Source: Escherichia coli (GTDB lineage Bacteria; Pseudomonadota; Gammaproteobacteria; Enterobacterales; Enterobacteriaceae). From it: a stretch of 17,976 nucleotides of DNA. Under the pieces are notes generated by a model. The model had not been told where the DNA came from and did not search any database. It saw only the letters and a list, made by a program, of their open reading frames with translations. Shown here one piece after another: positions 1 through 17,976 of this stretch (within the stretch, counting starts at the first letter, position 1; the number at the start of each line of letters is the position of its first letter). Both the position numbers and the translations under genes were made by a program. The DNA lies in NCBI RefSeq assembly GCF_003334385.1, contig NZ_QOWN01000062.1. One strand, written 5' to 3'.

Positions 1-775
1 AGAGAGCGTAGGCCAGTTCGTCATCCAGTGTTTTCCATGTCTGCTTGTATTCGCGATGAATGGCAGCAATGACCGGGCTGATTTTTCCTGTTGAATTTTC
101 AGTGTACTGTTGATTGGCTCTGGCGCGGGCGAGATCAACAACAGATGTGTATTTTCCGGTTTCCTTGCGTTCACCTTCGCGACGTTTTTTCCAGATGCGC
201 ATCTCTGCCTGAATTTCGGGCCATTTGGCACCAGGCGTACATTTATGCTTAACCCACCCGATGGCATGCAGCTTAAGCTCCGGATACATGGCGTTAACTT
301 CTGGCATTTTCATCAACGCTTCAACGATATGTCCGTCGAATGTTGCCATGTCTTCCTGCAACAATTCCTGCGCGCTAATAACCATATCAACGGTGATGTT
401 TTCACATGTGTCGAACTTAACCATGACAGCGTTCTGTACTTCAGGGGCCAGCTTGTCAAAAGTGACGTTCATCGGATCGGATTCAGTCTCAACCGGGACA
501 AAAGAAGCAGACTCCTCATCCCAGCGGTTTTCCTGCATATATTCAGCATCCCATGAATCGAGGGCAGGGCGGGGTATGCCAGGTTTATCCTCGCAGACAA
601 TAAATTTATAAGCGCAGTCCTGAGCAGCCGGATAATGTTCCAGGAACTGCCAGTGAAATTTTGCTCGAGCACGGCGTTCGTCGCCAGCTTCAATGGCTGT
701 GGCTACAGCCACAGCGCCTTCTTCCCTTGTTGCCAGTTCGTCAGGAATAGCGGCGCAAATAAAGACTTTACTCAT
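1..775 (-). CDS. ydfE: Qin-type prophage protein YdfE-like, N-terminal ~258 codons; ORF continues past the window start
   Basis: Minus-strand ATG at 775-773 with GAGG about 10 nt upstream. My manual translation is stop-free to the window edge (absent from the ORF track because no stop lies inside the window). N-terminus MSKVFICAAIPDELATREEGAVAVATAIEAG. Sits directly downstream of ydfD as in Qin. Name from memory. Confidence 0.55.
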   Translation of the reverse strand, partial: MSKVFICAAIPDELATREEGAVAVATAIEAGDERRARAKFHWQFLEHYPAAQDCAYKFIVCEDKPGIPRPALDSWDAEYMQENRWDEESASFVPVETESDPMNVTFDKLAPEVQNAVMVKFDTCENITVDMVISAQELLQEDMATFDGHIVEALMKMPEVNAMYPELKLHAIGWVKHKCTPGAKWPEIQAEMRIWKKRREGERKETGKYTSVVDLARARANQQYTENSTGKISPVIAAIHREYKQTWKTLDDELAYAL

Positions 776-868
776 TTTGTTTTAACCTCATGACAGATTT
801 AAGGATGAACAAATCCCTGCCATTGCTGGCATATAAGAATGAAACCGGATATTTATTACGGAACTGTT

Positions 869-1060
869 TTAAAGACCTGCCGGGATTTCGTTATTATCCT
901 GGTGAATAACTTTATCGACCGGGTAACAGTTACCGGGAATTTTCTGTTCGGTTGCTGCAGTCATACACTCCTGCATTGTCCTGTGAACACTGACTGCAAT
1001 ATCAACTGGCACTCCGGAAACAAGAAAAACTGTCAGAACAAGCGCAAATGCTGAATTCAT
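869..1060 (-). CDS. ydfD: YdfD-like small protein (63 aa) with hydrophobic N-terminus
   Basis: Internal Met of track ORF 869..1114 gives MNSAFALVLTVFLVSG...NNEIPAGL. Start ATG (1060-1058) overlaps the dicB stop in an ATGA arrangement. Confidence 0.75.
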   Translation of the reverse strand: MNSAFALVLTVFLVSGVPVDIAVSVHRTMQECMTAATEQKIPGNCYPVDKVIHQDNNEIPAGL

Positions 1061-1245
1061 TGTGCACATCCTTTTGGCATCAGACGTAAACGAGCCAGCA
1101 TTGAAACAATGCATATTTTATTTAATAGCTCCCGTTCTTGTTTTCTCTTGTTAATGGCATCTTCAGTAAATACAGGGTTACTGATAGTGACACCAATTTC
1201 AAAACAACCTTCAGACGTATTAACGTTTGGTAATAACGTTTTCAT
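1057..1245 (-). CDS. dicB: DicB cell-division inhibitor (62 aa)
   Basis: Internal Met of track ORF 1057..1350 gives MKTLLPNVNTSEGCFEIGVTISNPVFTEDAINKRKQERELLNKICIVSMLARLRLMPKGCAQ, which I recognise as DicB. GAGGA Shine-Dalgarno upstream of the ATG at 1245-1243. Confidence 0.9.
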   Translation of the reverse strand: MKTLLPNVNTSEGCFEIGVTISNPVFTEDAINKRKQERELLNKICIVSMLARLRLMPKGCAQ

Positions 1246-1414
1246 TATCGCGTCCTCAACAATGAATTTTGTGATGCAGTGCCTGGTGCCTCCAGGTGAC
1301 GTTAACCAGTTAACAATTAACGTCGGATACAGAGAATCCACCCATAACACTGTTTTTGGTTTTAACTGTTCCGCGTGCGCTTAGCCGTATTCACCGCATC
1401 ACAAAATTCACTTT

Positions 1415-1472
1415 AAAAAGGGCGGCAGAGCAGTCACGGAGTAAAACTGATACCGCCAAACGTCACCAGAAA
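1415..1472 (-). ncRNA. dicF: DicF small RNA (ftsZ-targeting antisense sRNA) with its 3' hairpin and U-run
   Basis: Reverse complement of 1415-1472 reads TTTCTGGTGACGTTTGGCGGTATCAGTTTTACTCCGTGACTGCTCTGCCGCCCTTTTT, matching DicF as I recall it, ending in a GC-rich hairpin (GGCGG...CCGCC) plus T-run. Lies between the ydfC position and dicB as in the dicB operon. Confidence 0.9.
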
Positions 1473-1503
1473 ATTGATAACAGAGGGCGTTGCAGCGGGG
1501 TTG

Positions 1504-1695
1504 TCACTTAAGCGTATGGTCAACCTGACAACCCGGTGTCCTCAACGGGGAAGGAATAACCCCGCCATACTTACCGCCGCGCCATTTTGCGGGTTGCCAC
1601 AACCGGAAGCGCACGGTCGAATTAAATTTAACGACACCGTACAGTGAGACGAACTTCGCCGTGCGCTTTCGTGTTGTGTGCCTGCTTTTAACCAC
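1504..1695 (-). CDS. Small ORF at the ydfC position (63 codons, GTG start); coding status doubtful
   Basis: Track ORF MVKSRHTTRKRTAKF... between the ydfB stop and the DicF 5' end. GC-rich and Arg/Lys-rich; could instead be structured precursor RNA for DicF. Confidence 0.2.
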   Translation of the reverse strand: MVKSRHTTRKRTAKFVSLYGVVKFNSTVRFRLWQPAKWRGGKYGGVIPSPLRTPGCQVDHTLK

Positions 1696-1731
1696 GTCAG
1701 GCGAGGTGGTATCCTTAAAATCACCACAGTT

Positions 1732-2307
1732 TTAAGGATTCATTAAGCAATGTCGCAACCACCAATAAATCCGCTTAAGAACATGAAAATTGATTACTGG
1801 TATAAAGCGCTTACAGTTGTTGGCGCTGCGTTGTTTGTCTTTAATGGAACGTCTTTTTTTGACAGATATCCCGTTGTTCCATTGGGTTTTTTGTCCTCCG
1901 GCATCTTTTTTATTGGTTTGGGGGAGTGGATTAATCACCCTCTCATAGTGAGATTTATTGGTCCTGGAGTTTGGACTCGTGGATATAATCGTTCTTCGTG
2001 CGCACTCGGTATCATCTTCGACATACTTGGTTGTTTCCTGATTGTTACAGGAGTCGTCAAGTTCTTCTGATGTAAAACCGCAAATGGGGCACGTAACGGG
2101 AATTTTGAAAAGCGTTTCTCCGGGTTCCAGAACAAAATTTTCTGCGGTCTGATTTTGCTTCTCATATTTGTGCTCCGCGTCATTGTGAGAGCACATTCTT
2201 ATTCTGAGTGCCTGTTTAAACTCACTGAAGCTGAGAGCTTCTTCGCCTTCGGCAAGGCCTTCGAAGTATTCTTCGTAAGCCTTTTCCATGATTGTGTCGA
2301 AATCCAT
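1732..2307 (-). CDS. ydfB: YdfB-like ORF; the first 42 codons match the short YdfB I remember, but here the frame stays open for 191 codons
   Basis: ATG at 2307-2305 with AGGTGAG Shine-Dalgarno, 1 nt after the ydfA stop. Begins MDFDTIMEKAYEEYFEGLAEGEEALSFSEFKQALRIRMCSHN, then continues DAEHKYEKQ...CPICGF. The C-terminal part is low-complexity and may be a shadow of the antisense ORF at 1750..2070. Confidence 0.4.
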   Translation of the reverse strand: MDFDTIMEKAYEEYFEGLAEGEEALSFSEFKQALRIRMCSHNDAEHKYEKQNQTAENFVLEPGETLFKIPVTCPICGFTSEELDDSCNNQETTKYVEDDTECARRTIISTSPNSRTNKSHYERVINPLPQTNKKDAGGQKTQWNNGISVKKRRSIKDKQRSANNCKRFIPVINFHVLKRIYWWLRHCLMNP

Positions 2308-2308
2308 A

Positions 2309-2464
2309 TCACTCACCTGAGTTTCTTTCCAGCCAGCGACGGGCACCATTTTCGGTTTTAAACGTTTTGCTTTTGGTATACGTCATCGCGGTGAACGTAC
2401 CGTCCTGGTTGGGGAACACGCCACATACCAGAGATTCGCTGTTGCCAAGATCGATAGTATCCAT
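2309..2464 (-). CDS. ydfA: YdfA (51 aa)
   Basis: Internal Met of track ORF 2309..2518 gives MDTIDLGNSESLVCGVFPNQDGTFTAMTYTKSKTFKTENGARRWLERNSGE. GAGGT Shine-Dalgarno upstream of the ATG at 2464-2462. Confidence 0.85.
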   Translation of the reverse strand: MDTIDLGNSESLVCGVFPNQDGTFTAMTYTKSKTFKTENGARRWLERNSGE

Positions 2465-2534
2465 GCTGACCTCATTTCCCCTTAACGCCGGGGTAGCGGA
2501 ACTGTTTGCTGAGAACACCGTGCGGTGTCTTGAT

Positions 2535-2570
2535 GGAGGTAATTTAGTTTTCTCATTATTTTCGTCAAGG
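2535..2570 (-). promoter_or_regulatory. Candidate sigma-70 promoter for the ydfA-dicB operon
   Basis: On the minus strand: TTGACG (rc of 2563-2568), 16-nt spacer, TAAATT (rc of 2541-2546), lying between the dicA-like stop and the ydfA start. Judged by eye only. Confidence 0.35.
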
Positions 2571-2655
2571 TTTTTTGATGAGAAAGCTCAAGTATTGGCG
2601 CAAGATAAAGCCAATACATTGAAATGTAAGGCTTTAAAATTTTGTGAAGGGATGA

Positions 2656-3063
2656 TTATTGATGCTTGTTGCGTTTGCGAGCCTCTAATAGCTCGGTGAA
2701 CAGGCGATTAAAATTCTCAACGCGGGCGCGGAGTTCGCTGAGTTGTGCTTGTTGCTCTGATTTAGGAAGTGCGCGATACAAACGCAGCATCTCTAACTCA
2801 TCTTCCGATAAGTCTAAGGCACTATCGAGTGAAACAGGGGGAGCTGGTGTTTTGTCCTCGTCGCCAAACAGTATCCAAGTTGGTGAACATTGCAATACCT
2901 CGGCGAGGCGATGCAAATTTTGCCCGCGCGGGGCTGTATGGTCACTTTCCCATAATGAAATTGATGAGCCAGATACGCCAGCAGCTTTGCTTAAACCGTT
3001 TTGACTTAAGCCTACCTGCTTACGTCTTTCTCTAATGCGTTGACCTAAAGTTTTCTCGTTCAT
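2656..3063 (-). CDS. dicA: DicA-like HTH (XRE-family) repressor, 135 aa
   Basis: Internal Met of track ORF 2656..3114 gives MNEKTLGQRIRERRKQVGLSQNGLSKAAGVSGSSISLWE...VLQCSPTWILFGDEDK...; the VLQCSPTWILFGDEDK block and C-terminus match DicA as I recall it. Divergent from the Cro-like gene. Confidence 0.85.
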   Translation of the reverse strand: MNEKTLGQRIRERRKQVGLSQNGLSKAAGVSGSSISLWESDHTAPRGQNLHRLAEVLQCSPTWILFGDEDKTPAPPVSLDSALDLSEDELEMLRLYRALPKSEQQAQLSELRARVENFNRLFTELLEARKRNKHQ

Positions 3064-3140
3064 ATTTAGATATCTTAATAACCCTTGACTTGAGATTCCT
3101 TGAGTGATTAGCATTGAGAAAACTCAATATTGGAGGTGCG
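3064..3140. promoter_or_regulatory. Divergent promoter/operator region between the dicA-like and dicC-like genes
   Basis: 77-bp intergenic region with three TTGAG motifs and a perfect palindrome ATTGAGAAAACTCAAT at 3113-3128 overlapping the dicC-like ribosome-binding region. Typical repressor/Cro switch geometry. Confidence 0.45.
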
Positions 3141-3368
3141 ATGTTTAAATCAGACGTAATTAATTTTTACGGTACGAAAGCCAAAGTAGCGAAAGCTGCT
3201 GGCGTTGACCCATCTGCTGTTTCTCAATGGCAAGAGCTGGTTCCTGAAGGTCGCGCGATGCGTCTACAGGAGGCATCTGGCGGCGAGCTTCTGTATGATC
3301 CCAAGGTTTATGACGAATATCGTAAGACGAAGCGGGCGGGGCGGTTGAACAATGAAAATCACTCCTGA
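3141..3368 (+). CDS. dicC: DicC-like (Cro-type) regulator, 75 aa
   Basis: ATG at 3141 with GGAGGTG Shine-Dalgarno. MFKSDVINFYGTKAKVAKAAGVDPSAVSQWQ...EGRAMRLQEASGGELLYDPKVYDEYRKTKRAGRLNNENHS resembles DicC. Divergent from the repressor. Confidence 0.8.
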   Translation: MFKSDVINFYGTKAKVAKAAGVDPSAVSQWQELVPEGRAMRLQEASGGELLYDPKVYDEYRKTKRAGRLNNENHS

Positions 3369-3873
3369 ACAGGCTCGTGAGGCTCTGGATGCCTGGATAT
3401 GTCGACCAGGAATGACACAGGAGCAGGCGACGATATTAATCACTGAAGCATTCTGGGCTTTGAAAGAGCGCCCGAACATCGATGTTCAGCGTGTCACATA
3501 TGAAGGTGGCGCGATTGATCAGCGAGCGCTTGGCGTTAATCGAGTGAAGATATTTGAACGCTGGAAGGCTATCGACACCAGGGATAAGCGTGAAAAGTTC
3601 ACGGCGCTAGTGCCTGCAATTATGGAGGCTATCCGGATTAATGATTTCAGGTTGTATCGTGAAATTACTGACGGAAAAAGCATCACGTGCATGATCGCCG
3701 GGTTAAACAAAGAATATGGCGATGTGGTGGAGTCCGGACTGCTTTTTGCTGATCCTGCCGTAGTGGATCGTGAAACTGACGAACTTATAGAAAAAGCAAT
3801 TGCTTTCAAACTTGCGTATCGACAGCAATACCAACAAAAAGCTGGATGGAATTATGAGCCTTCTTTTTGCTGA
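3352..3873 (+). CDS. Hypothetical 173-aa protein at the CII position (possibly YdaT-like); function not recognised
   Basis: Track ORF; ATG overlaps the dicC-like 3' end by 17 nt, suggesting translational coupling. Family assignment is a guess from gene position. Confidence 0.55.
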   Translation: MKITPEQAREALDAWICRPGMTQEQATILITEAFWALKERPNIDVQRVTYEGGAIDQRALGVNRVKIFERWKAIDTRDKREKFTALVPAIMEAIRINDFRLYREITDGKSITCMIAGLNKEYGDVVESGLLFADPAVVDRETDELIEKAIAFKLAYRQQYQQKAGWNYEPSFC

Positions 3874-4819
3874 ACGCCCACTGGTTATAAACACGCAGCT
3901 GGCAATGAAAATTGGCTTAAACGAAGCCATTGTTTTGCAACAACTGCACTACTGGTTGAGAGATACCAACTCCGGCATGGAATGTGATGGTGTTCGCTGG
4001 ATTTATAACACAACGGAACAATGGCTGGAACAGTTCCCATTCTGGTCAGAGTCAACGTTAAAGCGCGCGTTTGCAAGTCTGAAAACGCTGGGGCTTTTGC
4101 GTTGTGAAAAGCTCAATAAATCAAAGCGCGATATGACCAATTTCTACACGATCAACTATGGGTGCGAGCTTTTAGATGGTGGCAAATTGAGCGAATCCAT
4201 CGGTTCAAAATGCGCCGCTCCATCAGGTCAAAATGACACGATGGAAGAGGTCAAAATGAAACGCTCCATTGGTTCAAAACGACCCAATGTCATCGGGTCA
4301 AAATGGCCTGATGATCTTACAGAGAATACAACAGAGATTACTACAGAGAATAAAAACACTTTTCGTCCGGAAGCTTCGCAACCGGACCCGCAGACGACTG
4401 AACAGGATTTTTTAACCCGGAACTCCGACGCGGTTGTGTTTAGTGCGAAAAAACGCCAGTGGGGTAGCAGGGAGGATTTGGCGTGTGCGCAGTGGATCTG
4501 GGGGCGGATCGTGGGTCTCTACGAACAGGCAGCCAGTGATGATGGCGAGATCATGCGACCAAAAGAGCCTAACTGGACTGCCTGGGCCAATGACGTGCGC
4601 ACAATGCGGATGCTGGATGGCAGAAGCCACAGACAAATTTGCGAAATGTTTGGTCGGGTTCAGCGAGATCCATTCTGGGTAAAAAACATCATGAGCCCGT
4701 CAAAGCTCCGCGAAAAATGGGACGAACTGGTCATCCGCCTGGGACGTTCACCTGTACAGCGTTGTGTTAATCATATTTCTGAACCGGATACAGAAATTCC
4801 GCCTGGTTTCAGAGGATAA
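3854..4819 (+). CDS. Phage replication initiator / replisome-organizer protein (lambda O-like role), 321 aa from the ATG at 3854
   Basis: Track ORF 3800..4819; preferred start at 3854 (MSLLFAERPLVINTQLAMKIGLNEAIVLQQLHYWL, an HTH-like N-terminus). The gene contains five iteron repeats at 4196-4305, as ori-lambda lies inside O. Confidence 0.7.
   Translation: MSLLFAERPLVINTQLAMKIGLNEAIVLQQLHYWLRDTNSGMECDGVRWIYNTTEQWLEQFPFWSESTLKRAFASLKTLGLLRCEKLNKSKRDMTNFYTINYGCELLDGGKLSESIGSKCAAPSGQNDTMEEVKMKRSIGSKRPNVIGSKWPDDLTENTTEITTENKNTFRPEASQPDPQTTEQDFLTRNSDAVVFSAKKRQWGSREDLACAQWIWGRIVGLYEQAASDDGEIMRPKEPNWTAWANDVRTMRMLDGRSHRQICEMFGRVQRDPFWVKNIMSPSKLREKWDELVIRLGRSPVQRCVNHISEPDTEIPPGFRG
4196..4305 (+). repeat. 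Five direct iterons (core GGT(T)CAAAA(T/C)G) at 22-25 bp spacing inside the replication gene; candidate replication origin
   Basis: Core starts at 4202, 4226, 4249, 4271 and 4296, with flanks TCCATCGGTTCAAAATG, TCCATCAGGTCAAAATG, GAGGTCAAAATG, TCCATTGGTTCAAAACG and GTCATCGGGTCAAAATG. Followed at 4320-4356 by three ACAGAGA(A/T)TA repeats in an A-rich stretch. Confidence 0.6.
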
Positions 4820-4859
4820 GTGTTGATTTCAGGTCATGAGGTAATTTTAAGGGGGACTT

Positions 4860-5282
4860 GTGGCAAAAGTTTTTACACAAGAAGAGCGGGAAAAAATTAA
4901 ATGGCAGGTGGTGGAACTCGTGCGCCAGAGCGGCCGTGAGACGTTACGGCAACTGGAAGCTAAAACAGGTGCGACTAGATATCTGATGAGCGTTCTTGCC
5001 AGAGAGCTGGTAGCCAGTGGCGATGTATACAACTCCGGCTACGGGTTATTCCCCTCTGAACAGGCGCGTAAGGACTGGCAAAACGCCCGCAAAAAACTCT
5101 CGAGGGCAAAGGTGAAGAAACCTGCTTTGGTTGATCCGGACCTTATCTGGTCATCACCTGACGGAGAAATACGTCGCTACGACAGTCGCCTAAACATAAT
5201 CTGTCGCGAGTGCCGGAAGAGCGAAGTTATGCAGCGCATACTGGCTTTCTATCAGGGTAATTTTCAGGACGTGGCGCAGTGA
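4860..5282 (+). CDS. Hypothetical 140-aa protein (GTG start), downstream of the replication initiator
   Basis: Track ORF preceded by AAGGGGGA Shine-Dalgarno. Its stop overlaps the GTG start of the following methyltransferase ORF (GTGA). No recognisable motif. Confidence 0.5.
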   Translation: MAKVFTQEEREKIKWQVVELVRQSGRETLRQLEAKTGATRYLMSVLARELVASGDVYNSGYGLFPSEQARKDWQNARKKLSRAKVKKPALVDPDLIWSSPDGEIRRYDSRLNIICRECRKSEVMQRILAFYQGNFQDVAQ

Positions 5283-5725
5283 GTGCACCGGCAACCATTC
5301 TTGATATGTGCTGTGGCAGCCGCATGTTCTGGTTCGATAAGTCTGACGAACGGGCGATATTCAGCGATATCAGAAAAGAAGGATACACATTACGCAATGG
5401 GAGACGCTTGATTATCAGCCCTGACATTATCGCAGATTTTCGTGCATTATCATTTGCAGACGCATCTTTTTCGATGGTTGTATTAGACCCTCCGCATCTT
5501 GAGAGTGTTGGTGATAACGCCTGGATGGGAAAGAAATATGGACGGCTGAATAAAGATGCCTGGCGTGATGATTCGCGACAGAGATTTAAAGAAGCCTTTC
5601 GGGTGTTGAGGCCGCACGGCGTTCTGATTTTTTAATGGAATGAAACGCAAATACCGGTAAGCCAGATTCTGGCACTGACAGACAGAAAACCTGTTATCTG
5701 TCAACGAACAGGGAAAAAACGATAA
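5279..5725 (+). pseudogene. DNA amino-methyltransferase (motif I DMCCGS, motif IV DPPH) interrupted by an in-frame TAA at 5633-5635
   Basis: Track ORF 5279..5635 carries VVLDPPHLE, the D-P-P-[YFWH] catalytic motif of N6A/N4C methyltransferases, and a SAM-binding-like ILDMCCGS. The same frame continues after the TAA for 29 codons (WNETQIPVSQILALTDRKPVICQRTGKKR) to a TAA at 5723-5725. Confidence 0.5.
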
Positions 5726-5897
5726 AACCCACTGGATTATTTTTATGAAAGAGGCATCCAGTGAGTAGATTCGTAAGGCTACAGATACGTATATCTGAAT
5801 AATTAAATTCAGTTCTGTAAATAAAATTTAATCCTTAACCGGATGGATTTCTGCACCCTCAGAACATCAGGAGGCAGCCCGAAAGGGCGGTAGTGAA

Positions 5898-6080
5898 ATG
5901 CGAAAGTTCAAAATTATTATTGAAACGGGAATAGCTGGTGGAGATTTTGAGGATGTATTCGAAGTGGACGATGACGCAACACCTGAGGAAATTCATGACG
6001 GAGCATAAGAAATTTTCTTTAACTACTGCAATTACTCATACCACGAAATAAAAGACGATGAGGAAGAACAAAGTGGCTGA
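5898..6080 (+). pseudogene. Small acidic ORF (36 codons) with an in-frame TAA at 6006-6008 and a 23-codon in-frame continuation
   Basis: MRKFKIIIETGIAGGDFEDVFEVDDDATPEEIHDGA, stop, then EIFFNYCNYSYHEIKDDEEEQSG in the same frame. Manual translation. Confidence 0.3.
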
Positions 6081-6249
6081 TTTTTGTTCAGCTAAATATA
6101 ACATCAGTTTTGAAGAGCGGGATGAACTATTAATGGACTATGGTGAGTTACGCGGTGGAAGTGCTGCTGATGTCGAATCCTAGCGTGATGACTATGAAGC
6201 GGGAAAAACTCCGGTCGAAGCATATTGTGATGAGTGGGGCGATGAATGA
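6058..6249 (+). pseudogene. Small ORF (41 codons) with an in-frame TAG at 6181-6183 and a 21-codon acidic in-frame continuation
   Basis: MRKNKVADFCSAKYNISFEERDELLMDYGELRGGSAADVES, stop, then RDDYEAGKTPVEAYCDEWGDE. The terminal TGA overlaps the ATG of the next ORF (ATGA). Confidence 0.35.
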
Positions 6250-6533
6250 GCGAGATTAATTATCAGGAAGGGCATGAAACGGCGGGGCAAGCAAAACCAG
6301 TGGCATGGCGATATCGCTACGTGAAAAAAGGCGTTACGGACTTTCAGGGGAAGTAGTGGTCTGGTGACTGGAAATATGTACCGAAAAAAGAGGATTGTAA
6401 CGACAGGCCGAACTATCAAATTCAGGCCTTATTCACTGCCTCACCAGTCCCAGTTACATCAGAAGAACTGGTTAAAGCTGTGCACTTTTATGAACAACTA
6501 AAACGCGAAAATCCACCAACATCCGGCAACTAG
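6246..6533 (+). pseudogene. Small ORF (36 codons) with an in-frame TAG at 6354-6356 and a 58-codon in-frame continuation
   Basis: MSEINYQEGHETAGQAKPVAWRYRYVKKGVTDFQGK, stop, then WSGDWKYVPKKEDCNDRPNYQIQALFTASPVPVTSEELVKAVHFYEQLKRENPPTSGN in the same frame. Confidence 0.4.
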
Positions 6534-6787
6534 ATTAATGGATTAACTATGTCGGTTAAACGACCAGCCAACTGAAAAAGCGGAAACCTGATTACAGGTT
6601 GCCAGATAAGGCAATGAGCTACCTGGCGCGGAACGGACTGATAAGTATGGGGAATGTTTTACGATGAACCTTTAGACTAAAGAGTTTGTAACGCTATGTA
6701 AGTGATTTTTTCTGGTTTAGATATTTATATGTCCGGCCAAATTGAGGTGTGTTTAAATGTAATTGCACATTGATTGTAGGAGGAATA

Positions 6788-6967
6788 ATGAAAAACGCAT
6801 TGCAGTTTTTGTTTGTTGCGTTCTGGTTGTTCGCATCATGTATGCCCATCATCTTCACAGCAAGGTATATGGAAAAAGTTGATGTTTTGATATTAATATT
6901 TGGATATATAAATGCCCTTTTTTTAGGGGTGTTCATGGCGGTCATGTGCATTGAATACTGGCGGTAA
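6788..6967 (+). CDS. Small hydrophobic protein, 59 aa, two predicted transmembrane segments
   Basis: ATG at 6788 with AGGAGG at 6778-6783. MKNALQFLFVAFWLFASCMPIIFTARYMEKVDVLILIFGYINALFLGVFMAVMCIEYWR. No antisense gene explains it. Confidence 0.45.
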   Translation: MKNALQFLFVAFWLFASCMPIIFTARYMEKVDVLILIFGYINALFLGVFMAVMCIEYWR

Positions 6968-7301
6968 ATACAGCGAACTCCATTGGTTTAGTTGGATATT
7001 TACTGTGCTGGACAAAAACGGTTTGCGGGGAAATCTTAGTTAAGTAGAATGACTGCGGGTGCTTGAGGCTATCTGCCTCGGGCATGGACACCAACGGCAG
7101 ATAGAGAAAAGCCCCAGTTAACATTACGCGTCCTGCAAGACGCTTAACATTAATCTGAGGCCAATTTCATGCTAGACACATGTAGGTTAGCCTCTTACGT
7201 GCCGAAAGGCACGGAGAAGCAGGCTATTGTTAACACCAAGCTGTAATGTCCCCTTTGAACCATTCTAAAATGTCCCCAGACAATTCTCTGGGGGATTTTT
7301 C

Positions 7302-8615
7302 ATGATCAAAGAGACTGTTACGATGAGTCATAAGGAACTCCACCGACTTCAGATTATTCAGGAACAAGCTGCGGCACGCATTGGCATTTCTATTCGGCAG
7401 GTTAAACGTCTGGTGCAACGGTATAGAAATGAAGGGCCTTCTGGTCTGGTTTCCCACCGACGTGGAAAGCGTCCTAATAATTCCTTTTCTACTGAATTCA
7501 GAGCAACAGTAATTTCACTCCTCAAAGGCCGTTACGCTGATTTTGGACCTACGTTTGCGTGCGAAAAATTGCGCGAGATACACGGTTTATCTTTATCCGT
7601 TGAAACTCTCAGAAAGTGGATGATAGAAGAGGGGTTATGGCGTGAACGCCGTCGTAAAATTGCCCGTATATATCAACGCCGCATGCGACGACCATCTTAC
7701 GGTGAACTGATCCAGATTGATGGCTCACCTCATGACTGGTTTGAAAATCGAGGCCCCAGATGTACACTGATCGTTTTCATTGATGATGCCACCAGTGCGT
7801 TGATGGCGTTGCGTTTTGTGCCTGCTGAAACAACCCGGGCTTACATGGAAACCCTCCGGGGTTACCTTAATGATCATGGCGTACCGCTCGCTCTCTACTC
7901 TGATAGACACAGTATATTCAGGGTAAATAACCCAGAGCGGGAAGGTGAGCTGACCCAGTTCACTCGTGCGATAAAGACACTGGGCATCGAGCCAATCCAT
8001 GCCAACAGCCCGCAGGCAAAAGGGCGGGTAGAGCGCGCCAATCAGACACTACAGGACAGGCTGGTCAAAGAAATGCGGCTTCAGAATATCAGTGATATTG
8101 AAACAGCAAATGCATGGTTGCCGACCTTTATTGAAGCCTATAACAACCGGTTCGCTACGTCGCCTCGTACTACTGATAATGCTCATCTTGATGTGCACCA
8201 TTCTGAAGAGGAACTGGGTTATATCTTCAGCCTACAGGCGAAGCGCGTTCTGTCTAAAAATCTCACTTTCCAGTACAAAAGCAGTGCGTTTCAGGTACGC
8301 AGTGAGGGCCGGGGATATCGACTTAGGCATTCGGTTGTTACTGTATGCGAGAACTTTGACGGTGAAATTAACGTTCTGTATGACGGGAAAGCGCTGGGCT
8401 GGGAAAAGTATGTTGATGGCCCGGAGCCTATACCACTGGATGATGAAAAGAGTGTCCATGAACGAGTGGATAATGCCCGTATTGATTTACGCTCAAAATA
8501 CTATGTTAAACCTAAAGCTGACCATCCCTGGCTTACGCGCCGAACGCAAAGTCATCAGCAAGTTAAGCCCCCGAAGTTACCTAAAAAGAAGCCTGATCCC
8601 GATAAAAAAGATTGA
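7302..8615 (+). CDS. IS-element DDE transposase (integrase-core/rve type with N-terminal HTH), 437 aa; family uncertain (IS481-like or ISNCY-like)
   Basis: Track ORF with HTH-like N-terminus (IGISIRQVKRLVQRY) and candidate DDE residues in IQIDGSPHDW, IVFIDDATSA and GRVERANQTLQD. Ends of the element could not be defined. Confidence 0.8.
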   Translation: MIKETVTMSHKELHRLQIIQEQAAARIGISIRQVKRLVQRYRNEGPSGLVSHRRGKRPNNSFSTEFRATVISLLKGRYADFGPTFACEKLREIHGLSLSVETLRKWMIEEGLWRERRRKIARIYQRRMRRPSYGELIQIDGSPHDWFENRGPRCTLIVFIDDATSALMALRFVPAETTRAYMETLRGYLNDHGVPLALYSDRHSIFRVNNPEREGELTQFTRAIKTLGIEPIHANSPQAKGRVERANQTLQDRLVKEMRLQNISDIETANAWLPTFIEAYNNRFATSPRTTDNAHLDVHHSEEELGYIFSLQAKRVLSKNLTFQYKSSAFQVRSEGRGYRLRHSVVTVCENFDGEINVLYDGKALGWEKYVDGPEPIPLDDEKSVHERVDNARIDLRSKYYVKPKADHPWLTRRTQSHQQVKPPKLPKKKPDPDKKD

Positions 8616-9018
8616 AACCAAGATCGATTCGGTTGAGTGCATATCCATTCATAGGGTAGATTCTTAAGTCGCGTTTCTGGTGTTCATTTTCGGGTGGTTT
8701 GTTACTTGTTTTACCGGGGATATGCCAGAAACGCGCTGAGTCAGTCTGGGCGGTGCGCGTAATGAGGCGTTATGGTAAATAGCCTATGCTAATGTCCGCT
8801 AAGAGCAAGAAGCGGAAGTTGGCAGTTTTGTGGACTGTCCCCACAAAAGTGACTACAGAAATAGTTGCAATTCATAATTGATCATGGGTTGTCAGTTAAA
8901 CTCGTGGCGATTTAAATAGACTAATTGGGAGTGCGTCCATTACTTATATCTTGTAATGTTAACTATCAGAAATGATACAAAGATAATATGTCTTTAAAGA
9001 AAAGGCTGATGGCGAAAA

Positions 9019-9037
9019 GTGGCCCGATGAGGGCCAC
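9019..9037 (-). terminator. Candidate intrinsic terminator downstream of flxA
   Basis: Hairpin GTGGCCC-GATGA-GGGCCAC just 3' of the flxA stop; on the minus strand it is followed by a short T-rich tract (TTTTCGCC). Confidence 0.35.
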
Positions 9038-9051
9038 AATACGGCTGTCAC

Positions 9052-9384
9052 TTAGACGTAAATATCAATGGTGCCAGCGGTATTTGTATCGTCTTTTTTC
9101 TCTTCTTTTTTATCAGGCTGAACTGTCGCGTCTTCATTCTTTTTCTCTGCCTGCTGCCTTAACAACTGCTCCAGTTGAGCCCAGAGGCTTTCAATTTGCT
9201 TCTGTACCAATGCAGCCATTTCTTTTTTCTGCTGTGTCGTCATCCCCTCTTCCGATGAGATTTTCCCAAGCTTTTCAGTCAGCACCTGAATTTGTCTTGT
9301 GATTTTGGCTATTTCTGATGTTCCTTCCGGGGCGGAGTTGTTTGAAATAACGGTTGAGGTATTTCCCTGAATTGTGACAGACAT
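9052..9384 (-). CDS. flxA: FlxA (110 aa)
   Basis: Track ORF MSVTIQGNTSTVISNNSAPEGTSEIAKITRQIQVLTEKLG... matches FlxA as I recall it. AAGGAG Shine-Dalgarno and a sigma-28 promoter lie upstream. Confidence 0.85.
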   Translation of the reverse strand: MSVTIQGNTSTVISNNSAPEGTSEIAKITRQIQVLTEKLGKISSEEGMTTQQKKEMAALVQKQIESLWAQLEQLLRQQAEKKNEDATVQPDKKEEKKDDTNTAGTIDIYV

Positions 9385-9407
9385 AGATTTCTCCTTTTAA
9401 AAAAGCA

Positions 9408-9434
9408 CTATCGGCATGCACAAAAAAATCTTTA
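9408..9434 (-). promoter_or_regulatory. Sigma-28 (FliA) class promoter for flxA
   Basis: Minus strand reads TAAAGATT - 11 nt - GCCGATAG, against the consensus TAAAGTTT-N11-GCCGATAA, about 25 nt upstream of the flxA start. Confidence 0.6.
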
Positions 9435-9586
9435 ATCGTATTTCTTGTGTCATTAATTGTTTGATGTTCAGATTGTTTTCCTCGCGGGCTGGCGCGCCTC
9501 AGAAAGTAAAGCTTGTTGACAGGGGTAAACGTTCGGCAATAATTTTCTGCCGCATGCGGGTGTTGCATAAAACGTGTTACGTTCCT

Positions 9587-9892
9587 TTATCGACAGGTCA
9601 GGTCACCGCTCACCCGCCGACGAGAAAGCAACACTGACATGCTAAAGCAAAAAATAGATGAATAAGTTGAGTTGTGCATATGTAGCCTGACCGTCACAAA
9701 GTATATGGTGTCTGTACCAGTAAGATGATGGCCGGACTCTTTAAAAACGAGCTGACCTGCACAATACAGGATGGACTTAGCAATGGCTGCTCCTGGCACA
9801 AAGCGGACAGTGATCACCGTTCTTACGACTACTTTCTGACTTCCTTCGTGACTTGCCCTAAGCATGTTGTAGTGCGATACTTGTAATGACAT
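9587..9892 (-). CDS. ORF at the ydfV position (101 codons); coding status uncertain
   Basis: Track ORF MSLQVSHYNMLRASHEG... between flxA and relB; same length as ydfV in K-12 as I recall. No motif support. Confidence 0.2.
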   Translation of the reverse strand: MSLQVSHYNMLRASHEGSQKVVVRTVITVRFVPGAAIAKSILYCAGQLVFKESGHHLTGTDTIYFVTVRLHMHNSTYSSIFCFSMSVLLSRRRVSGDLTCR

Positions 9893-9905
9893 TTGTAATT
9901 ACAAG
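9881..9905 (+). promoter_or_regulatory. relO operator of the relBE promoter
   Basis: TTGTAATGACATTTGTAATTACAAG, with inverted TTGTAAT/ATTACAA repeats, directly upstream of the relB Shine-Dalgarno (GAGGTG) and ATG at 9917. Confidence 0.7.
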
Positions 9906-9916
9906 AGGTGTAAGAC

Positions 9917-10156
9917 ATGGGTAGCATTAACCTGCGTATTGACGATGAACTTAAAGCGCGTTCTTACGCCGCGCTTGAAAAAATGGGTGTAACTCCTTCT
10001 GAAGCGCTTCGTCTCATGCTCGAGTATATCGCTGACAATGAACGCTTGCCGTTCAAACAGACACTCCTGAGTGATGAAGATGCTGAACTTGTGGAGATAG
10101 TGAAAGAACGGCTTCGTAATCCTAAGCCAGTACGTGTGACGCTGGATGAACTCTGA
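9917..10156 (+). CDS. relB: RelB antitoxin (79 aa)
   Basis: MGSINLRIDDELKARSYAALEKMGVTPSEALRLMLEYIADNERLPFKQTLLSDEDAELVEIVKERLRNPKPVRVTLDEL; near-identical to RelB as I recall it. Confidence 0.92.
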   Translation: MGSINLRIDDELKARSYAALEKMGVTPSEALRLMLEYIADNERLPFKQTLLSDEDAELVEIVKERLRNPKPVRVTLDEL

Positions 10157-10443
10157 TGGCGTATTTTCTGGATTTTGACGAGCGGGCACTAAAGGAATGG
10201 CGAAAGCTGGGCTCGACGGTACGTGAACAGTTGAAAAAGAAGCTGGTTGAAGTACTTGAGTCACCCCGGATTGAAGCAAACAAGCTCCGTGGTATGCCTG
10301 ATTGTTACAAGATTAAGCTCCGGTCTTCAGGCTATCGCCTTGTATACCAGGTTATAGACGAGAAAGTTGTCGTTTTCGTGATTTCTGTTGGGAAAAGAGA
10401 ACGCTCGGAAGTATATAGCGAGGCGGTCAAACGCATTCTCTGA
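10156..10443 (+). CDS. relE: RelE mRNA-interferase toxin (95 aa)
   Basis: MAYFLDFDERALKEWRKLGSTVREQLKKKLVEVLESPRIEANKLRGMPDCYKIKLRSSGYRLVYQVIDEKVVVFVISVGKRERSEVYSEAVKRIL. ATG overlaps the relB stop (ATGA). Confidence 0.92.
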   Translation: MAYFLDFDERALKEWRKLGSTVREQLKKKLVEVLESPRIEANKLRGMPDCYKIKLRSSGYRLVYQVIDEKVVVFVISVGKRERSEVYSEAVKRIL

Positions 10444-10514
10444 ACCAAAGCATGACATCTCTGTTTCGCACCGAAGGTGACACTTCTGCTTTGCGTTGAC
10501 AGGAGAAGCAGGCT

Positions 10515-10670
10515 ATGAAGCAGCAAAAGGCGATGTTAATCGCCCTGATCGTCATCTGTTTAACCGTCATAGTGACGGCACTGGTAACGAGGAAAGACCT
10601 CTGCGAGGTACGAATCCGAACCGGCCAGACGGAGGTCGCTGTCTTCACAGCTTACGAACCTGAGGAGTAA
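10515..10670 (+). CDS. hokD: HokD (RelF) Hok-family membrane toxin, 51 aa
   Basis: Manual translation MKQQKAMLIALIVICLTVIVTALVTRKDLCEVRIRTGQTEVAVFTAYEPEE; GGAGAAG Shine-Dalgarno. Under 60 aa, so absent from the ORF track. Confidence 0.9.
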   Translation: MKQQKAMLIALIVICLTVIVTALVTRKDLCEVRIRTGQTEVAVFTAYEPEE

Positions 10671-10735
10671 GAGACCCGGCGGGGGAGAAATCCCTCGCCA
10701 CCTCTGATGTGGCAGGCATCCTCAACGCACCCGCA

Positions 10736-10768
10736 CTTAACCCGCTTCGGCGGGTTTTTGTTTTTATT
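10736..10768 (+). terminator. Intrinsic terminator after relBE-hokD
   Basis: CCCGC-TTCG-GCGGG hairpin followed by TTTTTGTTTTTATTTT. Confidence 0.6.
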
Positions 10769-10886
10769 TTCAACGCGTTTGAAGTTCTGGACGGTGCCGG
10801 AATAGAATCAAAAATACTTAAGTAGCGCGCAGGGATAAGAGGGATGGTCCCTTAAAGGGGAGAGCTAATTATCCGGAAGGATTCTG

Positions 10887-11192
10887 ATGATGAACATCGA
10901 AGAACTGCGTAAAATTTTTTGTGAAGATGGCCTCTATGCTGTGTGCGTTGAAAATGGAAATCTTGTTAGTCATTACCGCATTATGTGTTTGCGAAAGAAT
11001 GGGGCTGCGTTAATTAATTTTGTGGATGCTCGGGTCACGGACGGATTTATCTTGCGCGAAGGTGAGTTTGTCACTTCATTACAGGCATTGAAAGAGATCG
11101 GAATAAAAGCTGGCTTTTCTGCTTTTCTGGTAACAAAGTGCTGGCAGGAAGAAGCATACGCGGAAGCGCAATTGAGGAAGGTGACGAGATAA
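10887..11192 (+). CDS. rem: Rem-like small protein
   Basis: Track ORF MMNIEELRKIFCEDGLYAVCVENGNLVSHYRIMCLRKNGAALINFVDARVTDGFILREGEF... resembles Rem of Qin. The C-terminus may differ in length from K-12. Confidence 0.65.
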   Translation: MMNIEELRKIFCEDGLYAVCVENGNLVSHYRIMCLRKNGAALINFVDARVTDGFILREGEFVTSLQALKEIGIKAGFSAFLVTKCWQEEAYAEAQLRKVTR

Positions 11193-11299
11193 ATGATTTT
11201 TGCTGAAGATGGCGACATGATGTTTGCATTTTTCAAAAAATATGGATAAAATTTTTTCAACGATGGGCTTTGTATACCCGACGTTAAGAAAAAGTAGAA

Positions 11300-11324
11300 A
11301 ACCCGCTGATGAGCGGGTTTTGTG
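11300..11324 (+). terminator. Intrinsic terminator downstream of rem
   Basis: CCCGC-TGATGA-GCGGG hairpin followed by TTTTGTG. Confidence 0.5.
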
Positions 11325-11613
11325 CTTTAAATGGGGCAATGGTAATGTTGAATCTCATCCCGGGACTCATGTCTGTTAACTTATTATTTAGCTGGTGACT
11401 TGGTTATTTGCCTGATGTTTAAAATGTTTTCTTCCAGTACAATGTCCCTAAACACAATGAGTCTGCTTATTATATTATTAGCAGAGCTATTACGGCCAAA
11501 GTACAGCATAAGCTTTTAAAGCCAATCAACCAGTCATCAAGACAGACGGGGTTATTCATAAAAACTCTCCATGTGTGATCCGATGGGGCCTGAAATTAAA
11601 GCTTTAATATAGC

Positions 11614-11826
11614 TCATGAAAGGTAAACATTGGCAGCTGAAGGGCCACGCAGACCATTTATCCGGCAAAATTCCACGCGTAATCCGGTGGTAATTTCTTC
11701 TGCATCGCGGAGATTGAGCGCTGAAACATGAAGCTGGACATCGATACGACCATCGGATGGGGTGATAAGACCCTTGCCGCTTTTGCCGTCAAAGGTTTTG
11801 ACAATTCCTGTCATTTTACGGGACAA
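11614..11826 (-). CDS. cspF: CspF/CspH-like cold-shock-domain protein (70 aa, apparent TTG start)
   Basis: Track [73 protein letters not shown]. Divergent from cspB as in Qin. Confidence 0.75.
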
Positions 11827-12126
11827 AAAAATTCCTTAATACTGATAACTTGGCGCACTATACACACGTTCCTGAAGAAAGCTATAGTTTTTTGATGGGG
11901 TTGAAGATGGCTGGATGTCTAAAATAAACATTGCTTCATATGTTCAACTATGCGTTAATGATTGCGTCGGTTTGAAGAACAGACGATATACGAAGTAGTT
12001 TACTAAAGCAGTTCTCATTTCAGGTGTTATTCACTTATTCCTTCTTTGAGTCTCTCCAATTAAGTACGAAGTCGTTTCTGTTATGCAAACCATTTATGCC
12101 GAAAGGCTCAAGTTAAGGAATGTAGA

Positions 12127-12342
12127 ATGTCAAATAAAATGACTGGTTTAGTAAAATGGTTTAACGCTGATAAAGGTTTCGGCTTTATTTCTCCTGTTGA
12201 TGGTAGTAAAGATGTGTTTGTGCATTTTTCTGCGATTCAGAATGATAATTATCGAACCTTATTTGAAGGTCAAAAGGTTACCTTCTCTATAGAGAGTGGT
12301 GCTAAAGGTCCTGCAGCAGCAAATGTCATCATTACTGATTAA
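12127..12342 (+). CDS. cspB: Cold-shock protein CspB (71 aa)
   Basis: [71 protein letters not shown]. Long 5' UTR containing a TGCCGAAAGGC box, as in the csp family. Confidence 0.9.
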
Positions 12343-12624
12343 AATTCATCGCTCGTCTGTATACGATAACGAAGAAGGCTGATGCCTGAGTAGAGATACG
12401 GACAGAGTAGTGAATATTGGATCTCTTTAATAAAAAGTAAGGAGGTCCAATACATGAAACAATGGCCAGCATATTTGGCAAAATCTTAATCAGGAAAAGT
12501 ATGCTAACCATTGTGGTGAAGTGCAGGTTTGCTGCATGAATAGTTTTACAGCAGAAGCTAACTGCTGGCATGGCAAAACAAAGTGCGTAAGTGGATGACT
12601 CCCACAAAAAGCACCACAATCTCA

Positions 12625-12648
12625 AACCCGCTCAGGCGGGTTTTTTAT
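12625..12648 (+). terminator. Intrinsic terminator downstream of cspB
   Basis: CCCGC-TCAG-GCGGG hairpin followed by TTTTTTATT. Confidence 0.55.
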
Positions 12649-12705
12649 TATCTGCTTTAAATATATTATTAAAATATAAAAAATACTTGTTACTAATAAA
12701 ATCAA

Positions 12706-12927
12706 TCAGGCTACAGCTTTAAGATTTGTCTGGAATACTTTGTTGCAATGAGGGCAGATCAAAAGGGCACCTTTTTGTACTCTTGAAAAACTGTGTTCTG
12801 ACTCTTGGGTGCAGTTTGGGCAGGAACATTTAACGAGATAATTACGGCGTGATTTTGAGTTTTTACGTTCTGACATAGGCTTTTCCTGTATAAATGGCCG
12901 TATACAGTACACTAAATATGAAAACAT
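12706..12927 (-). CDS. Small zinc-ribbon protein (CxxC ... CxxC), possibly YdfK/YnaE-like
   Basis: Track ORF containing KCSCPNCTQESEHSFSRVQKGALLICPHCNKVF. The true start may be the internal MSERKNSKS. Name is tentative. Confidence 0.5.
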   Translation of the reverse strand: MFSYLVYCIRPFIQEKPMSERKNSKSRRNYLVKCSCPNCTQESEHSFSRVQKGALLICPHCNKVFQTNLKAVA

Positions 12928-13095
12928 TTCTCGTATTATTATTTTATATATGACTTTCTTTCAAAATAATTACCCACATTTTTAATGTGTATGTTTTTTT
13001 AGCGCCGTTGAGAACAACGTGTGCTGTCAAAACTACCCCGTAGACTCCGATCTTTTCAAACATATTGCACCATCCGTGTACATCGGGGTGAGGAT

Positions 13096-13311
13096 ATGAA
13101 ATCAATGGATAAGTTAACAACAGGTGTTGCCTATGGCACATCGGCGGGTAATGCTGGTTTCTGGGCATTGCAGTTACTCGATAAAGTAACTCCGTCACAG
13201 TGGGCTGCAATCGGTGTGCTGGGTAGCCTGGTTTTTGGCCTGCTGACGTATCTGACAAATCTTTATTTCAAGATTAAAGAAGACAGGCGTAAGGCTGCGA
13301 GAGGAGAGTAA
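13096..13311 (+). CDS. essQ: Phage-21-type pinholin S (71 aa) with a dual-start motif (MKSM)
   Basis: ATG at 13096 and a second ATG at 13105; GGGGTGAGGA Shine-Dalgarno. [71 protein letters not shown] resembles S21. Confidence 0.85.
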
Positions 13312-13315
13312 TCCA

Positions 13316-13623
13316 ATGACTCAAGACTATGAACTGGTTGTGAAAGGAGTCCGTAATTTTGAGAATAAAGTTACGGTAACTGTAGCCTTACAGGACAAAG
13401 AACGCTTTGACGGTGAAATTTTTGACCTGGATGTCGCCATGGACCGTGTTGAAGGAGCTGCGCTGGAGTTTTATGAGGCAGCAGCCAGAAGGAGCGTCCG
13501 GCAAGTCTTCCTGGAAGTAGCAGAAAAATTGTCAGAAAAAGTTGAGTCTTATCTGCAGCATCAGTACTCCTTTAAGATTGAAAATCCTGCCAATAAGCAC
13601 GAGCGTCCTCATCATAAATATCT

Positions 13624-13627
<4 letters not shown>
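13316..13627 (+). CDS. ydfR: YdfR-like protein (103 aa) between holin and endolysin
   Basis: Track ORF MTQDYELVVKGVRNFENKVTVTVALQDKERFDGEIFDLDVAMD... Same position and length as ydfR in Qin as I recall. Confidence 0.6.
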
Positions 13628-14651
<1,024 letters not shown>

Positions 14652-15013
14652 GGTAATATTAAATCGGAACATTTACATCGCGGAATGTAAAATTTAAATA
14701 AAAAGGACTCTTCCATGAGCCAAAATTCCTGAAATCTTAAGGGTAAGATAAAAGGTCTTAATCAGAATGACACGTTTTATTAATAAATAAAGCTATTCTT
14801 TCATTGCTGTGTTTTTCTTTACAAAAGTAATCCTTGCTATGGGTGGTTAATCATGCGTTAATGGTGTTCTGGTTTGTTACAAATTTATCTGAAGCAGTCA
14901 TTGTTATAATTTTATTATTTGTACCTCTTGAGATTTCCTTGTTGGTTTTTCTCTCTGATATTTTTTTTCGGACCATTCTGCCCAAGGGCTAATTTCTTCA
15001 AAAGGTAATAATT

Positions 15014-15226
15014 ATGTCTAACAAAATGACTGGTTTAGTGAAATGGTTTAACCCTGAAAAAGGTTTTGGTTTCATCACGCCGAAAGATGGCAGCAAAGAT
15101 GTGTTTGTCCATTTCTCAGCAATTCAGAGCAACGATTTCAAAACATTAACTGAGAATCAGGAAGTTGAATTTGGTATTGAGAACGGACCTAAAGGTCCTG
15201 CCGCTGTTCATGTAGTGGCGCTTTGA
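15014..15226 (+). CDS. cspI: Cold-shock protein CspI (70 aa)
   Basis: [70 protein letters not shown]. Confidence 0.88.
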
Positions 15227-15314
15227 GGTAGACAATATTACAAACCATATTCACTTTAGATGCCCGTGTTGTCATGGTTCCCAGTATAGAACATCATCTT
15301 TTGATGTTTCTGAC

Positions 15315-15425
15315 ATGAATCCTTTCGGGGCAAAATGTATCTTTTGTAAATCAATGATGATTACATTTGATAATATTTCACAATACTTAAATGCCAGCCG
15401 TCTGTCGTTGGATTTAAAAAAGTGA
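15315..15425 (+). CDS. YnfN-like small zinc-ribbon ORF; only the ATG-initiated C-terminal part is annotated
   Basis: The frame is open from 15216 and encodes ...RCPCCHGSQYRTSSFDVSDMNPFGAKCIFCKSMMITFDNISQYLNASRLSLDLKK, but the CPCC half of the zinc ribbon has no in-frame ATG/GTG/TTG upstream. An out-of-frame ATG at 15259 suggests a frameshift. Confidence 0.3.
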   Translation: MNPFGAKCIFCKSMMITFDNISQYLNASRLSLDLKK

Positions 15426-15432
15426 AAATGAA

Positions 15433-15453
15433 GGCTCCTTCGGGAGCTTTTTT
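15433..15453 (+). terminator. Intrinsic terminator after the cspI / ynfN-like region
   Basis: GGCTCC-TTCG-GGAGC hairpin followed by TTTTTTG. Confidence 0.6.
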
Positions 15454-15497
15454 GCTTGGTGTCTATTCGATGGATACTCACATACTACGGTAACATC

Positions 15498-15728
15498 ATG
15501 AAAAAAATCATAGTTTTTTTTAACTCTGAACCAGCAGTGGTAGTGCCAGCGATGACTGGAGTTAACACCATCATGCGTGAATATCCAAATGGCGAAAAAA
15601 CACACCTTACTGTAATGGCCGCAGGGTTTCCATCTCTGACCGGAGATCATAAAGTCATTTATGTAGCCGCGGATCGACATGTTACTTCAGAAGAAATTCT
15701 GGAAGCAGCAATAAGGCTCTTGAGTTGA
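15498..15728 (+). CDS. Hypothetical 76-aa protein
   Basis: Internal ATG of track ORF 15456..15728: MKKIIVFFNSEPAVVVPAMTGVNTIMREYPNGEKTHLTVMAAGFPSLTGDHKVIYVAADRHVTSEEILEAAIRLLS. Starts just after a terminator. I recall no gene at this position in K-12 Qin. Confidence 0.45.
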   Translation: MKKIIVFFNSEPAVVVPAMTGVNTIMREYPNGEKTHLTVMAAGFPSLTGDHKVIYVAADRHVTSEEILEAAIRLLS

Positions 15729-15896
15729 TTTGATGCTATTGCATTGATAATTCAGGAAAATTCTCTTTGTCTGTTTGTGTAAAATTTAGACTATCGTATG
15801 TTGATTATTGCGATGTTTCATCTTATCTTTTACACGTTTGCACCATATAATCGACTTACTGTGTAACTGGAAAGTCATAACAGACTAAAAGAGGAA

Positions 15897-16073
15897 ATGA
15901 TGAATATTGAAAACTTAAAAACAAAAGCAGAAGCAGATATTTCTGAATATATAACAAAAAAAATTATTGAACTTAAGAAAAAGACCGGGAAAGAAGTTAC
16001 CAGTATTCAGTTTACCGCACGGGAAAAAATGACGGGTCTTGAAAGCTATGATGTCAAGATTAATTTAATCTGA
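15897..16073 (+). CDS. gnsB: GnsB-like protein (58 aa)
   Basis: Manual translation MMNIENLKTKAEADISEYITKKIIELKKKTGKEVTSIQFTAREKMTGLESYDVKINLI; AGAGGA Shine-Dalgarno. Resembles GnsA/GnsB. Under 60 aa, so absent from the ORF track. Confidence 0.8.
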   Translation: MMNIENLKTKAEADISEYITKKIIELKKKTGKEVTSIQFTAREKMTGLESYDVKINLI

Positions 16074-16224
16074 TGTATTCAATAATAAAATTTATCCATA
16101 AACCTCGTTTTTACGGGGTTTTGTTATATTTGAATGGTTCCGAATATCTAAATCACAATTGTTGATGGTTTTTATTAAACCAATGCAGTCCGGCCCAGGA
16201 GTGAGAGAAGCCGGACGTTATGGT

Positions 16225-16635
16225 TTAGCGTGGTAAGATCTGTGTAGTTTTCTGGATGCTTTCAGTAAATAGTAATGAATTATCAAAGGTATAGTAATAT
16301 CTTTTTTGTTCGTGGATATTTGTAACCCACCGAAAAACTCCTGCTTTAGCAAGGTTTCTTCTGTATTCCTGAAATGTGATCTCTCTGGATTTCAGCTTAT
16401 TAGAGGTCGTTTCTATAAGATGCCTATCCTTTGAAAATTTGACAGACACAATGTTTTTTAGGCCCTTTAATAACACTGTATTATCATTTTTTAATACAAT
16501 ATGAACATTCTCTGTGGCTAAATAGTAAATGTAATGTGAGACATTGTGACGTTTTAGCTCAGAATAAAACCATTGATAGTTTAAATCGTTTCGAACTTTA
16601 TCAAATATTTGTTTAAAAATGACTACCTGATCCAT
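16225..16635 (-). CDS. ydfO: YdfO-like protein (136 aa from the ATG at 16635)
   Basis: Track ORF 16225..16650; internal Met with GGAAGG Shine-Dalgarno gives [49 protein letters not shown]..., recognised as YdfO. Confidence 0.8.
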
Positions 16636-16692
16636 AGATAAACCTTCCATGTGATATGAGGGGGCGTAGTCTGCACGATTATCTAAATTGCT

Positions 16693-16926
16693 TCAATCTG
16701 GTCTGACCTGTTTTCTGAGCAATTCAGTAATGTCACTCTTTTCTTTGTTTGCTTCAGAAGAAACTCTTTTTTCTGAGCACAGTCTCCGGCGGCAGGCTTC
16801 AATGACCCAGGCTGAGAAATTCCCGGACCCTTTTTGCTCAAGAGCGATGTTAATTTGTTCAATCATTTGGTTAGGAAAGCGGATGTTGCGGGTTGTTGTT
16901 CTGCGGGTTTTGTTCTTCGTTGACAT
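16693..16926 (-). CDS. Ribbon-helix-helix (Arc/CopG-like) DNA-binding protein, 77 aa (possibly ynfO)
   Basis: Track ORF with a basic N-terminus and an RHH-like segment TRNIRFPNQMIEQINIALEQKGSGNFSAWVIEACRRRL. Lies next to cos and nohA. Confidence 0.6.
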   Translation of the reverse strand: MSTKNKTRRTTTRNIRFPNQMIEQINIALEQKGSGNFSAWVIEACRRRLCSEKRVSSEANKEKSDITELLRKQVRPD

Positions 16927-17089
16927 GAGGTTGCCCCGTATTCAGTGTCGCTGATTTGTATTGTCTGAAGTTGTTTTTACGTTAAGTTGATGCAGATCAA
17001 TTAATACGATACCTGCGTCATAATTGATTATTTGACGTGGTTTGATGGCGTAGATGCACGTTGTGACATATAGATGATAATTATTATCA

Positions 17090-17314
17090 TTTTGCGGGTC
17101 CTTTCCGGCGATCCGACAGGTTACGGGGCGGCGACCTCGCGGGTTTTCGCTATTTATGAAAATTTTCCGGTTTAAGGCGTTTCCGTTCTTCTTTGCCGTA
17201 ACTTAATGTTTTTATTTAAAACACCCTCTGAAAAGAAAGGAAACGACAGGTGCTGAAAACGAGCTTTTTGGCCTCTGTCGTTTCCTTTCTCTGTTTTTGT
17301 CCGTGGAATGAACA
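17090..17314 (+). promoter_or_regulatory. Lambda-type cos site: cosQ, cosN (12-nt cohesive end GGGCGGCGACCT at 17126-17137) and cosB up to the Nu1 start
   Basis: ...CGGGTCCTTTCCGGCGATCCGACAGGTTACG | GGGCGGCGACCT | CGCGGGTTTTCGCTATTTATGAAAATTTTCC... matches the right and left ends of the phage lambda genome as I remember them, then runs into the Nu1 start. Confidence 0.8.
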
Positions 17315-17860
17315 ATGGAAGTCAACAAAAAGCAGCTGGCTGACATTTTCGGCGCGACTATCCGTACCATTCAGAACTGGCAGGAGCAGGGAATGCCCGT
17401 TCTGCGGGGTGGTGGCAAGGGTAATGAAGTGCTTTATGACTCTGCCGCCGCCATAAAATGGTATGCCGAAAGGGATGCTGAAATTGAGAACGAAAAGCTG
17501 CGCCGGGAAGTTGAAGAACTGCGGCAGGCCAGCGAGACAGATCTCCAGCCAGGGACTATTGAGTACGAACGCCATCGACTTACGCGTGCGCAGGCCGACG
17601 CACAGGAGCTGAAAAATGCCAGAGACTCCGCTGAAGTGGTGGAAACCGCATTCTGTACTTTCGTGCTGTCGCGGATCGCAGGTGAAATTGCCAGTATTCT
17701 CGACGGGATCCCCCTGTCGGTGCAGCGGCGTTTTCCGGAACTGGAAAACCGACATGTTGATTTCCTGAAACGGGATATCATCAAAGCCATGAACAAAGCA
17801 GCCGCGCTGGATGAACTGATACCGGGGTTGCTGAGTGAATATATCGAACAGTCAGGTTAA
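17315..17860 (+). CDS. nohA: Terminase small subunit Nu1 (NohA), 181 aa
   Basis: MEVNKKQLADIFGATIRTIQNWQEQGMPVLRGGGKGNEVLYDSAAAIKWYAERDAEIENEKLRREVEEL... is near-identical to lambda Nu1. Confidence 0.92.
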   Translation: MEVNKKQLADIFGATIRTIQNWQEQGMPVLRGGGKGNEVLYDSAAAIKWYAERDAEIENEKLRREVEELRQASETDLQPGTIEYERHRLTRAQADAQELKNARDSAEVVETAFCTFVLSRIAGEIASILDGIPLSVQRRFPELENRHVDFLKRDIIKAMNKAAALDELIPGLLSEYIEQSG

Positions 17861-17976
17861 CAGGCTGCGGCATTTTGTCCGCGCCGGGCTTCGCTCACTG
17901 TTCAGGCCGGAGCCACAGACCGCCGTTGAATGGGCGGATGCCAATTACTATCTCCCGAAAGAATCCGCATACCAGG
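17835..17976 (+). CDS. Terminase large subunit (gpA-like), N-terminal 47 codons; continues beyond the window; GTG start
   Basis: From GTG at 17835: (M/V)NISNSQVNRLRHFVRAGLRSLFRPEPQTAVEWADANYYLPKESAYQ matches the lambda gpA N-terminus. Overlaps the Nu1 3' end by 26 nt as in lambda. Confidence 0.8.
   Translation, partial: MNISNSQVNRLRHFVRAGLRSLFRPEPQTAVEWADANYYLPKESAYQ

Follow-up and report, generated by a model that had tools for sequence, protein, structure and literature searches.

The stretch of Escherichia coli DNA that we analysed (17,976 nucleotides, hereafter the window) very probably carries a dicBF operon of the Qin type under a variant DicA/DicC immunity switch, and we are highly confident in reading the region as the early-left region of a lambdoid prophage of the Qin/HannyBb type. 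Of a type already well known, the operon encodes two inhibitors of cell division, the small RNA DicF and the protein DicB; it is ordinary apart from the slot that ydfC occupies in K-12, where a candidate nested pair of antisense genes is the sole new lead. The identities, family memberships, operator clustering and layout that we report were observed directly, and coordinates are collected in Table 1.

Table 1. Features of the region in order of their position in the window
Feature	Position	Strand	Evidence or detail
ydfD, lysis protein, 63 aa	869-1060 (1060 to 869)	-	60/63 aa identical to K-12 YdfD
dicB, MinC-dependent division inhibitor, 62 aa	1057-1245 (1245 to 1057)	-	62/62 aa identical to K-12 DicB, E 2e-46
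DicF small RNA	1420-1471 (1471 to 1420)	-	Rfam RF00039, 76.7 bits (gathering score 48), E 1e-15, model 1-52 of 52
Untranslated DicF precursor region, common to K-12	1472-1689	-	Alignment to K-12
Candidate promoter of 106-aa gene	1688-1715	+	Putative; -35 TTAACC, 16 nt, extended -10 TGgTATCCT
517-bp cassette replacing ydfB 3' end and ydfC	1690-2206		No blastn match to K-12 between flanking matched blocks
ydfB-derived ORF, 191 codons	1732-2307	-	YdfB N-terminus (34 aa), CP(I/V)CGF motif, tail antisense to 106-aa gene
Three-helix membrane-protein gene, 106 aa	1750-2070	+ (opposite to operon)	Homologs, codon-position bias, AF2 model
ydfA, DUF1391, 51 aa	2309-2464 (2464 to 2309)	-	49/51 aa identical to K-12 YdfA; phrog_751
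Putative dicBp-type promoter	2541-2568 (-35 2568-2563; -10 2546-2541)	-	-35 TTGACG, 16 nt, -10 TAAATT; consensus scan
Operator-like site OL1 ATTTAGTTTTCTCATT	2542-2557		Spacer and -10 of operon promoter; 2 mismatches to palindrome
Operator-like site OL2 GATGAGAAAGCTCAAG	2577-2592		Just upstream of -35; 4 mismatches
DicA-family repressor, HTH domain, 135 aa	2656-3063 (3063 to 2656)	-	NCBIfam NF007257, 237 bits (cut-off 101), profile 2-135 of 135
Weaker operator-like site	3045-3060		Beside the 3064-3079 site
Operator-like palindrome ATTTAGATATCTTAAT	3064-3079		Abuts repressor start codon; 4 mismatches on both strands; inverted repeat I8
Putative Cro-like gene promoter	3085-3114	+	-35 TTGACT, 18 nt, -10 TAGCAT; consensus scan
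Operator palindrome ATTGAGAAAACTCAAT	3113-3128		Position of K-12 Oc; perfect 6-4-6 palindrome
DicC-family Cro-like regulator, 75 aa	3141-3368	+	NCBIfam NF007282, 165.3 bits (cut-off 130); divergent from repressor gene
CII-like / YdaT-family gene, 173 aa	3352-3873	+	phrog_163
O-like replication initiator, 321 aa	3854-4819	+	phrog_391, E 4.5e-91
Ren-like / DUF977 protein, 140 aa	4860-5282	+	phrog_142, E 1.6e-47; annotated DUF977 in O26

Gene content of the operon

All parts of the operon lie on the minus strand, so that ydfA, ydfB, DicF, dicB and ydfD are indeed co-oriented, as an earlier note on this DNA had stated. That note had also called the operon complete, which holds for ydfA, DicF, dicB and ydfD but not for the whole K-12 gene set (ydfA-ydfB-ydfC-dicF-dicB-ydfD): only the first 34 codons of ydfB are present, and at the position that the note had assigned to ydfC there is no such gene, YdfC being similar to neither of the ORFs found there.

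The placement of DicF at 1415-1472 was borne out by alignment, which gave the Rfam match listed in Table 1 and base-for-base identity to K-12 dicF. About 220 nt upstream of dicF are likewise identical to K-12, and over positions 9-1689 the identity is 97.6%. DicF shares the strand of its neighbours and lies after the stop codon of the preceding ORF (1732) and before the start of dicB (1245), in a long untranslated stretch upstream of dicB within the predicted ydfA...dicB transcript. K-12 DicF base-pairs with ftsZ mRNA and inhibits division (PMC5069750), and the identical RNA encoded here would be expected to do the same. The 62-aa product that the note had taken for DicB is the K-12 protein residue for residue; its gene lies just downstream of dicF and its stop codon overlaps the ydfD start by 4 nt (ATGA at 1057-1060). 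ydfD itself extends beyond the range of 1057-3368 given previously for the operon, and is annotated under that name in O26:H11 11368.

The immunity switch and its proposed operation

Both regulators named in the earlier note, a DicA-like repressor and a divergent Cro-like DicC, are present and score above the cut-offs of their NCBIfam subfamilies. PHROGs and NCBIfam searches with the repressor returned only HTH-type and DicA matches and no S24 peptidase domain. While subfamily membership is thus clear, the alleles are not those of K-12: the repressor is 57% identical to K-12 DicA and the Cro-like protein 70% identical to K-12 DicC, with a different N-terminal HTH and an identical C-terminus, and in both proteins the divergence is concentrated in the HTH regions.

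The operators differ as well. The palindrome-bearing operator region that had been proposed between the two genes was confirmed by the perfect palindrome at 3113-3128, and sites with up to four mismatches number four in a 680-bp stretch versus one in the remaining 17.3 kb. The four lie within 2542-3128, and shuffled sequences give 2.5 matches per whole window. The window thus appears to hold several related palindromic operators at both early promoters, as a lambdoid immunity region does. In K-12, DicA binds Oc, TTGTTAGTCATAACTAACAA (PMC3441716); this sequence, by which we would have recognised the immunity specificity of K-12 DicA, has no match in the window at three or fewer mismatches, and it is a different 16-bp site that occurs, four times, at promoter positions equivalent to Oc and the dicBp operator of K-12.

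A consensus scan located an operon promoter candidate (TTGACG/TAAATT) within 2535-2570, where the note had put it. Its layout is that of K-12 (TTGACC-17-TAATCT), and the layout at the Cro-like gene likewise corresponds to the K-12 arrangement, TTGACT-17-TATCTT with Oc overlapping the -10 (K-12 elements read from sequence). Overall the promoter scan was no richer than shuffles (5 sites versus 4.1 expected, the hexamers having only 9/12 matches) and neither was the terminator scan, so that neither was taken as independent evidence; because the promoter scan is at chance level, the promoter call rests on the positional match to the K-12 layout.

Judged by its sequence, the switch is a heteroimmune allele with operators unlike those of K-12 and with the promoter geometry kept; we call it a different immunity type because the recognition-helix regions and all the operators differ from K-12 while the geometry does not. 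Exactly over the repressor, the operators and the N-terminal part of Cro, DNA identity to K-12 drops from 97-99% to an undetectable level, the pattern expected of an exchanged immunity module. Could the regulators nevertheless be homoimmune with K-12 DicA/DicC, their differences being neutral drift? We think this most improbable. The scores of both proteins above the DicA/DicC subfamily cut-offs and their similar or identical C-terminal halves would agree with it, but not the absence of the K-12 operator even at three mismatches, the different palindrome at the same positions of both promoters or so exact a boundary to the loss of identity; moreover, one base change in Oc abolishes binding by K-12 DicA (PMC3441716).

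In operation, the predicted targets of the 135-aa heteroimmune repressor are 16-bp sites with the consensus ATTGAGTTTTCTCAAT. Two of them cover the operon promoter (2542-2557 in its spacer and -10, and 2577-2592), and the divergent region has two or three more (3113-3128, spanning the -10/+1 of the Cro-like gene, 3064-3079 and the weak 3045-3060). Binding by the repressor would silence both the leftward operon (ydfA - ydfB-derived ORF - DicF - dicB - ydfD) and the rightward Cro-like/CII-like/replication operon. Once repression is lifted, processing of the polycistronic RNA as in K-12, through RNase E, RNase III and the DicF terminator, would yield 53-nt DicF; DicF would pair with ftsZ mRNA and DicB would redirect MinC to the septum. 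For binding, repression, RNA processing and the activities of DicF and DicB we infer these steps from work on K-12, which covers DicA repression, the Rem antirepressor and RNase III/E processing (PMC10448788, PMC5069750).

A candidate nested antisense gene pair in the ydfC slot

The 106-aa gene of the cassette has no RefSeq annotation and is fully embedded, in antisense, within the 191-codon ORF of the operon. Homologs of its product are 34-58% identical, with DYWYKA and GEW.NHP motifs invariant, and the motifs are kept in homologs without the antisense ORF. Substitutions by codon position number 11/7/35 against lineage L003 and 38/23/55 in a second comparison, in which third positions (55/106 between the window and lineage L004) are near saturation, a bias that points to purifying selection on the embedded gene. 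The AF2 model of the protein (pLDDT 84.7) has three helices and a beta hairpin. No family was found for it in PHROGs, NCBIfam or PADLOC, a Foldseek search against viral structures gave nothing below E 0.01, and its structural neighbours in AFDB50 are solely uncharacterised membrane proteins of about 100 aa.

Upstream of the gene an inverted repeat, GCCTG/CAGGC, brackets the -35 of the candidate promoter. This promoter-like block is conserved even between lineages in which protein identity is down to about 50%, and L065 shows a two-sided change in it. The block is limited to lineages in which the gene pair sits, as here, in the PL (early-left, repressor-side) operon; it is absent where the pair sits in the PR (early-right) operon just after cro. 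We therefore rejected it as a universal feature of the module. Placed between the operon promoter and DicF, a convergent gene with such a block could reduce read-through to dicF and dicB.

On the minus strand, ydfB starts at 2307 and its first 34 aa are identical to K-12 YdfB, after which the sequence diverges into a different tail of 157 codons. The ORF matches phrog_35040, a family of uncharacterised function, over its full length (its sole PHROGs match), and other lineages match that family through the antisense tail only; its database homologs all come from the same locus type, and the corresponding ORF of phage HannyBb is called as a 205-aa hypothetical protein. Across lineages, no fewer than three or four unrelated N-terminal parts are found on the embedding ORF. 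Outside the overlap, changes in the IPxxCPxCGF region are synonymous in the minus frame; inside it, selection on this frame is seen as stop avoidance, with no constraint at the amino-acid level.

Two simple readings were rejected: that the minus-strand ORF is the only gene, since homologs with an antisense frame filled with stops still conserve the plus-strand protein, and that the plus-strand ORF is spurious, on the same conservation and the third-position bias. We give about an even chance to the cassette being a recurrent element of lambdoid prophages, a nested pair of antisense genes in which the gene for a small membrane protein, with probable expression in the lysogen, runs backwards within an early lytic operon whose own ORF is kept free of stops. 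Because the tail avoids stops without amino-acid constraint, its likeliest purpose would be to keep ribosomes on the early transcript; a ribosome-covered transcript would prevent Rho-dependent polarity on downstream genes, which are dicF and dicB here and cII and O elsewhere. The two convergent genes would exclude each other's expression. An alternative to the anti-polarity role is a true bifunctional overlap.

Why, then, has the antisense frame stayed open? It is possible, although we doubt it, that the open frame is an incidental result of codon usage or common ancestry and that only one of the overlapping ORFs is real. The two frames are codon-aligned, so that only three sense codons (TTA, CTA and TCA) can give antisense stops and a gene without them leaves the frame open; the plus strand is near saturation at third positions, so that the minus-strand tail shows no constraint at the amino-acid level; the minus-strand protein of L064 ends two codons past its CPICGFT motif; and four near-identical E. 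coli copies carry one antisense stop each. Against these points, the overlap in 12 prophage lineages has 0 TTA, 0 CTA and 0 TCA among 1,286 plus-strand codons, although the sister codons are used (ATA 15, GTA 7, CCA 14, ACA 14, GCA 23), and leucine codons are drawn from CTT, TTG and CTC instead of the preferred CTG, for which reasons we also rejected high-expression codon bias as the source of the open frame. In neighbouring genes TTA and CTA make up 5-58% of leucine codons, the probability of zero antisense stops is 0.001-0.18 per lineage, and six other lineages have 5-14 stop-generating codons with no diverged lineage having 1-4. Improbable, in our view, is the further suggestion that the operon is a dead remnant, the cassette and its convergent gene having uncoupled dicF and dicB from the DicA-controlled promoter and so taken division inhibition out of the control of the switch. 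The operon does contain a plus-strand gene preceded by a conserved promoter-like block, and the prophage is defective elsewhere (an IS at 7302-8615; ydfU and most of the Q antiterminator gene deleted at 11126/11127), but the scan found no terminator-like site on the minus strand between 2307 and 1471, the minus-strand frame is open through the whole cassette, the complete phage HannyBb has the identical early-left region, and DicF, DicB and the 220 nt of precursor are perfectly conserved.

Long antisense overlaps in bacteria are a class of debated reality; should the nested pair prove real, it would add a case with phylogenetic support.

Occurrence and relation to known systems

The arrangement does differ from that of K-12, as had been claimed, but it is not unusual: about 8-15% of complete E. 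coli genomes have it, and so does a sequenced phage. This switch allele and the K-12 type are about equally common (797 and 851 of 5,426 genomes), and the 517-bp cassette occurs in 806 of 5,426 complete E. coli genomes. Many genomes, O26:H11 11368 among them, have the same region at 99.8% identity, annotated with ydfA, dicB and ydfD; RefSeq labels the repressor only as "helix-turn-helix domain-containing protein" and leaves DicF unannotated. The operon itself adds little; it does show that at least two immunity types, equally common, accompany the dicBF module.

The earlier note had set a replication module beside the switch here against integrase remnants in K-12. CII/YdaT-like, O-like and Ren-like genes do follow the Cro gene, unlike in K-12, but the remnants next to K-12 dicC are of another kind: YdfX is the first 93 codons of the CII-like/YdaT-like gene (93/93 aa identical), and YdfW, whose old name is intK, corresponds to the final 49 aa of a transposase of the IS1202 family and not to an integrase. 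By this comparison the K-12 layout is a 4.8-kb deletion derivative in which the deletion joined the ydfX and ydfW stumps, a point useful for annotation. The segment that K-12 has lost is kept here and comprises the remainder of the CII-like gene, the O-like and Ren-like genes, a methyltransferase fragment, hok/sok and the greater part of an IS. The window in turn has lost ydfU and most of quuQ, unlike K-12 Qin, and a deletion fusion has removed the last 3 residues of its Rem (80/83 aa shared).

Among phages, Escherichia phage HannyBb (PP925841), a complete phage, matches window positions 800-5300 over their full length (4.5 kb) at 98.6% identity and shares the repressor allele, the cassette and the replication genes. 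Phage mEp460_ev081 (LR597641), cited as a functional phage with dicB, dicF, dicAC and rem (PMC10448788), matches 86% of the query at 97.5% identity and lacks the cassette. Compared with these two, the prophage in the window has decayed, carrying an IS insertion as well as deletions.

K-12 Qin (b1569-b1576) is alike in its identical DicF and DicB, its nearly identical YdfA, YdfD and first 34 aa of YdfB, its gene order, the promoter/operator geometry at both promoters, a short DicA-type repressor without an S24 domain, and its flanks (exonuclease/ydfE on one side; relBE, hokD, flxA and rem on the other). It differs in its regulators and operator sequence, to which those here are heteroimmune, and in having ydfC and the ydfB 3' end where the window has the cassette. 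With lambda (cI/cro, OR, OL) and P22 immC the region shares a divergent repressor/Cro pair and repeated palindromic operators over the rightward and leftward early promoters, and with lambdoid immunity regions the swapping of modules as a block between otherwise near-identical phages. Unlike in lambda and P22, the repressor has no RecA-cleavable S24 domain, induction in K-12 Qin is via an antirepressor (Rem) or spontaneous switching, and the leftward operon carries host-directed division inhibitors.

For the candidate nested pair the closest parallel is Pseudomonas phage Fc02, in which antisense-overlapped exclusion genes, olg1/olg2 versus gene 10, lie beside the repressor (PMC9936078). Although the proteins and the phage type are unrelated, and the Fc02 case has expression and exclusion data where ours has comparative evidence, in both a gene that reads in the lysogenic direction adjoins the repressor, and an early lytic operon ORF on the opposite strand covers it over its whole length.

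The dicBF operon and its immunity module

A Qin-like lambdoid prophage of E. coli makes up the window, and the earlier note's proposal that it bears a division-inhibition operon with DicF and DicB was borne out, with every operon part on the minus strand (see the table). DicF is identical base for base to K-12 dicF, as are the ~220 nt of its upstream precursor, and YdfA shares 49 of 51 residues with its K-12 counterpart. The operon is not complete as had been claimed, however, because although DicF, DicB, YdfA and YdfD are present, ydfC and the 3′ end of ydfB are replaced by a 517-bp segment. The interpretation of DicA/DicC-type control is likewise supported with corrections: the repressor and the Cro-like protein still exceed the curated NCBIfam cut-offs for DicA and DicC, respectively, although they are only 57% and 70% identical to their K-12 counterparts, with the differences clustered in the helix-turn-helix part.

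Features of the window, with blastn identity to K-12 where a block was compared
Feature	Position	Strand	Remark
blastn block	9-1689		97.6%
blastn block	1690-2206		no match
blastn block	2207-2535		96.7%
blastn block	2536-3239		essentially no match
blastn block	3240-3631		98.7%
ydfD	1060-869	-	YdfD 60/63 identical to K-12; just beyond the range earlier given for the operon
DicB	1245-1057	-	62/62 identical to K-12
DicF	1471-1420	-	Rfam 76.7 bits, gathering score 48
106-aa membrane-protein gene	1750-2070	+	within 1732-2307 (-)
ydfB-derived ORF, 191 codons	2307-1732	-	ydfB start, then codon-aligned antisense frame through the 106-aa gene
Operator-like copy	2542-2557		2 mismatches to palindrome; spacer and -10 of operon promoter TTGACG-16-TAAATT
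Operator-like copy	2577-2592
Repressor gene, 135 aa	3063-2656	-	DicA family
Operator-like copy, weak	3045-3060
Operator-like copy	3064-3079
Perfect palindrome ATTGAGAAAACTCAAT	3113-3128		operator-like; sits where K-12 has Oc
Cro-like gene	3141-3368	+	DicC family
CII/YdaT-like gene	3352-3873		right of Cro-like gene
O-like replication initiator	3854-4819		right of Cro-like gene
Ren-like/DUF977 gene	4860-5282		right of Cro-like gene
Methyltransferase fragment	5279-5635
Small hydrophobic ORF	6749-6967
hok/sok-type element	7057-7228		Rfam sok, 104 bits
relB/relE toxin-antitoxin pair, then hokD	9917-10443		100% identical to K-12
cspF-like gene	11614-11826	-	third csp gene
cspA-type thermoregulator leader	11966-12358		Rfam RF01766, 158.8 bits
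Rz-like gene	14154-14651		rzpQ in K-12
Rz1-like lipoprotein ORF	14329-14601		rzoQ in K-12; nested in the Rz-like gene, same strand, other frame
cspA-type thermoregulator leader	14868-15253		Rfam RF01766, 112.8 bits

All steps that we propose for the operon, from repression to the division block, are drawn by homology with K-12 (PMC10448788, PMC5069750). The repressor would keep both early promoters silent, and loss of repression, which in K-12 occurs through the Rem antirepressor, spontaneous switching, or heat or urea (PMC10448788, PMC5069750), would give a polycistronic RNA. From this RNA DicF would be freed by RNase E, RNase III and the DicF terminator, while the same RNA would be translated into DicB and YdfD; DicF would then block ftsZ translation and DicB would work via MinC. 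The elements that K-12 requires are all intact in the window, except ydfC and the C-terminus of Rem.

Compared with K-12 by blastn, the window is a mosaic of matched and unmatched blocks, and the unmatched block around the switch runs from the operon promoter/operator through the repressor gene and the divergent intergenic region into the N-terminal part of the Cro-like gene. The promoter layout is as in K-12 but the predicted operators have changed. In K-12, DicA binds the operator Oc, TTGTTAGTCATAACTAACAA, which a single base change inactivates (PMC3441716); this Oc has no match in the whole window at up to three mismatches. The perfect palindrome found in its place overlaps the final two bases of a TTGACT-18-TAGCAT promoter, the same geometry as in K-12, where Oc overlaps TTGACT-17-TATCTT, and K-12 also has an Oc-like site, in TTGACC-17-TAATCT, at the place equivalent to that of the copy in the operon promoter. 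The K-12 promoter positions in these comparisons were read from sequence in this analysis, with no published map behind them, and the hexamers are weak evidence because the promoter scan was no richer than chance. Operator-like sites with four or fewer mismatches number four within 680 bp versus one in the remaining 17.3 kb. This pattern is classical for an exchanged immunity module, which would make the DicA/DicC-type switch here an immunity type other than that of K-12. The two types are equally common (797 versus 851 of 5,426 genomes for this type and the K-12 type, respectively).

The stretch 800-3400 is 99.8% identical to many complete genomes, such as O26:H11 11368, in which it is annotated as ydfD, dicB, ydfB (pseudogene), ydfA, "helix-turn-helix domain-containing protein" and "Cro/CI family transcriptional regulator", and at least 80% of it is held by 415 of 5,426 genomes. 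The full early region (800-5300) is found at 98.6% identity in the complete 45-kb phage HannyBb, and 86% of it is covered by phage mEp460_ev081, which the literature cites as functional and as carrying dicB, dicF, dicAC and rem (PMC10448788); dicBF loci have also been described in varied prophage contexts (PMC5069750). The operon, its regulators, the immunity allele and the placement beside replication genes are, therefore, already known from public genomes, a sequenced phage and the literature.

Prophage layout and decay relative to K-12

It had also been claimed that the switch adjoins a replication module here, unlike the integrase remnants of K-12. The first part stands, as an O-like initiator is the middle one of three genes to the right of the Cro-like gene, but the K-12 "integrase" is a transposase stump. 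YdfW of K-12 (formerly intK) corresponds exactly to the C-terminal 49 aa of an IS1202-family transposase encoded at 7302-8615 in the window, and YdfX corresponds exactly to the N-terminal 93 aa of the CII/YdaT-like protein. Since these are stumps of a transposase and a CII-like protein, we infer from the sequences that the K-12 layout is derived from the arrangement seen here by a 4.8-kb deletion, with end points at 3631/3632 and 8430/8431; 100% identity to K-12 resumes at 8431-11126 (ydfW, flxA, ydfV, relBE, hokD and rem).

The prophage in the window is defective in a different way from that of K-12, having lost ydfU together with the greater part of the Q antiterminator gene (ydfT/quuQ), with a deletion junction at 11126/11127 relative to K-12 and O26. 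Because of this deletion rem is fused after codon 80, such that the product, from a 101-aa ORF (10887-11192), has 80 of the 83 Rem residues followed by 21 residues of foreign sequence. The altered C-terminus may be relevant to antirepression of the DicA-type repressor.

Several other features were recorded. The stretch 5220-7198, which includes the methyltransferase fragment, the hydrophobic ORF and the hok/sok-type element, is absent from O26:H11 11368; HannyBb shares bases 5220-5445 and 7037-7227 of it. The two thermoregulator leaders precede cspB-like and cspI-like cold-shock genes. The Rz-like/Rz1-like pair is the window's second nested pair, of the classical type.

A nested antisense pair in the ydfC slot

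Beyond the known operon, the 517-bp segment bears a nested antisense pair, for which the evidence is comparative throughout. The segment is present in 806 of 5,426 genomes. Comparison argues that its 106-aa plus-strand gene, which RefSeq annotation omits, is real: homologs with 34-58% identity occur in Yersinia, Herminiimonas, Reinekea and many metagenomes, DYWYKA and GEW.NHP motifs are invariant among them, and substitutions relative to another lineage, L003, are dominated by the third codon position (11/7/35). AF2 predicts three helices and a hairpin with confidence (pLDDT 84.7), and searches of PHROGs, NCBIfam, PADLOC and Foldseek assigned no function. The minus-strand ORF also appears to be real, as the motif IPxxCP(I/V)CGF, which it encodes immediately beyond the overlap, is conserved in lineages ranging from E. 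coli to Yersinia, and the changes there are synonymous in the minus frame.

A non-coding block upstream of the 106-aa gene (1681-1720; TGCCTG-CTTTTAACCAC-CAGGC-GAGGTGGTATCCT) is conserved between lineages with ~50% protein identity, and its GCCTG/CAGGC inverted repeat shows a two-sided change in lineage L065. The block may act as a promoter with an associated operator or, in the early-left transcript, fold into an RNA hairpin.

What has kept the antisense frame open? Among 1,286 codons of the embedded gene from 12 prophage lineages, many of which share just 40-60% identity, there is not one TTA, CTA or TCA, exactly the three codons that would give antisense-frame stops. The sister codons ATA, GTA, CCA, ACA and GCA are each used 7-23 times in these lineages; leucine is encoded by CTT, TTG, CTC and CTG, and TTA plus CTA make up 5-58% of leucine codons in neighbouring genes. 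The chance of finding zero antisense stops is 0.001-0.18 per lineage. Six other lineages, comprising two AT-rich phage copies and four non-phage homologs, have 5-14 stop-making codons. In every case the antisense ORF stops 5-12 codons past the start of the embedded gene, and at least three or four unrelated sequences serve as its N-terminal part.

As the likelier of two explanations of these patterns, we favor selection for anti-polarity, in which the early transcript would be translated without a break across a moron inserted backwards. In lineage L064 the CPICGF protein terminates right after the motif, and the tail is without amino-acid constraint because plus-strand third positions are nearly saturated; for both reasons we consider a functional tail less likely than anti-polarity.

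The pair lies in the early-left (PL) operon beside the repressor in the window and in lineages L003, L004, L007 and L065, and in the early-right (PR) operon immediately downstream of cro in L067, L069, L070, L085, L087 and L089 (at about 2950-3460 in each). In the latter position the membrane-protein gene points towards cI, an arrangement like that of a lambda PRE-type transcript. Among described systems, the nested pair most resembles the antisense overlap of olg1 with gene 10 next to the repressor of Pseudomonas phage Fc02 (PMC9936078).

Follow-up and report, generated by a model that had tools for sequence, protein, structure and literature searches.

The 517-bp segment at positions 1690–2206 of the window, as we call the whole 17,976-nucleotide stretch of Escherichia coli DNA analysed here, is probably a mobile, doubly coding module that recombined into the early-left (dicB) operon of a prophage, where its two readings would be expressed in opposite phage states, with an exclusion-type function proposed for one of them (we put this reading at roughly 0.6). 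One strand of the module contains a gene predicted to encode a small membrane protein. On the other strand, a longer open reading frame (the cover ORF) runs antisense through that entire gene, and comparison across diverged lineages indicates that selection has kept the frame open.

The module and its junctions

The window comprises the immunity and early region of a Qin-like lambdoid prophage. The features on which the analysis draws are:

869–1060, same operon as dicB: ydfD (annotation)
1057–1245, same operon: dicB (annotation)
1420–1471, minus strand: DicF small RNA, downstream in the same operon (Rfam RF00039, 76.7 bits)
1673–1716, plus strand: conserved block upstream of the plus gene (conservation exceeds that of coding sequence)
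1690–2206, both strands: the 517-bp module (blastn against K-12, in which homology covers 800–1689 and 2207–2535 only)
1711–1739, plus strand: inverted repeat ATCCTTAAAA-N9-TTTTAAGGAT (minimum free energy (MFE) −18.9 kcal/mol, z = −4.4)
1732–2307, minus strand: ORF of 191 codons plus stop, an in-frame fusion of ydfB codons 1–34 with the cover ORF of the module (ORF list, PHROG 35040)
1750–2070, plus strand: ORF of 106 aa with three predicted transmembrane (TM) helices, convergent with the early-left (dicB) operon (ORF list, homologs, model)
2071–2196, minus strand: N-terminal domain of the cover ORF outside the overlap, type A, MCSHNDAEHKYEKQNQTAENFVLEPGETLFKIPVTCPICGFT (motif conservation, dN/dS)
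2206–2307, minus strand: ydfB-derived part, codons 1–34 (34/34 identical to K-12 YdfB, no similarity beyond)
2309–2464, minus strand: ydfA (DUF1391), the first early-left operon gene, preceding the fused ORF (annotated in RefSeq at a 99.6% identical locus; PHROG 751)
2656–3114, minus strand: CI/DicA-like repressor gene, which places the module within the immunity region (ORF and annotation of homologous loci)

Leftward from the repressor gene, the order is ydfA, the 191-codon ORF, DicF, dicB, and ydfD, which is that of the dicBF operon, repressed by DicA in K-12 (PMC10448788). On the plus strand, the repressor gene is followed by cro-, YdaT-, and O-like genes. A simple promoter/terminator scan flagged no terminator between the convergent genes.

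A first-pass annotation, made from the letters of the sequence, had reported a minus frame open for 191 codons and, antisense to it, a 106-codon ORF preceded by AAGGA, all of which hold. The minus frame runs from an ATG at 2307 to a stop codon at 1732–1734 (an upstream ATG extends the full ORF to 1732–2349, or 205 aa), the plus ORF appears in the ORF list at 1750–2070, and AAGGA, the Shine-Dalgarno sequence of the plus gene, lies at 1734–1738, 11 nt before its ATG. The two ORFs have identical triplet boundaries, and the minus frame reads through the whole plus gene. Because these boundaries are shared, a stop in the minus frame can arise only from the plus codons TTA, CTA, and TCA. The openness of the minus frame in the window exceeds chance: none of the three codons occurs among the 10 leucine and 6 serine codons of the plus ORF, where the codon usage of flanking ORFs predicts about 5 (P(0) ~0.001).

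The first 34 codons of the minus ORF are those of ydfB. Their ATG (2307) follows the ydfA stop codon by 1 nt, the same dicB-operon position as in Qin, and all 34 residues are identical to those of the 42-aa YdfB of K-12. The first-pass annotation had given a match over 42 codons ending in RIRMCSHN, but the K-12 protein ends in ...KQALSSSAKSNG and only residues 1–34 agree. Similarity over the full length of YdfB, with its C terminus and stop codon, was not found in the window, which lacks the last 8 codons and the stop, runs on into an unrelated module, and has no ydfC. Homology to K-12 Qin breaks off at a recombination junction (2206/2207), and the module replaces 396 bp of Qin, comprising the 3′ end of ydfB, ydfC, and 120 bp more. 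The same module is found in other prophages with different neighbours.

One outcome offered had been a YdfB that was ancestrally longer, which would make the 42-aa K-12 protein a truncated remnant. The frame is indeed continuous from the ydfB ATG, and the fused form is common in E. coli (a cluster of 1798 sequences). However, YdfB identity ends exactly at codon 34, at the end of the Qin DNA homology. The extension begins at the junction and belongs to a different mobile module, which in other phages has a start codon and a ribosome-binding site of its own and no YdfB part, and K-12 has ydfC in its place. We give this account next to no credence. From the junctions of the module and its occurrence elsewhere, it follows that the long 'YdfB' is a recombinational fusion and not an ancestral form.

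Of 5426 complete E. coli genomes, 806 (~15%) carry the segment, 785 of them with at least 99% identity; in most of the 806 it is annotated only as a broken ydfB. In the one typical RefSeq/PGAP record inspected, ydfB is a 34-codon pseudogene ('incomplete, missing C-terminus') and 1732–2205 is unannotated; the other matching records listed have only ydfB under the match. A few records annotate the 191- or 205-aa minus ORF as a hypothetical protein (WP_000344958.1; phage HannyBb). Annotation pipelines for phages and bacteria mostly overlook the plus gene because they favour the longer antisense ORF.

The membrane-protein gene on the plus strand

By comparative and modeling evidence, the plus ORF is a real and old gene under purifying selection whose product is predicted to be a small three-helix membrane protein. 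Full-length homologs of 100–112 aa, with 35–58% identity, are found in Yersinia, Herminiimonas, Reinekea, Pseudomonas, and Marinobacter, in phages, and in many metagenomes, and a profile search gathered 554 clusters at 50% identity. The family is marked by the motifs NPL..L.IDYWYK and GLGEWINHP, with WY.. and G.GEWINHP (DYWYK/GEWINHP) invariant. The protein encoded in the window aligns with the family over its full length, at about 100–112 aa, and carries the invariant motifs.

Substitution patterns distinguish the two frames. The first-pass annotation had proposed that the frame with predominantly synonymous variation be taken as the coding one, and that frame is the plus frame: against relatives of 51–90% identity its dN/dS (Nei–Gojobori) is 0.13–0.19, whereas that of the minus frame over the overlap ranges from 1.3 to 1.7 in near pairs and is 0.65 in far ones. 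Of 34 mutations counted within the E. coli population, 14 leave the plus protein unchanged and 9 the minus product, which gives the plus gene a pN/pS of ~0.45.

The AlphaFold model of the plus protein is confident (pLDDT 92.5, pTM 0.78). It has three TM helices (residues 17–33, 42–62, and 85–105), with which the three hydrophobic segments picked out in the first-pass annotation coincide, and a short β-hairpin (residues 66–78) between the second and third helices, as is characteristic of the family. According to the positive-inside rule, the conserved N-terminal motif and the hairpin would be on the cytoplasmic side. A fold search with the model returned AFDB50 neighbours that are all uncharacterised relatives from the same family, and nothing in the PDB. 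The plus protein has no family match in Pfam, NCBIfam, PHROG, or PADLOC, and none of five family members tested gave a credible match to the PADLOC defence-protein models. A type I toxin-antitoxin role was considered and set aside, as the protein has 106 aa and a confident fold and no small antisense RNA was identified.

Database searches with both translations had also been suggested in the first pass: the plus protein belongs to an unnamed family with full-length homologs, and the minus ORF to PHROG 35040, a family without an assigned function. Phage annotators call the minus ORF (PHROG 35040; mEp390 gp39; HannyBb) and never the plus ORF, as would be expected if the minus ORF were the primary phage gene and the plus ORF a secondary or shadow reading. 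We consider this exceedingly improbable, given a dN/dS of ~0.15 in the plus frame versus values above 1 in the minus frame, a plus family that is widespread without an open minus frame, and a model that is confident for the plus product but not for the minus product. The other outcome foreseen in the first pass, a membrane-protein gene lying antisense inside the dicB operon, is thus borne out by full-length homologs down to ~35% identity in unrelated bacteria, the low dN/dS, and the confident three-helix model.

Stop-codon avoidance and the cover ORF

To compare the antisense frame across the family, loci were gathered by means of the plus protein alone (80 viral and 16 genomic), and lineages were counted as distinct when they differed by more than 15% of nucleotides (below 85% identity). 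The resulting 14 lineages range in GC content from 0.41 to 0.53, and their plus proteins are as little as ~38% identical. In all 14, both ORFs are intact and the aligned antisense frame has no stop codon; the other two antisense frames have 2–16 stops in the 11 enterobacterial prophage loci tabulated. Summed over the 14 lineages, the codons at risk are CTA in 0 of 140 cases, TTA in 0 of 36, and TCA in 0 of 49, that is 0 of 225 together, where flanking-ORF codon usage predicts ~51 antisense stops (per-lineage P(0) 0.001–0.19).

Other codons that end in A or are rare remain common in the same genes (GCA 29/113, GGA 44/172, ACA 15/60, ATA 16/159, and 14 AGA), and CCA use is also normal. Conserved leucine and serine columns turn over among CTT, CTC, CTG, and TTG and among TCT, TCC, and TCG, never passing to TTA, CTA, or TCA. 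Since this synonymous turnover occurs at the very same columns, the absence of the three codons is not inherited inertia. Homologs without a cover ORF use TTA, CTA, and TCA at those columns. Homologs outside the arrangement mostly have 3–17 antisense stops, and the stop-free ones among them are mainly of higher GC; in this comparison, the stop counts themselves helped in part to define which homologs were taken as embedded and which as non-embedded, the independent criterion being an N-terminal domain that abuts the plus gene from outside. A few antisense-placed homologs, including Bcep176 gp33, are also without a cover ORF. Among 55 close relatives, 6 have a stop in the cover frame (one right after CPVC) and 4 have a truncated plus gene. 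That either ORF is now and then lost agrees with decay in cryptic prophages, where many of the copies reside. On this comparative evidence, the cover frame is kept open by the exclusion of TTA, CTA, and TCA from the plus gene, and its openness appears to be under selection.

The cover ORF extends beyond the plus gene. In the cover lineages, 30–60 further minus codons lie past the plus stop codon, many of them headed by an ATG with a Shine-Dalgarno-like sequence, and they form an N-terminal domain of one of two types, both of which end exactly at the plus stop codon. Type A, with the motif ..F.IP..CP.CGF, is found in the window and in lineages L008, L012/13, and L020–22, at ~50–60% nucleotide identity. 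Type B, with the motif FFERLE..PGSV.ID...GSVTLIGW, is found in mEp390 gp39 and in prophages of Salmonella, Citrobacter, and Enterobacter. The native cover start in the window is the ATG at 2196–2194 (MCSHN...), three codons past the ydfB junction. These domains are short (30–45 codons), which makes their dN/dS estimates noisy: values are 0.11–0.35 for the N-terminal domains, 0.24 for the window versus L021, and 0.24–0.50 for other type A pairs, while in the deepest pairs dS is saturated and 40–60% of residues are kept. No stand-alone copy of a cover N-terminal domain was found in sequenced phages or in a large protein collection. Complete cover ORFs have 134–165 aa in the 14 lineages, with the stop codon 15–69 nt upstream of the plus ATG (15 nt in the window), and a further 29 type B cover clusters from Salmonella, Citrobacter, and Enterobacter all have 147–165 aa.

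The overlapped tail behaves differently from the N-terminal domain. Deep pairs share codons at conserved plus residues as often as codon usage predicts (ratio 1.03; 1.01–1.08 per region), and therefore the overlapped minus residues have no detectable constraint of their own. Likewise, synonymous-site conservation in the overlapped tail is absent, both overall and in every region. The model of the cover product has a pLDDT of 54 and a pTM of 0.16 and is predicted to be disordered except for a C-terminal helix. Judging from these comparisons, the tail may lack a function at the polypeptide level, and selection appears to demand an uninterrupted frame and not a particular sequence. The window's minus ORF matches PHROG 35040 from end to end (residues 1–191, E = 3.8e-141), and the cover ORFs of other lineages match it weakly. 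That family was built from called ORFs and is silent on function and on the opposite strand, and the plus protein has no PHROG.

These features bear on whether the 191-codon minus frame is only a shadow of a functional plus gene, the codon-aligned antisense frame being the one most often open, joined by accident to ydfB. The first-pass annotation had judged that one of the two readings was probably a shadow, observing that a polar tail is what the antisense of a membrane-protein gene looks like. The resemblance is real, and the tail is without residue-level constraint. A shadow would also account for a minus-frame dN/dS at or above 1 for near pairs in the overlap, for the lack of synonymous-site conservation, for a product predicted to be disordered, and for RefSeq records that mostly leave the minus ORF unannotated and variants that have stops in it. 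It does not account for the absence of TTA, CTA, and TCA at all 225 sites in 14 diverged lineages with synonymous turnover at the same columns, for purifying selection on the N-terminal region outside the overlap, or for the uniform length of the cover ORF in further genera. We regard a mere shadow as quite improbable.

Expression, proposed role, and relation to known systems

The region upstream of the plus gene is itself conserved. The block at 1673–1716 is nearly invariant among lineages whose plus proteins are 51–58% identical, and it contains TGgTATCCT (1707–1715), a candidate extended −10 element in light of the sequence. A simple promoter scan flagged no promoter for the plus gene, a search for lambda-type CII boxes (TTGC-N6-TTGC) upstream of plus genes gave no consistent site, and the aligned upstream regions of type B lineages revealed no common promoter. 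The inverted repeat at 1711–1739 would, as RNA, pair the Shine-Dalgarno sequence of the plus gene, and the stop codon of the minus ORF lies inside it. The hairpin is retained in diverged lineages, with one compensatory pair.

The two types occupy different places in their phages. In type A phages, the pair is in the leftward early operon, with the membrane-protein gene and the repressor gene transcribed toward each other. Among type B phages, cro precedes the cover ORF and cII-like or replication genes follow it, and the membrane-protein gene points toward the repressor gene. In both types, the gene order suggests that the cover ORF belongs to the lytic early operon and that the membrane-protein gene opposes it. 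A useful comparison is the sieB gene of prophage Rac, which is in the same slot and orientation as the plus gene, just beyond the DUF1391 gene ydaF (the ydfA homolog) and convergent with it, opposite the early-left operon, and beside the repressor. In Rac sieB, the aligned antisense frame is interrupted by 7 stops and there is no cover ORF. Rac sieB is also unrelated to the plus gene; the cover ORF is therefore a property of the plus family and not of the slot. In addition, operon continuity alone does not demand a cover, because Rac sieB does without one in the same position.

This last point touches on a reading in which the cover ORF is a ribosome track only, its translation blocking Rho-dependent polarity or RNase attack over a 0.45-kb antisense insert and coupling the downstream genes, with no role for the protein. 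Selection on the tail for stop avoidance and not for residues would suit such a track, as would the predicted disorder of its product and the tight spacing in type B phages, where the cover ORF starts 2 nt after the cro stop codon (seen in a Salmonella prophage) and is followed by the next gene of the operon, itself upstream of the replication genes, after 4–23 nt in three phages and after 91 nt in the Salmonella prophage. However, the N-terminal domains are under purifying selection and found only with the module, Rac sieB lacks a cover ORF, the next gene is 230–480 nt away in several type A phages, and the minus RNA is not notably richer in C than in G, the excess sought as a hint of Rho utilisation. 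We consider it unlikely that the cover ORF is a ribosome track and nothing else.

Within the preferred reading, that of a mobile module with two oppositely expressed products, the following sequence of events can be proposed. Recombination brought the module in, replacing the ydfB 3′ end and ydfC, and fused the cover ORF in frame to ydfB codons 1–34. The cover ORF starts ~125 nt beyond the plus stop codon and reads the plus triplets backwards. Its translation would be part of that of a lytic early operon, in which it lies, according to the phage, after ydfA–ydfB, as the first leftward ORF past the repressor gene, or directly after cro. The membrane-protein gene would be expressed from its own conserved upstream block in the lysogen, while the operon is under repression. 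The two products would thus belong to opposite phage states, and convergent transcription would presumably silence the membrane-protein gene at induction. By its position in the sieB slot, the membrane protein is probably a superinfection-exclusion or abortive-infection factor, which is the weakest step of the scheme. The full cover frame would be needed either because it encodes a lytic partner or antagonist (the N-terminal domain plus a generic polar tail) or because it keeps ribosomes on the operon mRNA across the insert.

As far as the sequences indicate, these two roles of the cover ORF are about equally likely. A partner or antagonist is favoured because the N-terminal domain is selected and exclusive to the module, and because of the sieB control. 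Ribosome transit is favoured because the tail lacks residue constraint and because operon spacing is close in type B phages. A stronger version, which we put forward only tentatively, would have two linked proteins on the same triplets, a lysogen membrane protein and a lytic protein, resembling an exclusion/escape or poison/antidote pair whose members are made in mutually exclusive states and cannot be separated by recombination.

The closest known counterpart is SieB, of prophage Rac and also of lambda and P22, which is itself a small inner-membrane protein expressed in the lysogen. The likeness is one of position and orientation. A relation between the proteins was rejected, as the plus protein has no Pfam match and a comparison with Rac SieB by hhalign gave a probability of 0.3%. 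Because it lies in the sieB slot beside the immunity region, the plus gene is a reasonable candidate for a new prophage exclusion or defence function. In P22, sieB is reportedly expressed in the lysogen as an exclusion gene, and the lytic program of the phage counters it with products of the very same DNA, antisense transcription among them; Ranade and Poteete are said to have described Esc and the sas antisense RNA of this locus in 1993. Esc is in the sieB frame and sas is non-coding, whereas here the counterpart would be a protein made from the antisense triplets.

Genes that overlap in antisense are an established category, though a contested one (PMC9927249, PMC8850804, PMC7457138). They are disputed in prokaryotes because the reported cases are young and narrowly distributed. 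A literature search returned papers on overlapping genes and work on the dicBF operon, but no description of this locus. The cases from E. coli O157:H7 (PMC9927249, PMC5960689, PMC7103648) and the long antisense ORFs of Pseudomonas aeruginosa (PMC8850804) resemble it in that a pair of opposite strands both code and one reading is routinely discarded by annotation. In E. coli O157, the novel ORFs are taxonomically narrow and the annotated 'mother' genes more widespread (PMC9927249), whereas here the embedded gene is old and widespread and the longer covering ORF is phage-specific. The present pair also differs from the O157 cases in being kept down to ~38% protein identity, in moving as a module between pL-type and pR-type operons, and in that selection shows in the avoidance of stop codons and not in constraint on residues. 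The comparative signal is clean: 14 diverged lineages exclude three codons that most partner-less relatives use freely. If the two readings are indeed a linked pair of proteins, they would be among the more deeply conserved and better supported antisense coding overlaps in bacteria and phages.

Minus-strand neighbours and the region 5' of the plus gene

The cover ORF, the minus-strand frame antisense to the plus gene (encoding the 106-aa membrane protein), belongs to the same operon as the DicF small RNA, which is located downstream; ydfC, found ahead of dicF in K-12, is missing from the window. Between the double-coding module and dicF, in a stretch common to K-12, lies a 63-aa Arg-rich ORF that may have an RNA-structural role instead of a coding one.

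1420-1471, minus strand, DicF small RNA over its full length (Rfam score 76.7 bits)
1504-1727, minus strand, Arg-rich 63-aa ORF (PHROG 8854 match)
1673-1749, conserved block and inverted repeat upstream of the plus gene

The block, comprising the ~45 nt on the 5' side of the plus gene (GTGTGCCTG..TTTAACCAC.TCAGGC..GGTGGTATCCT), is more conserved than the plus coding sequence in lineages with 51-58% protein identity. Pairing in RNA of the inverted repeat at 1711-1739 (z = -4.4) would, as predicted from sequence, sequester the Shine-Dalgarno of the plus gene. Candidate roles for this upstream region are those of promoter, operator or control element for translation.

At three compared loci, phage tRNA genes are found ~50-125 nt 5' of the plus ATG; in the leftward operon they therefore come directly after the cover ORF.

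L008 5802-5875, minus strand, tRNA gene, Gly-CCC or Asn-GTT
L009 3952-4033, minus strand, tRNA gene, Gly-CCC or Asn-GTT
L011 3482-3563, minus strand, tRNA gene, Gly-CCC or Asn-GTT

The two strands in related phages

L104 (phage mEp390, NC_019721) 2462-2917, gp39, remarked 'similar to Bcep176 gp33'
L003 (phage mEp460_ev081) 2249-2783, truncated plus gene and different minus ORF

Comparison of the mEp390 gp39 and Bcep176 gp33 proteins revealed no similarity (E = 0.53). The likeness is a property of the unannotated ORF on the opposite strand, and thus the mEp390 annotation is effectively on the strand opposite to its own evidence. Because mEp460_ev081 has only a truncated plus gene (66-aa ORF) and a different, 121-aa minus-strand ORF, its locus shows module decay or replacement in some relatives.

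Comparison with other settings

L005/L006 (Reinekea) 100-3900, L007, and L004 8001-9179, non-phage plus-family loci
L125 (K-12 Rac) 3172-3660, sieB

Outside phages, plus-family genes belong to runs of small uncharacterised ORFs that all lie on one strand, include a ParD-like gene and recall integron cassettes, or they adjoin a reverse transcriptase or a DUF5677 gene; these neighbourhoods hint at an accessory or defence-island lifestyle. In Rac, sieB overlaps the ydaF 3' end by 4 nt and is immediately followed by the kilS small RNA; sieB and the window's membrane gene hold the same slot.

Follow-up and report, generated by a model that had tools for sequence, protein, structure and literature searches.

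Positions 3141 to 5635 of the window (the whole stretch of 17,976 nucleotides from Escherichia coli that was analyzed, GCF_003334385.1 NZ_QOWN01000062.1) most probably represent the early operon (rightward, pR-type) of a lambdoid prophage that is of the mEp460 type and resides at the Qin site, and this operon maps onto the cro-cII-O-(P)-ren order of phage lambda. As summarized in Table 1, the genes were assigned, in order, to a divergent DicA, the Cro-like DicC, a YdaT-like protein, an O-like initiator, a DUF977 protein, and a truncated methyltransferase, with no P- or DnaC-type loader encoded; the identities of the parts were based on homology, structure prediction, or repeat statistics. As judged from the sequence, the helicase loader is simply missing from the operon. 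Meanwhile, the C-terminal tail of the initiator closely resembles that of host DnaT, which suggests a portable peptide recruiting the host helicase machinery.

Table 1. Features of the early operon and its surroundings, with positions counted from the first nucleotide of the window
Feature	Position	Strand	Evidence or remark
DicA-type immunity repressor (cI position), 135 aa	2656..3063	-	NCBIfam NF007257 DicA, 238.8 bits vs cut-off 101
Divergent regulatory region (putative)	3063..3140	.	Consensus matches only; function inferred from position
DicC / Cro-like regulator, 75 aa	3141..3368	+	NCBIfam NF007282 DicC, 165 bits vs cut-off 130; PHROG 409, E 1.4e-27
Candidate YdaT box TTGAACAATGAAAATCAC, across the ydaT-like start codon	3345..3362	+	3 mismatches to TTGATT-N6-AATCAA
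Divergent YdaT-family transcription factor (predicted), 173 aa	3352..3873	+	PHROG 163, E 5.5e-40 (residues 1-155)
Segment deleted in K-12 Qin	3632..8430	.	BLASTN of K-12 Qin vs the window; 4.8 kb
Replication initiator, 321 aa	3854..4819	+	PHROG 391 'replication initiation O-like', E 4.5e-91
Putative origin, five iterons RGKTCAAAAYG	4202..4305	+	Spacing 23, 23, 23, 24 bp; inside the initiator gene
AT-rich 12-mer ACAGAGAATACA, three copies adjoining the iterons	4319..4354	+	GC down to 0.35 at 4310-4369
DnaT-type tail QRCVNHISEPDTEIPPGFRG plus stop codon	4757..4819	+	14/20 residues identical to E. coli DnaT 160-179
40-nt spacer with ribosome-binding site, initiator/DUF977 ('type B' junction)	4820..4859	+	Conserved
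DUF977 / LygF protein, 140 aa	4860..5282	+	Pfam DUF977, E 1.1e-28; PHROG 142, E 1.6e-47
Orphan class I SAM-dependent DNA methyltransferase, truncated	5279..5635	+	PHROG 954, E 6.7e-58, profile positions 52-165 of 229

Layout of the operon and its relatives

The coordinates and overlaps of the open reading frames agreed with those given in an earlier sequence-only reading, including the overlap at 3352/3368 and the GTGA stop/start at 5279-5282, and the single, tightly packed rightward operon that it had described 3' of the Cro-like gene was borne out. The ydaT-like gene (ATG 3352 to stop 3873) and the DicC/Cro-like gene (3141-3368) share 17 nt; the initiator, for which the mechanical ORF begins at TTG 3800, starts best at ATG 3854, as in RefSeq and the phage records, and overlaps the 173-aa gene by 20 nt; and the DUF977 gene runs from GTG 4860 to a stop at 5282 and has, 6 nt upstream, GGGGG as its ribosome-binding site. 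No terminator-like sites were found between the genes on the + strand from 3141 to 5600. On the other side, the RefSeq CDS of DicA comprises 408 nt, the mechanical ORF reaching 3114, and the divergent regulatory region contains a palindrome, TATTTAGATATCTTAATA, at 3063-3080 and a putative pR-like promoter (consensus match TTGACT-18-TAGCAT, 3085-3114).

DicC was 100% identical to the mEp460 protein, and the DicA-DicC-YdaT-O-DUF977 block was found at 97-98% DNA identity in the isolated phages mEp460 and HannyBb and at 99.7% in PhiR42_1, in each case without an intervening loader gene. All four ORFs of the operon were intact and 93-100% identical to phage proteins. Furthermore, at least 80% of the window region 2600-5700 was present in 549 of 5426 complete E. 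coli genomes, and since the block recurs in this manner and every product matches a protein family, the ORFs were considered to be real genes. PADLOC assigned neither the YdaT-like protein, the initiator, and the DUF977 protein nor the 205-aa upstream ORF to a defense system, its sole match being the methyltransferase (MTase_II and oMTase).

In comparison with the lambda immunity/replication region (cI-cro-cII-O-P-ren), the module likewise has a divergent repressor and Cro followed by a lysogeny regulator, an initiator gene that itself contains iterons and an AT-rich origin, and a Ren-family gene after the replication genes. Two of the counterparts are true homologues, namely, the initiator's C-terminal domain (residues 147-294 against lambda O 135-270, 34% identity, E 2e-26) and Ren (hhalign probability 95%, E 3e-8). 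In contrast, the P gene is absent, the CII slot is filled by an unrelated fold (YdaT), the N-terminal domain of the initiator and the iteron sequence are unlike those of lambda, and a DnaT-type tail takes the place of the last ~29 residues of lambda O.

Public records already contain annotations for the module, which is a routine one. The two proteins regarded as unnamed in the sequence-only reading bear the RefSeq names 'toxin YdaT family protein' and 'DUF977 family protein', and phage records list the 173-aa protein as 'cII' or 'CII-like transcriptional activator' and the 140-aa protein as 'LygF' or 'Ren-like exclusion protein'. Neither was found to be homologous to lambda CII or to P/DnaC; clear homology of both would have refuted that reading. 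For 3352-5282 itself, a routine lambdoid module in which both proteins already have family names, little is at stake; the useful corrections are that 'toxin YdaT' is a CII-analogue regulator, that DUF977/LygF belongs to the Ren family, and that YdfX/YdfW of K-12 are deletion debris.

A viral scan for initiators carrying the DnaT-type tail gave at least 120 loci; those listed have 67 distinct initiator sequences and are not independent, and the proportions of the two arrangements, designated 'type A' and 'type B', are thus only indicative. Among the 95 listed loci with enough downstream sequence, DUF977 directly followed the initiator in 42, as in the window, and a DnaC-like gene came first in 43. 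In 'type A' relatives, DnaC-like and YdaW-like genes lie between the initiator and DUF977. The same 40-nt spacer as in the window was observed after tail-bearing initiators with unrelated bodies, and this +40-nt architecture accounted for 42/95 of the listed viral loci. No lambda P homologue was detected near the initiator among the 120 loci listed. Rac-SA53 (YdaU-YdaV) and the Shigella phage 75/02 Stx ('primosomal protein I'-DnaC) resemble the module in operon grammar and in the downstream DUF977, and the initiator tail of the latter is identical; both, however, encode a DnaC-like loader of their own together with a YdaW-like protein, whereas the window module has neither.

A YdaT-family regulator and a Ren homologue

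From its profile matches and predicted fold, the 173-aa protein is a divergent YdaT-family regulator and a likely functional analogue of CII, and its membership of the YdaT group, guessed in the sequence-only reading, was upheld by PHROG 163 (Table 1), Pfam YdaT_toxin (PF06254; i-E 6.5e-5, residues 59-131), and fold comparison. When the AF2 model was searched with Foldseek, the top three PDB matches were 8bt1_C, 8bt1_A, and 3c4r_C (probability 1.00, TM 0.53-0.64), the match next in rank had a probability of 0.11, and all remaining ones 0.41 or less; 8bt1 and 3c4r are YdaT crystal structures and represent the sole convincing fold matches. Confidence in the model is moderate: pLDDT averages 67 and drops below 50 in the 63 residues at the C-terminus. 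Residues 1-110 (pLDDT 68-87) are predicted to include helices at 5-16, 23-35, and 57-72 and a 21-residue loop corresponding to the long alpha2-alpha3 loop of a POU-type HTH, and this monomer model also predicts two C-terminal helices at 111-129 and 135-163, at pLDDT values under 50. R70-W71 are invariant in the family alignment, where they line up with the Arg-Trp pair of Rac YdaT that contacts DNA, the Arg lying in the recognition helix (PMC9986795, PMC11879457). The single-sequence scores for YdaT were weak (the above Pfam value, and PDB phmmer E 0.06-0.08), and a stronger YdaT profile match (E 5e-10) is partly circular, since the alignment included Rac YdaT. No NCBIfam model matched the 173-aa protein, and BLASTP yielded no alignment with lambda CII at E <= 100; the likeness to CII is functional and positional only.

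As in the YdaS/YdaT loci of Rac and CP-933P, the gene directly follows and overlaps a Cro-like gene, and the protein shares with their YdaT the POU-like HTH fold, the long alpha2-alpha3 loop, the Arg-Trp in the recognition helix, and a predicted helical C-terminal region. It differs from them in its low identity (22-28%), its length (173 aa vs about 140-160), and its two low-confidence predicted C-terminal helices in place of one long alpha6; the canonical TTGATT-N6-AATCAA is also absent here. YdaT is established as a tetrameric transcription factor (PMC9986795, PMC11879457, PMC8630535), being of the POU type and working at the ydaS/ydaT junction (PMC9986795, PMC11879457). A weak candidate box (Table 1) corresponds in position to the YdaT-box of Rac, ATGATTCATGAAAATCAA (PMC11879457); the number of such boxes is not above chance (16 matches vs 18.9 expected), and the candidate partly reflects coding constraint. 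No match to the canonical operator with fewer than 2 mismatches was found anywhere, and a scan of 2600-3950 for inverted repeats revealed no obvious operator of another kind where dicC and ydaT meet. By extension from the published relatives, a YdaT-like tetramer would bind a site at this junction and activate a promoter directed antisense toward the DicA repressor, in the manner of the YdaT proteins of Rac and CP-933P, and such activation of the repressor would bias the phage toward lysogeny.

The 140-aa protein, credited with no recognizable motif in the sequence-only reading, matched Pfam DUF977 (134-position model) over residues 1-136, i.e., over its full length, and is a predicted winged-helix homologue of lambda Ren in the Ren slot, directly after the replication genes as in lambda O-P-ren. 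It consists of an N-terminal winged helix, a long helix, a disordered linker, and the C-terminal motif YDR..N.IC.ECR.S..MQR.LAFY, with Y107, N112, C115, E117, C118, R119, S121, M124, R126, and F130 being invariant. Residues 11-80 were modeled by AF2 with pLDDT above 90, and a Foldseek search of PDB and BFVD retrieved generic wHTH proteins only (e.g., GntR, MarR) and nothing informative on the C-terminal motif; a PDB sequence search gave chance-level matches only, and no NCBIfam model matched. DUF977 has been identified as a winged helix in the literature, and 'LygF' is only a label given to the gene in Salmonella genome notes, which assign it no function. Lambda Ren and DUF977 (LygF; PHROG 142 'Ren-like exclusion protein') have in common the motif N.I..ECR.S..M.R.LA.Y and the wHTH domain, whereas the protein here is longer (140 vs 96 aa), with one more helix and a disordered linker of ~20 residues, and has CxxC (C115, C118) where Ren has FKEC. 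Lambda Ren is dispensable for replication, and resistance to Rex exclusion, a genetic phenotype, is known only for lambda Ren. Going by the published relatives, the homologue would be a non-essential accessory, probably guarding the phage against Rex-type exclusion, and not a replication factor.

These assignments compete with two other readings. A toxin-antitoxin pair of the YdaS/YdaT type, made up of DicC and the 173-aa protein, is implied by the name 'toxin YdaT' used by RefSeq and Pfam, and Rac YdaT is indeed toxic on overexpression (PMC11879457). We regard this as scarcely credible: the toxin framing, echoed in the toxicity check suggested by the sequence-only reading, is superseded (PMC9986795, PMC11879457, PMC8630535), YdaS/YdaT are published as Cro/CII analogues whose toxicity is a regulatory side effect via rcsA (PMC9986795, PMC11879457, PMC5917428, PMC8630535), and the order and overlap found here fit cro-cII, with the fold of a DNA-binding POU domain. 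Also very improbable is the proposal, implied when the sequence-only reading placed the 140-aa protein in the loader slot, that this protein is a new helicase loader or loader adaptor replacing lambda P/DnaC. Its gene does lie directly after the initiator, where lambda has P, and both the gene and the 40-nt spacer are tightly conserved; however, the protein is homologous to Ren, which coexists with P in lambda, it has a predicted winged-helix fold and no Walker A / GxxxxGK[ST] motif, and it matched none of the P, DnaC, and IstB families in Pfam, NCBIfam, and PHROG. Moreover, 28 of the 43 listed loci with a DnaC-like gene next to the initiator also have DUF977 downstream of that gene (within 2 kb) in one operon, and so do Rac-SA53 and phage 75/02 Stx.

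The initiator, its putative internal origin and its DnaT-like tail

The initiator is composed of a wHTH-type N-terminal domain, an origin-encoded linker, a lambda-O-like C-terminal domain (the counterpart in lambda binds P), and the DnaT-like tail. Its N-terminal domain matched other PHROG initiator families, and no significant alignment was obtained between the initiator and the iteron-binding domain of lambda O (residues 1-134); Pfam returned nothing significant for the protein. The iterons in the gene, with a fuller consensus of about CCATYRGKTCAAAAYG, gave 5 matches against 0.10 expected, a number reached in 0/200 shuffles, and are kept in mEp460, HannyBb, and PhiR42_1; analogously, lambda has four iterons within O. 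Because of its analogy to ori-lambda, the adjoining AT-rich 12-mer repeat is likely a DNA-unwinding element. The N-terminal domain of the initiator would bind the iterons and open the AT-rich element, like lambda O.

The last ~20 residues of the initiator (…VNHISEPDTEIPPGFRG) match the extreme C-terminus of host DnaT, to which they are near-identical, and also matched PDB entries 2ru8, 6aep, and 9zbt_D. The initiator is not a DnaT, as the tail alone is shared: the NCBIfam DnaT model (NF002770) scored 16.2 bits against a cut-off of 201 and aligned at profile positions 160-179 only. The protein lacks the DnaT N-terminal domain and a detectable three-helix C-terminal domain, and is an origin-specific initiator, not a restart factor; the RAST-style label 'Primosomal protein I' overstates the relationship to DnaT. 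Compared with dnaT at the DNA level, the tail is identical at 40/66 nt, and of the 10 residues that are identical over the last 12 codons, 6 are encoded by a different synonymous codon, differences that point to selection on the peptide and not to recent DNA transfer.

The 12-residue tail motif is kept exactly in DnaT orthologues whose bodies are only 73-76% identical. The tail is borne by initiator bodies that BLASTP did not link to one another at E 1e-4 and, in addition, by two plasmid Rep families, one a RepA of the Pfam RPA family and the other a different Serratia plasmid Rep. In the host and in 'type A' phages alike, the tail stop codon and a dnaC-type start are at most 6 nt apart, so that a DnaC homologue follows the tail-bearing gene as dnaC follows dnaT; between the DnaC-like protein of the phages and host DnaC, identity is 51%. 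Among phages the tail travels with the downstream block, and mosaic recombination could underlie much of its conservation there.

With the phage loader absent, the initiator itself would have to bring host DnaB-DnaC to the origin, and the comparative evidence presents the C-terminal tail as the most likely handle. We tentatively propose, as a possibility of somewhat less than even weight, that the ~20-residue C-terminal peptide (R/K)(C/D)VN..SEPD(S/T)(E/Q)IPPGFRG is a portable motif recruiting the enterobacterial DnaB-DnaC complex, which in DnaT would be the long-sought element handing the preprimosome over to DnaB-DnaC and which unrelated phage initiators and plasmid Reps would have acquired for loader-free helicase loading. 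How DnaB-DnaC is recruited by DnaT/preprimosome was stated not to be known as of 2026 (PMC13377028), and a cryo-EM paper of that year favors the DnaT N-terminal domain for DnaB/DnaC recruitment. Neither IPPGFRG nor PPGFRG was found in the papers searched, nor did these yield a statement on the function of DnaT residues 160-179. Shared by DnaT and by phage and plasmid origin-binding initiators, which have replisome assembly as a common job, the tail is a simple candidate recruitment element, and, if true, this role would explain how roughly half of such phage modules manage without their own loader.

The partner of the tail could instead be PriA, PriB, or ssDNA. In one version of this alternative, the tail would recruit the restart primosome (PriA and/or PriB), the initiator replacing DnaT on PriA bound at the opened origin; the sole DnaT partners with structural documentation are PriA and PriB, a conserved hydrophobic interface mediates docking of the DnaT C-terminal domain on PriA (PMC13377028), and the tail is itself hydrophobic (IPPGF). 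We consider this version rather unlikely, given that the published interface is formed by the three-helix C-terminal domain, which is missing in most tail-bearing initiators, and that gene adjacency ties the tail to dnaC and not to priA/priB. Iteron plasmids and lambdoid origins, furthermore, classically load DnaB without PriA, although these points are not decisive. A different alternative denies any significance to the missing loader, regarding the module as a decayed remnant in which the dnaC-ydaW cassette was deleted in a cryptic prophage and replication was lost. 'Type A' relatives do carry DnaC-like and YdaW-like genes at that place, and this prophage has decayed downstream, as seen in the premature stop of the methyltransferase, the insertion of an ISNCY element, and the removal of ydfU/ydfT in a 2.1-kb loss. 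Nevertheless, such an origin appears quite improbable, since the isolated phages mEp460 and HannyBb share the loader-less arrangement, the 42/95 loader-less listed viral loci have several initiator bodies and always the same 40-nt spacer, and the four ORFs are intact and closely similar to phage proteins. That the 'type B' spacer may be a plain deletion scar of the dnaC-ydaW cassette was also considered; it gave no alignment with either flank of the 'type A' arrangement, which leaves this origin unsupported, though possible.

Decay of this prophage and the K-12 Qin deletion

The module of this particular prophage may never fire. The methyltransferase is ended by an in-frame TAA at 5633-5635, beyond which the frame runs on as WNETQIPV…, and a poly-T frameshift as the cause of the truncation was ruled out by this in-frame stop.

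The sequence-only reading had contrasted the module with K-12 Qin, where it held the module to be absent and integrase remnants to lie in its place. The absence was confirmed, and the supposed integrase remnants turned out to be the 5' end of the ydaT-like gene and the tail of the ISNCY transposase. As a result of the deletion listed in Table 1, K-12 ydfX represents the 5' 280 nt (first 93 codons) of the 173-aa ydaT-like gene and ydfW the 3' end of the ORF at 7302-8615 that encodes the ISNCY transposase, the two being joined at a junction between imperfect 9-bp repeats (GGAGGCTA/CCACTGG).

Gene families and layout of the immunity and replication operon

The window belongs to a lambdoid prophage that occupies the Qin site beside rspB, and it was 99.8% identical to E. 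coli SCU-104. The whole block from the DicA gene to the DUF977 gene shared 97–98% DNA identity with the isolated phages mEp460 and HannyBb, and PhiR42_1 was 99.7% identical to the window from 3240 onward. The block is thus the region governing immunity and replication in an mEp460-type phage, rather than a peculiarity of the strain. It was also a common one: among 5426 complete genomes of E. coli, 549 carried at least 80% of window 2600–5700. The ORFs read from the sequence agreed with the positions assigned in the sequence-only reading (see table), the TGA of the 140-aa ORF overlapped the GTG (5279–5281) of the next ORF, and no terminator-like sites were detected on the plus strand between the operon genes.

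Features of the prophage region, in window coordinates
Feature	Position	Strand	Remarks
205-aa ORF	1732–2349	−	left of the repressor
DicA-type repressor	upstream of operon	−	NCBIfam DicA, 238.8 bits
pR-like promoter, TTGACT-18-TAGCAT	3085–3114		upstream of first gene; consensus match
DicC	first plus-strand gene	+	NCBIfam, 165 bits
173-aa ORF	ATG 3352 to 3873	+	shares 17 nt with the preceding 75-aa gene (3141–3368)
Initiator gene, 321 aa	ATG 3854 to 4819	+	in RefSeq and three phage records; shares 20 nt with the 173-aa gene
RGKTCAAAAYG copies	4202–4305		initiator linker region
AT-rich 12-mers	4319–4354		after the iterons
140-aa ORF	GTG 4860, TGA 5280–5282	+	follows a 40-nt spacer that contains the ribosome-binding site GGGGG
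DNA methyltransferase ORF	5279–5635		ends at in-frame TAA 5633–5635
ISNCY-family transposase ORF	7302–8615		437 aa

The 173-aa protein, which had been guessed from the sequence to belong to the YdaT group, gave E 5.5e-40 against PHROG 163 ("CII-like transcriptional activator") and E 6.5e-5 against Pfam YdaT_toxin. Independently, its AF2 model (N-terminal domain pLDDT 68–87) yielded convincing PDB matches only to 8bt1_C and 8bt1_A (CP-933P YdaT) and 3c4r_C, with probability 1.00 and TM 0.53–0.64, the next match after the YdaT structures having a probability of 0.11; the family and fold matches together thus upheld the guess. Single-sequence searching matched the two YdaT crystal structures weakly (E 0.06–0.08), and a family profile search reached E 5e-10 with a profile that itself contains Rac YdaT and is hence partly circular. 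Lambda CII similarity was not detectable in the protein. Its R70-W71 aligned with the DNA-contacting Arg-Trp of Rac YdaT (PMC11879457). In published studies, YdaT is a tetrameric POU-domain factor; it recognises an inverted repeat where ydaS meets ydaT and turns on an antisense promoter serving the repressor gene, and its "toxicity" is a regulatory side effect (PMC9986795, PMC11879457, PMC8630535, PMC5917428). By analogy, we infer that the 173-aa protein would play the same regulatory role. The sole candidate operator, TTGAACAATGAAAATCAC at 3345–3362, occupied the same position as the Rac YdaT-box, without statistical support.

The initiator matched PHROG 391 ("replication initiation O-like"; E 4.5e-91), and its residues 147–294 were homologous to lambda O 135–270 (34% identity, E 2e-26), the domain by which lambda O binds P. 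Within the gene, RGKTCAAAAYG occurred five times at spacings of 23, 23, 23, and 24 bp, as compared with 0.10 copies expected by chance and with five reached in 0 of 200 shuffles, and was followed by three tandem AT-rich 12-mers where GC fell to 0.35. This arrangement of iterons and AT-rich repeats, also kept in related phages, mirrors that of ori-lambda within gene O.

The 140-aa DUF977 protein and the loader question

The 140-aa protein, named LygF in phage records, displayed a full-length match to Pfam DUF977 (E 1.1e-28), a small family (98 clusters in a set of 1.84 billion representative proteins), and a match to PHROG 142 ("Ren-like exclusion protein"; E 1.6e-47). AF2 predicted a confident winged helix plus long helix at residues 7–85 (pLDDT >90 for 11–80), followed by a disordered linker (87–107) and a short helical C-terminus; the C-terminus bore the invariant motif Y107, N112, C115-x-E117-C118-R119-x-S121, M124, R126, and F130. 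Fold searches with the model returned generic wHTH regulators only, and the sole paper mentioning DUF977 agrees with a winged-helix fold (PMC2686095). Profile comparison related the family to lambda Ren (95% probability, E 3e-8) across the wHTH as well as the C-terminal motif; the motif was also picked up by BLASTP alone, at E 2e-6. Since the gene order in lambda is O-P-ren, this homology placed the 140-aa protein in the Ren slot, not in the P slot.

Scanning of viral contigs for the C-terminal motif of the initiator yielded at least 120 loci, 95 of those listed having enough downstream sequence. A DnaC-like gene lay 6 nt past the initiator in 43 of these 95 (type A loci), usually followed by a YdaW-like gene, and this loader-containing arrangement was also present in Rac-SA53 and Shigella phage 75/02 Stx. 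The DUF977 gene started 40 nt past the initiator, as in the window, in 42 of the 95 (type B loci). A lambda P homologue was found near the initiator in none of the 120 loci listed. The sequence-only reading had expected a helicase loader at the 140-aa gene; because DUF977 coexists with a DnaC-like loader, occurring within 2 kb downstream in 28 of the 43 listed DnaC-bearing loci, and the Ren homologue sits in the Ren slot, this expectation was abandoned and the protein was rejected as a substitute for the loader. As the isolated phages mEp460 and HannyBb have this loader-less layout, it is a working design, and modules of this type would have to rely on host DnaC and DnaB. The 173-aa and 140-aa proteins belong to known families already annotated in identical phage modules, and the module is real but ordinary.

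A DnaT-type tail on the initiator

The main interest of the module resides in the C-terminus of the initiator. Its last 20 residues, QRCVNHISEPDTEIPPGFRG (codons in 4757–4819), were identical to E. coli DnaT 160–179 at 14 positions, and no DnaT likeness was found elsewhere in the initiator (NCBIfam DnaT 16 bits vs a cut-off of 201). At the DNA level, 40 of the last 66 nt were identical to dnaT, and over the last 12 codons different synonymous codons were used at six of the ten identical residues, which argues that selection acts on the tail peptide itself. The tail, with the consensus …EPD[ST][EQ]IPPGFRG directly before the stop, capped initiator bodies mutually unrelated by BLASTP at E 1e-4 (a lambda-O-like body, a different one, and a third whose DnaT C-terminal domain is genuine), and was also borne by the Pfam RPA-family plasmid RepA of a Pantoea plasmid and of the IncX6/IncU plasmid pGN2-KPC, and by a replication initiation protein of another kind from a Serratia plasmid. 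Among species-representative genomes, DnaT orthologues with bodies only 73–76% identical kept the 12-residue tail motif exactly, and dnaC began at −1 to +2 nt after each orthologue gene. This tail-then-dnaC adjacency was repeated in the type A phage genes, in which the DnaC-like start lay within 6 nt and the encoded protein shared 51% identity with host DnaC.

The common task of all tail carriers is the nucleation of replisome assembly on DNA. We tentatively favour a reading of the tail as a portable peptide for DnaB-DnaC recruitment; the main rival reading, binding to PriA or PriB, appears less likely. A 2026 preprimosome cryo-EM study stated that DnaB/DnaC recruitment "remains unknown" and speculatively proposed the DnaT N-terminal domain (PMC13377028), and our literature search found no paper containing the tail motif sequence. 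The tail travels with the block downstream of it, so that much of its conservation in phages may reflect mosaic exchange. The 40-nt spacer (4820–4859) kept nearly every base even after initiators whose bodies are unrelated. The tail codons, the spacer, and the DUF977 gene thus travel jointly as a single mosaic block; neither flank of the arrangement containing dnaC-ydaW aligned with the spacer.

Comparison with K-12 Qin and decay downstream

BLASTN of Qin against the window revealed that window 3632–8430 is absent from K-12 Qin, corresponding to a 4.8-kb deletion with the junction GGAGGCTA followed by CCACTGG (15358/15359 in the K-12 sequence compared), between the imperfect 9-bp repeats GGAGGCTAT and GGAGCCTAT. 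K-12 ydfX and the 173-aa gene share their ATG start and the 17-nt overlap with dicC; ydfX comprises the opening 93 codons of the YdaT-like gene and three junction codons. K-12 ydfW represents the last 49 codons of the ISNCY transposase ORF, kept in frame. The earlier view that K-12 holds mere remnants here was thus correct, but their source was the 173-aa gene and the transposase, not an integrase.

Megablast left window 2536–3239, which holds the gene for DicA and the 5′ portion of dicC, unaligned to K-12 Qin, though the protein scored in the DicA family; the immunity specificity may therefore differ from that of K-12 Qin and be common to mEp460 and HannyBb.

In the last gene of the operon, the frame of the orphan SAM-dependent DNA methyltransferase continues past its TAA as WNETQIPVSQ…, and relatives span 157–164 aa. 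The TAA probably arose by nonsense mutation, even though the gene counts as intact in RefSeq. Only short ORFs were present at 5700–7300, where RefSeq lists pseudogenes in SCU-104 (a DUF7167 gene interrupted by a stop codon and a hypothetical gene carrying a frameshift). In the nin-like region, the transposase ORF was uninterrupted in the window, and the SCU-104 copy was flagged partial by RefSeq. At 11126/11127, about 2.1 kb present in K-12 and SCU-104 was missing from the window, namely ydfU and the greater part of ydfT, which encodes the Q-like antiterminator. CTG microhomology was seen where …CTGCTTTT is joined to CTGGTAACA. With most of ydfT absent, late-gene antitermination has probably been lost.

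The 205-aa ORF had no match in NCBIfam or PADLOC and matched over its full length a PHROG without assigned function (PHROG 35040, E 5.7e-150), and HannyBb carries an ORF of the same size at the same place.

Follow-up and report, generated by a model that had tools for sequence, protein, structure and literature searches.

The analyses indicated that positions 4175-4387 of the window, the whole stretch of 17,976 nucleotides of Escherichia coli DNA considered here, very probably represent the replication origin of a lambdoid prophage. This origin would follow the plan of ori-lambda and be located within its own initiator gene, in the part specifying a predicted disordered interdomain linker. The presence of iterons inside an initiator gene is a textbook arrangement and will hold no surprise for specialists; this layout is a proven origin in lambda and in Stx phages (PMC7466680). 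A first-pass annotation had suggested it for this region on the basis of five direct repeats in the coding sequence, followed by three ACAGAGAWTA repeats in an A-rich stretch, and both sets of repeats were indeed detected. The features are compiled in Table 1.

Table 1. Features of the initiator gene and of the proposed origin
Feature	Position	Strand	Remarks
O-like replication initiator gene	3854..4819	+	intact ORF, 321 aa plus stop
N-terminal winged-helix domain coding region, aa 1-111	3854..4186	+	AF2 pLDDT about 90; LQQLHYW helix motif
Iteron 0, degenerate, GATGGTGGCAAATTGAGCGAATC	4175..4197	+	in register, 23 nt upstream of iteron 1
Iteron 1, CATCGGTTCAAAATGCGCCGCTC	4198..4220	+	frame 0, reads SIGSK
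Iteron 2, CATCAGGTCAAAATGACACGATG	4221..4243	+	near-palindrome, 8/11 arm pairs; frame 2, reads SGQND
Iteron 3, GAAGAGGTCAAAATGAAACGCTC	4244..4266	+	frame 1, reads EVKMK
Iteron 4, CATTGGTTCAAAACGACCCAATG	4267..4289	+	8/11 arm pairs; frame 0
Iteron 5, CATCGGGTCAAAATGGCCTGATG	4291..4313	+	8/11 arm pairs; frame 0
Three 12-nt CAGAGAWTAC-type units (ACAGAGAWTA)	4319..4354	+	within A-rich stretch 4316-4359
Inverted repeat GTCCGG-N11-CCGGAC	4365..4387	.	directly after A-rich element
C-terminal domain coding region, aa 174-299	4373..4750	+	homologous to lambda O C-domain; AF2 confident
C-terminal tail QRCVNHISEPDTEIPPGFRG coding region	4757..4816	+	copy of host DnaT extreme C-terminus

The initiator gene matches PHROG 391 'replication initiation O-like' (E = 4.5e-91) and is situated in the cro/cII rightward operon of a lambdoid prophage of the Qin/DicA-DicC type. 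It is followed by a Ren-like/LygF gene and a methyltransferase fragment. No gene for a P-type (or DnaC/DnaB-type) helicase loader adjoins it in the window, and a loader gene is likewise absent beside the initiator in mEp460_4F5, SfII, and the Klebsiella and Hafnia relatives. The gene belongs among the O-only lambdoid replication modules, which are present in 34 of 314 lambdoid phages and are described in a 2025 study as unstudied and not yet understood in their mechanism (PMC12315714). The Pfam scan of the whole initiator yielded no match, the NCBIfam scan only the short DnaT tail, and no Rfam match was obtained for 3800-4900. At least 80% of the gene was found in 1849 of 5426 complete E. coli genomes, usually annotated there as 'hypothetical protein'.

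The iteron array consists of five 23-nt units and a degenerate sixth, which together span 4175-4313 inside the initiator gene. The TCAAAAYG cores on the plus strand start at 4205, 4228, 4251, 4274, and 4298, corresponding to a spacing of 23, 23, 23, and 24 nt, and a period of 23 nt was also reported by TRF. Five copies are thus contained in 110 nt, while first-order Markov simulations of the window never gave more than two in 2000 runs; an analytic estimate for this clustering is about 7e-10. It is the clustering alone that is unusual and not the total, since TCAAAAYG occurs six times in the whole window with 2.9 copies expected. The sole copy outside the array is located at 2997-3004 on the minus strand. 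All three matches to GGTYAAAAYG (0.24 expected) are within the array. The degenerate iteron 0 has the core GCAAATTG at 4182, and a good copy, GAGGTCAAAGTGA, is present at its position in mEp460_4F5 and the Klebsiella relatives. Each iteron is a 23-nt near-palindrome whose dyad axis always falls on the same A, but just three of the five (2, 4, and 5) are good palindromes with 8 of 11 complementary arm positions. Promoter and terminator scans detected nothing at the array, and DnaA boxes were neither enriched nor present in the origin.

Iterons of plasmids serve initiation as well as control. The array could consist of initiator sites for control only, be it autoregulation of O, handcuffing and copy control, or a decoy titrating the initiator of incoming related phages, and the origin would then have to be sought elsewhere. 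Such a separation has a parallel in SPP1, where one of two origins is outside gene 38 (PMC6316719), and as the prophage is found in a third of the complete E. coli genomes, a role in exclusion could be selected. Nevertheless, this explanation appears improbable. A second iteron cluster elsewhere in the window was not found, the full tripartite layout of iterons, A-rich element, and palindrome is present at the codons of the proven lambda origin, and titration would not need the helical phasing between iterons and CAGAGA units described below.

The ACAGAGAWTA repeats start at 4319, 4331, and 4343, and these are exactly three in the window, where 0.04 are expected. The surrounding A-rich stretch, on the promoter-distal side of the iterons, is the AT-richest part of the initiator gene, with a GC content of 0.30 over 4316-4358 (2nd percentile of the gene) and an AT skew of +0.63, the top strand being A-rich; the AT-rich region of lambda is in the 1st percentile of its gene. 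The initial designation as an AT-rich unwinding element is consistent with the low GC content, but the stretch is really a sequence-specific repeat, and the homologous element in Staphylococcus and Bacillus phages is GC-richer than the surrounding gene. Homology of the A-rich element to the AT-rich region of lambda is not claimed, the alignment being marginal (p about 0.04).

Conservation of the CAGAGA element extends to Hafnia, Staphylococcus, and Bacillus phages and to Stx phages carrying other iterons. More generally, CAGAGAnTAC repeats come after iterons of many unlike sequences in phages of Firmicutes, enteric bacteria, and a high-GC host. In a set of 101 unique related loci, the first CAGAGA is separated from the last iteron by 20/21, 31, or 42 nt, values that differ by helical-turn steps, and the copy number and the 10-12-nt spacing of the units are also kept among related loci. 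The element is accompanied by a particular type of protein: 76 of 77 ORFs from IMG/VR with a CAGAGA pair contain the motif [QE]xxYW upstream, compared to 8 of 185 control ORFs. We therefore propose, from these sequence comparisons, a group of CAGAGA-repeat origins of a [QE]xxYW winged-helix initiator superfamily, defined by a single ORF with an N-domain carrying the [QE]xxYW helix, an iteron array, and at least two CAGAGAnTAC units at 10-12 nt. All of these are present in the window. The CAGAGA element, conserved as DNA, is presumed to be an unwinding or loading element. An earlier description of the CAGAGA repeat was not found in the open-access literature, and full-text searches of this literature with the iteron and CAGAGA strings returned unrelated primers only.

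Part of these data might be accounted for by recombination. The N-domain and the origin are combined with different C-domains, the breakpoint being located just past the CAGAGA element, and in Stx phages 40 nt are common at 97.5% identity in genes that are otherwise unalignable. The conserved block could thus be a linker for the exchange of N- and C-domain modules, kept by repeated transfer and not by function. Recent exchange is implausible, however, for CAGAGA elements of Firmicute phages, enteric phages, and a high-GC phage with unalignable flanks, and palindromic, phased repeats are not required of a linker, nor is a constant copy number, a 10-12-nt spacing, or a phased distance to the iterons. 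A mere recombination linker is consequently considered very improbable.

The inverted repeat following the A-rich element is a common feature as well. Of 112 unique related loci, 73% have a perfect stem of 6 bp or longer there, compared to 12% of control coding windows, and the sequences of the stem vary by lineage. In lambda, a palindrome is located at the same place.

Since the repeats are part of a coding sequence, they could also be a mere low-complexity peptide linker (SIGSK/TENT) with no function as DNA. The segment does encode a predicted disordered linker, and the CAGAGA units are in a single frame in the window, reading TENT/TEIT/TENK, as they are in 89 of the 101 loci. The first-pass annotation had also noted that the repeats appear in the protein as SIGSK/VIGSK peptides. 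This applies to iterons 1, 4, and 5, but not to iterons 2 and 3, which are read in other frames as SGQND and EVKMK. The same iteron motif is therefore read in each of the three frames within the window and yields unrelated peptides. Conservation at the protein level only had been named beforehand as a finding that would refute an origin, and the opposite was observed: at least two frames are used by the iterons in all 101 loci, all three in 67 of them, and the arrays retain their position, their number of units, a spacing of 21-24 nt, and their frame pattern, although these counts overstate independent support because the loci are phylogenetically related.

Codon usage pointed in the same direction. 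Entropy values for the first, second, and third codon position are 0.23/0.10/0.79 in the N-domain and 0.28/0.24/0.29 in the iteron zone, so that third positions are conserved like first and second ones and the codon-position periodicity of variation is lost across the array. Third-position entropy, 0.79 for the N-domain, drops to 0.18 for the cores of the iterons and to 0.07 for the CAGAGA zone. Thr-Glu is encoded as ACA-GAG in 172 of 179 cases (96%) in the linker of enteric sequences, but in 3 of 121 (2%) elsewhere in the same ORFs; the corresponding numbers for Firmicute-type sequences are 62 of 76 (82%) and 1 of 29 (3%). In addition, the CAGAGA units occupy two frames in 12 loci. The arms of the iterons differ by lineage (TATC/GATA, GCTC/GAGC, ACCC/GGGT, GATC/GATC) yet stay palindromic, with an arm complementarity of 2.08 of 4 versus 1.77 +/- 0.03 for shuffled partners, and the centre CAAAATG is unchanged across lineages. 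Judged by these sequence patterns, the repeats are DNA features and not peptide repeats; the frame and codon data already contradict a pure peptide linker, which is left with hardly any credibility.

The initiator appears to be composed of three parts. Structure prediction is confident for residues 1-111 and 174-299, whereas residues 112-173 between them, encoded by the origin, have AF2 pLDDT values below 50 and are predicted to be disordered. In a Foldseek search against PDB, the best matches of the N-domain were winged-helix proteins, including the N-domain of a plasmid RepA and a Rep-DNA complex, but all were weak (best E = 0.015, none at or below 0.001). The N-domain is presumed to be the iteron-binding domain. 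Profile searches with it retrieved 15,065 cluster representatives (clusters at 50% identity). Profile comparison by hhalign detected no homology to the N-domain of lambda O (probability 0.1%), and tblastn matches to lambda-type O proteins begin only at residue 170. From there to residue 294, 36% identity (E = 2e-16) was found to the O proteins of lambda, phage 21, Stx phages, and others, H-19B among them. In the C-terminal tail, 14 of 20 residues are identical to residues 160-179 of E. coli DnaT, each stretch being the end of its protein. The tail is matched by the NCBIfam DnaT entry too, and in a PDB sequence search with the initiator it was the only part giving matches. A role of DnaT residues 160-179 is not stated in the structural literature consulted.

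An origin by descent might still be dead in this particular copy. The Qin prophage is cryptic in K-12, and the immunity region in the window is Qin-like and includes DicF. Moreover, an ISNCY transposase insertion is located at 7302-8615, the methyltransferase ORF is a fragment of 118 aa covering only positions 52-165 of a profile of 229 positions, a helicase loader gene is absent, and the initiator differs from the phage copies by a single substitution, S104C. These observations would fit a replication-incompetent module in a cryptic prophage. On the other hand, the O ORF is intact, and absence of a loader is the norm for the class, and O-only phages make up 34 of 314 lambdoid ones (PMC12315714). 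Furthermore, Escherichia phage PhiR42_1, a deposited complete genome with an identical ori segment and with transposase genes at the place matching that in the window, has an O gene region of 99.9% identity. HannyBb, a phage of E. coli isolated from bird faeces, is 98.4% identical in the gene region, and mEp460_ev081 96.9%. From the identity of the origin to that of PhiR42_1 and the similarity of the region to the other two phages, we infer that the module is replication competent, and a dead origin is regarded as unlikely.

For the lambdoid origin proposed here, the following sequence of events may be envisaged. Binding of the iterons by the initiator is inferred, and dimers formed by its winged-helix N-domain would occupy the five or six 23-nt palindromic iterons. 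Specificity would reside in the arms; bending would be favoured by the A-tract centres, which are invariant (CAAAATG) and phased at 23 nt, and would lead to an O-some-like complex. Stress from this complex would open the adjacent purine-rich element of three CAGAGAWTAC units, the sequence of which might itself be recognised, most likely via a conserved face of the same N-domain superfamily. With the downstream inverted repeat as its third part, the origin would be tripartite like that of lambda. As a gene for a P-type loader is missing, recruitment of the host helicase could fall to the initiator itself, speculatively through its lambda-O-like C-domain and the tail copied from DnaT.

Beyond this, we tentatively put forward a more general role for CAGAGAnTAC, which we see as a possibility somewhat short of an even chance. 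It may be a second sequence-specific origin element and not a generic AT-rich melting zone, read either by a conserved face of the winged-helix superfamily (about 15,000 clusters) or by recruited priming or helicase-loading machinery. Like DnaA-trios, it could mark the exact site of opening or loading, and it could have persisted in phages from Firmicutes to enterobacteria even as the iterons diverged freely. For the O-only branch in enterobacteria, the DnaT-copy tail would also replace lambda P and link the initiator to the helicase-loading pathway of the host. If recognition is confirmed, CAGAGAnTAC would be an origin marker in thousands of temperate phages, whether their hosts are Gram-positive or Gram-negative, and it could reveal how winged-helix phage initiators place DNA opening. 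For the question of O-only modules, mapping of the probable origin to a defined segment provides concrete cis elements and a DnaT-like tail.

Comparison with known systems revealed a close resemblance to lambda, and the ori-lambda arrangement suggested at the outset was borne out. In both cases the origin lies within the initiator gene of the rightward early operon and encodes the linker. Iterons are found at codons 118, 125, 133, and 141, as in lambda O; they are near-palindromic with a TCAAAAYG-like A-tract centre, are 20-24 nt apart, and are followed on the promoter-distal side by the purine-rich, AT-richest stretch and then by an inverted repeat. The C-domains are homologous (36% identity). 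Lambdoid and Stx origins using the O protein have four to six iterons, an AT-rich region, and a palindrome inside gene O. Differences to ori-lambda are the five or six iterons of 23 nt and the regular CAGAGAWTAC repeat in the A-rich part. No P gene follows the initiator, and lambda O has no DnaT-like tail. Since the N-domain is without detectable sequence relation to that of lambda O and without a Pfam match, the parallel to lambda is architectural for the N-terminal half.

Among phages of Gram-positive bacteria, SPP1 of Bacillus has oriL within gene 38, encoding the replisome organiser G38P, and this origin also combines direct repeats with an AT-rich unwinding element inside the organiser gene (PMC6316719). 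In gene 20 of the staphylococcal phage 80alpha, a putative origin is annotated at the same relative place, and the downstream hairpin, ATATTGTCGGGCAACCCGAC, is that of Firmicute relatives of the N-domain in the window. The organiser gene of 80alpha is not complemented in trans, suggesting a cis-acting origin (PMC5499656). SPP1 and 80alpha have other N-domains and other iterons, and both encode a helicase loader, SPP1 also a helicase; 80alpha contains TACTAATAAT-type repeats where CAGAGA units are located in the window.

The best structural matches of the N-domain are RepA_N-type initiators of staphylococcal plasmids (PDB 4pql, 4pt7, 5kbj), which are winged-helix proteins with a TM of about 0.5 on the target. 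The iterons of RepA_N plasmids are also inside the rep gene. These are plasmid and not phage systems, the Foldseek E-values are weak (0.015-0.3), and by sequence the initiator had no Pfam match to RepA_N. In bacterial oriC, DnaA-trios and 13-mers constitute a specific repeat in the unwinding element beside the initiator boxes. The CAGAGA units resemble these repeats by functional analogy alone, in that a motif of short period directly flanks double-strand binding sites at a fixed helical phase; the proteins are unrelated, and the period is 10-12 nt in the window compared to 3 nt. Finally, DopC is a domesticated O-derived protein which also has a DnaT C-terminal motif (PMC5509034). It is chromosomal, has the P-like partner DopE, and contains no iterons in its gene, whereas the tail in the window is part of a phage initiator with iterons and without P.

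The window carries a lambdoid prophage with an immunity region of the Qin/DicA-DicC type, in which a repressor gene and a Cro-like gene are followed by a CII-like gene and then by the O-like initiator gene. The genes for DicF and sok and two cspA-type leaders are cargo typical for Qin-like prophages. The surroundings of the O gene (3800-4900, 1.1 kb) share 99.9% identity with Escherichia phage PhiR42_1, 98.4% with HannyBb and 96.9% with mEp460_ev081. Of 5426 complete E. coli genomes, 1849 contain the initiator gene over at least 80% of its length, usually under the annotation 'hypothetical protein'.

Features of the prophage and of the origin region
Feature	Position	Strand	Remark
DicF RNA	1420-1471	-	Rfam
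CII-like gene	3352-3873		
O-like initiator gene	3854-4819	+	321 aa
Iteron cores, TCAAAAYG	starts 4205, 4228, 4251, 4274, 4298		
CAGAGA units, ACAGAGAWTA	starts 4319, 4331, 4343		
Inverted repeat	4365-4387		GTCCGG-N11-CCGGAC
C-terminal tail of initiator	4757-4816		QRCVNHISEPDTEIPPGFRG, last 20 residues
Methyltransferase fragment	5279-5635		118 aa; covers only positions 52-165 of 229-position PHROG profile
sok antitoxin RNA (hok/sok-type locus)	7057-7228	+	Rfam
ISNCY-family transposase ORF, inserted in prophage	7302-8615		437 aa; E = 7e-137
cspA-type thermoregulator leader	11966-12358	+	Rfam
cspA-type thermoregulator leader, second	14868-15253	+	Rfam

The five iteron cores are spaced by 23, 23, 23 and 24 nt, and the 23-nt period was also detected by TRF. 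Five copies within 110 nt are far beyond chance: none of 2000 Markov simulations gave more than two, and analytically the chance is put at about 7e-10. A degenerate sixth iteron lies at 4182, one period further upstream; relatives have a good copy in its place. The iterons are near-palindromes of 23 nt that all have their axis at the same A; the arms of iterons 2, 4 and 5 are complementary at 8 of 11 positions. The CAGAGA motif has three copies in the window versus 0.04 expected, and no others. Thus, the five direct repeats at about two-turn spacing and the three repeats behind them, both described in the first-pass annotation, were confirmed. The SIGSK/VIGSK peptide repeats proposed there fit iterons 1 and 4 (SIGSK) and 5 (VIGSK), but not iterons 2 (SGQND) and 3 (EVKMK), since a period of 23 nt, which three does not divide, places the five copies in frames 0, 2, 1, 0 and 0.

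Codon-position entropy was determined from an alignment of 60 distinct gene variants from phages and IMG/VR contigs. The N-domain (residues 1-111) shows the usual periodicity, 0.23/0.10/0.79 at positions 1/2/3, which is gone in the iteron zone (0.28/0.24/0.29). At third positions, entropy amounts to 0.18 for iteron cores and to 0.07 for the CAGAGA zone. Thr-Glu is encoded as ACA-GAG in 172 of 179 enteric and 62 of 76 Firmicute-type cases within the CAGAGA zone, and in 3 of 121 and 1 of 29, respectively, elsewhere in the same ORFs. Judged by these patterns, iterons and CAGAGA units are repeats at the level of DNA and not of the peptide. Conservation at the protein level only, named beforehand as an argument against an origin, was not found: codon periodicity is lost and third positions are constrained.

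In all of the following relatives, an array directly follows the conserved N-domain: mEp460_4F5 (78% nucleotide identity), Klebsiella phages (N-domain 71% identical), Hafnia phage yong2 (49%, iteron core altered to GGACAAATTGTCC), Staphylococcus phage 42E (46%, core GGACAAAATG), and Bacillus phage proCM3 (40%, core GTCAAAATGA). Among 101 unique loci recovered via protein and not via DNA, two to six iterons are present per locus, spaced by 21-24 nt in 383 of 384 cases; at least two reading frames are used in all 101 loci and all three in 67. Arms of Firmicute-type iterons vary by lineage, yet remain complementary (TATC/GATA, GCTC/GAGC, ACCC/GGGT, GATC/GATC), and the centre CAAAATG is unchanged across these lineages. 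Arm complementarity, 2.08 of 4, exceeded all 1000 partner shuffles (mean 1.77 +/- 0.03). Such covariation is the mark of a two-fold symmetric protein, the specificity of which drifts along with its sites.

The CAGAGA element is near-invariant while the iterons change. The ACAGAGAATAC units of the window align with the matching stretch in Hafnia, Staphylococcus, and Bacillus phages (p < 0.001), and marginally with that of lambda (p ~0.04). Since the element is GC-richer than its own gene in the two Firmicute phages (87th-88th percentile), its sequence is conserved and not its AT-richness. The AT-rich element postulated next to the iterons exists as the AT-richest part of the window gene, but not as a conserved property of the Firmicute relatives. 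The 101 loci contain one to five units, mostly three, 10-12 nt apart and in two reading frames in 12 loci; the first unit follows the last iteron by 20/21, 31 or 42 nt, that is, in helical-turn steps. Among close IMG/VR relatives (loci L049, L063, and others) the number of 12-nt units is 3, 4 or 5, which fits slippage of an in-frame tandem repeat.

In Stx2a phage Stx2_14040 (locus L176, 1054-1947) the N-domain is only remotely related (hhalign E = 0.004), the iterons are quite different (TTTCCCGAAATGGGGAAA type), and helicase genes of its own are present, yet 40 nt of the element are shared with window positions 4313-4352 at 97.5% identity. About 20 further Stx1a/Stx2a phages show this sharing as well. 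When IMG/VR was searched for exact matches to two CAGAGA units 12 nt apart, at least 120 stretches were obtained versus about 3 expected by our own estimate. Among the matches listed, the pair is inside an ORF in 80 of 80 loci; a window-type N-domain lies upstream in 52, and the other 28, one high-GC phage included, have different N-domains and iterons. A [QE]xxYW helix motif (LQQLHYW in the window) precedes the pair in 76 of 77 ORFs among these matches versus 8 of 185 control ORFs. SfII-type initiators combine another N-domain with the C-domain of mEp460_4F5; their repeats (Shigella phage SfII, locus L006, 2641-2716; also L009) are 13-nt palindromes, GTCAAAATCTGAC, every 15 nt, read in frame as SKSDP/SKSDA, and are not followed by CAGAGA units. 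These are also absent from Staphylococcus phage 80alpha, which has yet another N-domain. When loci with and without the element were compared by N-domain, it was seen to co-segregate with a single N-domain superfamily, irrespective of C-domain, host or presence of a loader. Because of this co-segregation, we infer recognition by a conserved part of the N-domain or by something that it recruits. No description of the motif was found in the searchable literature.

A P, DnaC or DnaB-like gene after O was detected neither in the window (4820-5635) nor in mEp460_4F5 or the SfII, Klebsiella, and Hafnia relatives. O homologues without a partner occur in 34 of 314 lambdoid phages ('O-only'), the replication of which was described as not understood in 2025 (PMC12315714). 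The initiator tail is identical to E. coli DnaT at 14 of 20 residues, and in both proteins the matching segment is the very C-terminus. A ...GFR[GST] ending is present in 82 of 85 enteric-type loci regardless of C-domain; it is found in none of 79 Firmicute-type loci, nor in lambda O. SfII-type initiators also carry the DnaT-like tail. A DnaT C-terminal motif was previously noted in the O-derived protein DopC (PMC5509034); the DnaT structure descriptions searched state no role for the matching residues. The tail may be a mimicry standing in for lambda P.

The ISNCY insertion and the methyltransferase gene, probably truncated, could be signs of decay. The O ORF is intact. Upstream of the array, its product has a single residue change (S104C) relative to the PhiR42_1 protein; the two ori segments are identical, and in PhiR42_1 transposase genes are annotated at the matching place. 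Replication competence of this copy is therefore plausible.

In lambda and Stx phages, iterons and an AT-rich tract in mid-O are an experimentally established origin (PMC7466680). Iterons start at codons 110, 118, 125, 133, 141, and 149 in the window, and the four annotated in lambda O at 118, 125, 133, and 141, with a centre of the same kind, TCAAAACGA. In both, the stretch behind the iterons is the AT-richest of the gene (2nd versus 1st percentile), purine-rich on the coding strand and followed by an inverted repeat. At this position, stems of at least 6 bp occur in 73% of 112 related loci versus 12% of control windows, their sequences varying from lineage to lineage. Residues 170-294 match the lambda O C-domain (36% identity, E = 2e-16). 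The AlphaFold model has confident domains at 1-111 and 174-299; residues 112-173 between them (pLDDT <50) are precisely the part encoded by iterons and CAGAGA units. The N-domain, modelled as a winged helix, has no detectable sequence relationship to that of lambda O and no Pfam family, the whole protein likewise being without a Pfam hit. Its best Foldseek matches include, weakly, staphylococcal plasmid RepA N-domains and a Rep-DNA complex, none at E <= 0.001. Its profile matches 15,065 cluster representatives (50% identity); the top-scoring ones are proteins of 390-880 aa carrying the domain twice. Codon positions, A-rich element, inverted repeat, and C-domain make it very probable that the array is an ori-lambda-type origin within the initiator gene, and the first-pass proposal was right in kind.

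This arrangement is already known. SPP1 oriL is located in gene 38 (PMC6316719); for the 80alpha organiser gene complementation in trans failed (PMC5499656), and the sequence record annotates a putative origin within it. Gene 20 of 80alpha (locus L297, 2675-2900) has the downstream hairpin ATATTGTCGGGCAACCCGAC and the C-domain common to Firmicute relatives of the window N-domain (loci L114, L118, L125, and others), but a different N-domain, and TACTAATAAT repeats where these relatives have CAGAGA. Judging from such sequence comparisons, origins seem to be put together out of interchangeable halves. Out of the ordinary are a sequence-specific CAGAGA repeat kept across phyla and initiator subtypes, iteron arms covarying around an invariant centre, and a module without loader but with a DnaT-like tail.

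Follow-up and report, generated by a model that had tools for sequence, protein, structure and literature searches.

Four consecutive genes of a Qin-type cryptic prophage of Escherichia coli as probable long-standing, inherited pseudogenes

Why would four consecutive small genes of a phage-like operon all be interrupted by in-frame stop codons? The question is raised by a 17,976-nucleotide stretch of E. coli DNA (contig NZ_QOWN01000062.1; hereafter, the window). A preliminary description of it had proposed exactly one stop per gene with no frameshift, and had attributed the stops to recent inactivation by base substitution or to a sequencing artefact. We compared the genes with intact homologs drawn from annotated genome records, using as the main intact colinear reference a prophage of strain JNEC-KY178, in which all four genes are intact. 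The best explanation, to which we give a probability of about 0.9, is that the four genes downstream of the DUF977 gene are long-standing, inherited pseudogenes of the Qin prophage that arose by ordinary decay.

The window corresponds to Qin, a defective lambdoid (cryptic) prophage of E. coli, as indicated by synteny and by 97-100% identity with K-12 Qin and annotated Qin-type prophages. It carries dicB, the DicF RNA, ydfA/B, a dicA-type repressor and a dicC-type cro, followed further on by flxA, ydfV, relBE, hokD, rem and cold-shock genes; Rfam matches in the window were DicF, sok and two cspA leaders. Gene order was read from the PGAP annotation of strain SCU-104, whose region is 99.8% identical to the window. 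Qin of K-12 (also called Kim, b1544-b1579) is the same element at the same kind of locus, and shares with the window the order dicB-dicF-ydfABC-dicA-dicC on one side and ydfW-flxA-ydfV-relBE-hokD-rem on the other. The MG1655 prophage is 100% identical, in two blocks, to window positions 8431-12181. It lacks the segment corresponding to 3632-8430, of which the stumps ydfX and ydfW remain, and all four genes are therefore absent from K-12. The window, unlike MG1655 Qin, lacks ydfU and most of ydfT.

The rightward early operon runs cro, cII/YdaT-like, O-like, DUF977, methyltransferase, DUF7167, gene 3 and gene 4, the damaged genes forming its distal portion. The NCBIfam search gave no match for any of the seven early-operon proteins. 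The features at issue are as follows, the word pseudogene standing for the reading argued below.

4860..5282, + strand: DUF977 / Ren-like exclusion gene, intact, 140 aa (WP_001151262.1, a PGAP CDS in SCU-104); PHROG 142, E = 1.6e-47, full length
5279..5768, + strand: methyltransferase pseudogene; GTG start at 5279, ancestral frame ending at TAG 5766-5768; 157-164 aa in intact homologs
5633..5635, + strand: nonsense codon 1, in the methyltransferase; TAA from AAA (Lys), A>T
5711..5713, + strand: +1 G in the methyltransferase; GGG against GG in the intact homolog L007 (pairwise alignment), common to all seven Qin-type alleles compared
5898..6080, + strand: DUF7167 pseudogene (gene 2), 60 aa in homologs; sole lesion TAA 6006-6008 from AAA (Lys)
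6073..6249, + strand: gene 3 pseudogene, PHROG 519, 58 aa (CDS of 177 nt) in homologs; sole disabling lesion TAG 6181-6183 from TGG (Trp)
6246..6667, + strand: gene 4 pseudogene, PHROG 660 (E = 1.4e-74, full length, for L007), 171 aa in the intact homolog; ancestral stop TGA 6665-6667
6354..6356, + strand: first stop of gene 4; TAG, with CAG or ATG in homologs
6531..6533, + strand: second nonsense codon of gene 4 (fifth overall); TAG from CAG, AAT CAG GTT in L007 against AAC TAG ATT in the window
6564/6565, + strand: 4-bp deletion in gene 4 that shifts the frame of the gene's last third; the +2 frame reads SQLKKRKPDYRLPDKAMSYLARNGLISMGNVLR*, the C-terminus of the homolog

The four stops first described (TAA 5633-5635, TAA 6006-6008, TAG 6181-6183 and TAG 6354-6356) are in frame, and the frames stay open after them. 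The segments 3′ of the stops are genuine coding remnants, with 87-95% nucleotide identity to the C-terminal parts of intact homologs, and homologs align across the stops with the sense codons AAA (K), AAA (K), TGG (W) and CAG (Q; M in L007). The proposal of base substitution was borne out, each stop being a single-base nonsense change (AAA>TAA twice, TGG>TAG and CAG>TAG) in a once-intact gene.

The one-stop-per-gene, indel-free pattern, in contrast, did not survive the alignments. The methyltransferase gene also has the +1 G, 26 codons past TAA 5633-5635, and because of it the final codons ahead of TAA 5723 lie outside the ancestral frame. Gene 4, which had been taken to end at 6533, ran on to TGA 6665-6667, the TAG at 6531-6533 replacing a CAG of the intact homolog. 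In addition to this second TAG and the 4-bp deletion, it has lost 90 bp in frame near 6513-6520, between CCACCA repeats. The start of gene 3 had been placed at ATG 6058; it lies instead at GTG 6073, a codon that reads ATG in the 58-aa homologs. Genes 2 and 3 share 8 nt. Of two ATGA junctions reported, the one at 6246-6249 exists, whereas the DUF977/methyltransferase junction is GTGA (5279-5282); the operon layout is nonetheless preserved, as had been stated. In total, five nonsense changes, two frameshifts and one deletion were counted within 1.4 kb relative to the JNEC-KY178 prophage. The disabling lesions are thus independent and of several kinds (nonsense, +1 and -4 indels, a 90-bp deletion), as in pseudogenes.

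The decay of these genes is already on record, since PGAP/RefSeq labels them 'internal stop' or 'frameshifted; internal stop'. Gene 4 bears the latter label over window positions 6246-6667, as does the same methyltransferase allele in strains 13P484A and MB22. Gene 2, whose intact homolog matches PHROG 1997 (E = 1.4e-29), is named 'DUF7167 family protein; internal stop' at a locus identical to the window. Most records, however, list the methyltransferase fragment of 118 aa as an ordinary CDS (WP_001310834.1), which counts against a pseudogene reading of that gene.

The lesions are widespread. Of 5,426 complete genomes, 365 carry the whole set of four stop alleles. We also searched for alleles with reverted sense codons, using N spacers between the pieces and including the fifth site, and found no genome with Qin flanks and a sense codon. 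Among seven Qin-type alleles compared, every lesion was common to all, and two of the seven had private indels as well (two 1-bp losses in gene 4 in L014, two 2-bp gains in L015). As 365 genomes share the alleles, no Qin-flanked sense codon was found and the first stop and 90-bp deletion of gene 4 are common to the CFT073 type, the lesions are old and inherited. Recent inactivation is not supported: the alleles are fixed throughout the Qin-type copies that were compared, and that stop and deletion extend to another lineage and to an induced phage.

The intact module is found in lambdoid elements that are active or less decayed, namely the prophages of JNEC-KY178 and CFT073 and the phages vB_EcoS-640R1, vB_EcoS-689R5 and ArgO145, in the same order as in the window and at 87-95% nucleotide identity. 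It comprises DUF977, the methyltransferase or an alternative gene, DUF7167, the 58-aa gene, and an ead/Ea22-like or PHROG 660 gene. The copies in these relatives have sense codons and full-length open reading frames; genes 2 and 3, in particular, are intact in four phage records and in CFT073, with sense codons where the window has stops. Gene 4 departs from this in the CFT073-type prophages and in phage vB_EcoS-640R1, which share TAG 6354 and the 90-bp deletion with Qin and have extra gene 4 lesions of their own. Gene 4 was probably already defective by the time the segment became common to the Qin-type and CFT073-type prophages. Its pseudogene allele moves between prophage lineages and is found in an induced phage, and gene 4 is therefore dispensable for phage growth.

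Comparison of substitution rates pointed to relaxed constraint relative to the intact homologs. For genes 2 and 3 together, omega was 0.15-0.20 for the window, compared with 0.04-0.08 among intact homologs at similar dS, values of low precision given the short sequences. Nonsynonymous differences in these two genes numbered 14-17 in the window against 4-7 in intact homologs, and included the replacement of invariant residues (W>R, G>C and H>D). They were also raised in the methyltransferase gene, which is 89% identical in DNA to its intact homolog. Three conserved residues were replaced (R>S 5504, L>S 5574 and D>E 5987) within the Qin lineage once the stops were fixed, and polymorphism within Qin amounted to 8 nonsynonymous and 7 synonymous changes plus the private indels. 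The DUF977 gene, after which the damage in the rightward early operon begins, had an omega of 0.13-0.16 relative to close homologs, and the upstream stretch of 2.1 kb from cro to DUF977 was free of lesions.

The nonsense count agrees with a neutral model. Among 78 lineage-private substitutions (44 transitions and 34 transversions; 39 nonsynonymous and 35 synonymous changes), 4 were nonsense, against 1.5-3.5 expected neutrally (P = 0.07-0.47). The strictest estimate, in which the neutral phase is represented by the excess nonsynonymous changes only, gives 4 against 1.5 expected, which is mildly high (P = 0.07). A common mutational signature such as deamination was considered and ruled out by the mixture of types among the five nonsense changes (A>T twice, C>T twice and G>A once) and by the balance of transitions and transversions. 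No special mutational process is needed.

Selection might nevertheless have favored the knock-outs, if prophage genes such as an orphan DNA methyltransferase or small host-takeover proteins harmed the host. All four consecutive genes are broken next to 2.1 kb without a lesion, an outcome with a probability of about 4e-6 at the downstream lesion density; the nonsense number slightly exceeds the strictest neutral estimate; and the methyltransferase homolog of O157:H7 TW14359 has an independent internal stop, at a different codon. That contrast between upstream and downstream genes would, however, be equally explained by selection keeping the upstream genes, and two of the three estimates place the nonsense number inside neutral expectation. 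Redundant lesions, two in the methyltransferase gene and four in gene 4, are superfluous for selection and are what drift after loss of function leaves. Other E. coli prophages commonly carry the four genes in intact form, and the genes are therefore tolerated. We thus consider selected silencing quite improbable as the explanation, although selection for inactivation may have contributed in part.

Alternatively, the stops might be leaky, with selection maintaining a low level of full-length protein. In favor of this, hundreds of genomes have the stops in common. Genes 2 and 3, moreover, each have one stop and no indel or other disabling lesion, with no private amino-acid change in the 18 codons past the stop of gene 3, observations that also count against decay. 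Against read-through, a T or a G follows the TAA at two of the stops, and these are strong termination contexts in E. coli. Frameshifts and the deletion past the stops put the methyltransferase and gene 4 beyond restoration by read-through, and genes 2 and 3, free of other lesions as they are, show radical private replacements at invariant residues, with omega raised 2-4 fold and constraint relaxed overall. The within-Qin ratio of 8 nonsynonymous to 7 synonymous changes, together with the private indels, argues in the same direction, and a tRNA scan of the window found no tRNA gene, hence no suppressor tRNA. Conservation of the stops follows from vertical inheritance at >99% identity. Read-through has been proposed for many in-frame stops conserved over many genomes of prokaryotes (Belinky et al. 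2021, PMC7918605); the Qin stops resemble those cases in their conservation but differ in lying in near-identical, vertically inherited DNA, accompanied by frameshifts, deletions and relaxed constraint. This makes functional read-through very unlikely, if less clearly so for genes 2 and 3 taken by themselves.

Taken as a pair, these two possibilities amount to a sharp 'domestication boundary' within a single operon, at 5279-5282, where selection in the host would have silenced the methyltransferase and the three small genes while keeping the upstream cro, cII-like, O-like and Ren-like (DUF977) genes, or else to low-level read-through of genes 2 and 3; we regard the pair as improbable.

An error in sequencing or assembly, or mutation confined to this strain and of very recent date, has a minute probability, given identical alleles, all four together, in 365 independently assembled complete genomes from various laboratories, hosts and continents and a 1,422-bp segment (5279-6700) 100% identical to that of SCU-104. 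Equally negligible is an alternative genetic code in which the phage reads TAG and TAA as sense: the five internal stops are all TAA or TAG, but the absence of TGA among five has a chance probability of about 0.13, the two codons would stand for three amino acids (in place of K, K, W, Q and Q), adjoining intact genes have no in-frame stops, the window holds no suppressor tRNA, the host uses the standard code and related phages have sense codons in the same genes.

Ordinary decay probably accounts for the locus. With the prophage stranded in the chromosome, its accessory genes would no longer be needed; they would then accumulate the usual disabling mutations, here five nonsense changes, a pair of small indels that shift the frame and the loss of 90 bp between short repeats. 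These lesions became fixed in the Qin lineage and are passed on with the prophage at its chromosomal site. The four genes presumably express no functional protein, and we infer that their decay was neutral rather than selected.

A general picture of bacterial pseudogenes in defective prophages was reportedly given by Bobay, Touchon and Rocha in PNAS in 2014. Like other pseudogenes of defective prophages, the Qin genes combine several kinds of lesion (nonsense, frameshift, deletion), are inherited vertically, show a relaxed dN/dS and are eroded further in individual strains through IS elements and deletions. They show no essential difference from typical cases, the sole peculiarity being that nonsense is the only lesion in genes 2 and 3. 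Such pseudogenes have been described in general terms (Ramisetty and Sudhakari 2019, PMC6379469).

Distal decay against proximal intactness in one operon offers a small case in which uneven erosion, or domestication, of a cryptic prophage can be tested. The relevance is otherwise mainly one of annotation hygiene. A 'clean' run of nonsense codons can mimic a special process if gene ends are guessed from the sequence alone, and alignment to an intact homolog resolves it into ordinary decay. WP_001310834.1, a 118-aa 'class I SAM-dependent methyltransferase' carried as a normal protein in many RefSeq genomes, is on this reading the truncated product of a pseudogene.

The intact ancestor of the methyltransferase had been proposed as a probably active phage amino-methyltransferase, and the family assignment holds at the level of sequence. 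The intact homolog L007 matches the PHROG 954 DNA methyltransferase family over residues 5-157 (E = 2.2e-85), corresponding to the NCBI name 'class I SAM-dependent methyltransferase'. The window copy has motif I (ILDMCCGS) and motif IV (DPPH), as do all homologs; a SAM-binding motif I together with a (D/N/S)PP(Y/F/W/H) motif IV defines amino-methyltransferases. The Pfam search gave only insignificant Methyltransf_11/25 matches, and the search of PDB sequences gave nothing below E = 0.3. A further candidate lesion, loss of a stop (GAG 5751 against TAG in L007), was dropped, as other intact homologs also extend there (KEGNQ*, KEAASEQN*). One homolog is named as a member of the TRM11 family, and the predicted substrate is DNA or RNA.

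Each of the following four genes is interrupted by an in-frame stop codon.

5279..5768, + strand, methyltransferase (gene 1)
5898..6080, + strand, DUF7167 gene (gene 2)
6073..6249, + strand, gene 3
6246..6667, + strand, gene 4

The stops are located where the preliminary description had placed them (TAA 5633-5635, TAA 6006-6008, TAG 6181-6183 and TAG 6354-6356), and past each of them the reading frame remains open. A six-frame listing of 5279-6700 yielded short ORFs only. Intact homologs were found in phages vB_EcoS-640R1 and vB_EcoS-689R5, an Stx2c phage, ArgO145 and E. coli prophages. In L007, a prophage of E. coli strain JNEC-KY178, all four genes are intact and colinear with the window, coding for a methyltransferase of 157 aa, a DUF7167 protein of 60 aa, and gene 3 and gene 4 homologs of 58 and 171 aa. 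As the preliminary description had expected of genuine nonsense changes, the homologs read across the stops with sense codons, AAA (K), AAA (K), TGG (W) and CAG (Q), except that L007 has ATG at the fourth position.

We mapped lesions by base-by-base alignment with L007 and by a five-way alignment of gene 4. The earlier claim of one stop per gene without frameshift failed, as the methyltransferase is frameshifted and gene 4 has a second stop and 4-bp and 90-bp deletions. An additional G at 5711-5713 means that the methyltransferase frame previously followed to TAA 5723 is not ancestral; the ancestral frame, NDKTHWIIFMKEASSE, terminates at 5766-5768. Gene 4, whose original end is TGA 6665-6667, is missing 90 bp near 6513-6520, a gap that falls between CCACCA repeats. 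TAG 6531-6533, mistaken for its natural end, replaces a CAG of the homolog. After the frameshifting 4-bp deletion at 6564/6565 the gene continues in the +2 frame, and this reads SQLKKRKPDYRLPDKAMSYLARNGLISMGNVLR*, in agreement with the homolog C-terminus. The start codon of gene 3 is at 6073, not 6058, with GTG in the window versus ATG in homologs. In total, the 1.39 kb carries five nonsense substitutions, two indels that shift the frame and one deletion. PGAP's conclusion on identical alleles agrees with this tally, with the labels 'DUF7167 family protein; internal stop' and 'hypothetical protein; frameshifted; internal stop', to which a subset of records adds 'SAM-dependent methyltransferase; frameshifted; internal stop'. 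The pseudogenes had already been marked as such by this standard annotation pipeline.

The 1.7 kb surrounding the stop codons matches 513 E. coli records at 99% identity or more, and strain SCU-104 is 99.8% identical to the whole window. Its annotated gene order is as follows.

First block: exonuclease, ydfD, dicB, ydfB, ydfA, dicA-type repressor
Second block: cro, YdaT/cII-like, O-like, DUF977, methyltransferase, DUF7167, hypothetical gene
Third block: ISNCY transposase, ydfW, flxA, ydfV, relBE, hokD, rem

Together with the Rfam matches in the window (DicF, a sok remnant and two cspA leaders) and the MG1655 annotation of the same element as 'cryptic prophage Qin', this order places the broken genes distally in the rightward early operon of a defective lambdoid prophage of the Qin type. 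K-12 Qin has lost window 3632-8430, whereas 8431-12181 is 100% identical in two blocks.

The proximal genes at 3141-5282 (cro, cII/YdaT-like of 173 aa, O-like of 321 aa and DUF977/Ren-like of 140 aa) carry no disabling lesion; the adjoining 1.39 kb downstream has eight, a density at which ~12 would be expected in 3141-5282 (P(0) ~4e-6). The undamaged and damaged parts meet at the GTGA overlap, 5279-5282. Either the proximal genes were selectively kept (domestication, e.g., Ren-like exclusion) or a recent recombination event replaced the block.

The alleles were queried in complete genomes with four 55-mers centred on the stops, each 28-base seed being forced to span the mutated base. All four co-occurred in 365 of 5,426 genomes, from humans, cattle, pigs, poultry, frog, soil and seawater. 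Neither the sequencing artefact nor the recent inactivation proposed earlier applies. The reverse query, with sense codons within Qin flanks and N spacers, gave no exact match in those flanks for genes 2, 3 and 4; for the methyltransferase and DUF7167 it matched other prophage lineages only. Every lesion is common to the seven Qin-type alleles compared. Further damage comprises two 1-bp deletions in MB22 gene 4, two 2-bp insertions in SCU-316, and removal of the entire methyltransferase by an IS1 in AF10.

The TAG 6354 allele occurs alone in ~600 further genomes. In CFT073 and DA61218 it sits in a different prophage with intact genes 2 and 3, and gene 4 there shares the 90-bp deletion with the window, to which a +2 A slippage and a further deletion have been added. 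The induced phage vB_EcoS-640R1 carries the same gene 4 allele. These shared lesions indicate that the breakage of gene 4 predates its sharing between Qin-type and CFT073-type lineages, and that gene 4 is dispensable for viable phage.

Private changes of the window were counted over 1,059 nt, each gene being compared with two to five homologs. The 78 substitutions (44 transitions, 34 transversions) comprise 35 synonymous, 39 nonsynonymous and 4 nonsense changes, and 3.4-5.6% of random substitutions from the homolog consensus would create stops. With all 78 changes as the neutral set, 3.5 nonsense changes are expected (probability of four or more, 0.47); with all nonsynonymous changes, 2.4 (0.23); and with only the ~24 excess nonsynonymous changes, 1.5 (0.07). 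Selected silencing of the four genes may have contributed, though improbably, and is not needed to account for the data. A one-per-gene distribution would have P = 0.07 given four stops, and was rejected as gene 4 holds two; a single mutational signature was also rejected, the five nonsense changes being 2 A>T, 1 G>A and 2 C>T.

The Qin branch appears to be under relaxed constraint. Omega for genes 2 and 3 is 0.15-0.20 in the window versus 0.04-0.08 among intact homologs at similar dS. Residues invariant elsewhere are radically replaced (W>R, H>D, G>C), and conserved residues changed inside the Qin lineage after stop fixation (5504 R>S, 5574 L>S, 5987 D>E). Functional read-through of the in-frame stops, a reading cited from PMC7918605, could restore neither the methyltransferase nor gene 4, and is disfavoured for genes 2 and 3, where constraint is relaxed and no tRNA gene was found in the window. 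Reassignment of the genetic code is ruled out: the stops that replace three different amino acids are of two kinds, and the adjacent genes contain no in-frame stop. The set is one of ordinary, old, vertically inherited pseudogenes in a well-known cryptic prophage; the preliminary description was partly confirmed in its observation and partly supported in its interpretation.

Gene 1 belongs to PHROG 954 ('DNA methyltransferase', E = 2e-85), and both motif I and DPPH are present; family and motifs favour the proposed phage methyltransferase as its probable ancestor. Searches with it against Pfam, NCBIfam and PDB sequences added nothing significant. Genes 2, 3 and 4 fall in PHROGs 1997, 519 and 660, none with an assigned function, the 171-aa L007 homolog matching PHROG 660 along its full length. 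In another prophage, of E. coli O157:H7 TW14359 (NC_013008.1 5137401-5137874), a homolog of the methyltransferase is independently interrupted elsewhere in its frame, by W>* at codon 95 ('...NKDT*RDD...', flagged 'internal stop' by PGAP). This small gene may be lost repeatedly in resident prophages, and possibly deserves a count. A GC-rich hairpin with a GAAA loop, GCAGCCCGAAAGGGCGGT, lies at 5870-5897 between GGAGG and the DUF7167 ATG and is kept in L007 with one base different; it may serve as a signal for translation or processing of the distal genes.

Two cspA-type thermoregulator leaders (Rfam RF01766; 11966-12358, 159 bits; 14868-15253, 113 bits) mark the Qin cold-shock genes (cspB/cspF/cspI region), where G+C drops to 35-36%. 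Compared with K-12 MG1655 and SCU-104, the window lacks ~2.1 kb at 11126/11127, comprising the rem end, entire ydfU and most of ydfT (antiterminator Q), between flanks 100% identical to K-12. rem is fused to foreign sequence in an ORF of 101 aa (10887-11192) versus the normal 83 aa.

A match to the sok antitoxin RNA (104 bits) is found 3.3 kb upstream of hokD (regions 7057-7228 and 10501-10670). The 14-nt direct repeat GGAGAAGCAGGCTA, at ~7213-7226 and 10501-10514, bounds block 7228-10500, which contains the ISNCY transposase, ydfW, flxA, ydfV and relBE. Because this repeat flanks the block, and sok adjoins hokD in CFT073-type prophages and vB_EcoS-640R1 but not in the window, the hok/sok locus is read as split by insertion of the block, consistent with the published integration of relBE into hokD (PMC6379469). 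An open 437-aa ORF at 7302-8615 matches the ISNCY transposase model NF033594 over its full length (456 bits), whereas PGAP annotates the identical SCU-104 sequence as an 'incomplete' transposase and a separate 49-aa 'YdfW'. K-12 ydfW is the final 49 codons of the ISNCY transposase, a remnant of the K-12 deletion.

Follow-up and report, generated by a model that had tools for sequence, protein, structure and literature searches.

The locus and its features

The window, a 17,976-nt stretch of Escherichia coli DNA, is part of a Qin-type lambdoid prophage and carries on its plus strand a short ORF that starts with an ATG at 6788–6790 and stops with a TAA at 6965–6967. Its 59-residue product is MKNALQFLFVAFWLFASCMPIIFTARYMEKVDVLILIFGYINALFLGVFMAVMCIEYWR. 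An earlier note on this DNA had reported a 59-residue ORF with two hydrophobic segments and an AGGAGG sequence in front of it; the coordinates are exact, and both hydropathy and AlphaFold2 show two helices. The features in and around the ORF are as follows.

6778–6783, plus strand: Shine–Dalgarno (SD) sequence AGGAGG, 4 nt 5′ of the ATG; a common allele reads AGGGGG
6788–6967, plus strand: coding sequence of the 59-residue membrane protein, assigned by paralog comparison
6918–6924, plus strand: run of seven T inside the ORF, site of +1 frameshift alleles with 55-residue products (P0022 and P0024)
6694–6951, minus strand: antisense ORF of 85 residues, a chance ORF by the comparison given below

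By themselves, a length of 59 codons and an SD sequence do not lift an ORF above chance. The surrounding 3 kb holds 28 ORFs of at least 30 residues, one of which is the antisense ORF, and AGGAGG followed by an ATG 3–9 nt later occurs twice in the window versus an expectation of 0.59. It is the comparative evidence that raises this ORF above chance. The SD sequence, which reads AGGAGG in 126 and AGGGGG in 75 of approximately 200 fetched prophage loci (some contigs were fetched twice), gives the ORF a capacity for translation and is no demonstration of expression. Some pipelines start the product at an upstream GTG at 6749, which yields 72 residues. Because this GTG lacks a usable SD sequence, and because the paralog described below has an in-frame TAA 7 codons upstream of its own ATG, the start is placed at ATG 6788.

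The 59-codon frame is intact in 115 of 117 IMG/VR loci that were picked solely by the SD sequence and the first four codons, and one of the 117 is truncated just past the T run. Homopolymer +1 frameshifts of this type are a minority of database alleles; in P0019 and P0025, the same kind of slip occurs in the G and A runs adjacent to the T run.

A diverged second copy reveals constraint on the reading frame

A tblastn search of plasmid records retrieved a paralog from two large E. coli “plasmids” that are in truth chromosomal segments. This second copy (MRKILMYLCISIWIVISCVPIILTSEYLTEASIMALMFGHANALCIGVFISIIYIECWR) lies in a prophage remnant of approximately 2.3 kb between ttcA and uspF, in the Rac attachment region, and is preceded by the SD sequence AGGGA 6 nt 5′ of its ATG. 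Its 59 codons have the same start, stop and length as the query and align with it gap-free at 41% amino-acid identity, so the reading frame, whose conservation in related sequences the earlier note had put forward as a check on its reading, is indeed kept.

At the DNA level, the two copies are 59% identical, and their alignment runs uninterrupted through all 180 nt, whereas several indels are required in the flanks. Specifically, the matches at the first, second and third codon positions are 35, 43 and 29 of 60, respectively, and the Nei–Gojobori estimates are pN 0.34 versus pS 0.72 (Fisher p = 8.7e-5). When the same 73 differences are placed at random sites in a frame-blind null, the frame stays open in 2.6% of trials, and an open frame together with the observed amino-acid identity arises in only 0.02% (p = 2.2e-4). 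The other five frames contain stops in one or both copies. Because pN lies below pS and the other frames are closed, we conclude that the 59-codon frame has been under long-term purifying selection. The nucleotide divergence of 41% rules out that the alignment is an artefact of recent gene conversion.

On the opposite strand, the 85-residue ORF is rejected as a real gene, since stops interrupt it in the paralog and its pS and pN values are nearly the same. This antisense ORF is annotated in GenBank as “hypothetical protein” in phage PhiR42_1 and as “hornerin” in phage vB_EcoS-640R1, and we regard these entries as misannotations. It is hardly tenable that the 59-codon ORF is no gene, being either a chance hydrophobic ORF in an AT-rich spacer or the shadow of a real antisense gene: the region is indeed AT-rich (GC 0.37–0.39), AT-rich intergenic DNA readily gives hydrophobic ORFs (PMC11188072), RefSeq annotates nothing under the ORF in any of the 40 sampled records of each copy type and recent polymorphism lacks a synonymous excess, but the pN/pS comparison and the substitution null tested and rejected this reading, the antisense frame fails the same comparison, and start, stop and length remain exact at a divergence at which the flanks have gathered indels. 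Taken together, the sequence comparison indicates that 6788–6967 on the plus strand is a genuine, evolutionarily conserved protein-coding gene that RefSeq has missed.

Variation among recent copies has a different pattern. In the approximately 200 Qin-type loci, again with some contigs fetched twice, 10 sites segregate (A16V, M28I, V31I, I37M, Y40H, A43V, L44I, V48G, F49S and M53T), and all 10 changes are nonsynonymous with 0 synonymous. The common replacements are conservative, and I37M and Y40H restore the residue of the paralog. The ratio of 10:0 gives p of about 0.1 against neutrality and p = 0.03 against the long-term ratio of 48:25 (MK-type Fisher test). As a coding test, within-population dN/dS is therefore uninformative or contrary, and the paralog comparison carries the argument. 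Long-term purifying selection is clear, whereas the recent history looks like either relaxed constraint in decaying prophages or diversifying selection, both of which fit 10:0 equally.

The product has the architecture of a membrane hairpin

Kyte–Doolittle profiles show two peaks in both paralogs, located in the query at approximately residues 4–24 and 33–55 (GRAVY 1.27). AlphaFold2 places helices at residues 2–24 and 30–58, with a moderate mean pLDDT of 72.5 obtained from a small, shallow alignment. Two hydrophobic helices of approximately 20 residues each, connected by a short polar loop, make the protein an integral membrane hairpin by architecture.

6797–6859, plus strand: first transmembrane (TM) helix, codons 4–24, from hydropathy and AlphaFold2, with invariant W13, S17, C18, P20, I21, I22 and T24
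6884–6952, plus strand: second TM helix, codons 33–55, from hydropathy and AlphaFold2, with invariant G39, A43 and G47 spaced four apart and N42 at mid-membrane

In total, 20 residues are invariant between the two subfamilies: M1, L5, L8, W13, S17, C18, P20, I21, I22 and T24 in the first half, and L36, F38, G39, N42, A43, L44, G47, E56, W58 and R59 in the second. The N-terminus is basic (MK or MRK), and the C-terminus follows the pattern E-x-W-R in the family and reads E-Y-W-R in the window copy. Between the helices, the loop of residues 25–32 carries no net charge in the Qin type (R26, E29, K30 and D32) and has only acidic charges in the remnant type (E26 and E30). According to the positive-inside rule, this charge distribution predicts that both termini are cytoplasmic (N-in/C-in) and that the loop is periplasmic. 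The earlier note had read the ORF as a true prophage gene whose small membrane product has two hydrophobic segments, and the paralog comparison, hydropathy and AlphaFold2 all bear this out; that the locus encodes an inner-membrane helical hairpin is very probable.

In helix 2, one face presents G39, A43 and G47 along with Asn42. Small residues at four-residue intervals, combined with a mid-membrane Asn, favour tight helix–helix association, and, on this reading of the motif, the four residues form a candidate helix-packing surface.

Two subfamilies, almost entirely within E. coli and Shigella

A word-indexed search of 5.8 billion proteins, queried by both the single sequence and a profile, and an exhaustive HMMER search of 1.84 billion cluster representatives retrieved nothing beyond the two subfamilies, and scanning 100,044 species genomes for the pattern added no further family members. 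The 59-residue protein has no match in Pfam, PHROGs, NCBIfam, PADLOC or the PDB sequences. Specifically, neither paralog matches a PADLOC family at E ≤ 1, no Pfam family matches at E ≤ 10, Hok_Gef (PF01848) and PF10753 included, NCBIfam gives no GhoT/OrtT toxin match, and PHROG and Pfam give no holin family match. The best profile match, TIGR03647/DUF4212 (E = 0.03–0.08), falls below its own cutoff and was judged compositional. A Foldseek search of BFVD found no significant structural neighbour (best E = 0.9) and is uninformative, since a hairpin of 59 residues is too simple for fold matching. Additionally, the peptide strings of both copies were not found in 8 million searched papers or in two supplementary data sets, one from the enterobacterial microproteome study (PMC11188072) and one from an EHEC Ribo-seq study. 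The family is uncharacterised but of a familiar and unsurprising kind, to which belong the small, hydrophobic accessory proteins of phages and the unannotated microproteins of enterobacteria (PMC11188072).

The Qin-type copy is present at 95% identity or more in 1569 of 5426 complete E. coli genomes (roughly 29%), and the remnant-type copy is present in 1045 (roughly 19%), nearly always at 99% identity or more. The exact ORF sequence occurs on at least 1000 contigs, and the deposits of other annotation pipelines call its product “hypothetical protein” or “membrane protein”. Both subfamilies are confined to E. coli and Shigella with two stray exceptions, of which one is a plasmid record of 9.5 kb under the label Klebsiella oxytoca and the other a contig of a mis-binned “Collinsella” MAG that is 100% identical to E. 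coli and is the sole match among the 100,044 species genomes scanned. An intact prophage with the second subfamily was sought in IMG/VR, where only the same remnant was found. K-12 lacks the Qin-type copy owing to a 4,799-bp deletion that corresponds to window positions 3632–8430, so K-12-centred surveys of small proteins could not have found this copy.

The gene closes an accessory cluster upstream of hok/sok

From position 3240 onwards, most of the window matches E. coli ATCC 8739 at 99.6–100%, and the dicB side matches it at approximately 97%. To the left of the ORF, the order in ATCC 8739 is dicB, dicA-dicC, a ydaT-like gene, a replication gene, a DUF977 gene, a methyltransferase gene and two pseudogenes; to the right, the unannotated gap that contains the ORF is followed by an ISNCY transposase gene, flxA, ydfV, relBE, hokD and the rest of the prophage. 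Elsewhere in the window, Rfam recognises DicF (1420–1471, minus strand) and two cspA 5′UTRs.

5898–6080 and 6246–6667: two RefSeq-annotated pseudogenes upstream of the ORF, mapped from the ATCC 8739 record (99.6%)
6657–6702, plus strand: non-coding element approximately 90–130 nt upstream of the ORF, conserved between the two paralogous loci
7057–7227, plus strand: orphaned 5′ half of a hok/sok locus of the hokW/hokD type (Rfam RF01794 at 7057–7228, 104 bits)
7228–10501, plus strand: IS1202-family transposon of 3274 bp, which parts the ORF and the hok leader from hokD
7302–8615: ISNCY transposase gene, 437 residues (NCBIfam ISNCY_2, 456 bits)
9052–9384, minus strand: flxA, transposon cargo
9587–9892, minus strand: ydfV, transposon cargo
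9917–10156: relB, transposon cargo
10156–10443: relE, transposon cargo
10515–10670, plus strand: hokD, 3′ half of the same hok locus, 100% identical to K-12 hokD

The earlier note had described an ORF that is intact beside degraded neighbours. This stands, with the two pseudogenes upstream and the frame kept in nearly all of the IMG/VR loci. It had also placed the ORF between decayed genes and an IS element, and both flanks are as described, although the 5′ half of hok/sok that lies in between had gone unseen. On the other hand, the description of the gene as stand-alone does not survive. In the intact phage vB_EcoS-640R1 (L003), three small co-directional genes (one of PHROG 1997, one of PHROG 519 and one without a PHROG match) are followed by a 230-nt spacer, the ORF and, after another 200 nt or so, a mok/hok locus of hokW/hokD type. 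In intact phages, the ORF is therefore the last gene of a co-directional, nin-like accessory cluster directly upstream of hok/sok, and its solitary look in the window results from the decay of its neighbours. An upstream block of approximately 1 kb is common to all fetched loci, and the DNA farther upstream is mosaic.

In both the window and the intact phage, scans for promoter-like and terminator-like sites between the upstream genes, the ORF and hok found none; these were simple consensus scans, weak tests that would miss weak or alternative-sigma promoters. The first plus-strand terminator follows hok. The gene is always accompanied by the same upstream block and by hok, and the marks of an autonomous “moron”, namely an own promoter or terminator and independent mobility, were not found, with the same weakness of the scans. 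On the minus strand, the consensus scan gave no promoter-like site in the Qin-type window, and the AT-rich paralog locus has several 9-of-12 consensus promoter matches. Structure in the SD region and the 5′ region is no better than in shuffled sequences (z = −0.7 and −0.3), and no Rfam family covers the ORF on either strand.

The conserved non-coding element contains the palindrome CTTTAGaCTAAAG at 6670–6682, and the alignment shows its counterpart in the paralog locus, CTTCAGtCTGAAG, to differ by one compensatory change. The fold energy of the element is unexceptional, and the outermost pair of the palindrome is broken in 13 of 25 haplotypes.

A transposon separates the gene and the hok leader from hokD

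The orphaned 5′ half of hok comprises the hok mRNA leader, the mok start and the sok region, and is cut at the hok start codon; this half is collinear with L003 up to position 6441. A perfect 15-bp direct repeat, GGAGAAGCAGGCTAT, flanks the transposon at 7213–7227 and 10502–10516 and consists of the hok SD sequence and the first two bases of the hok ATG. The 26-bp ends of the transposon match in inverted orientation at 19 of 26 positions and have the form TGT...ACA. With these features and its ISNCY_2 transposase, the unit fits the IS1202-family subgroup of long duplications (PMC10132070). Among 30 sampled matches across the relE–hokD junction, relE and the right end were never found next to another flank. 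From these sequence features, it looks like a single transposition event made the K-12 relBE-hokD arrangement and detached hokD from mok and sok. The oddity of relBE next to hokD in K-12 would then be explained by a flxA-ydfV-relBE transposon that landed in the hok start codon.

The order of ORF and then hok is found in all 84 Qin-type loci, with an intact hok after the ORF (empty site) in 51 and an insertion as in the window in 31. The remnant-type paralog is followed after 55 nt by a piece of the hok 3′ end with 80% identity, which indicates that this order predates the split of the subfamilies. An obligatory link is nevertheless excluded, because, of the 110 phage records with this type of hok, only 3 also carry the ORF.

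Proposed role of the hairpin

Overall, we consider the best explanation, which we hold with some confidence, to be a genuine gene for a 59-residue inner-membrane hairpin that would serve as a phage accessory protein through helix packing. The family consists of two deep branches in lambdoid prophages, the Qin type and the ttcA–uspF remnant type. The protein would be translated from ATG 6788 by means of AGGAGG or AGGGGG and would insert into the inner membrane as a helical hairpin with both ends in the cytoplasm. Since no promoter or terminator of its own is recognisable, in scans that are weak tests, the gene is probably transcribed by read-through from the early-right operon of the phage, and would then be expressed mostly during the lytic cycle instead of the lysogenic state.

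Inside the membrane, the protein probably acts by helix–helix packing, for which the candidate surfaces are G39-x3-A43-x3-G47 with Asn42 in helix 2 and Ser17-Cys18-x-Pro20 in helix 1. Packing of this kind would allow the protein to self-associate, or to modulate a host protein of the inner membrane by docking onto it. More specifically, we propose an accessory protein of the phage early operon that acts by intramembrane association with itself or with a host membrane protein, a tentative suggestion to which we give less than even weight.

Known proteins that come close are the small inner-membrane regulators of E. coli and the enterobacterial microproteins (PMC11188072), which likewise have fewer than 70 residues, are hydrophobic and unannotated, lack a Pfam domain and are expected to act by binding larger membrane proteins. 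Most of the characterised ones, however, have one helix and belong to the chromosomal core or a regulon, whereas the present protein has two helices, is encoded in a prophage and is almost entirely restricted to E. coli and Shigella.

Alternative roles

A small membrane toxin, either GhoT/OrtT-like or type-I-like, that depolarises or permeabilises the inner membrane appears rather unlikely, though it has several points in its favour. The size and architecture match (59 residues, two TM helices, high hydropathy), the hok toxin locus adjoins the gene in both subfamilies, and helices that self-associate and form pores typically show the G-x3-A-x3-G spacing with a mid-membrane Asn. GhoT and OrtT, 57-residue two-helix toxins of E. 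coli (PF10753), are of nearly equal length and share the two helices, the tiny soluble termini and an SD sequence of their own. They are, however, chromosomal rather than prophage-borne, show no sequence similarity to the present protein (Pfam, E ≤ 10), and no GhoS-like antitoxin gene is adjacent here. Toxin families of Pfam, NCBIfam and PADLOC do not match either, and an antisense RNA family, a 5′ UTR that hides the SD sequence and an adjacent antitoxin candidate are all missing, as is a minus-strand promoter-like site in the Qin-type window. The hallmarks of a type I toxin–antitoxin system, an antisense RNA and an SD-sequestering mRNA, are thus absent in consensus scans that are weak tests. 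Hok, of the Hok/Gef type I toxins, is also a small hydrophobic inner-membrane peptide of the same prophage module, but it combines one TM helix with a periplasmic domain, and mok, sok and extensive mRNA folding control it, whereas the present protein has two helices, no periplasmic domain, an exposed SD sequence, no antisense RNA and no Hok_Gef match. Finally, 98% of copies keep the ORF intact, also in cryptic prophages whose hok has been destroyed by insertion or deletion, which is unlike an unguarded toxin with a strong SD sequence.

A superinfection-exclusion or anti-phage factor that keeps incoming phages from delivering their DNA across the inner membrane is unlikely. A small inner-membrane protein borne by a prophage and kept intact in two decayed prophages would suit this role, and polymorphism that consists entirely of replacements could reflect an arms race. 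The autonomous promoter that expression in a lysogen needs was not found in the consensus scans, however, PADLOC gives no match, and the 10:0 ratio does not differ significantly from neutrality and consists of conservative swaps among hydrophobic residues. A related reading, to which we give little credence, is that the hairpin is under diversifying selection, owing to encounters with other phages or Hok at the inner membrane, and represents a new membrane-level exclusion or immunity family of the nin–hok module in Qin- and Rac-type prophages; the all-replacement pattern at the 10 sites and the adjacency of hok in both deep branches leave room for it.

That the protein is a functional partner of the adjacent Hok, as a membrane-level modulator or immunity factor, is very unlikely. 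The order of ORF and then hok, kept in both diverged subfamilies and throughout the Qin-type loci, speaks for such a partnership. Against it, few of the phage records with hokW-type hok/sok contain the ORF, the ORF stays intact where hok is destroyed, and mok and sok already explain the regulation of Hok in full.

A holin, pinholin or antiholin in lysis timing, the holin-like option of the earlier note, has very little to recommend it: the protein does resemble the phage 21 pinholin S21-68 and its prophage homologs EssD and EssQ as a small phage membrane protein with two TM helices, predicted N-in/C-in topology and helix-2 small residues spaced four apart, but the gene lies outside the lysis cassette (essD-ydfR-rrrQ-rzpQ equivalents at approximately 13.3–14.7 kb of the window), more than 6 kb upstream of the essD-type holin gene, and its product has no charged C-terminal tail, no dual-start motif and no match to a Pfam or PHROG holin family.

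Implications

We regard the accessory-hairpin gene as worth annotating and as a good candidate for researchers of small proteins and phages, since its start codon is clear, two paralogs and further alleles exist in nature, and N42, G39 and G47 are obvious sites for point mutants. If the diversifying reading were true, RefSeq would have missed an exclusion or immunity family in about a third of E. coli genomes. The gene is also a clean example of an annotation gap, being conserved, encoding a small membrane protein and lacking annotation in all sampled RefSeq/PGAP records.

The 59-aa gene and its upstream region

In GenBank, the phage records PV340562 and ON470612/ON470619 show an antisense 84-85-aa ORF, labelled "hypothetical protein" or "hornerin", in place of the conserved plus-strand gene. 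Taking this antisense ORF (6694-6951, minus strand) as the gene is ruled out by stops in the corresponding frame of the remnant-type paralog, which lies between ttcA and uspF. Approximately 95 nt beyond the antisense ORF, the same strand carries the following feature:

6585-6600, minus strand: terminator-like hairpin, AACCTGTAATCAGGTT followed by a T-rich tail

This hairpin is not conserved at the paralog locus, and its stem contains polymorphic sites.

Among the Qin-type alleles, the 59-aa ORF (6788-6967, plus strand) contains 10 nonsynonymous and 0 synonymous segregating sites, and its flanks vary more than the ORF itself. The major alleles, A16V and V31I/I37M/Y40H, segregate at intermediate frequency. 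Approximately 90-130 nt upstream of the ORF, a non-coding stretch is kept at both paralogous loci, corresponding to 6657-6702 in the window and 5867-5915 in L085, the ttcA-uspF locus. The stretch harbors a palindrome of 13 bp, in which the two loci differ by a single compensatory change (CTTTAGaCTAAAG versus CTTCAGtCTGAAG). The fold energy of the palindrome stretch is unexceptional, and the outer pair of the palindrome is disrupted in about half of the haplotypes. This stretch may serve as a protein-binding site.

The ttcA-uspF remnant and records outside Escherichia/Shigella

The E. coli ttcA-uspF interval, represented by L085 4984-7169, is a prophage remnant, and Nissle 1917 is among the approximately 19% of E. 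coli genomes that carry it. The interval comprises the following features:

Integrase C-terminal fragment
Intact 59-aa paralog
hok 3' fragment of 66 nt

The same interval also contains a truncated multi-pass membrane ORF that, by eye, resembles a transporter permease fragment. Two PLSDB gene tables, both incomplete, show no annotation within L085 4984-7169; in RefSeq records, the absence of annotation is shown for the ORF alone.

In a MAG labelled "Collinsella sp.", contig JAIJJM010000167.1 encodes a 59-aa ORF with 100% protein identity to the E. coli prophage gene; this contig is almost certainly a binning contaminant. This mis-binned contig aside, the only match labelled other than Escherichia/Shigella is NZ_CP069920.1, a 9.5-kb record labelled as a Klebsiella oxytoca plasmid, in which the ORF is present with 96.6% protein identity. 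This record could have arisen by horizontal transfer, derive from a fragment of a phage, or be mislabelled.

A probable transposon inserted within the hok start codon

Downstream of the ORF, the hok/sok locus is split by a probable transposon, with two features in the window:

7057-7227: orphaned hok mRNA leader, mok start and sok region, a full-length match to Rfam RF01794
7228-10501: IS1202-family-like unit of 3,274 bp

The 26-bp ends of the unit form imperfect inverted repeats (19/26, TGT...ACA) and are flanked by a perfect 15-bp target duplication, GGAGAAGCAGGCTAT, giving a span of 7213-10516 with the repeats included. The unit carries an ISNCY_2 transposase together with flxA, ydfV, relB and relE, and from these sequence features it looks like the product of a single IS1202-family transposition event. 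An empty site, lacking the unit, is found in 51 of the 84 prophage loci and additionally in thousands of E. coli genomes. The insertion point lies inside the hok start codon, where the orphaned leader ends in AUU rather than AUG; directly 5' of this leader, TTGCGG-N17-TAGAAT (approximately 7023-7051) is a plausible hok promoter.

Relative to the window, Qin of K-12 MG1655 has a 4,799-bp deletion, the missing part being 3632-8430. The K-12 "gene" ydfW is the final 49 codons (window 8466-8615) of the 437-aa transposase ORF, with 100% identity, and ydfX corresponds to the beginning of the ydaT-like gene in truncated form. Because the unit inserted within the hok start codon, K-12 displays its relBE-hokD arrangement, with a hokD that lacks mok and sok.

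Follow-up and report, generated by a model that had tools for sequence, protein, structure and literature searches.

The DNA analysed here, called the window, is a stretch of 17,976 nucleotides from Escherichia coli and belongs to a Qin-type lambdoid prophage. The whole of it matched hundreds of E. coli chromosomes at 99% identity or more. In the identical DNA of strains ATCC 8739 and SCU-104, the RefSeq gene order is dicB-dicA-dicC-ydaT-...-DUF977-methyltransferase-unannotated gap-ISNCY transposase-ydfW-flxA-ydfV-relB-relE-hokD-rem, and no RefSeq feature lies under positions 6968-7300, the stretch of interest. The tRNA scan of the whole window found no genes, and the PHROG search with the small ORF at 6779-6967 and with ydfV returned no families. 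The Rfam search assigned the following RNA elements at other places in the window.

1420-1471, minus strand: DicF (Rfam)
11966-12358 and 14868-15253: cspB- and cspI-type thermoregulator leaders (Rfam cspA)

Within the unannotated stretch, the Rfam family 'sok' (RF01794) matched 7057-7228 of the plus strand with 104.1 bits (gathering threshold 59; E = 4e-23; model positions 1-157). Because the RF01794 consensus starts like the R1 hok mRNA and ends in a Shine-Dalgarno (SD) sequence and AUG, the match represents a hok-sense leader with the Sok antisense gene within it; the hok primer in PMC1635323 was the basis for comparing the consensus start with the 5' end of the R1 hok mRNA. The window leader was 98.4% identical to that of the intact hokD locus in strain E15 (L002, 6998-7188). 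The homology stops at 7227, which is where the annotated hokD CDS begins in intact loci. Homologous leaders were found in more than 4,300 of 5,426 complete E. coli genomes, with a median of 2 and a maximum of 11 per genome, many of them 90-98% identical; the stretch is thus kept in thousands of genomes and is not confined to one strain. The landmarks of R1 were transferred to the window using PMC9841398 and PMC1635323, and the predicted layout is as follows.

7023-7050, plus strand: putative hok promoter, with -35 TTGCGG at 7023-7028, a 16-nt spacer and -10 TAGAAT at 7045-7050; the +1 position follows six nt on
7057, plus strand: hok mRNA +1 (R1 mapping)
7057-7068, plus strand: tac (R1 mapping)
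7069-7077 and 7096-7104, plus strand: the two arms of a 9-bp stem
7109-7115, plus strand: ucb, the anti-SD (R1 mapping)
7157-7161, plus strand: mok SD, GAGGC (R1 mapping)
7157-7194, plus strand: Sok-target hairpin
7169, plus strand: mok ATG, at the position homologous to the R1 mok start
7169-7246, plus strand: truncated mok of 25 codons, with SD GAGG 8 nt upstream, crossing the junction at 7227 and stopping inside the transposon end
7198-7213, plus strand: pre-SD tetraloop hairpin, directly 5' of the hok SD
7213-7216, plus strand: hok SD, GGAG
7226-7227, plus strand: 'AT' of the hokD ATG

From this alignment, 7057-7227 of the plus strand is identified as the 5' leader of a hokD mRNA. The hok toxin ORF is absent directly downstream of it and sits past an insertion of 3,274 bp, and the window leader is therefore half a hok locus and not a complete one. 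Genome annotation leaves the leader unlabelled here because its toxin gene lies 3.3 kb off.

The secondary structures that an earlier note had read from the letters of this stretch have their places in the hok leader. The 9-bp stem of CTATCTGCC and GGCAGATAG, the direct repeats TTAACATTA at 7118-7126 and 7144-7152 around the hairpin GCGTC-CTGCAA-GACGC, and the tetraloop hairpin CGTGCC-GAAA-GGCACG are all present at the positions given there. Its statement that the stretch contains no credible ORF also holds, in that no long ORF was found and the only meaningful frame is the truncated mok. The folding proposed for the stretch was supported on both strands: 7057-7228 of the plus strand folded at -64.5 kcal/mol (z = -4.66), with none of 200 shuffled sequences equally stable, and the antisense strand from 7180 to 7098 folded at -30.7 kcal/mol (z = -5.22). 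A consensus fold of seven diverse leaders contained 30 consensus pairs, nine of them with compensatory double changes, although this is a small set of related sequences. The helices kept across the seven leaders are the 9-bp stem, the tac/ucb stem, the base of the Sok-target hairpin and the tetraloop hairpin. The perfect 6-bp CGTGCC/GGCACG stem is partly derived in the window allele, in which position 7212 is C, as in none of the other six leaders, which have A. The TTAACATTA hairpin region corresponds to an extended Sok stem-loop, in which, on the minus strand, G-U pairs join one repeat to the other.

The position of the putative hok promoter fits the start of the Rfam model, and its hexamers are common to the related leader L065. 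The consensus promoter scan of 6900-7400 gave zero sites at threshold, and therefore the promoter calls were made by homology. The R1 Sok promoter, whose hexamers we take to be TTGCGC-17-TATCCT, would by our own count likewise fail such a scan. The Sok promoter of the window was placed by positional homology to these presumed R1 hexamers. This placement is consistent with PMC1635323.

7102-7177, minus strand: predicted Sok antisense RNA gene of about 76 nt, placed from the R1 Sok primers (PMC1635323) via the Rfam alignment
7184-7212, minus strand: predicted Sok promoter, with -10 TAACCT (reverse complement of 7184-7189), a 17-nt spacer and -35 GTGCCT (reverse complement of 7207-7212)

The predicted Sok RNA has a single-stranded 5' tail, a long hairpin made of the TTAACATTA repeats and the inner GCGTC/GACGC stem, and a U-rich tail. 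The suggestion that the stretch might encode a small RNA thus finds its counterpart in a Sok gene embedded on the minus strand, as predicted from sequence. Three substitutions, at 7052, 7087 and 7212, distinguish the window leader from that of E15, and only one of them falls in a recognised element. The change of A to C at 7212, which also makes the 6-bp stem perfect, converts the ancestral Sok -35 box TTGCCT to GTGCCT, a T-to-G change on the Sok strand. The C is unique to the window among the seven leaders and is polymorphic among the split loci described below; in prophage contigs, seven loci carried the insertion with A at 7212, five carried it with C, and twelve carried it with C and a 27-bp deletion in the transposase gene, as in the window. 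The 7212 change therefore postdates the insertion.

The interruption was defined by comparison with E15, in which leader, hokD and rem follow each other without a break. The window has 3,274 extra bases, 7228-10501, starting right after the 'AT' of the hokD start codon. The features of the insert and its borders are given below.

7213-7227: left copy of the target-site duplication, 15 bp, GGAGAAGCAGGCTAT, a perfect direct repeat with 10502-10516
7228-7255, plus strand: left inverted repeat IRL, TGTTAACACC...
7259-7277, plus strand: second subterminal repeat of the left end (direct repeat analysis)
7273-7294, plus strand: hairpin followed by a T-run to 7300, overlapping the transposase SD, a terminator-like site
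7302-8615, plus strand: IS1202-family (ISEsa1) DDE transposase of 437 aa (NCBIfam NF033594, Pfam HTH and rve domains)
8821-10473: transposon cargo region (RefSeq annotation of identical DNA, and ORFs)
9052-9384, minus strand: flxA
9587-9892, minus strand: ydfV
9917-10156, plus strand: relB
10156-10443, plus strand: relE
10474-10501, minus strand: right inverted repeat IRR, ...GCGTTGACA; another ATGTC motif lies some 25 bp further in
10502-10516: right copy of the target-site duplication, supplying the SD and ATG of hokD

The empty site in E15 (L002, 7173-7188) contains one copy of the repeat, and the window contains two copies flanking the 3,274 bp. The start of the insert, TGTTAACACCAAGCTGTAATGTCCCCTT, and its reverse-complemented end, TGTCAACGCAAAGCAGAAGTGTCACCTT, matched at 21 of 28 positions (P about 4e-8). 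The insert has TGT...ACA termini, and each end carries two (A/G)TGTC motifs 24-25 bp apart, at offsets 19 and 43-44. The same IRR terminus adjoins different flanks in other replicons. A right IS end was also sought in 8700-8900, around the point where the transposase homology ends, and no inverted repeat there was convincing (score 16); the convincing IRR is that at 10474-10501. TGT ends and a second internal binding site are known for the IS1202 family, a subgroup of which makes duplications of 15-17 bp (PMC10132070; bioRxiv 10.1101/2022.12.17.520857). By these features, 7228-10501 is assigned as an ISEsa1-type transposon of the IS1202 family that carries flxA, ydfV and relBE.

Beyond the right border, the remaining part of the hokD locus was recognised.

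10515-10765, plus strand: displaced 3' half of the hokD locus
10515-10670, plus strand: hokD ORF (ORF list)
10720-10732, plus strand: fbi, complementary to tac (extended complement 10711-10732)
10741-10765, plus strand: terminator

hokD retains its SD and ATG because of the duplication. The tac and fbi sequences, which are 3.6 kb apart in the window genome, form a duplex of -27.4 kcal/mol. When the element and one repeat copy were removed in silico, the minimum free energy fold paired 7057-7068 with 10720-10732. The excision thus restores the tac/fbi closure, a hallmark of hok mRNAs, and therefore the stretch is the front half of one split hok/sok locus. Taking these results together with those on the leader and the junctions, we consider it very probable that the hokD/sokD type I toxin-antitoxin locus of the Qin prophage was split by the transposon and that 7023-7227 is its 5' regulatory half, now orphaned.

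The event may be reconstructed as follows. In the ancestral state, as in E15, a weak promoter would make the hok mRNA, which would be kept closed by pairing of its 5' tac with the 3' fbi. After 3' trimming, the leader would refold so that tac pairs with ucb and the mok SD is exposed, and translation of mok would drive that of hok; the antisense Sok, made from the opposite strand of the leader, would bind the target hairpin and block this activation. The 3,274-bp ISEsa1-type transposon then entered downstream of the hok SD, just before the G of the ATG, and duplicated GGAGAAGCAGGCTAT. Since this event the hokD ORF, fbi and terminator have been 3.3 kb away on the downstream side, where hokD is the third gene of the relBE operon; it would no longer be under the control of mok and Sok and would now be read from the relBE promoter within the transposon. 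The orphan leader would yield at most a short RNA with the 25-codon mok stub, stopping at the transposon hairpin and T-run (7273-7300), and may also give a Sok RNA that has no target in cis. The Sok -35 box later gained its T-to-G change. The present-day transcription and the loss of function described here are inferred from the sequence.

Since no toxin is left to control and the Sok -35 mutation is derived, we regard the stretch as most likely a decaying relic. The junction of relE, IRR and hokD was found in 1,165 genomes, and the stretch itself at 99% identity or more in 511 genomes. An alternative is that the stretch has been kept for a function: the orphan Sok, perhaps together with the leader RNA in the role of a decoy, would act in trans on hokD-like mRNAs from co-resident lambdoid prophages or plasmids as an anti-addiction or cross-immunity module. 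The Sok hairpin, its tail and the -10 box are intact, the antisense fold is strong (z = -5.2), and the typical genome offers potential partners in its homologous leaders (a median of 2 and up to 11, many 90-98% identical). The persistence of the stretch in the 511 genomes also speaks for this alternative, but the high identity among the carriers may reflect recent common descent, and more than half of the junction-bearing genomes, as well as K-12, have lost the stretch. Furthermore, the derived change hits the first position of the -35 box, and ATCC 8739 has a single matching place under megablast. We therefore consider a retained function in trans unlikely, and decay of the stretch remains the preferred reading.

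The window is informative also for the displaced half. hokD was reported to lie 71 nt after relE and to be co-transcribed with it (Gotfredsen & Gerdes 1998, cited in PMC5120126). That relBE came from plasmids and had integrated into hokD was pointed out by Ramisetty & Santhosh 2016 (cited in PMC6379469). The hokD (relF) of K-12 is the same locus, and window positions 8431-11126 are 100% identical to K-12; the difference is that the leader, the IRL and thus the left transposon end, and most of the transposase gene are deleted there (from window 3631 to 8431). Owing to this deletion the event cannot be reconstructed from K-12, whereas the window preserves both junctions of the event behind the classical relB-relE-hokD (relBEF) operon. 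These junctions show that relBE came as cargo of an IS1202-family transposon, with a 15-bp duplication.

The transposase scored 456 bits against NF033594, above the cutoff of 250, and RefSeq names it 'IS1202-like element ISEsa1 family transposase' in closely related copies. It equals the plasmid-encoded WP_004196353.1 (446 aa) except for an in-frame loss of 9 aa in the first N-terminal HTH (437/446 by BLASTP), and its last 49 codons are the 'ydfW' of K-12. The same ends as in the window enclose a 3,307-bp unit in Enterobacter asburiae pEnt261 and a 12,843-bp unit in a Phytobacter plasmid. The latter carries ncrYCBA, chrBA and other genes, plus relBE, and the parts common to this 12.8-kb form and the window element are only 7228-8820 and 9790-10501. 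The 12.8-kb form would also mobilise nickel and chromate resistance genes. The occurrence of near-identical copies in several genera and sites implies, at the sequence level, recent mobility. ISEsa1 is in ISfinder and is tabulated with 1,609 bp, an IR of 15/22 and no duplication (Harmer et al. 2023, PMC10132070). The element described here has the same transposase as ISEsa1 (439 or 446 aa depending on the start codon; 100% identical except for the 9-aa deletion) and the same left end, but its duplication-flanked units are 3.3 kb and 12.8 kb long and its right end is 58 bp past relE. The listed 1,609-bp boundary appears to be about 11 bp short of the point where the two forms diverge, and the 12.8-kb form contains an IRR-like sequence near 1.62 kb. 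The duplication identified here would contradict the 'no TSD' entry for ISEsa1.

The same transposon was found at the same position in at least four hok loci counting the window, that is, at least three others, on chromosomes and plasmids of several genera. The 12,843-bp Phytobacter unit (L014) lies in a hok locus with GGAGAAGTCAGCTAT on both sides, and the 3,307-bp unit of pEnt261 (L016) lies in a hok locus with GGAGAAGAAGGCCAT on both sides; both insertions have the same orientation and position as that of the window. The fourth event concerns a hokA-like locus with the duplication TGGAGGGGCTATGATG, whose flanks are split between L058 and L026 of one genome because two copies of the element recombined. 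The duplications of the four events are 15, 15, 15 and 16 bp long. One-sided junctions in hok initiation regions were seen in a Klebsiella plasmid, in Pseudocitrobacter and in Kluyvera (L015, L020 and L021). Rfam sok matches adjoin the IRL in L005, L014 and L020, and the leaders of L016, which is cut by ISKpn8, and L021 were below the Rfam threshold. The reconstructed empty site of L014 was 99.3% identical to uninterrupted plasmid hok loci over 400 of 400 nt. In all of the hok cases, the duplication begins directly after the ...GCAA/GCAC that closes a small hairpin, which suggests that recognition may reside in the segment of this hairpin and the SD. The target preference is not absolute, as four flanks were not hok (the left flanks of L017 and L018, the right flank of L011/L012, and L023, which has a 6-bp repeat only). 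The scan of species-representative genomes with the exact IRL pattern was sparse and gave only 5 loci.

The recurrence suggests targeting of the hok start. It could also have arisen if one ancestral insertion had spread to other hok loci by homologous recombination via the flanking hok sequence, with a transposon that has no hok specificity of its own. The hok loci are similar enough to recombine, L058 and L026 show that copies do so, and some leaders with the hokD duplication diverge further upstream (L006, L045 and L065). However, the 15-16 bp abutting the element differ between the loci in the four events and match within each locus and with the local hok allele, whereas the donor's duplication would have travelled along with the element. 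In addition, between the elements there are about 3 nt differences in 1.6 kb, against a divergence of more than 15% in the flanks. As the bases in contact with the element vary from locus to locus yet agree within each locus, recombination between hok loci fails to explain the pattern, and we judge this spread to be improbable.

Our favoured reading, held with some reserve, is that the ISEsa1-relBE transposon is a 'hok hunter'. Its transposase would recognise the conserved hairpin and SD before the hok start, insert in one orientation with a 15-16-bp stagger, strip off the Sok/mok control and capture the toxin gene as the last gene of the relBE operon. The relBEF of K-12 would then be the scar of such a capture, orphan leaders would form a class of relics, and the catalogued ISEsa1 (1.6 kb, with neither duplication nor target) would be mis-delimited. 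The recognition of the hok initiation region by the transposase is inferred here from the aligned insertion sites. If confirmed, it would provide the first target for the non-dif IS1202 branch and put right the boundaries catalogued for ISEsa1; it would also explain why a type I toxin lies behind a type II toxin-antitoxin pair, and orphan sok/hok leaders would serve as markers of insertion.

It is very improbable that the entire 6968-7300 is the IS's left end with its regulatory region. The IS end proposed in the earlier note was located at 7228-7300, which contains the IRL, the subterminal repeat, and the hairpin and T-run masking the transposase SD. However, in uninterrupted loci, which carry no IS, 7037-7227 runs directly into hokD, other copies of the element have different sequence to the left of TGTTAAC, and the E15 empty site refutes the proposal for 6968-7227. 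A further proposal, that of a remnant csp leader cut off by the insertion, was right in that a remnant leader has been severed, but the gene is hokD/sokD. It had drawn on the 11-nt box TGCCGAAAGGC, which is indeed shared with the cspB leader (12097-12107) and occurs in the window in two exact copies and one with a single mismatch against 0.42 expected by chance. In the hok leaders the box forms a short hairpin with a GAAA tetraloop, and its stem covaries between GCC/GGC and GCA/UGC. The Rfam cspA model (RF01766) matched only the two real csp leaders, with none in 6700-9000 at E = 1, and the region aligns end to end with hok leaders; a csp cold-shock 5' UTR severed by the insertion is refuted by these results and has next to no probability.

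The RNA structure itself is ordinary, that of a textbook hok/sok leader, and its value is that of a witness to the insertion event. Compared with hok/sok of R1 (parB, RF01794), the window leader has the same 5' start (GGGUGCUUGAGG, for R1 GGCGCUUGAGG), and it shares the tac/ucb stem, the mok SD and start within the target hairpin, the pre-SD hairpin, the tac/fbi complementarity, and an antisense Sok promoter overlapping the hairpin before the hok SD. It differs from R1 in the 3,274-bp displacement of the hok ORF and fbi and in the shortening of mok to 25 codons; its Sok stem-loop exceeds the Rfam consensus by about 16 nt, and its Sok -35 box is mutated.

Disruption of hok loci by insertion sequences has precedents. 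Pedersen and Gerdes reportedly described in 1999 that chromosomal hok loci are inactivated by IS elements (hokA by IS150, and hokC and hokE by IS186), and these insertions are said to lie 3' of the hok ORF and to remove fbi. The window is similar to these loci in that an IS separates regulatory elements and disables the normal control. It differs in that the insertion is at the start codon, has made a 15-bp duplication, brings its own promoter and toxin-antitoxin pair, and recurs at the same nucleotide.

The family of the RNA element is thus known, and so, in broad terms, is the integration of relBE at hokD; what look new are the exact mechanism and the apparent specificity for a target. The literature search turned up neither an account of the transposon ends, the duplication or recurrent insertion into hok nor a paper linking ISEsa1, relBE and hok targeting, although they may have been described before. 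ISEsa1 is not mentioned in the main text of Siguier et al. 2022. For the long-duplication and no-duplication groups of the IS1202 family, no conserved target was found (Harmer et al. 2023, PMC10132070). A parallel is provided by the dif/pdif-targeting members of the family, of the ISAjo2/ISAba32 type, which share with the present element the transposase family, the TGT/ACA ends, the internal second site, and insertion in one orientation at a set distance from a short conserved sequence. Theirs are 5-6-bp duplications beside XerC sites, whereas the element described here makes duplications of 15-16 bp at the SD-ATG segment of hok and carries cargo.

The transposase of the ISEsa1-type transposon in the window differed from the plasmid copies by a 27-bp in-frame deletion in the region of 7362-7367 (codons 21-22), and was 100% identical to them elsewhere. 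Because the residues SINRHITQE are thereby lost from the first helix-turn-helix, with the rest of the protein intact in sequence, the window copy is probably immobile. The K-12 gene ydfW (b1567) is the final 49 codons of the same transposase ORF, and occupies 8466-8615 in the window and 4175-4324 in the K-12 locus (L004). In K-12, ydfX, a 5' fragment resembling ydaT, has been fused to this end of the transposase by a deletion that took out the left transposon end together with the hok leader.

The same transposon was found at other loci. In IMG genome 2534681836 (L058 and L026), the flanks are swapped between two copies: the element links a hokA-like leader to hokD, and the hokA-like ORF lies behind another right inverted repeat. 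This exchange implies that DNA was rearranged between the two copies, by inversion or otherwise. The transposon also occurs outside hok loci, as a 3,301-bp unit with a flanking repeat of only 6 bp (CGCCTT) in L023 (1345-4645), and as one-sided junctions in L017 (3765), L018 and L011/L012 (4252). A larger form, found also in L015 and L013, was located on a Phytobacter plasmid as follows.

L014, 716-13558: 12.8-kb transposon form, plasmid pMRY16-398_1

In this form, genes for resistance to nickel (ncrABCY) and to chromate (chrBA) lie between transposase and relBE. The unit sits in a hok locus adjoining psiB-psiA on an IncF-type plasmid. A 5.5-kb contig labelled 'MAG: Collinsella sp.' (L019) has the E. 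coli leader, the left junction and the 3,274-bp unit as in the window, bordered by the same 15-bp duplication and the hokD start; its presence in a Collinsella metagenome-assembled genome is almost certainly binning contamination.

As for the surrounding prophage, 2,109 bp of SCU-104 (L003 11628-13735) are missing from the window at 11126/11127. The final rem codons, one hypothetical gene and ydfU lie within the deletion, as does the greater part of ydfT, a Q-type antiterminator, and therefore the window strain is without the late-gene activator of the prophage. The following Rfam matches are those expected for a Qin prophage.

1420-1471, minus strand: DicF
11966-12358, plus strand: cspA-type thermoregulator leader (cspB)
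14868-15253, plus strand: cspA-type thermoregulator leader (cspI)

Directly before the hok promoter, a small ORF is preceded by a strong AGGAGG 5 nt upstream; it gave no match in the PHROG search.

6779-6967, plus strand: unannotated ORF of 62 codons, very hydrophobic (MKNALQFLFVAFWLF...)

The sequence TGCCGAAAGGC is present both in the hairpin preceding the hok Shine-Dalgarno sequence (7200-7210) and in the cspB leader (12097-12107), where it corresponds to the csp 'upstream box'. Each copy forms a GAAA-tetraloop hairpin a few bases upstream of a Shine-Dalgarno sequence. Since the stem of this hairpin covaries among hok leaders, the identity between the hok and cspB leaders looks convergent.

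Follow-up and report, generated by a model that had tools for sequence, protein, structure and literature searches.

The window analyzed here, a 17,976-nucleotide stretch of an Escherichia coli contig, contains an open reading frame (ORF) of 437 amino acids on the plus strand (7302-8615, start codon ATG). Comparison with uninterrupted hok loci places this ORF inside one inserted block of 3,274 bp (7228-10501) that comprises, in order, a left inverted repeat (IRL), the transposase gene, a cer-like Xer site, a palindrome (A), flxA and ydfV, a second palindrome (B), relB-relE and a right inverted repeat (IRR). Judging from the comparisons set out below, the ORF is very probably the transposase of a cargo transposon of the IS1202 family, ISEsa1-like, that spans the whole block.

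The ORF is a real DDE transposase of the IS1202 family, ISEsa1-like, as the database search recommended in the initial annotation of this locus revealed. It matches the NCBIfam model NF033594 (‘ISNCY family transposase’) with 456 bits against a cutoff of 250, and intact 446-aa homologues are named ‘IS1202-like element ISEsa1 family transposase’ in RefSeq; the IS1202 family was formerly classed as the ISNCY/IS1202 group. With catalytic residues read as D140, D201 and E244, it bears out the original call of a 437-aa DDE transposase, and the alternative named there, a domesticated integrase-like gene, gives way to the transposase of a mobile element. The seventh residue past the catalytic E is Q (E244 then RANQTLQ), the residue that IS1202-family members have in place of K/R (PMC10132070), and both the 437-aa form and the intact 446-aa form fall within the family size range of 394-507 aa. 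Pfam recognizes HTH_28 (residues 14-66), HTH_32 and rve_3 in the intact homologue; of a TnsB/MuA-like architecture (two HTH domains, RNase H fold, beta-barrel and C-terminal domain), it shows only the HTH domains and rve_3. A PDB sequence search with the transposase returned one marginal retroviral-integrase match. Compared with the 446-aa plasmid copies, the window ORF lacks 27 bp, deleted in frame at about 7358-7364, and with them nine residues (ESINRHITQ) of the first HTH; apart from this it is intact, differing from an active-looking plasmid copy by one substitution. Because of this deletion, the window copy is probably unable to move by itself. In the RefSeq annotation of an identical genome, PGAP calls the transposase gene a pseudogene and ydfW, a gene name also used in K-12, is placed at 8466-8615 on the plus strand. 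Read in the same frame, these positions hold the last 49 codons of the transposase ORF, and ydfW is the tail of the transposase gene, not a separate gene.

The block starts with TGTTAAC at 7228 and ends with GTTGACA at 10501, which puts its right end 1,886 bp beyond the transposase stop codon. The alignment to uninterrupted loci that had been proposed initially found empty sites in REL606 and at three other loci, in which the flanks ending at 7227 and resuming at 10501 join with a 16-bp overlap. An exact 15-bp direct repeat, GGAGAAGCAGGCTAT, borders the block at 7213-7227 and 10502-10516 and is single-copy in all four empty sites. The left copy of this target-site duplication runs from the hok Shine-Dalgarno through the ‘AT’ of ATG, and the right copy gives hokD back its Shine-Dalgarno and ATG. 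The repeat may be 16 bp long instead of 15, because the preceding base is A in most left flanks. A length of 15 bp belongs to one of the three size classes of IS1202-family duplications (3-6, 15-18 and 24-29 bp), and eight complete elements have target duplications of 15-16 bp. The IRL (7228-7253, plus strand; TGTTAACACCAAGCTGTAATGTCCCC) lies 49-74 bp upstream of the transposase ATG, and copies in unrelated contexts all start aligning there. The IRR (10476-10501, minus strand) ends with GCGTTGACA, and the identical end adjoins different flanks in four other loci. Alignment of the IRL with the reverse complement of the IRR is imperfect (16/22 and 22/30) with TGT/ACA tips, as in other members of the family. 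Both ends also have the subterminal repeats described for IS1202-family elements (PMC10132070): the inner IRL (7235-7253) recurs as a direct repeat at 7259-7277 on the plus strand with 79% identity, and the inner IRR (10476-10494) recurs at 10451-10469 on the minus strand with 13 of 19 positions matching in a hand alignment. The left repeat is a putative second transposase-binding site.

The initial annotation had named an element much longer than assumed as an outcome that would refute its reading, and this outcome applies, as it assumed ~1.3-1.6 kb, about half the actual length. It reported no convincing repeat pair within ~300 bp of the ORF. Our own search for inverted or direct repeats, reaching a few hundred bp from the ORF, likewise gave only chance-level pairs (best ungapped 14/22). 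The ends were missed because the IRR lies 1.9 kb past the stop codon, though the IRL is within 300 bp. Two examples of the chance-level pairs are a perfect 12-mer at 7116-7127 and 8953-8964 and a TGTA...TACA pair at 7245 and 8858, and comparison with other copies supports neither as an element end. Position 8820, where plasmid copies stop matching, was considered as a right end and has neither an IRL-like sequence nor a duplication. A composite transposon was rejected too, as neither a second transposase nor a second IS is present.

The prophage gene interrupted by the element is hokD, whose ATG is split between T and G, with the transposase pointing in the same direction as hok. On the left, the regulatory 5′ part of the locus remains as an orphaned hok/sok leader (7057-7227, plus strand) severed from the toxin ORF. 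The Rfam model RF01794 (‘sok’) matches over its full length with 104 bits from ~7057 to 7227/7228, ending at the junction, and window positions 6581/7037-7227 align to intact hokD loci with 94-98% identity, every match stopping at 7227. On the right, the sequence from 10501 onward is collinear with intact hok loci, and the hokD toxin ORF (10515-10670, plus strand; RefSeq HokD) is located 71 bp downstream of relE in the ‘relBEF’ arrangement. Both parts of a hok/sok locus, Sok leader and Hok ORF, are present, and they are contiguous in the empty sites; the leader is left as an orphan while the right end forms the ‘relBE-hokD’ arrangement of K-12. We also considered the leader as part of the element and rejected this because the divergence among leaders, 8-25%, persists as far as the junction, whereas element copies are ~99% identical.

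The original annotation placed the insertion where the early region meets flxA. A mobile element does sit in the prophage, yet flxA lies inside it instead of next to it. It had also anticipated that the exact ends would decide which genes are IS-borne and which belong to the prophage: with these ends, flxA, ydfV, relB and relE are transposon cargo, not prophage genes. Downstream of the transposase, a cer-like Xer site (8632-8780, plus strand) consists of an accessory-type region and a core at 8752-8780, GGTGCGCGTAA-tgaggcg-TTATGGTAAAT, that was found by pattern scan and is conserved in four other loci. The core fits the pattern of an 11-bp XerC arm, a 6-8-bp centre and an 11-bp XerD arm; cer-type sites additionally have ~150-200 bp of accessory sequence next to the XerC arm. 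The 120-150 bp upstream of it are homologous to unannotated small-plasmid regions: window positions 8632/8670 to 8780/8784 share 73-78% identity with thousands of small mobilisable plasmids, and the matches stop at the XerD arm. We take these plasmid regions to be cer sites. Palindrome A (8793-8818; TGTCCGCT-N10-AGCGGAAG) marks where the conserved left arm ends on its inner side, and elements that differ in their cargo share sequence up to 8820. It is conserved in five other loci and present in a diverged form in one more (L074). The variable cargo that follows (8821-9783) includes flxA (9052-9384) and most of ydfV (9587-9892), both on the minus strand. In locus L011, 10.5 kb of ncr/chr genes take the place of this segment, and in pSC138 other ORFs do. 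Palindrome B (9784-9809), with a degenerate left arm TGGCTGCT, spacer CCTGGCACAA and right arm AGCGGACA, marks the inner end of the right arm of the element. Right-arm homology begins at 9782-9790 in five loci, and the palindrome B motif is also found just inside the toxin-antitoxin (TA) module of two Citrobacter relatives. The type II toxin-antitoxin pair relB and relE (9917-10156 and 10156-10443, plus strand) is an invariable component of the right arm; relBE adjoins the IRR in all complete close relatives, each of which also carries the Xer core. Among 876 plasmid records holding an arm, none has a cargo-less backbone in which 8820 is joined straight to 9790.

Other copies of the element support the same boundaries, and the evidence on mobility is comparative throughout. 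In an IncI plasmid, pndA is interrupted by an identical 3,301-bp unit with its own duplication, TGGAGGGGCTATGAT. A Phytobacter IncF plasmid has a 12,843-bp element in an R1-type hok with the duplication GGAGAAGTCAGCTAT and ncr/chr cargo, nickel and chromate resistance genes that fill 10.5 kb between the same arms. Elements of 4,237 and 4,600 bp from metagenomes each have a 16-bp duplication, as do Citrobacter relatives of 9.7 and 10.1 kb, one of which is located at an ldr/rdl-type toxin start. The left flanks fall into 34 distinct contexts. In 16 of them the alignment to hok leaders continues to the junction, and 13 are non-hok; the preference for hok starts is not absolute. In three loci the Rfam sok model terminates exactly at the IRL, and head-to-tail junctions consisting of IRR, 15 bp and IRL were found. 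One complete copy (L027) has only a 6-bp repeat, and two recombinant copies (L062 and L090) have mismatched flanks; some hok contexts may represent one event spread by recombination. Most of region 6900-9100 is present in 776 of 5,426 complete E. coli genomes, and intact 3,301-3,302 bp versions occupy the same site in other genomes. K-12 has a 5′-truncated copy that keeps only the sequence from window position 8431 onward, having lost the IRL and most of the transposase gene.

Recombination raises the question of whether the block reached this site by transposition at all. It could have been delivered by exchange with a plasmid or prophage already carrying it, for example through hok-leader homology, as the flanks of L062 and L090 stem from different hok loci, the identical unit exists on plasmids, and an origin of relBE from plasmids was proposed by Ramisetty and Santhosh (2016, as cited in PMC6379469). 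We regard this as unlikely for the window copy. Its flanking 15-mers match each other and the prophage type's own single-copy hok sequence, and its leader is, up to the junction, of the hokD type of empty lambdoid sites (94-98% identity); this is the signature of direct insertion. Even as the delivery route, recombination would leave the boundaries and nature of the element unchanged.

An even less likely reading is a compact ISEsa1 of ~1.6 kb ending near 8809-8820, with flxA, ydfV and relBE as ordinary prophage genes alongside. In the list of Harmer and Hall, ISEsa1 has 1,609 bp, 15/22 inverted repeats and no detectable duplication, and their transposase tree places it in a separate small branch with ISCARN112 (PMC10132070). 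The listed protein of 439 aa equals the intact homologue counted from its second ATG, and the left arm here is likewise ~1.6 kb: the segment common to all copies, whatever their cargo, is 7228-8820, or 1,620 bp with the 27 bp restored. However, the IRL has no inverted-repeat partner near 8809-8820, no duplication flanks 7228-8820, the whole 7228-10501 block and not merely its first 1.6 kb is missing from the empty sites, and the 3.3-kb unit recurs in the IncI plasmid with its own duplication. When the 1,609-bp length is placed on the window, the end falls at ~8809, inside palindrome A, and no 15/22 repeat is reproduced. In contrast to the catalogued element, which ends soon after the transposase without a duplication, the copy here is 3,274 bp long (3,301 bp when intact) with an exact 15-bp duplication, and the mobile unit ranges from 3.3 to 12.8 kb, extends past relBE and has duplications of 15-16 bp in relatives. 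Judging by these lengths, the 1,609-bp ISfinder entry is probably the left arm only.

The least credible view, that the block is a decayed or domesticated relic, no longer encoding a transposase and fixed as part of the cryptic Qin prophage, draws on the HTH deletion, the PGAP pseudogene call with ‘ydfW’ split off, the losses in K-12 and the 776 genomes holding most of 6900-9100, but apart from the deletion the ORF is intact, the element retains both ends and the duplication, intact versions occur at the same site, and such a reading concerns the current condition of the window copy rather than another origin.

The cargo transposon favored here can be set beside several known systems. With the ISTde1 subgroup it shares TGT...ACA ends, imperfect terminal repeats and a long duplication (15-18 bp class), whereas ISTde1-type elements are compact ISs without cargo and with no reported target preference. 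The ISAjo2/ISAba32 group of the same family also inserts at preferred sites in a specific orientation with no more than a transposase encoded, but its members target dif/pdif, 5 bp from the XerC side of the Xer site, with a 5-bp duplication. The element in the window prefers hok-type starts, generates 15-16-bp duplications and carries the only Xer-like core of the region (8752-8780) internally, not as a target. Tn7, with a target duplication of 5 bp, has in common with it the TGT/ACA tips, multiple internal transposase-binding repeats (putative here), cargo and a preferred site. Unlike Tn7-like transposons, in which TnsB is accompanied by TnsA, TnsC and a target selector (TnsD/TnsE or CRISPR), the element has no TnsA, TnsC, TnsD or TnsE genes, its named ORFs being the transposase, flxA, ydfV, relB and relE; the IS1202-family transposase has been modelled on TnsB by Harmer and Hall (PMC10132070). 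The relBEF operon of the K-12 Qin prophage has identical genes in identical order from window position 8431 onward. Co-transcription of hokD with relBE (Gotfredsen and Gerdes 1998, as cited in PMC5120126) and integration of relBE into hokD (Ramisetty and Santhosh 2016, as cited in PMC6379469) have been noted, and the citing papers do not name the vehicle. Here the IRR and a duplicated Shine-Dalgarno/AT lie between relE and hokD, which makes the relBE-hokD operon a transposon-target junction. Literature searches on hok with IS1202 and on ISEsa1 with toxin-antitoxin turned up no account of this arrangement, the 2016 study being represented by its citation.

We propose that the DDE transposase would bind the terminal and subterminal repeats and make cuts staggered by 15-16 bp, with the hairpin, GGAG and ATG region of type I toxin genes as preferred target. 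The duplication would rebuild the target at the right end and leave the site usable again, and such reuse would account for the tandem elements observed. The rebuilt site would also set hok and its ribosome-binding site directly behind relBE, creating the relBE-hokD operon, and the Xer site and relBE, in their putative roles, would stabilise the carrier plasmid or prophage. Taken together, we think it somewhat probable that ISEsa1-type elements form a distinct class of cargo transposons with a transposase, a cer-like Xer site, exchangeable cargo between two 26-bp palindromes and a TA module at the right end. Members of this class would home to translation-initiation regions of type I toxin genes (hok, pnd, ldr/rdl-type) on plasmids and prophages, stack in tandem via the rebuilt 15-16-bp target and join the TA operon they carry to the toxin gene already present. 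The K-12 relBE-hokD would be one such junction, and the catalogue entry ‘ISEsa1, no target duplication’ would reflect a left arm with wrongly drawn limits.

These boundaries settle which genes are prophage-derived and which are transposon-borne in the much-studied Qin prophage region, with relBE, the founder of a major toxin-antitoxin family, as well as flxA and ydfV being passengers of an IS1202-family transposon. They offer a possible explanation for the report of ISEsa1 without target duplication and add type I toxin start codons as a second target preference in the IS1202 family beside the known dif/pdif targeting. Nickel/chromate resistance blocks travel with the same arms between plasmids of clinical Klebsiella, Enterobacter and Phytobacter, and knowledge of the true ends should therefore improve the annotation of plasmid resistance regions. 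Finally, a transposon with plasmid-stabilising functions that lands in a rival addiction module provides a testable idea on competition between selfish elements.

The open reading frame at 7302-8615 (+ strand, 437 aa) is a DDE transposase gene, as the initial annotation had proposed. It scores 456 bits against the NCBIfam model NF033594 'ISNCY family transposase' (cutoff 250), with the NCBIfam models for IS481, IS21 and IS3 scoring lower. The intact homologue has the domains HTH_28 (residues 14-66), HTH_32 and rve_3, and the catalytic residues D140, D201 and E244 can be read from the sequence. Residue E+7 from E244 is Q, a hallmark of the IS1202 family according to Harmer & Hall (PMC10132070), and the element is a member of this family by its transposase and end structure. 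The same annotation had seen no terminal repeats within 300 bp of the gene, which was equally correct, since our repeat searches over a few hundred bp around it returned only chance-level pairs.

Of 5,426 complete E. coli genomes searched by megablast with 6900-9100, 4,715 have the region and only 776 have most of it. Genomes that lack the transposase match through hokD or hok loci, and the match stops at 7227 every time. The alignment of all copies starts at TGTTAACACC (7228) in five unrelated contexts (the window prophage, IncF, IncR and IncI plasmids, and a relative at 89% identity), with a distinct and diverged hok-type leader to the left in each case. The Rfam sok model matches 7057-7228 (104 bits), ending at the left junction, and in empty loci, which lack the inserted block, the hokD coding sequence annotated by RefSeq begins exactly at the end of the left-flank match. 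The right end was located by a BLAST of the whole window against the empty loci, which returned two blocks. For the REL606 hok locus, window 7037-7227 corresponds to 1501-1691 of the locus and window 10501-11126 to 1676-2301, so the window flanks adjoin with a 16-bp overlap, as they do in three other loci. With a slash at the junction, the left side reads ...GGCACGGAGAAGCAGGCTAT/TGTTAAC... and the right side ...GCGTTGACA/GGAGAAGCAGGCTATGAAGCAG..., and a repeat finder gives the target-site duplication as 15 nt repeated without mismatch in direct orientation (7213-7227 and 10502-10516). When the right end is reverse-complemented (TGTCAACGCAAAGCAGAAGTGTCACC), it agrees with the left end (TGTTAACACCAAGCTGTAATGTCCCC) at 16/22 and 22/30 positions, and at both ends the inner part occurs a second time in subterminal position (counted by hand at the right end). 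TGT/ACA tips and internal binding-site copies have been described for the IS1202 family (PMC10132070), and the window element shares both. Taken together, the empty-site adjacency, the 15-nt repeat and the inverted-repeat ends place the element at 7228-10501 (3,274 bp). If the element ends ...GAC, a duplication of 16 bp is possible, since most left flanks have A as the base before the duplication; the base at 7212 in the window is C. Comparison with uninterrupted loci thus explains the boundaries that the initial annotation could not find, and its question of which flanking genes are IS-borne is settled: flxA through relE are carried by the transposon.

Harmer & Hall (PMC10132070) describe ISEsa1 as 1,609 bp long with 15/22 repeats and a 439-aa transposase, report no duplication 'when multiple examples were examined', and assign it, together with ISCARN112, to a third branch of the IS1202 family that lacks duplications. 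The left arm common to all copies of the present element is 1,620 bp, and a search for a repeat partner at its inner end found none. Comparing against the published description, the simplest reading would be that the ISEsa1 catalogue entry covers the left arm only. Once the true right end is used, the 15-16-bp duplications of window-type elements resemble those of the ISTde1 size class. In size, cargo architecture and target the window element differs from catalogued ISEsa1 and departs from the IS1202 family norm. Full-text literature searches found no link in the present sense of hok with IS1202, or of ISEsa1 with toxin-antitoxin genes.

The same unit is found at other sites. Salmonella IncI plasmid pSA20064858.1 carries a 3,301-bp copy, 99.8% identical to the window element, in pndA beside trbA, with its own duplication TGGAGGGGCTATGAT and again split AT/G. 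In a Phytobacter IncF plasmid, 10.5 kb of ncrABCY, chrBA and other genes lie between the same left arm, which extends to 8820, and the same right arm, which starts at 9790, making an element of 12,843 bp in an R1-type hok downstream of psiA (duplication GGAGAAGTCAGCTAT). Elements of 4,237 and 4,600 bp, with 16-bp duplications, occupy other hok genes on metagenome contigs, and Citrobacter relatives of 9.7 and 10.1 kb, with transposases 80-82% identical, have perfect 16-bp duplications. In these Citrobacter elements, a different apparent toxin-antitoxin pair adjoins the right terminal inverted repeat (IRR), replacing relBE in the 9.7-kb one; we read it as a putative DUF1778-like antitoxin with a GNAT-type toxin, the toxin having only acetyltransferase matches of at most 19 bits in NCBIfam (cutoffs at least 86) and the antitoxin no NCBIfam match. 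Both relBE and the Xer core are present in all complete close relatives, and none of 876 plasmid records with an arm showed a backbone without cargo. A relBE-IRR right arm occupies one and the same non-hok site in plasmids pSC138 (S. Choleraesuis) and pCK41 (Edwardsiella tarda) and in a Serratia plasmid (L073, L074 and L075; ~9687-9712). IS26 or IS30 truncates their left arms, and remnants of the element are thus widespread in clinical plasmids. At L021 9286-10001 (Leclercia adecarboxylata), a relBE-IRR right arm adjoins the transposase gene of another copy at codon ~114, a nested or self-targeted insertion.

From left to right the element consists of the left terminal inverted repeat (IRL), transposase, cer-like Xer site, palindromic site A (26 bp, 8793-8818), flxA and ydfV, palindromic site B (9784-9809), relB and relE, and IRR. 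Relatives conserve the Xer core GGTGCGCGTAA-tgaggcg-TTATGGTAAAT (8752-8780), and the 120-150 bp upstream of it are 73-78% identical to unannotated regions in thousands of small mobilisable plasmids, with the matches ending at the XerD arm. With known cer and dif sequences as the reference, we take 8632-8780 to be a putative cer-type multimer-resolution site. It lies inside a transposon of a family in which other members target Xer sites. Both palindromes have the form nGTCCGCT-N10-AGCGGACn, with spacer AAGAGCRAGA in A and YCTGGCACAR in B, and the motif recurs in relatives (L011, the ncr/chr-carrying element, 4108-4133; L017 11525-11550 and 12113-12138; and the Citrobacter loci L015, 18454-18479, and L016, 12922-12947 and 18913-18938). 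Between elements with different cargo, homology stops and resumes exactly at A and B, and in Escherichia sp. ESNIH1 A and B enclose ~590 bp and stand before the Xer site. The palindrome arms are similar to the element tips (TGTC...GACA), and the sites could serve as additional transposase-binding sites, as alternative ends or as places where recombination exchanges cargo. ydfV (9587-9892) is possibly a chimeric ORF rather than a gene, because it crosses the junction between variable cargo and conserved right arm and only its first ~20 residues recur, in L021 and L023.

Left flanks pooled from genome, viral and metagenome scans (69 flanks, 34 distinct contexts) show where the element inserts. 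In 16 of the 34 contexts the alignment with reference hok or pnd leaders reaches within ~2 bases of the junction, 13 are unrelated to hok, and several are head-to-tail junctions of IRR, 15 bp and IRL (e.g. L101 11714-11730, L112 2736-2752). L113 (965; on the same contig as L112) has the same 15-mer as L112 after a hok leader. Tandem elements are separated by exactly one 15-bp hok-type duplication, which points to renewed use of the target that duplication rebuilds. At hok sites, the duplication always starts with GGAG of the Shine-Dalgarno and ends with AT or ATG. Across copies, hok leaders diverge right up to the junction, which argues for repeated insertion over a single junction spread by recombination. 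Some copies are nevertheless recombinant: L062 and L090, with a pnd-type or hokD-type leader on the left and a different hok on the right, indicate homologous recombination between element copies. The 9.7-kb Citrobacter element L015 (9776-9926 and 19611-19710) sits at the start codon of a hydrophobic ORF of 30 aa, MAFKEALLLAVVTSVVGPILVALIRHFFRF, exactly on its ATG. This locus scores as rdlD in Rfam (52.4 bits; gathering score 50) and so represents a second type I toxin family entered at the start codon. A short hairpin directly 5' of the duplication in the hok, pnd and ldr-type sites is a candidate site-recognition feature, as a lead and not a result. In the left flanks of L078, L086, L100, L119 and L120, the hok leader is the same up to GGAG, followed by TTGTATGGGTCC or ATGTATGGGTCC in place of the usual spacer and ATG before IRL; either another hok variant or an atypical junction could account for these.

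Alignment with the 446-aa plasmid protein shows a 27-bp deletion in the window ORF at ~7358-7364, between TCAGGA repeats, which removes ESINRHITQ inside HTH_28; one other residue differs. PGAP labels the gene a pseudogene, and the hokD site in other genomes holds both a 3,274-bp and a 3,301-3,302-bp form. Despite its intact ends, the window copy is probably unable to move on its own. In the RefSeq annotation of an identical genome, the prophage early region upstream of the hok leader is interrupted by a frameshifted copy of the IS66-family ISEc22 (~4057-6024), with tnpC, tnpB and a small transposase ORF.

The insertion falls between T and G of the ATG and parts the HokD ORF from the hok leader. 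On the right, the duplication copy restores GGAG...ATG, so that hokD now stands 71 bp behind relE. Just downstream of hokD, 10679-10760 has a sub-threshold match to the Rfam isrK Hfq-binding sRNA (25 bits; gathering score 50). Ramisetty & Santhosh 2016 (as cited in PMC6379469) noted that relBE is integrated into hokD; the literature searched, with that study represented through the citing paper, names no transposon as the carrier. K-12 matches the window from 8431 onwards only, joined there to ydfX and dicC, so its copy of the element is 5'-truncated, and 'ydfW' of K-12 (8466-8615) consists of the transposase's last 49 codons, in frame. The window order of relE then hokD is that of the K-12 relB-relE-hokD arrangement, for which co-transcription is credited to Gotfredsen & Gerdes 1998 (as cited in PMC5120126).

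Follow-up and report, generated by a model that had tools for sequence, protein, structure and literature searches.

A perfect inverted repeat downstream of a transposase gene in an Escherichia coli prophage raises the question of whether it belongs to the mobile element, forms the stem of an RNA or serves as a binding site for proteins. The stretch of DNA that we analysed, referred to here as the window, is 17,976 nucleotides long and represents a Qin-like lambdoid prophage of E. coli, with dicA/dicC, flxA, ydfV, relBE, hokD and lysis genes. An earlier note on this DNA had described a perfect 11-bp inverted repeat with a 44-nt spacer behind the transposase gene, and had suggested a long-loop hairpin, a protein-binding site or part of the right terminus of an insertion sequence (IS). 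Both a reading of the sequence and a repeat finder bore out the description: the arms CGCGTTTCTGG and CCAGAAACGCG are 100% complementary, and the repeat starts 55 nt past the transposase stop codon (ORF 7302-8615). The 11-bp repeat alone is not above chance. The whole window contains two perfect inverted repeats of 11 bp or more whose spacer does not exceed 60 nt, and resampling under a first-order Markov model gave a mean of 0.34 such repeats per window, with at least one in 26% of resamples. The significance of the repeat comes instead from its conservation and covariation across cer-like sites, and from the homology of its surroundings to cer.

In cer of plasmid ColE1, ArgR occupies the ARG box and PepA the surrounding DNA, and together the two proteins wrap two directly repeated sites, such that XerC and XerD recombine the core only intramolecularly. 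The promoter Pcer, which overlaps the ARG box, makes a stem-loop RNA of approximately 70 nt, Rcd, in dimer-containing cells; Rcd binds tryptophanase, indole is raised and growth is paused until the dimers are resolved. Among plasmid regulatory RNAs, Rcd is to our knowledge alone in acting both on a protein, tryptophanase, and on indole signalling.

By homology, positions 8633-8780 of the window constitute a cer-like site for XerCD multimer resolution. It is collinear with ColE1 cer (NC_001371), in a pairwise alignment that runs from the ARG box through the XerD arm (Table 1). A BLAST search of plasmids with positions 8560-8960 matched 3575 records, 2504 of them at 60-80% identity; among the matches listed, those of lower identity were mostly small plasmids, in which the match lay in unannotated DNA and covered approximately 8632-8784. 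In a cer-type site, the XerC side is expected to carry about 180 bp of accessory sequence, in which one ARG box precedes the XerC arm by about 98 bp. On sequence evidence the window agrees with this through its ARG-box-like 18-mer, which only 21 bp separate from the transposase stop codon. The ColE1 counterpart of this 18-mer is the cer sequence TTGCATAGGTATTCATAC, which we identify as the Arg-box of that site. The published distance of the ARG box upstream of the XerC site is 98 bp (PMC2409434); the gap between the ARG box and the XerC arm is 97 bp in the window and 96 bp in ColE1, and the distance from the start of the one to the start of the other is 115 bp and 114 bp, respectively.

The predicted core has the build of cer-type sites (approximately 28-30 bp, with two 11-bp arms around a centre of 6-8 bp), and XerCD would be expected to act on it at 8752-8780. 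Unlike the 8-bp central region of ColE1 cer, that of the window is 7 bp long; natural cer-like sites in our alignment have central regions of 6 to 8 bp, and in the transposase-linked copies the XerC and XerD arms are nearly constant and the central region varies, the close copies having five forms of it. In strain MSB1_9I a deletion has its right end exactly at the border between central region and XerD arm, with 5 bp of microhomology. Two loci considered as solitary cer-like sites (H112 and H113) were rejected as such, being remnants cut by IS26. With regard to location the site departs from the usual cer-type setting of small multicopy ColE1-type plasmids in fixed orientation to the origin: whereas the ColE1 site lies beside the origin of a small multicopy plasmid, the site in the window lies within a transposon, which is found in the Qin-like prophage and on large IncF, IncI and IncHI2 plasmids.

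Table 1. Features of the locus, with positions in the window and the basis on which each was assigned.
Feature	Position	Strand	Basis
Left 15-bp target duplication GGAGAAGCAGGCTAT	7213-7227	+	hokD Shine-Dalgarno region to AT of ATG; exact duplicate of 10502-10516
Left inverted repeat TGTTAACACCAAGCTGTAATGTCCCC	7228-7253	+	19/26 against reverse complement of 10476-10501
ISEsa1-type (IS1202 family / ISNCY) transposase, 437 aa	7302-8615	+	NCBIfam NF033594; plasmid annotations
Candidate hairpin-RNA promoter: TTGAGT (8633-8638), 18 bp, TAGATT (8657-8662)	8633-8662	+	hexamer scan 8/12 for the candidate; same position as ColE1 TTGCAT-15-TAAAAT
Alternative candidate promoter: GTGCAT (8637-8642), 14 bp, TAGATT	8637-8662	+	alternative reading of the same candidate
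ARG-box-like sequence GTGCATATCCATTCATAG, presumed ArgR site	8637-8654	+	13/18 positions match ColE1 TTGCATAGGTATTCATAC
Predicted Rcd-type RNA hairpin, whole stem-loop	8663-8740	+	fold energy, ColE1 homology, RNAalifold
5' arm of inverted repeat CGCGTTTCTGG	8670-8680	+	sequence read and repeat finder; alignment columns 17-27, helix 1
Conserved loop sequence GGGTGGTTTGTT	8692-8703	+	identical in ColE1; invariant in alignment A2 (partly by construction)
3' arm of inverted repeat CCAGAAACGCG	8725-8735	+	sequence read and repeat finder; alignment columns 72-82, helix 1
Predicted XerC/XerD core	8752-8780	+	alignment with ColE1 cer
XerC arm GGTGCGCGTAA	8752-8762	+	8/11 against ColE1 XerC arm GGTGCGTACAA
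Central region TGAGGCG	8763-8769	+	7 bp; ColE1 has TTAAGGGA
XerD arm TTATGGTAAAT	8770-8780	+	11/11 against ColE1 (conservation in A2 partly circular)
Inner boundary, end of short conserved block (transposase and cer-like site)	8816-8821		homology break in L003/L014, L006, L007, L011
Right inverted repeat, top strand ends ...GCGTTGACA	10476-10501	-	19/26 with left end; same end in L073, L074
Right 15-bp target duplication	10502-10516	+	runs into hokD start codon (ORF 10515-10670)

The inverted repeat falls between the ARG-box-like sequence and the core. Folding the plus-strand RNA of 8660-8745, as the earlier note had proposed, gave a single hairpin, 8663-8740, at -30.8 kcal/mol (z = -4.1 against shuffles), with pairing that extends past the reported 11 bp; the minus-strand RNA of the same stretch folds at -19.1 kcal/mol, and the homologous ColE1 hairpin at -37.4 kcal/mol. 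In ColE1 the counterpart of the repeat has a different sequence that is again self-complementary (GCGCGATCGCGCAG ... CTGCCGTGATCGCGC), the two stems differing at several of the 11 pairs, with both sides changed in four of them.

To compare the helix across cer-like sites, we scanned 100,044 species genomes, using a pattern in which 10 loop bases and the XerD arm were fixed and the stem was free. The scan gave 58 loci. Ten of them shared at most 44% identity with the window site and were discarded as chance matches, and another was discarded for missing upstream sequence; the loci kept, together with copies obtained separately, make up an alignment of 37 distinct sequences (alignment A2). In the 15-pair helix (columns 17-31 with 68-82) both sides have changed in 10 of the 15 pairs, and 95.3% of cells pair (n=37). 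For the two-helix structure overall, 91.9% of cells pair, compared to 34-49% after a shift of the 3' partner by 1-3 columns, and the observed pairing values were reached in none of 500 shuffles. RNAalifold, run unprompted on the 37 sequences, returned the same helix. Pairing is preserved in at least three classes of stem (TTTCTGG/CCAGAAA, ATCGCGG/CCGTGAT and AACGGGG/CCCGTTT). Within the transposase-linked lineage the core stem GCGTTTCTG/CAGAAACGC is constant, and its extension alternates between G·U and G-C pairs. As for the check on other copies that the earlier note had called for, the repeat or a compensated version of it was found in every related copy examined. Since 10 of the 12 bases of the loop sequence GGGTGGTTTGTT belong to the collecting pattern, its invariance in A2 is partly by construction, and the conservation of the XerD arm is likewise partly circular. 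A scan of 6800-9100 against Rfam at E <= 1 returned no family matching the hairpin region. A small ORF across the hairpin, given as 'plasmid mobilization protein' (L003, 3032-3154), was also considered; coding was rejected on account of 1-2-nt indels and covarying stems in the family alignment.

These data bear directly on two other ways of reading the repeat. Although repeats of this size are expected at the appreciable rate given above, the compensatory helix changes across the 37 distinct sequences refute a chance repeat without function, to which we assign practically no probability. Furthermore, the non-Watson-Crick cells of the helix comprise 71 G·U on the plus strand and 1 A·C. Because of this asymmetry the structure appears to have been selected in a plus-strand transcript rather than in duplex DNA or minus-strand RNA, which points to the conserved helix acting as a plus-strand RNA structure. 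The long-loop hairpin of the earlier note is thus upheld, with a stable fold, a helix conserved through compensatory changes and a strand to which it can be assigned. Its proposal of a protein-binding site fared less well. The repeat does lie in DNA homologous to the accessory region of ColE1 that binds PepA and ArgR, and FIS sites have been reported near Pcer (PMC2831885, PMC5357621, PMC5935869), so that the symmetry could reside in the DNA, as a cruciform or as a symmetric contact for PepA, ArgR or FIS in the accessory region, and not in an RNA. A DNA palindrome, however, needs Watson-Crick symmetry of both strands, against which stand the 71 G·T on the plus strand, and the stem sequence turns over completely (TTTCTGG, ATCGCGG, AACGGGG) with pairing kept, a poor fit to sequence-specific protein contacts. 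The setting in homologous protein-binding DNA therefore stands, but a purely DNA-level role is improbable.

If the helix is an RNA structure, its closest known counterpart is Rcd. This RNA, approximately 70 nt long, is encoded within cer and adopts one stem-loop throughout the ColE1 relatives; its promoter is Pcer, which has a 15-bp spacer, and its transcription follows the RNAII direction, running from the ArgR side to XerCD (PMC5935869, PMC2831885, PMC4393325, PMC5357621); it contains a conserved 15-nt sequence (PMC5935869). The ColE1 sequence TTGCAT-15-TAAAAT overlaps the ARG box, and 6 nt lie between its end and the base of the covarying hairpin, which is approximately 70 nt long and is followed by GCGTTTT. 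We infer that this hairpin is Rcd because the position of the ColE1 promoter and the size, single stem-loop and direction of the hairpin fit every one of these published statements. A rival ColE1 promoter, TGAACG-15-TACAAT, which overlaps the XerC arm and would shift Rcd to the right-hand side of the core, was rejected: the region is not conserved among cer-like sites, and a promoter over the XerC arm also clashes with the report that Pcer mutations leave recombination unaffected (PMC4393325). The window in turn has one long predicted stem-loop, 8663-8740, between the ARG box and the Xer core and oriented for transcription towards the core, and it carries the same loop sequence as ColE1, by which no relation to the exact published 15-mer is implied. 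The window hairpin would accordingly match Rcd by position, size and shape, in a mapping taken from secondary literature, and it may have an effect on tryptophanase.

The promoter candidates of the window are weaker than that of ColE1: the -10 hexamer is TAGATT and not TAAAAT, and the spacer is 14 or 18 bp and not 15 bp. The commonest group of aligned plasmid cer-like sites also has a 14-bp spacer (GTGCAT-14-TAAAAA), and a stricter promoter scan listed none at the hairpin in either ColE1 or the window. Transcription of a hairpin RNA from this copy is uncertain, with read-through from the transposase gene as an alternative source. Read-through of this kind would include the hairpin, which is strong, lies on the coding strand and follows the stop codon at a distance of 55 nt, and could thus be a terminator or a 3' stabiliser of the transposase mRNA. 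An intrinsic terminator would have a G+C-rich hairpin with a short loop and a U-tract; here, the loop is long and highly conserved, and no run of T follows the stem, unlike in ColE1. In addition, a terminator scan found none in 8550-8950 and listed none at the ColE1 hairpin either, and the hairpin is older than its link to the transposase, being present in cer sites of plasmids that lack the gene. We therefore regard a terminator or stabiliser as unlikely, though the hairpin may stabilise the mRNA as a side-effect, and an Rcd-type RNA as the better account of the hairpin.

The transposase gene itself matches NCBIfam NF033594 at 456 bits (cut-off 250), in line with a single large DDE transposase, and plasmid records label it an ISEsa1-family transposase. 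Alignment to the 446-aa plasmid copies revealed a 27-bp in-frame deletion in the window gene, which suggests a decaying copy; E. coli K-12 keeps only the last 49 codons, annotated as ydfW. A cer-like site is found downstream of the transposase gene at approximately 98% identity on IncF/IncR plasmids (L003) and in an Enterobacter genome contig (L014), at 92.6% identity in L010-L012, and behind more distant transposases with 83% (L065) and approximately 55% (L066) identity over the C-terminus. In L071, an 80% relative, the transposase gene and the hairpin are separated by a RelE/ParE toxin-antitoxin pair, and the Xer core is decayed. L018 is a derivative of approximately 335 bp in which most of the transposase gene is deleted and the cer-like site is kept. 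A 48%-identical IS1202-family relative (L072) is without a cer-like sequence.

The block common to many contexts extends from 7228, where it starts in six contexts, to the inner boundary at 8816-8821, and in the distant relatives L018 and L066 the homology breaks near the homologous position. This boundary corresponds to the published ISEsa1 of approximately 1.6 kb, whose entry gives 1609 bp, an inverted repeat of 15/22, no duplication and no conserved target (PMC10132070). The TGT/ACA ends of the family are absent at 8816-8821, and local alignment and exhaustive 22-mer comparison found only chance-level matches of 14-15/22 as an inverted repeat linking the boundary to the left end. Given these chance-level ends of the block, we searched further to the right and found an end at 10501.

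This places the inverted repeat well away from the end of the element. Its position downstream of the transposase and within the conserved block would suit a right IS terminus, as the earlier note had suggested, or a subterminal site bound by the transposase, and the loop sequence GGGGATAT (8714-8721) bears a weak resemblance to the left-end motif ATGTCCCC in reverse complement, with 15/22 matches in the surroundings. That match is at chance level for the comparisons made, and the repeat sits 81-86 bp inside the block boundary and 1.7 kb to the left of the terminus that bears the target duplication. The same hairpin, with a different complementary stem, occurs in ColE1, for which no transposase is annotated, and in many small plasmids, whose matching DNA is unannotated, and the G·U asymmetry indicates recognition of RNA rather than of duplex DNA. 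The terminus proposal is thus contradicted, and any such role for the repeat, terminal or subterminal, is very unlikely.

The mobile unit delimited by the new end, 7228-10501, is 3274 bp long, begins TGTTAAC... and ends ...GTTGACA, with ends that match at 19 of 26 positions, and contains the transposase gene, the cer-like site, flxA, ydfV, relB and relE. It sits at the start codon of hokD. The Rfam 'sok' model matches 7057-7228, which is the hok leader, and in an uninterrupted locus (L009) there is a single copy of the 15-bp target and the hok leader runs straight into the hokD ORF. Two plasmid loci have the right-end sequence followed directly by a 15-bp target duplication. L073 is a 3307-bp copy, 99.5% identical and with a 446-aa transposase, that lies in the plasmid hok gene of pEnt261 and is flanked by GGAGAAGAAGGCCAT; L074 is a 3301-bp copy that lies in the pndA gene of an IncI plasmid, with TGGAGGGGCTATGAT on its flanks. 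At each locus the 15-bp duplication is perfect, is particular to that insertion and closes with the AT of the toxin ATG. Counting the window prophage, complete copies are present in three hok-family toxin genes, the other two being on plasmids, and in L012 the left end adjoins the same hok motif in the opposite orientation. Both the TGT...ACA ends, at 7228 and 10501, and duplications of a fixed length, 15 bp in three independent insertions, agree with the IS1202 family. This makes it an IS1202-family transposon that carries cargo, generates 15-bp duplications and strongly prefers the translation start of hok-family genes as its target.

Other accounts of the junctions were considered and rejected. 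An element that targets Xer sites is poorly compatible with the left flank, where the resemblance to dif is too weak at approximately 6/11 per arm. An IMEX-like element integrated by Xer was suggested by the left end, which resembles the XerD arm and the sequence that follows it in direct orientation; TGT...ACA ends and 15-bp duplications explain the junctions instead. Locus L005, which had been taken as an empty site, proved to be a deletion.

In K-12 (L001) the right junction, relE ... TTGACA-GGAGAAGCAGGCTATG-hokD, and the cer-like site are kept, and most of the transposase gene and the left junction are lost. K-12 is 100% identical to the window over the 441 bp at 8550-8990, including the DNA between ydfW and flxA, and at least 80% of this stretch is present in approximately 1140 of 5426 complete genomes. 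Pedersen and Gerdes reportedly described in 1999 that chromosomal hok loci of E. coli are disrupted by insertion elements, and reportedly also the relB-relE-hokD (relF) arrangement of K-12. As in those loci, a hok gene has here been parted from its regulatory leader by a mobile element; unlike them, the window preserves both halves of hok, an intact transposon and the 15-bp duplication, which allowed the insertion to be reconstructed base by base.

Carriage of a recombination site has a precedent in the res/resolvase systems of Tn3-family transposons, in which sites for cointegrate resolution are carried inside the element and accessory DNA imposes selectivity. The window transposon resembles them in holding both a recombination site and accessory DNA of the kind that confers selectivity, but it encodes no recombinase of its own, and the enzymes would be XerCD, ArgR and PepA of the host. 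Within the IS1202 family, members of the ISAjo2/ISAba32 subgroup insert 5-6 bp from the XerC arm of dif-like sites, and no Xer targeting has been reported outside this subgroup (PMC10132070; bioRxiv 10.1101/2022.12.17.520857). The window transposon shares with them the transposase family and the physical association of an IS1202-family element with an XerCD site. In ISAjo2/ISAba32, however, the Xer site is the target, lies outside the element by its left end and is accompanied by a 5-bp duplication, whereas in the window transposon it is internal, downstream of the transposase, and the target is the stretch from the hok-family Shine-Dalgarno sequence to the ATG, with a 15-bp duplication.

Our comparisons establish the homology with cer, the conservation of an RNA-type helix, the stability of its fold and its linkage to the transposase. 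All sequence parts of the ColE1 arrangement are present and collinear, namely an ARG-box-like sequence, a candidate promoter, a hairpin with GGGTGGTTTGTT, and XerC and XerD arms 7 bp apart; the layout is that of ColE1 cer/Rcd, with the spacing from box to core within 1 bp and a homologous covarying hairpin. We therefore consider it probable that the repeat is the stem of an Rcd-type RNA in a cer-type site, which is carried with relBE as a plasmid-stability module on the transposon and is a passenger in the prophage. We favour a stability module because the site is transposon cargo together with relBE, and three complete copies lie in hok-family genes, two of them on plasmids. In this scheme, the cer-like site and relBE would ride the ISEsa1-type transposon between plasmids as such a module, and the prophage would have received the module as a passenger.

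It is possible, albeit doubtful, that the transposon goes further and uses the cer-like site, through XerCD, ArgR and PepA of the host, to resolve cointegrates or multimers, with the Rcd-type RNA as a growth checkpoint. The deletion in MSB1_9I that ends at the border of central region and XerD arm is a hint of low weight towards a Xer-using transposon. If this were true, the function of res would have been outsourced to Xer, and the link between the IS1202 family and Xer would be widened from the choice of target to the carriage of the site.

Taken together, the locus represents a known kind of element, cer/Rcd, in a setting that we did not find described in the literature searched. That search likewise returned no cer-type site in K-12, no Xer site in an IS1202-family element and no 3.3-kb mobile unit, any of which may still have been published. 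A 3.3-kb transposon would amend the published ISEsa1 entry, which gives 1609 bp and neither a duplication nor a target, and its insertion at the start of a hok-family gene would explain the origin of the relB-relE-hokD arrangement of K-12. It also places an Xer site inside an element of the IS1202 family, one subgroup of which is already known to target Xer sites. Finally, a complete-looking cer-type site with a predicted Rcd-type hairpin lies unannotated in the Qin prophage of K-12, the best-studied bacterium, where a chromosomal homologue of Rcd is directly testable. If the transposon does make use of Xer, the Qin prophage of E. coli K-12 would carry a potentially active gene for an Rcd-type RNA together with a cer-type site.

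The hok leader (7057-7228) and the hokD ORF (10515-10670) are separated in the window by an IS1202-family transposon, whose cargo comprises the transposase gene, the cer-like XerCD resolution site, flxA, ydfV and relBE. The 15 bp GGAGAAGCAGGCTAT are perfectly duplicated at its two flanks (span 7213-10516). In contrast to the published entry for ISEsa1, which is 1609 bp long and without a duplication (PMC10132070), the transposon in the window extends over 3274 bp and has a duplicated target.

Coordinates of the transposon, its further insertions and associated sequence features
Feature	Locus	Position	Details
IS1202-family transposon	window	7228-10501	3274 bp; ends TGT...ACA; inverted repeats 19/26
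Further independent insertion, 3.3-kb unit	L073 (plasmid pEnt261)	2058-5394	target: plasmid hok gene
Further independent insertion, 3.3-kb unit	L074 (IncI plasmid)	88-3418	target: pndA
Central-region forms of the XerCD core	window and homologous positions	8763-8769	TGAGGCG, TGCGGCG, TGAGGTG, TGCGACG, TGACGCG
Left end vs XerD-arm stretch	window	7225-7258 vs 8764-8801	TATTGTTAACA..TGTAATGTCCCCT vs TTATGGTAAAT..TGCTAATGTCCGCT
25-bp tandem duplication, tcttgtaatgttaactatcagaaat	L002 (E. coli W13-16)	about 4420-4450	window about 8946-8970

In no fewer than five other contexts, a shorter conserved block, consisting of the transposase gene and the cer-like site, ends at 8816-8821; in distant relatives it likewise stops near the position homologous to this boundary. 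We found no good terminal inverted repeat at 8816-8821, which may mark a hot spot of recombination or serve as an alternative right end. When inverted, the GCGGACA at the boundary is similar to the inner motif of the left end.

Within the XerCD core, the 7-bp central region occurs in five forms among otherwise near-identical copies (the window, L003, L043, L048 and L068), while the XerC and XerD arms are almost constant across these copies. Separately, the element's left end shows similarity, in direct orientation, to the XerD arm plus the bases that follow it, and the AATGTCCCC motif is repeated twice at this end, near 7245 and 7269.

Relatives with an altered layout were also identified. A Cedecea contig (L018, 3677-4009) carries a miniature derivative of about 335 bp, in which a diverged left end and 22 codons of the transposase are followed by the Rcd-like hairpin, then the Xer core, and finally a right end reading ...GCGGACA; no duplication was seen around it. 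On a Klebsiella IncFIB plasmid (L071, 1285-3460), which encodes an 80% identical transposase relative, the transposase gene is separated from the Rcd-like hairpin by a RelE/ParE toxin-antitoxin pair; this copy retains the ARG box, the -10 sequence TAAAAT and the stem, but its Xer core is degraded.

In E. coli MSB1_9I (L005, about 2500-2505), a deletion of window positions 5050-8768 fuses the DUF977 gene with the XerD arm. On its right side, the deletion stops exactly where the central region meets the XerD arm, with 5 bp of microhomology (GTTAT), and the event may reflect aberrant Xer-initiated recombination or coincidence. Compared to the 446-aa plasmid copies, the N-terminal region of the window transposase has a 27-bp in-frame deletion (about 7357/7358), located between two TCAGGA repeats and shared with strain W13-16. 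The copy of the transposon in the window may be inactive.

Several further features were observed. Relative to the window, some strains (H1-H4) have a tandem duplication upstream of flxA. The hok leader contains an insertion of approximately 16 nt compared to the Rfam model (7108-7150), and the surrounding stretch contains a near-palindrome with an XerC-arm-like GACGCGTAA on the minus strand, probably by chance. Shortly upstream of a terminase small-subunit-like ORF at 17315, AGAAAGGAAACGACAG and its complement form a perfect inverted repeat of 16 bp (17234-17249 and 17275-17290, spacer 25 nt).

Finally, the insertions in L073 and L074 are each flanked by a separate, perfect 15-bp duplication whose last two bases are the AT of the toxin's ATG, and a third copy, in L012, lies next to the same motif of hok, oriented the other way round (about 1627-1641). 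Taken together, these junctions suggest that the translation starts of hok-family genes are a site-specific target of the 3.3-kb unit.

Follow-up and report, generated by a model that had tools for sequence, protein, structure and literature searches.

In the flagellar cascade, FlhDC activates fliA, whose product is kept inactive by FlgM; export of FlgM through the finished hook-basal body releases FliA. Class 3 (late) flagellar promoters, among them those of fliC, tar, motA, flgM, tsr and yhjH, are FliA-dependent and share the layout TAAAGTTT-N11-GCCGATAA, which is the sigma-28/FliA consensus that was used for scoring here (PMC2859248). The flxA gene of the Qin prophage is under the same control. 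As cited by Fitzgerald et al., it was first described as FliA-dependent by Ide and Kutsukake (1997, Gene 199:19), whose title calls it 'dispensable for motility development'. [quoted passage not shown] 2007, PMC1935009). FliA ChIP-seq gave a fold-above-threshold score of 16 at flxA, with the 28-mer TAAAGATTTTTTTGTGCATGCCGATAGT as its motif (Table 2), and normalised RNA-seq values for the gene were 280 in motile MG1655 and 2 in the fliA deletion, a significant difference (Fitzgerald et al. 2014). The ydfV/flxA spacer also gave a peak (intensity 23.2) in a holoenzyme-only genomic SELEX screen (Shimada et al. 2017, PMC5493296). In independent later transcriptomes, flxA rises together with fliC, the che genes, tar and tsr. 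A 2024 listing of uncharacterised E. coli K-12 genes includes flxA. Conservation of the flxA promoter is not discussed in the 2014 FliA paper or in a bioRxiv paper on FliA promoter evolution.

We analysed a window of 17,976 nt, the whole stretch of DNA at hand, which is a Qin-like lambdoid prophage of E. coli in a version other than that of K-12. A first-pass annotation, made from the sequence, had read positions 9408-9434 as a sigma-28 promoter upstream of flxA and had concluded that a prophage-borne gene is wired into the host flagellar regulon. The site is flxAp, the published sigma-28 (FliA) promoter of Qin prophage flxA. Both the observation and its interpretation are correct and already published, FliA control of flxA having been known since 1997; the FliA dependence of flxAp is textbook knowledge, so that confirming it adds nothing new. 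Our addition is a modest one, namely that a sigma-28 promoter appears to accompany the FlxA family in all 11 lineages sampled. The features of the locus are as follows.

9587..9892, minus strand: ydfV, 101 aa, co-directional with flxA, with its stop about 150 nt upstream of the -35 element (annotation)
9427..9434, minus strand: -35 element of the sigma-28 promoter, TAAAGATT, matching TAAAGTTT at 7 of 8 positions; equals the published flxA FliA ChIP-seq motif
9416..9426, minus strand: spacer of 11 nt, TTTTTGTGCAT, read from the sequence
9408..9415, minus strand: -10 element of the sigma-28 promoter, GCCGATAG, matching GCCGATAA at 7 of 8 positions, with the CGA core intact
9398..9402, minus strand: predicted transcription start zone, placed by the usual geometry of sigma-28 promoters about 6-10 nt past the -10 element
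9391..9396, minus strand: Shine-Dalgarno sequence AAGGAG, 6 nt ahead of the ATG, read from the sequence
9052..9384, minus strand: flxA coding sequence, 110 aa and stop, from the open reading frame list (RefSeq WP_001301033.1, FlxA-like family protein)
9015..9037, minus strand: tentative terminator-like hairpin, GUGGCCC-UCAUC-GGGCCAC followed by UUUU, starting 14 nt past the flxA stop

On the minus strand, which is also that of flxA, positions 9434..9408 read TAAAGATT-N11-GCCGATAG. The coordinates in the first-pass annotation were right, and pattern matching reproduced its count exactly, with 7/8 positions in each element (14/16 in all) around a spacer of 11 nt. The 16-position motif lies 23 nt upstream of the flxA ATG, and the published 28-mer, which is identical here, ends 22 nt before it. 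The -10 element is followed by TGCTTTTTTAA, AAGGAG, 6 nt and the ATG; most homologues, but not all, have a purine-rich GGAG or GAGG at a similar position. By the usual sigma-28 promoter geometry, the 5' UTR of flxA would be about 15-18 nt long. The assignment of the gene to flxA also held, as the coding sequence is 100% identical to K-12 flxA (b1566) and the protein matches Pfam PF14282 (E 2.9e-14; residues 7-101 to model positions 2-96 of 101). NCBIfam contains no model for FlxA or YdfV. The promoter is likewise identical to K-12 flxAp, without a difference, and over the surrounding 801 nt the window agrees at 100% with K-12 as well as with many further strains. At an identity of at least 99%, the region occurs in 1204 of 5426 complete E. 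coli genomes (about 22%), where it is annotated as flxA and ydfV. Downstream, the hairpin at 9037..9015 has a GC-rich stem of 7 bp, and its RNA folds with -18.1 kcal/mol (z = -2.27 versus shuffles). It was not called in a consensus terminator scan because its U run is only four long.

The strength of the match was assessed against the window and against known FliA sites. The motif is the sole match with three or fewer mismatches in the 17,976 nt; at this loose threshold, 0.29 matches are expected from shuffled windows, while at two or fewer mismatches the analytic expectation is 0.009 per window, counting both strands. Position-weight matrices (PWMs) were derived from the FliA ChIP-seq sites of Fitzgerald et al. 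(2014), with the flxA row left out, using two training sets (51 sites, and the 24 strong sites with a fold-above-threshold score >4). The leave-one-out score of the flxA site was 18.45 bits with the 51 sites and 20.98 bits with the 24 strong sites. Across analyses the score was 18.5-22.4 bits, with a lead of at least 7.5 bits over the rest of the window, in which the runner-up sites on both strands reached 10.9 and 10.4 bits. This score was attained in 4/200 shuffled windows by the 51-site PWM and in none of 200 by the strong-site PWM. From the exact score distribution, P was 1.6e-8 to 4.9e-8 per position, corresponding to a chance expectation of 0.0006-0.002 per window and 0.15-0.45 per 4.64-Mb genome. 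By the strong-site PWM, flxA ranks 10th among the 52 ChIP-seq sites, the other sites having been part of the training set. PWM scoring had been proposed as a check when the site was first noted, and it placed the site well above background.

Relatives of FlxA were sought at the protein level. A word-indexed search gave almost only near-identical E. coli FlxA, and the distant relatives came from an exhaustive representative protein search, in which full-length relatives were found at HMMER identities from 66% down to about 30%. DNA was compared for 11 FlxA-family lineages with 86% to about 31% protein identity. When the whole locus was scanned on both strands (1.3-18 kb), the top PWM site was in 11/11 a coding-strand site 22-31 nt ahead of the ATG, and the 11-nt spacing is kept within flanks that cannot be aligned. 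For a single locus, the top match would fall into that 10-nt slot by chance roughly once in 1000 cases. Seven lineages scored 17-22 bits; the other four, which are distant and have a weak -35 block, scored 8-13 bits, and FliA dependence appears less certain for these four chromosomal homologues. In an alignment anchored on the motif, the mean information per column was 1.60 bits in the -10 element, 0.94 in the -35 element, 0.63 in the spacer and 0.40 in the upstream flank, values in which the motif columns are inflated by an anchoring that the PWM itself had chosen. All 11 lineages have CGATA, and 10 of them the full CCGATA. We consider the rank-1 site at a fixed distance from the ATG to be a stronger argument than the conservation of columns.

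Five distant loci (L012, L013, L016, L018 and L019) have flxA-like genes at 2590, 162, 256, 3001 and 3001, respectively, whose products are about 31-36% identical to E. coli FlxA (alignment A1), and a FliA-like site lies 26-31 nt upstream of each ATG. These genes occupy a chromosomal slot that is conserved in other Enterobacterales, with the order gltX, flxA-like gene, divergent LysR regulator, SBF transporter and ligA; these clusters and a related one have members from Enterobacter roggenkampii, Pantoea, Erwinia mediterraneensis and an unclassified Enterobacteriaceae bacterium. In E. coli K-12, flxA occurs in the Qin prophage only. Copies at 64-86% identity are located in mobile DNA, either beside integrase and IS3-type transposase genes or beside traI. 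The cassette is thus found in unrelated contexts with a boundary near the promoter: DNA homology between Qin and the IS-flanked L006 and traI-linked L007 copies runs from window position 9444, 10 nt upstream of the -35 element, through the gene. Homology with L003 and L004 extends from about 9522 to 9041, and that with L009 begins only at 9395, downstream of the promoter, with a FliA-like site still present in L009.

The promoter was also followed in viral sequences. It is kept in 56/56 flxA viral contigs of IMG/VR, of which 48 are identical to the window promoter, two carry Enterobacter-type sequence at 86% identity, and six are one base off. Four of these six changes fall in the spacer; the other two affect the first or second base of the -10 element and give ACCGATAG and GTCGATAG, forms that are also found in natural FliA promoters (Fitzgerald et al. 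2014). The Qin-type promoter has four variant types in IMG/VR, and the three spacer-only variants keep the length of 11 nt. Among 50,697 GenBank phage records searched by tblastn, flxA was found in one only, the complete phage PhiR42_1, in which the promoter is intact.

Several other accounts of the site were weighed. It might be a chance resemblance without promoter function, as 0.29 matches arise per shuffled window at three mismatches and E. coli has many FliA-like sites that are intragenic or without transcriptional output (Fitzgerald et al. 2014). The expectation falls, however, to 0.009 per window at two mismatches and to 0.0006-0.002 by PWM, and the site stands on the correct strand 22 nt before an ATG, is bound by FliA in vivo, controls an RNA that drops from 280 to 2 without fliA, and is kept in 11/11 lineages of the family. 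The probability of a coincidental match is practically nil, and this account was excluded by the statistics together with the published binding and expression data. A second possibility is that flxA is transcribed mainly by sigma-70 polymerase or by read-through from ydfV, the FliA site being minor. The co-directional ydfV ends about 150 nt upstream, and a scan of the ydfV-flxA interval detected no terminator. Against this, a scan for sigma-70-like promoters on the minus strand between 8600 and 10200 found none, other lineages keep the FliA site behind entirely different upstream neighbours, and deletion of fliA almost abolishes flxA expression (280 to 2; 28-fold), so that under the conditions tested another source could contribute little. 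We regard a main contribution from such sources as very improbable. The assignment of a prophage gene to the host flagellar regulon is supported by the ChIP-seq, fliA-deletion RNA and SELEX literature.

The origin of the promoter is a separate matter. The term 'wired' in the first-pass annotation holds for FliA control; the comparison of loci suggests that the promoter came with the gene and did not evolve in the prophage. A true rewiring, in which the promoter arose by mutation inside the prophage once the gene was already phage-borne, would have been eased by AT-rich DNA (44% G+C in the window) and by the few substitutions that suffice to create such a site. Yet the distant gltX-linked chromosomal copies have a FliA-like site just as far from the ATG, independent mobile copies (on the traI-bearing contig and beside IS elements) carry a FliA site as well, and the DNA homology shared with two of these (L006 and L007) begins just upstream of the -35 element. 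We therefore consider rewiring within the prophage quite unlikely. The simplest reading of the sequences would be that the gene and its promoter are a single old unit, taken up by a Qin-like phage, a direction of transfer that we infer. Import together with the gene is more parsimonious than de novo origin in the prophage.

The prophage location of the gene, as first annotated, is borne out by its surroundings, a Qin-like lambdoid prophage of E. coli in which flxA is flanked by an ISNCY transposase and by ydfV-relBE-hokD. The closest relative of the window is strain SCU-104, with 99.8% identity in two pieces. The order of genes in SCU-104 is exonuclease, ydfD, dicB, ydfA, repressor, cro, YdaT-like and O-like genes, DUF977, methyltransferase, ISNCY transposase, flxA and ydfV (both on the minus strand), relB, relE, hokD, rem, cspF, cspB, lysis genes, cspI and nohA. 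Thus flxA and ydfV lie antisense to the early-right phage genes, amid other cargo. Compared with K-12 Qin, the prophage of the window still has cro, together with ydaT-like, O-like, DUF977 and methyltransferase genes, its ISNCY transposase is intact, and 2108 bp covering ydfU and most of ydfT are absent. The gap is at the 11126/11127 junction and is seen against SCU-104 (L020 11128..13235) and likewise against K-12; the missing segment takes in the final few bases of rem, then a small ORF, ydfU and the greater part of ydfT/quuQ, which is the Q antiterminator. This copy of the prophage therefore has no late-gene antiterminator.

Other elements of the window were recorded alongside. The intact ISNCY-family transposase (7302..8615, plus strand; 437 aa; NCBIfam NF033594, E 7e-137) is represented in K-12 by ydfW (49 aa), which corresponds to its C-terminal tail, the remainder being annotated as a truncated pseudogene in SCU-104. 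It is convergent with flxA, which lies about 440 nt past its 3' end. Just upstream of the transposase, 7057..7228 on the plus strand matches the Rfam sok antitoxin (RF01794, 104 bits), which points to a second hok/sok-type locus or remnant besides hokD (10515..10670). A sigma-70-like promoter close to consensus (TTGACA-16-AATAAT, 11/12) is present at 9516..9543 on the plus strand, opposite to flxA and about 80 nt upstream of the FliA -35 element, and is directed antisense through ydfV toward relB; by eye, its -10 part is not kept in the Enterobacter copy. RNA features expected in Qin were the DicF sRNA (1420..1471, minus strand; 76.7 bits) and cspA-type thermoregulator leaders ahead of cspB and cspI (11966..12358 and 14868..15253, plus strand).

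In its general organisation, flxA resembles a phage moron. It has a promoter of its own, is antisense to the early-right genes, lies near relBE and hokD cargo and is followed by a hairpin, and its homology boundaries coincide with the promoter-gene unit. Unlike in morons, an alternative host sigma factor takes the place of sigma-70 at the promoter, and the terminator is tentative. To judge from its own promoter and its orientation antisense to the cro-side operon, flxA is probably independent of phage operon control. With the class 3 promoters named above, flxAp shares the layout, a comparable PWM score and FliA dependence, whereas FlxA differs from the products of those genes in being without a known role in flagellar assembly or motility, and flxA is prophage-borne.

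Taken as a whole, flxAp is almost certainly a class 3 flagellar promoter read by FliA polymerase, in a cassette that was probably acquired with the promoter. The match, the geometry and the conservation were computed here, FliA occupancy and dependence are taken from the literature, and the start site, the terminator and the timing of flxA expression are the parts that we infer; none of the results contradicts this explanation. FliA would contact the -35 element TAAAGATT and the -10 element GCCGATAG, 11 nt apart, and transcription would start a few bases downstream of the -10 element to give a monocistronic flxA mRNA with a short leader. This mRNA would be translated from the AAGGAG ribosome-binding site and may be terminated at the 9037..9015 hairpin. 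As FliA is under FlhDC and the FlgM hold, flxA should be on with the flagellin and chemotaxis genes, and so would follow the late flagellar schedule and not the lytic programme of the phage. Promoter and gene would form a portable cassette (moron), most probably picked up by the Qin-like phage with the promoter in place.

The FlxA protein was modelled with AlphaFold2 from a 17-sequence alignment. Residues 1-21 are predicted to be disordered. A helical hairpin follows, with helices at 24-42 and 50-87 (pLDDT 80-90), and then a disordered tail, which is closed by a conserved C-terminal IDIYV/I motif. Foldseek comparison of the model with the PDB gave nothing at E <=0.001, only generic helical hairpins, so that the fold gives no function for FlxA. 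The N-terminal segment of FlxA also recurs in tandem within two giant proteins: 17 stretches of P0131 (3361 aa) and 7 of P0147 (2729 aa) match FlxA residues ~8-51.

FlgK, FliD, FliC, FlgL and FlgM are canonical late substrates of the flagellar export apparatus. In the exoproteome of an E. coli co-culture, FlxA is listed directly beside these five proteins (PMC6391000, Table 1). At 42 C, FlxA protein and mRNA move in opposite directions according to section 8 of a further report, which also describes a sharp fall in FlgM secretion into the supernatant (PMC6551532). Together, the exoproteome and the 42 C observations suggest that FlxA may itself be exported through the flagellum. All these hints are circumstantial, as are those from our own analysis, the family-wide FliA site and a predicted disordered N-terminus followed by a helical hairpin. 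A broader reading, in which FlxA would be an old Enterobacterales family of the sigma-28 regulon and a late substrate of flagellar type III export, and in which a phage captured the cassette from the chromosome, is tentative and in our view rather doubtful.

What we add to a known promoter, its conservation across the family and the export lead, is minor. Flagellar export offers a concrete lead for the uncharacterised flxA. The gene is a case of prophage cargo that runs on a developmental schedule of the host, late flagellar assembly, and not on that of the phage itself. If the promoter is ancestral and portable, the question would shift from how a phage gene came to be wired into the flagellar regulon to what benefit FlxA brings to motile cells, such that its control by FliA is kept everywhere.
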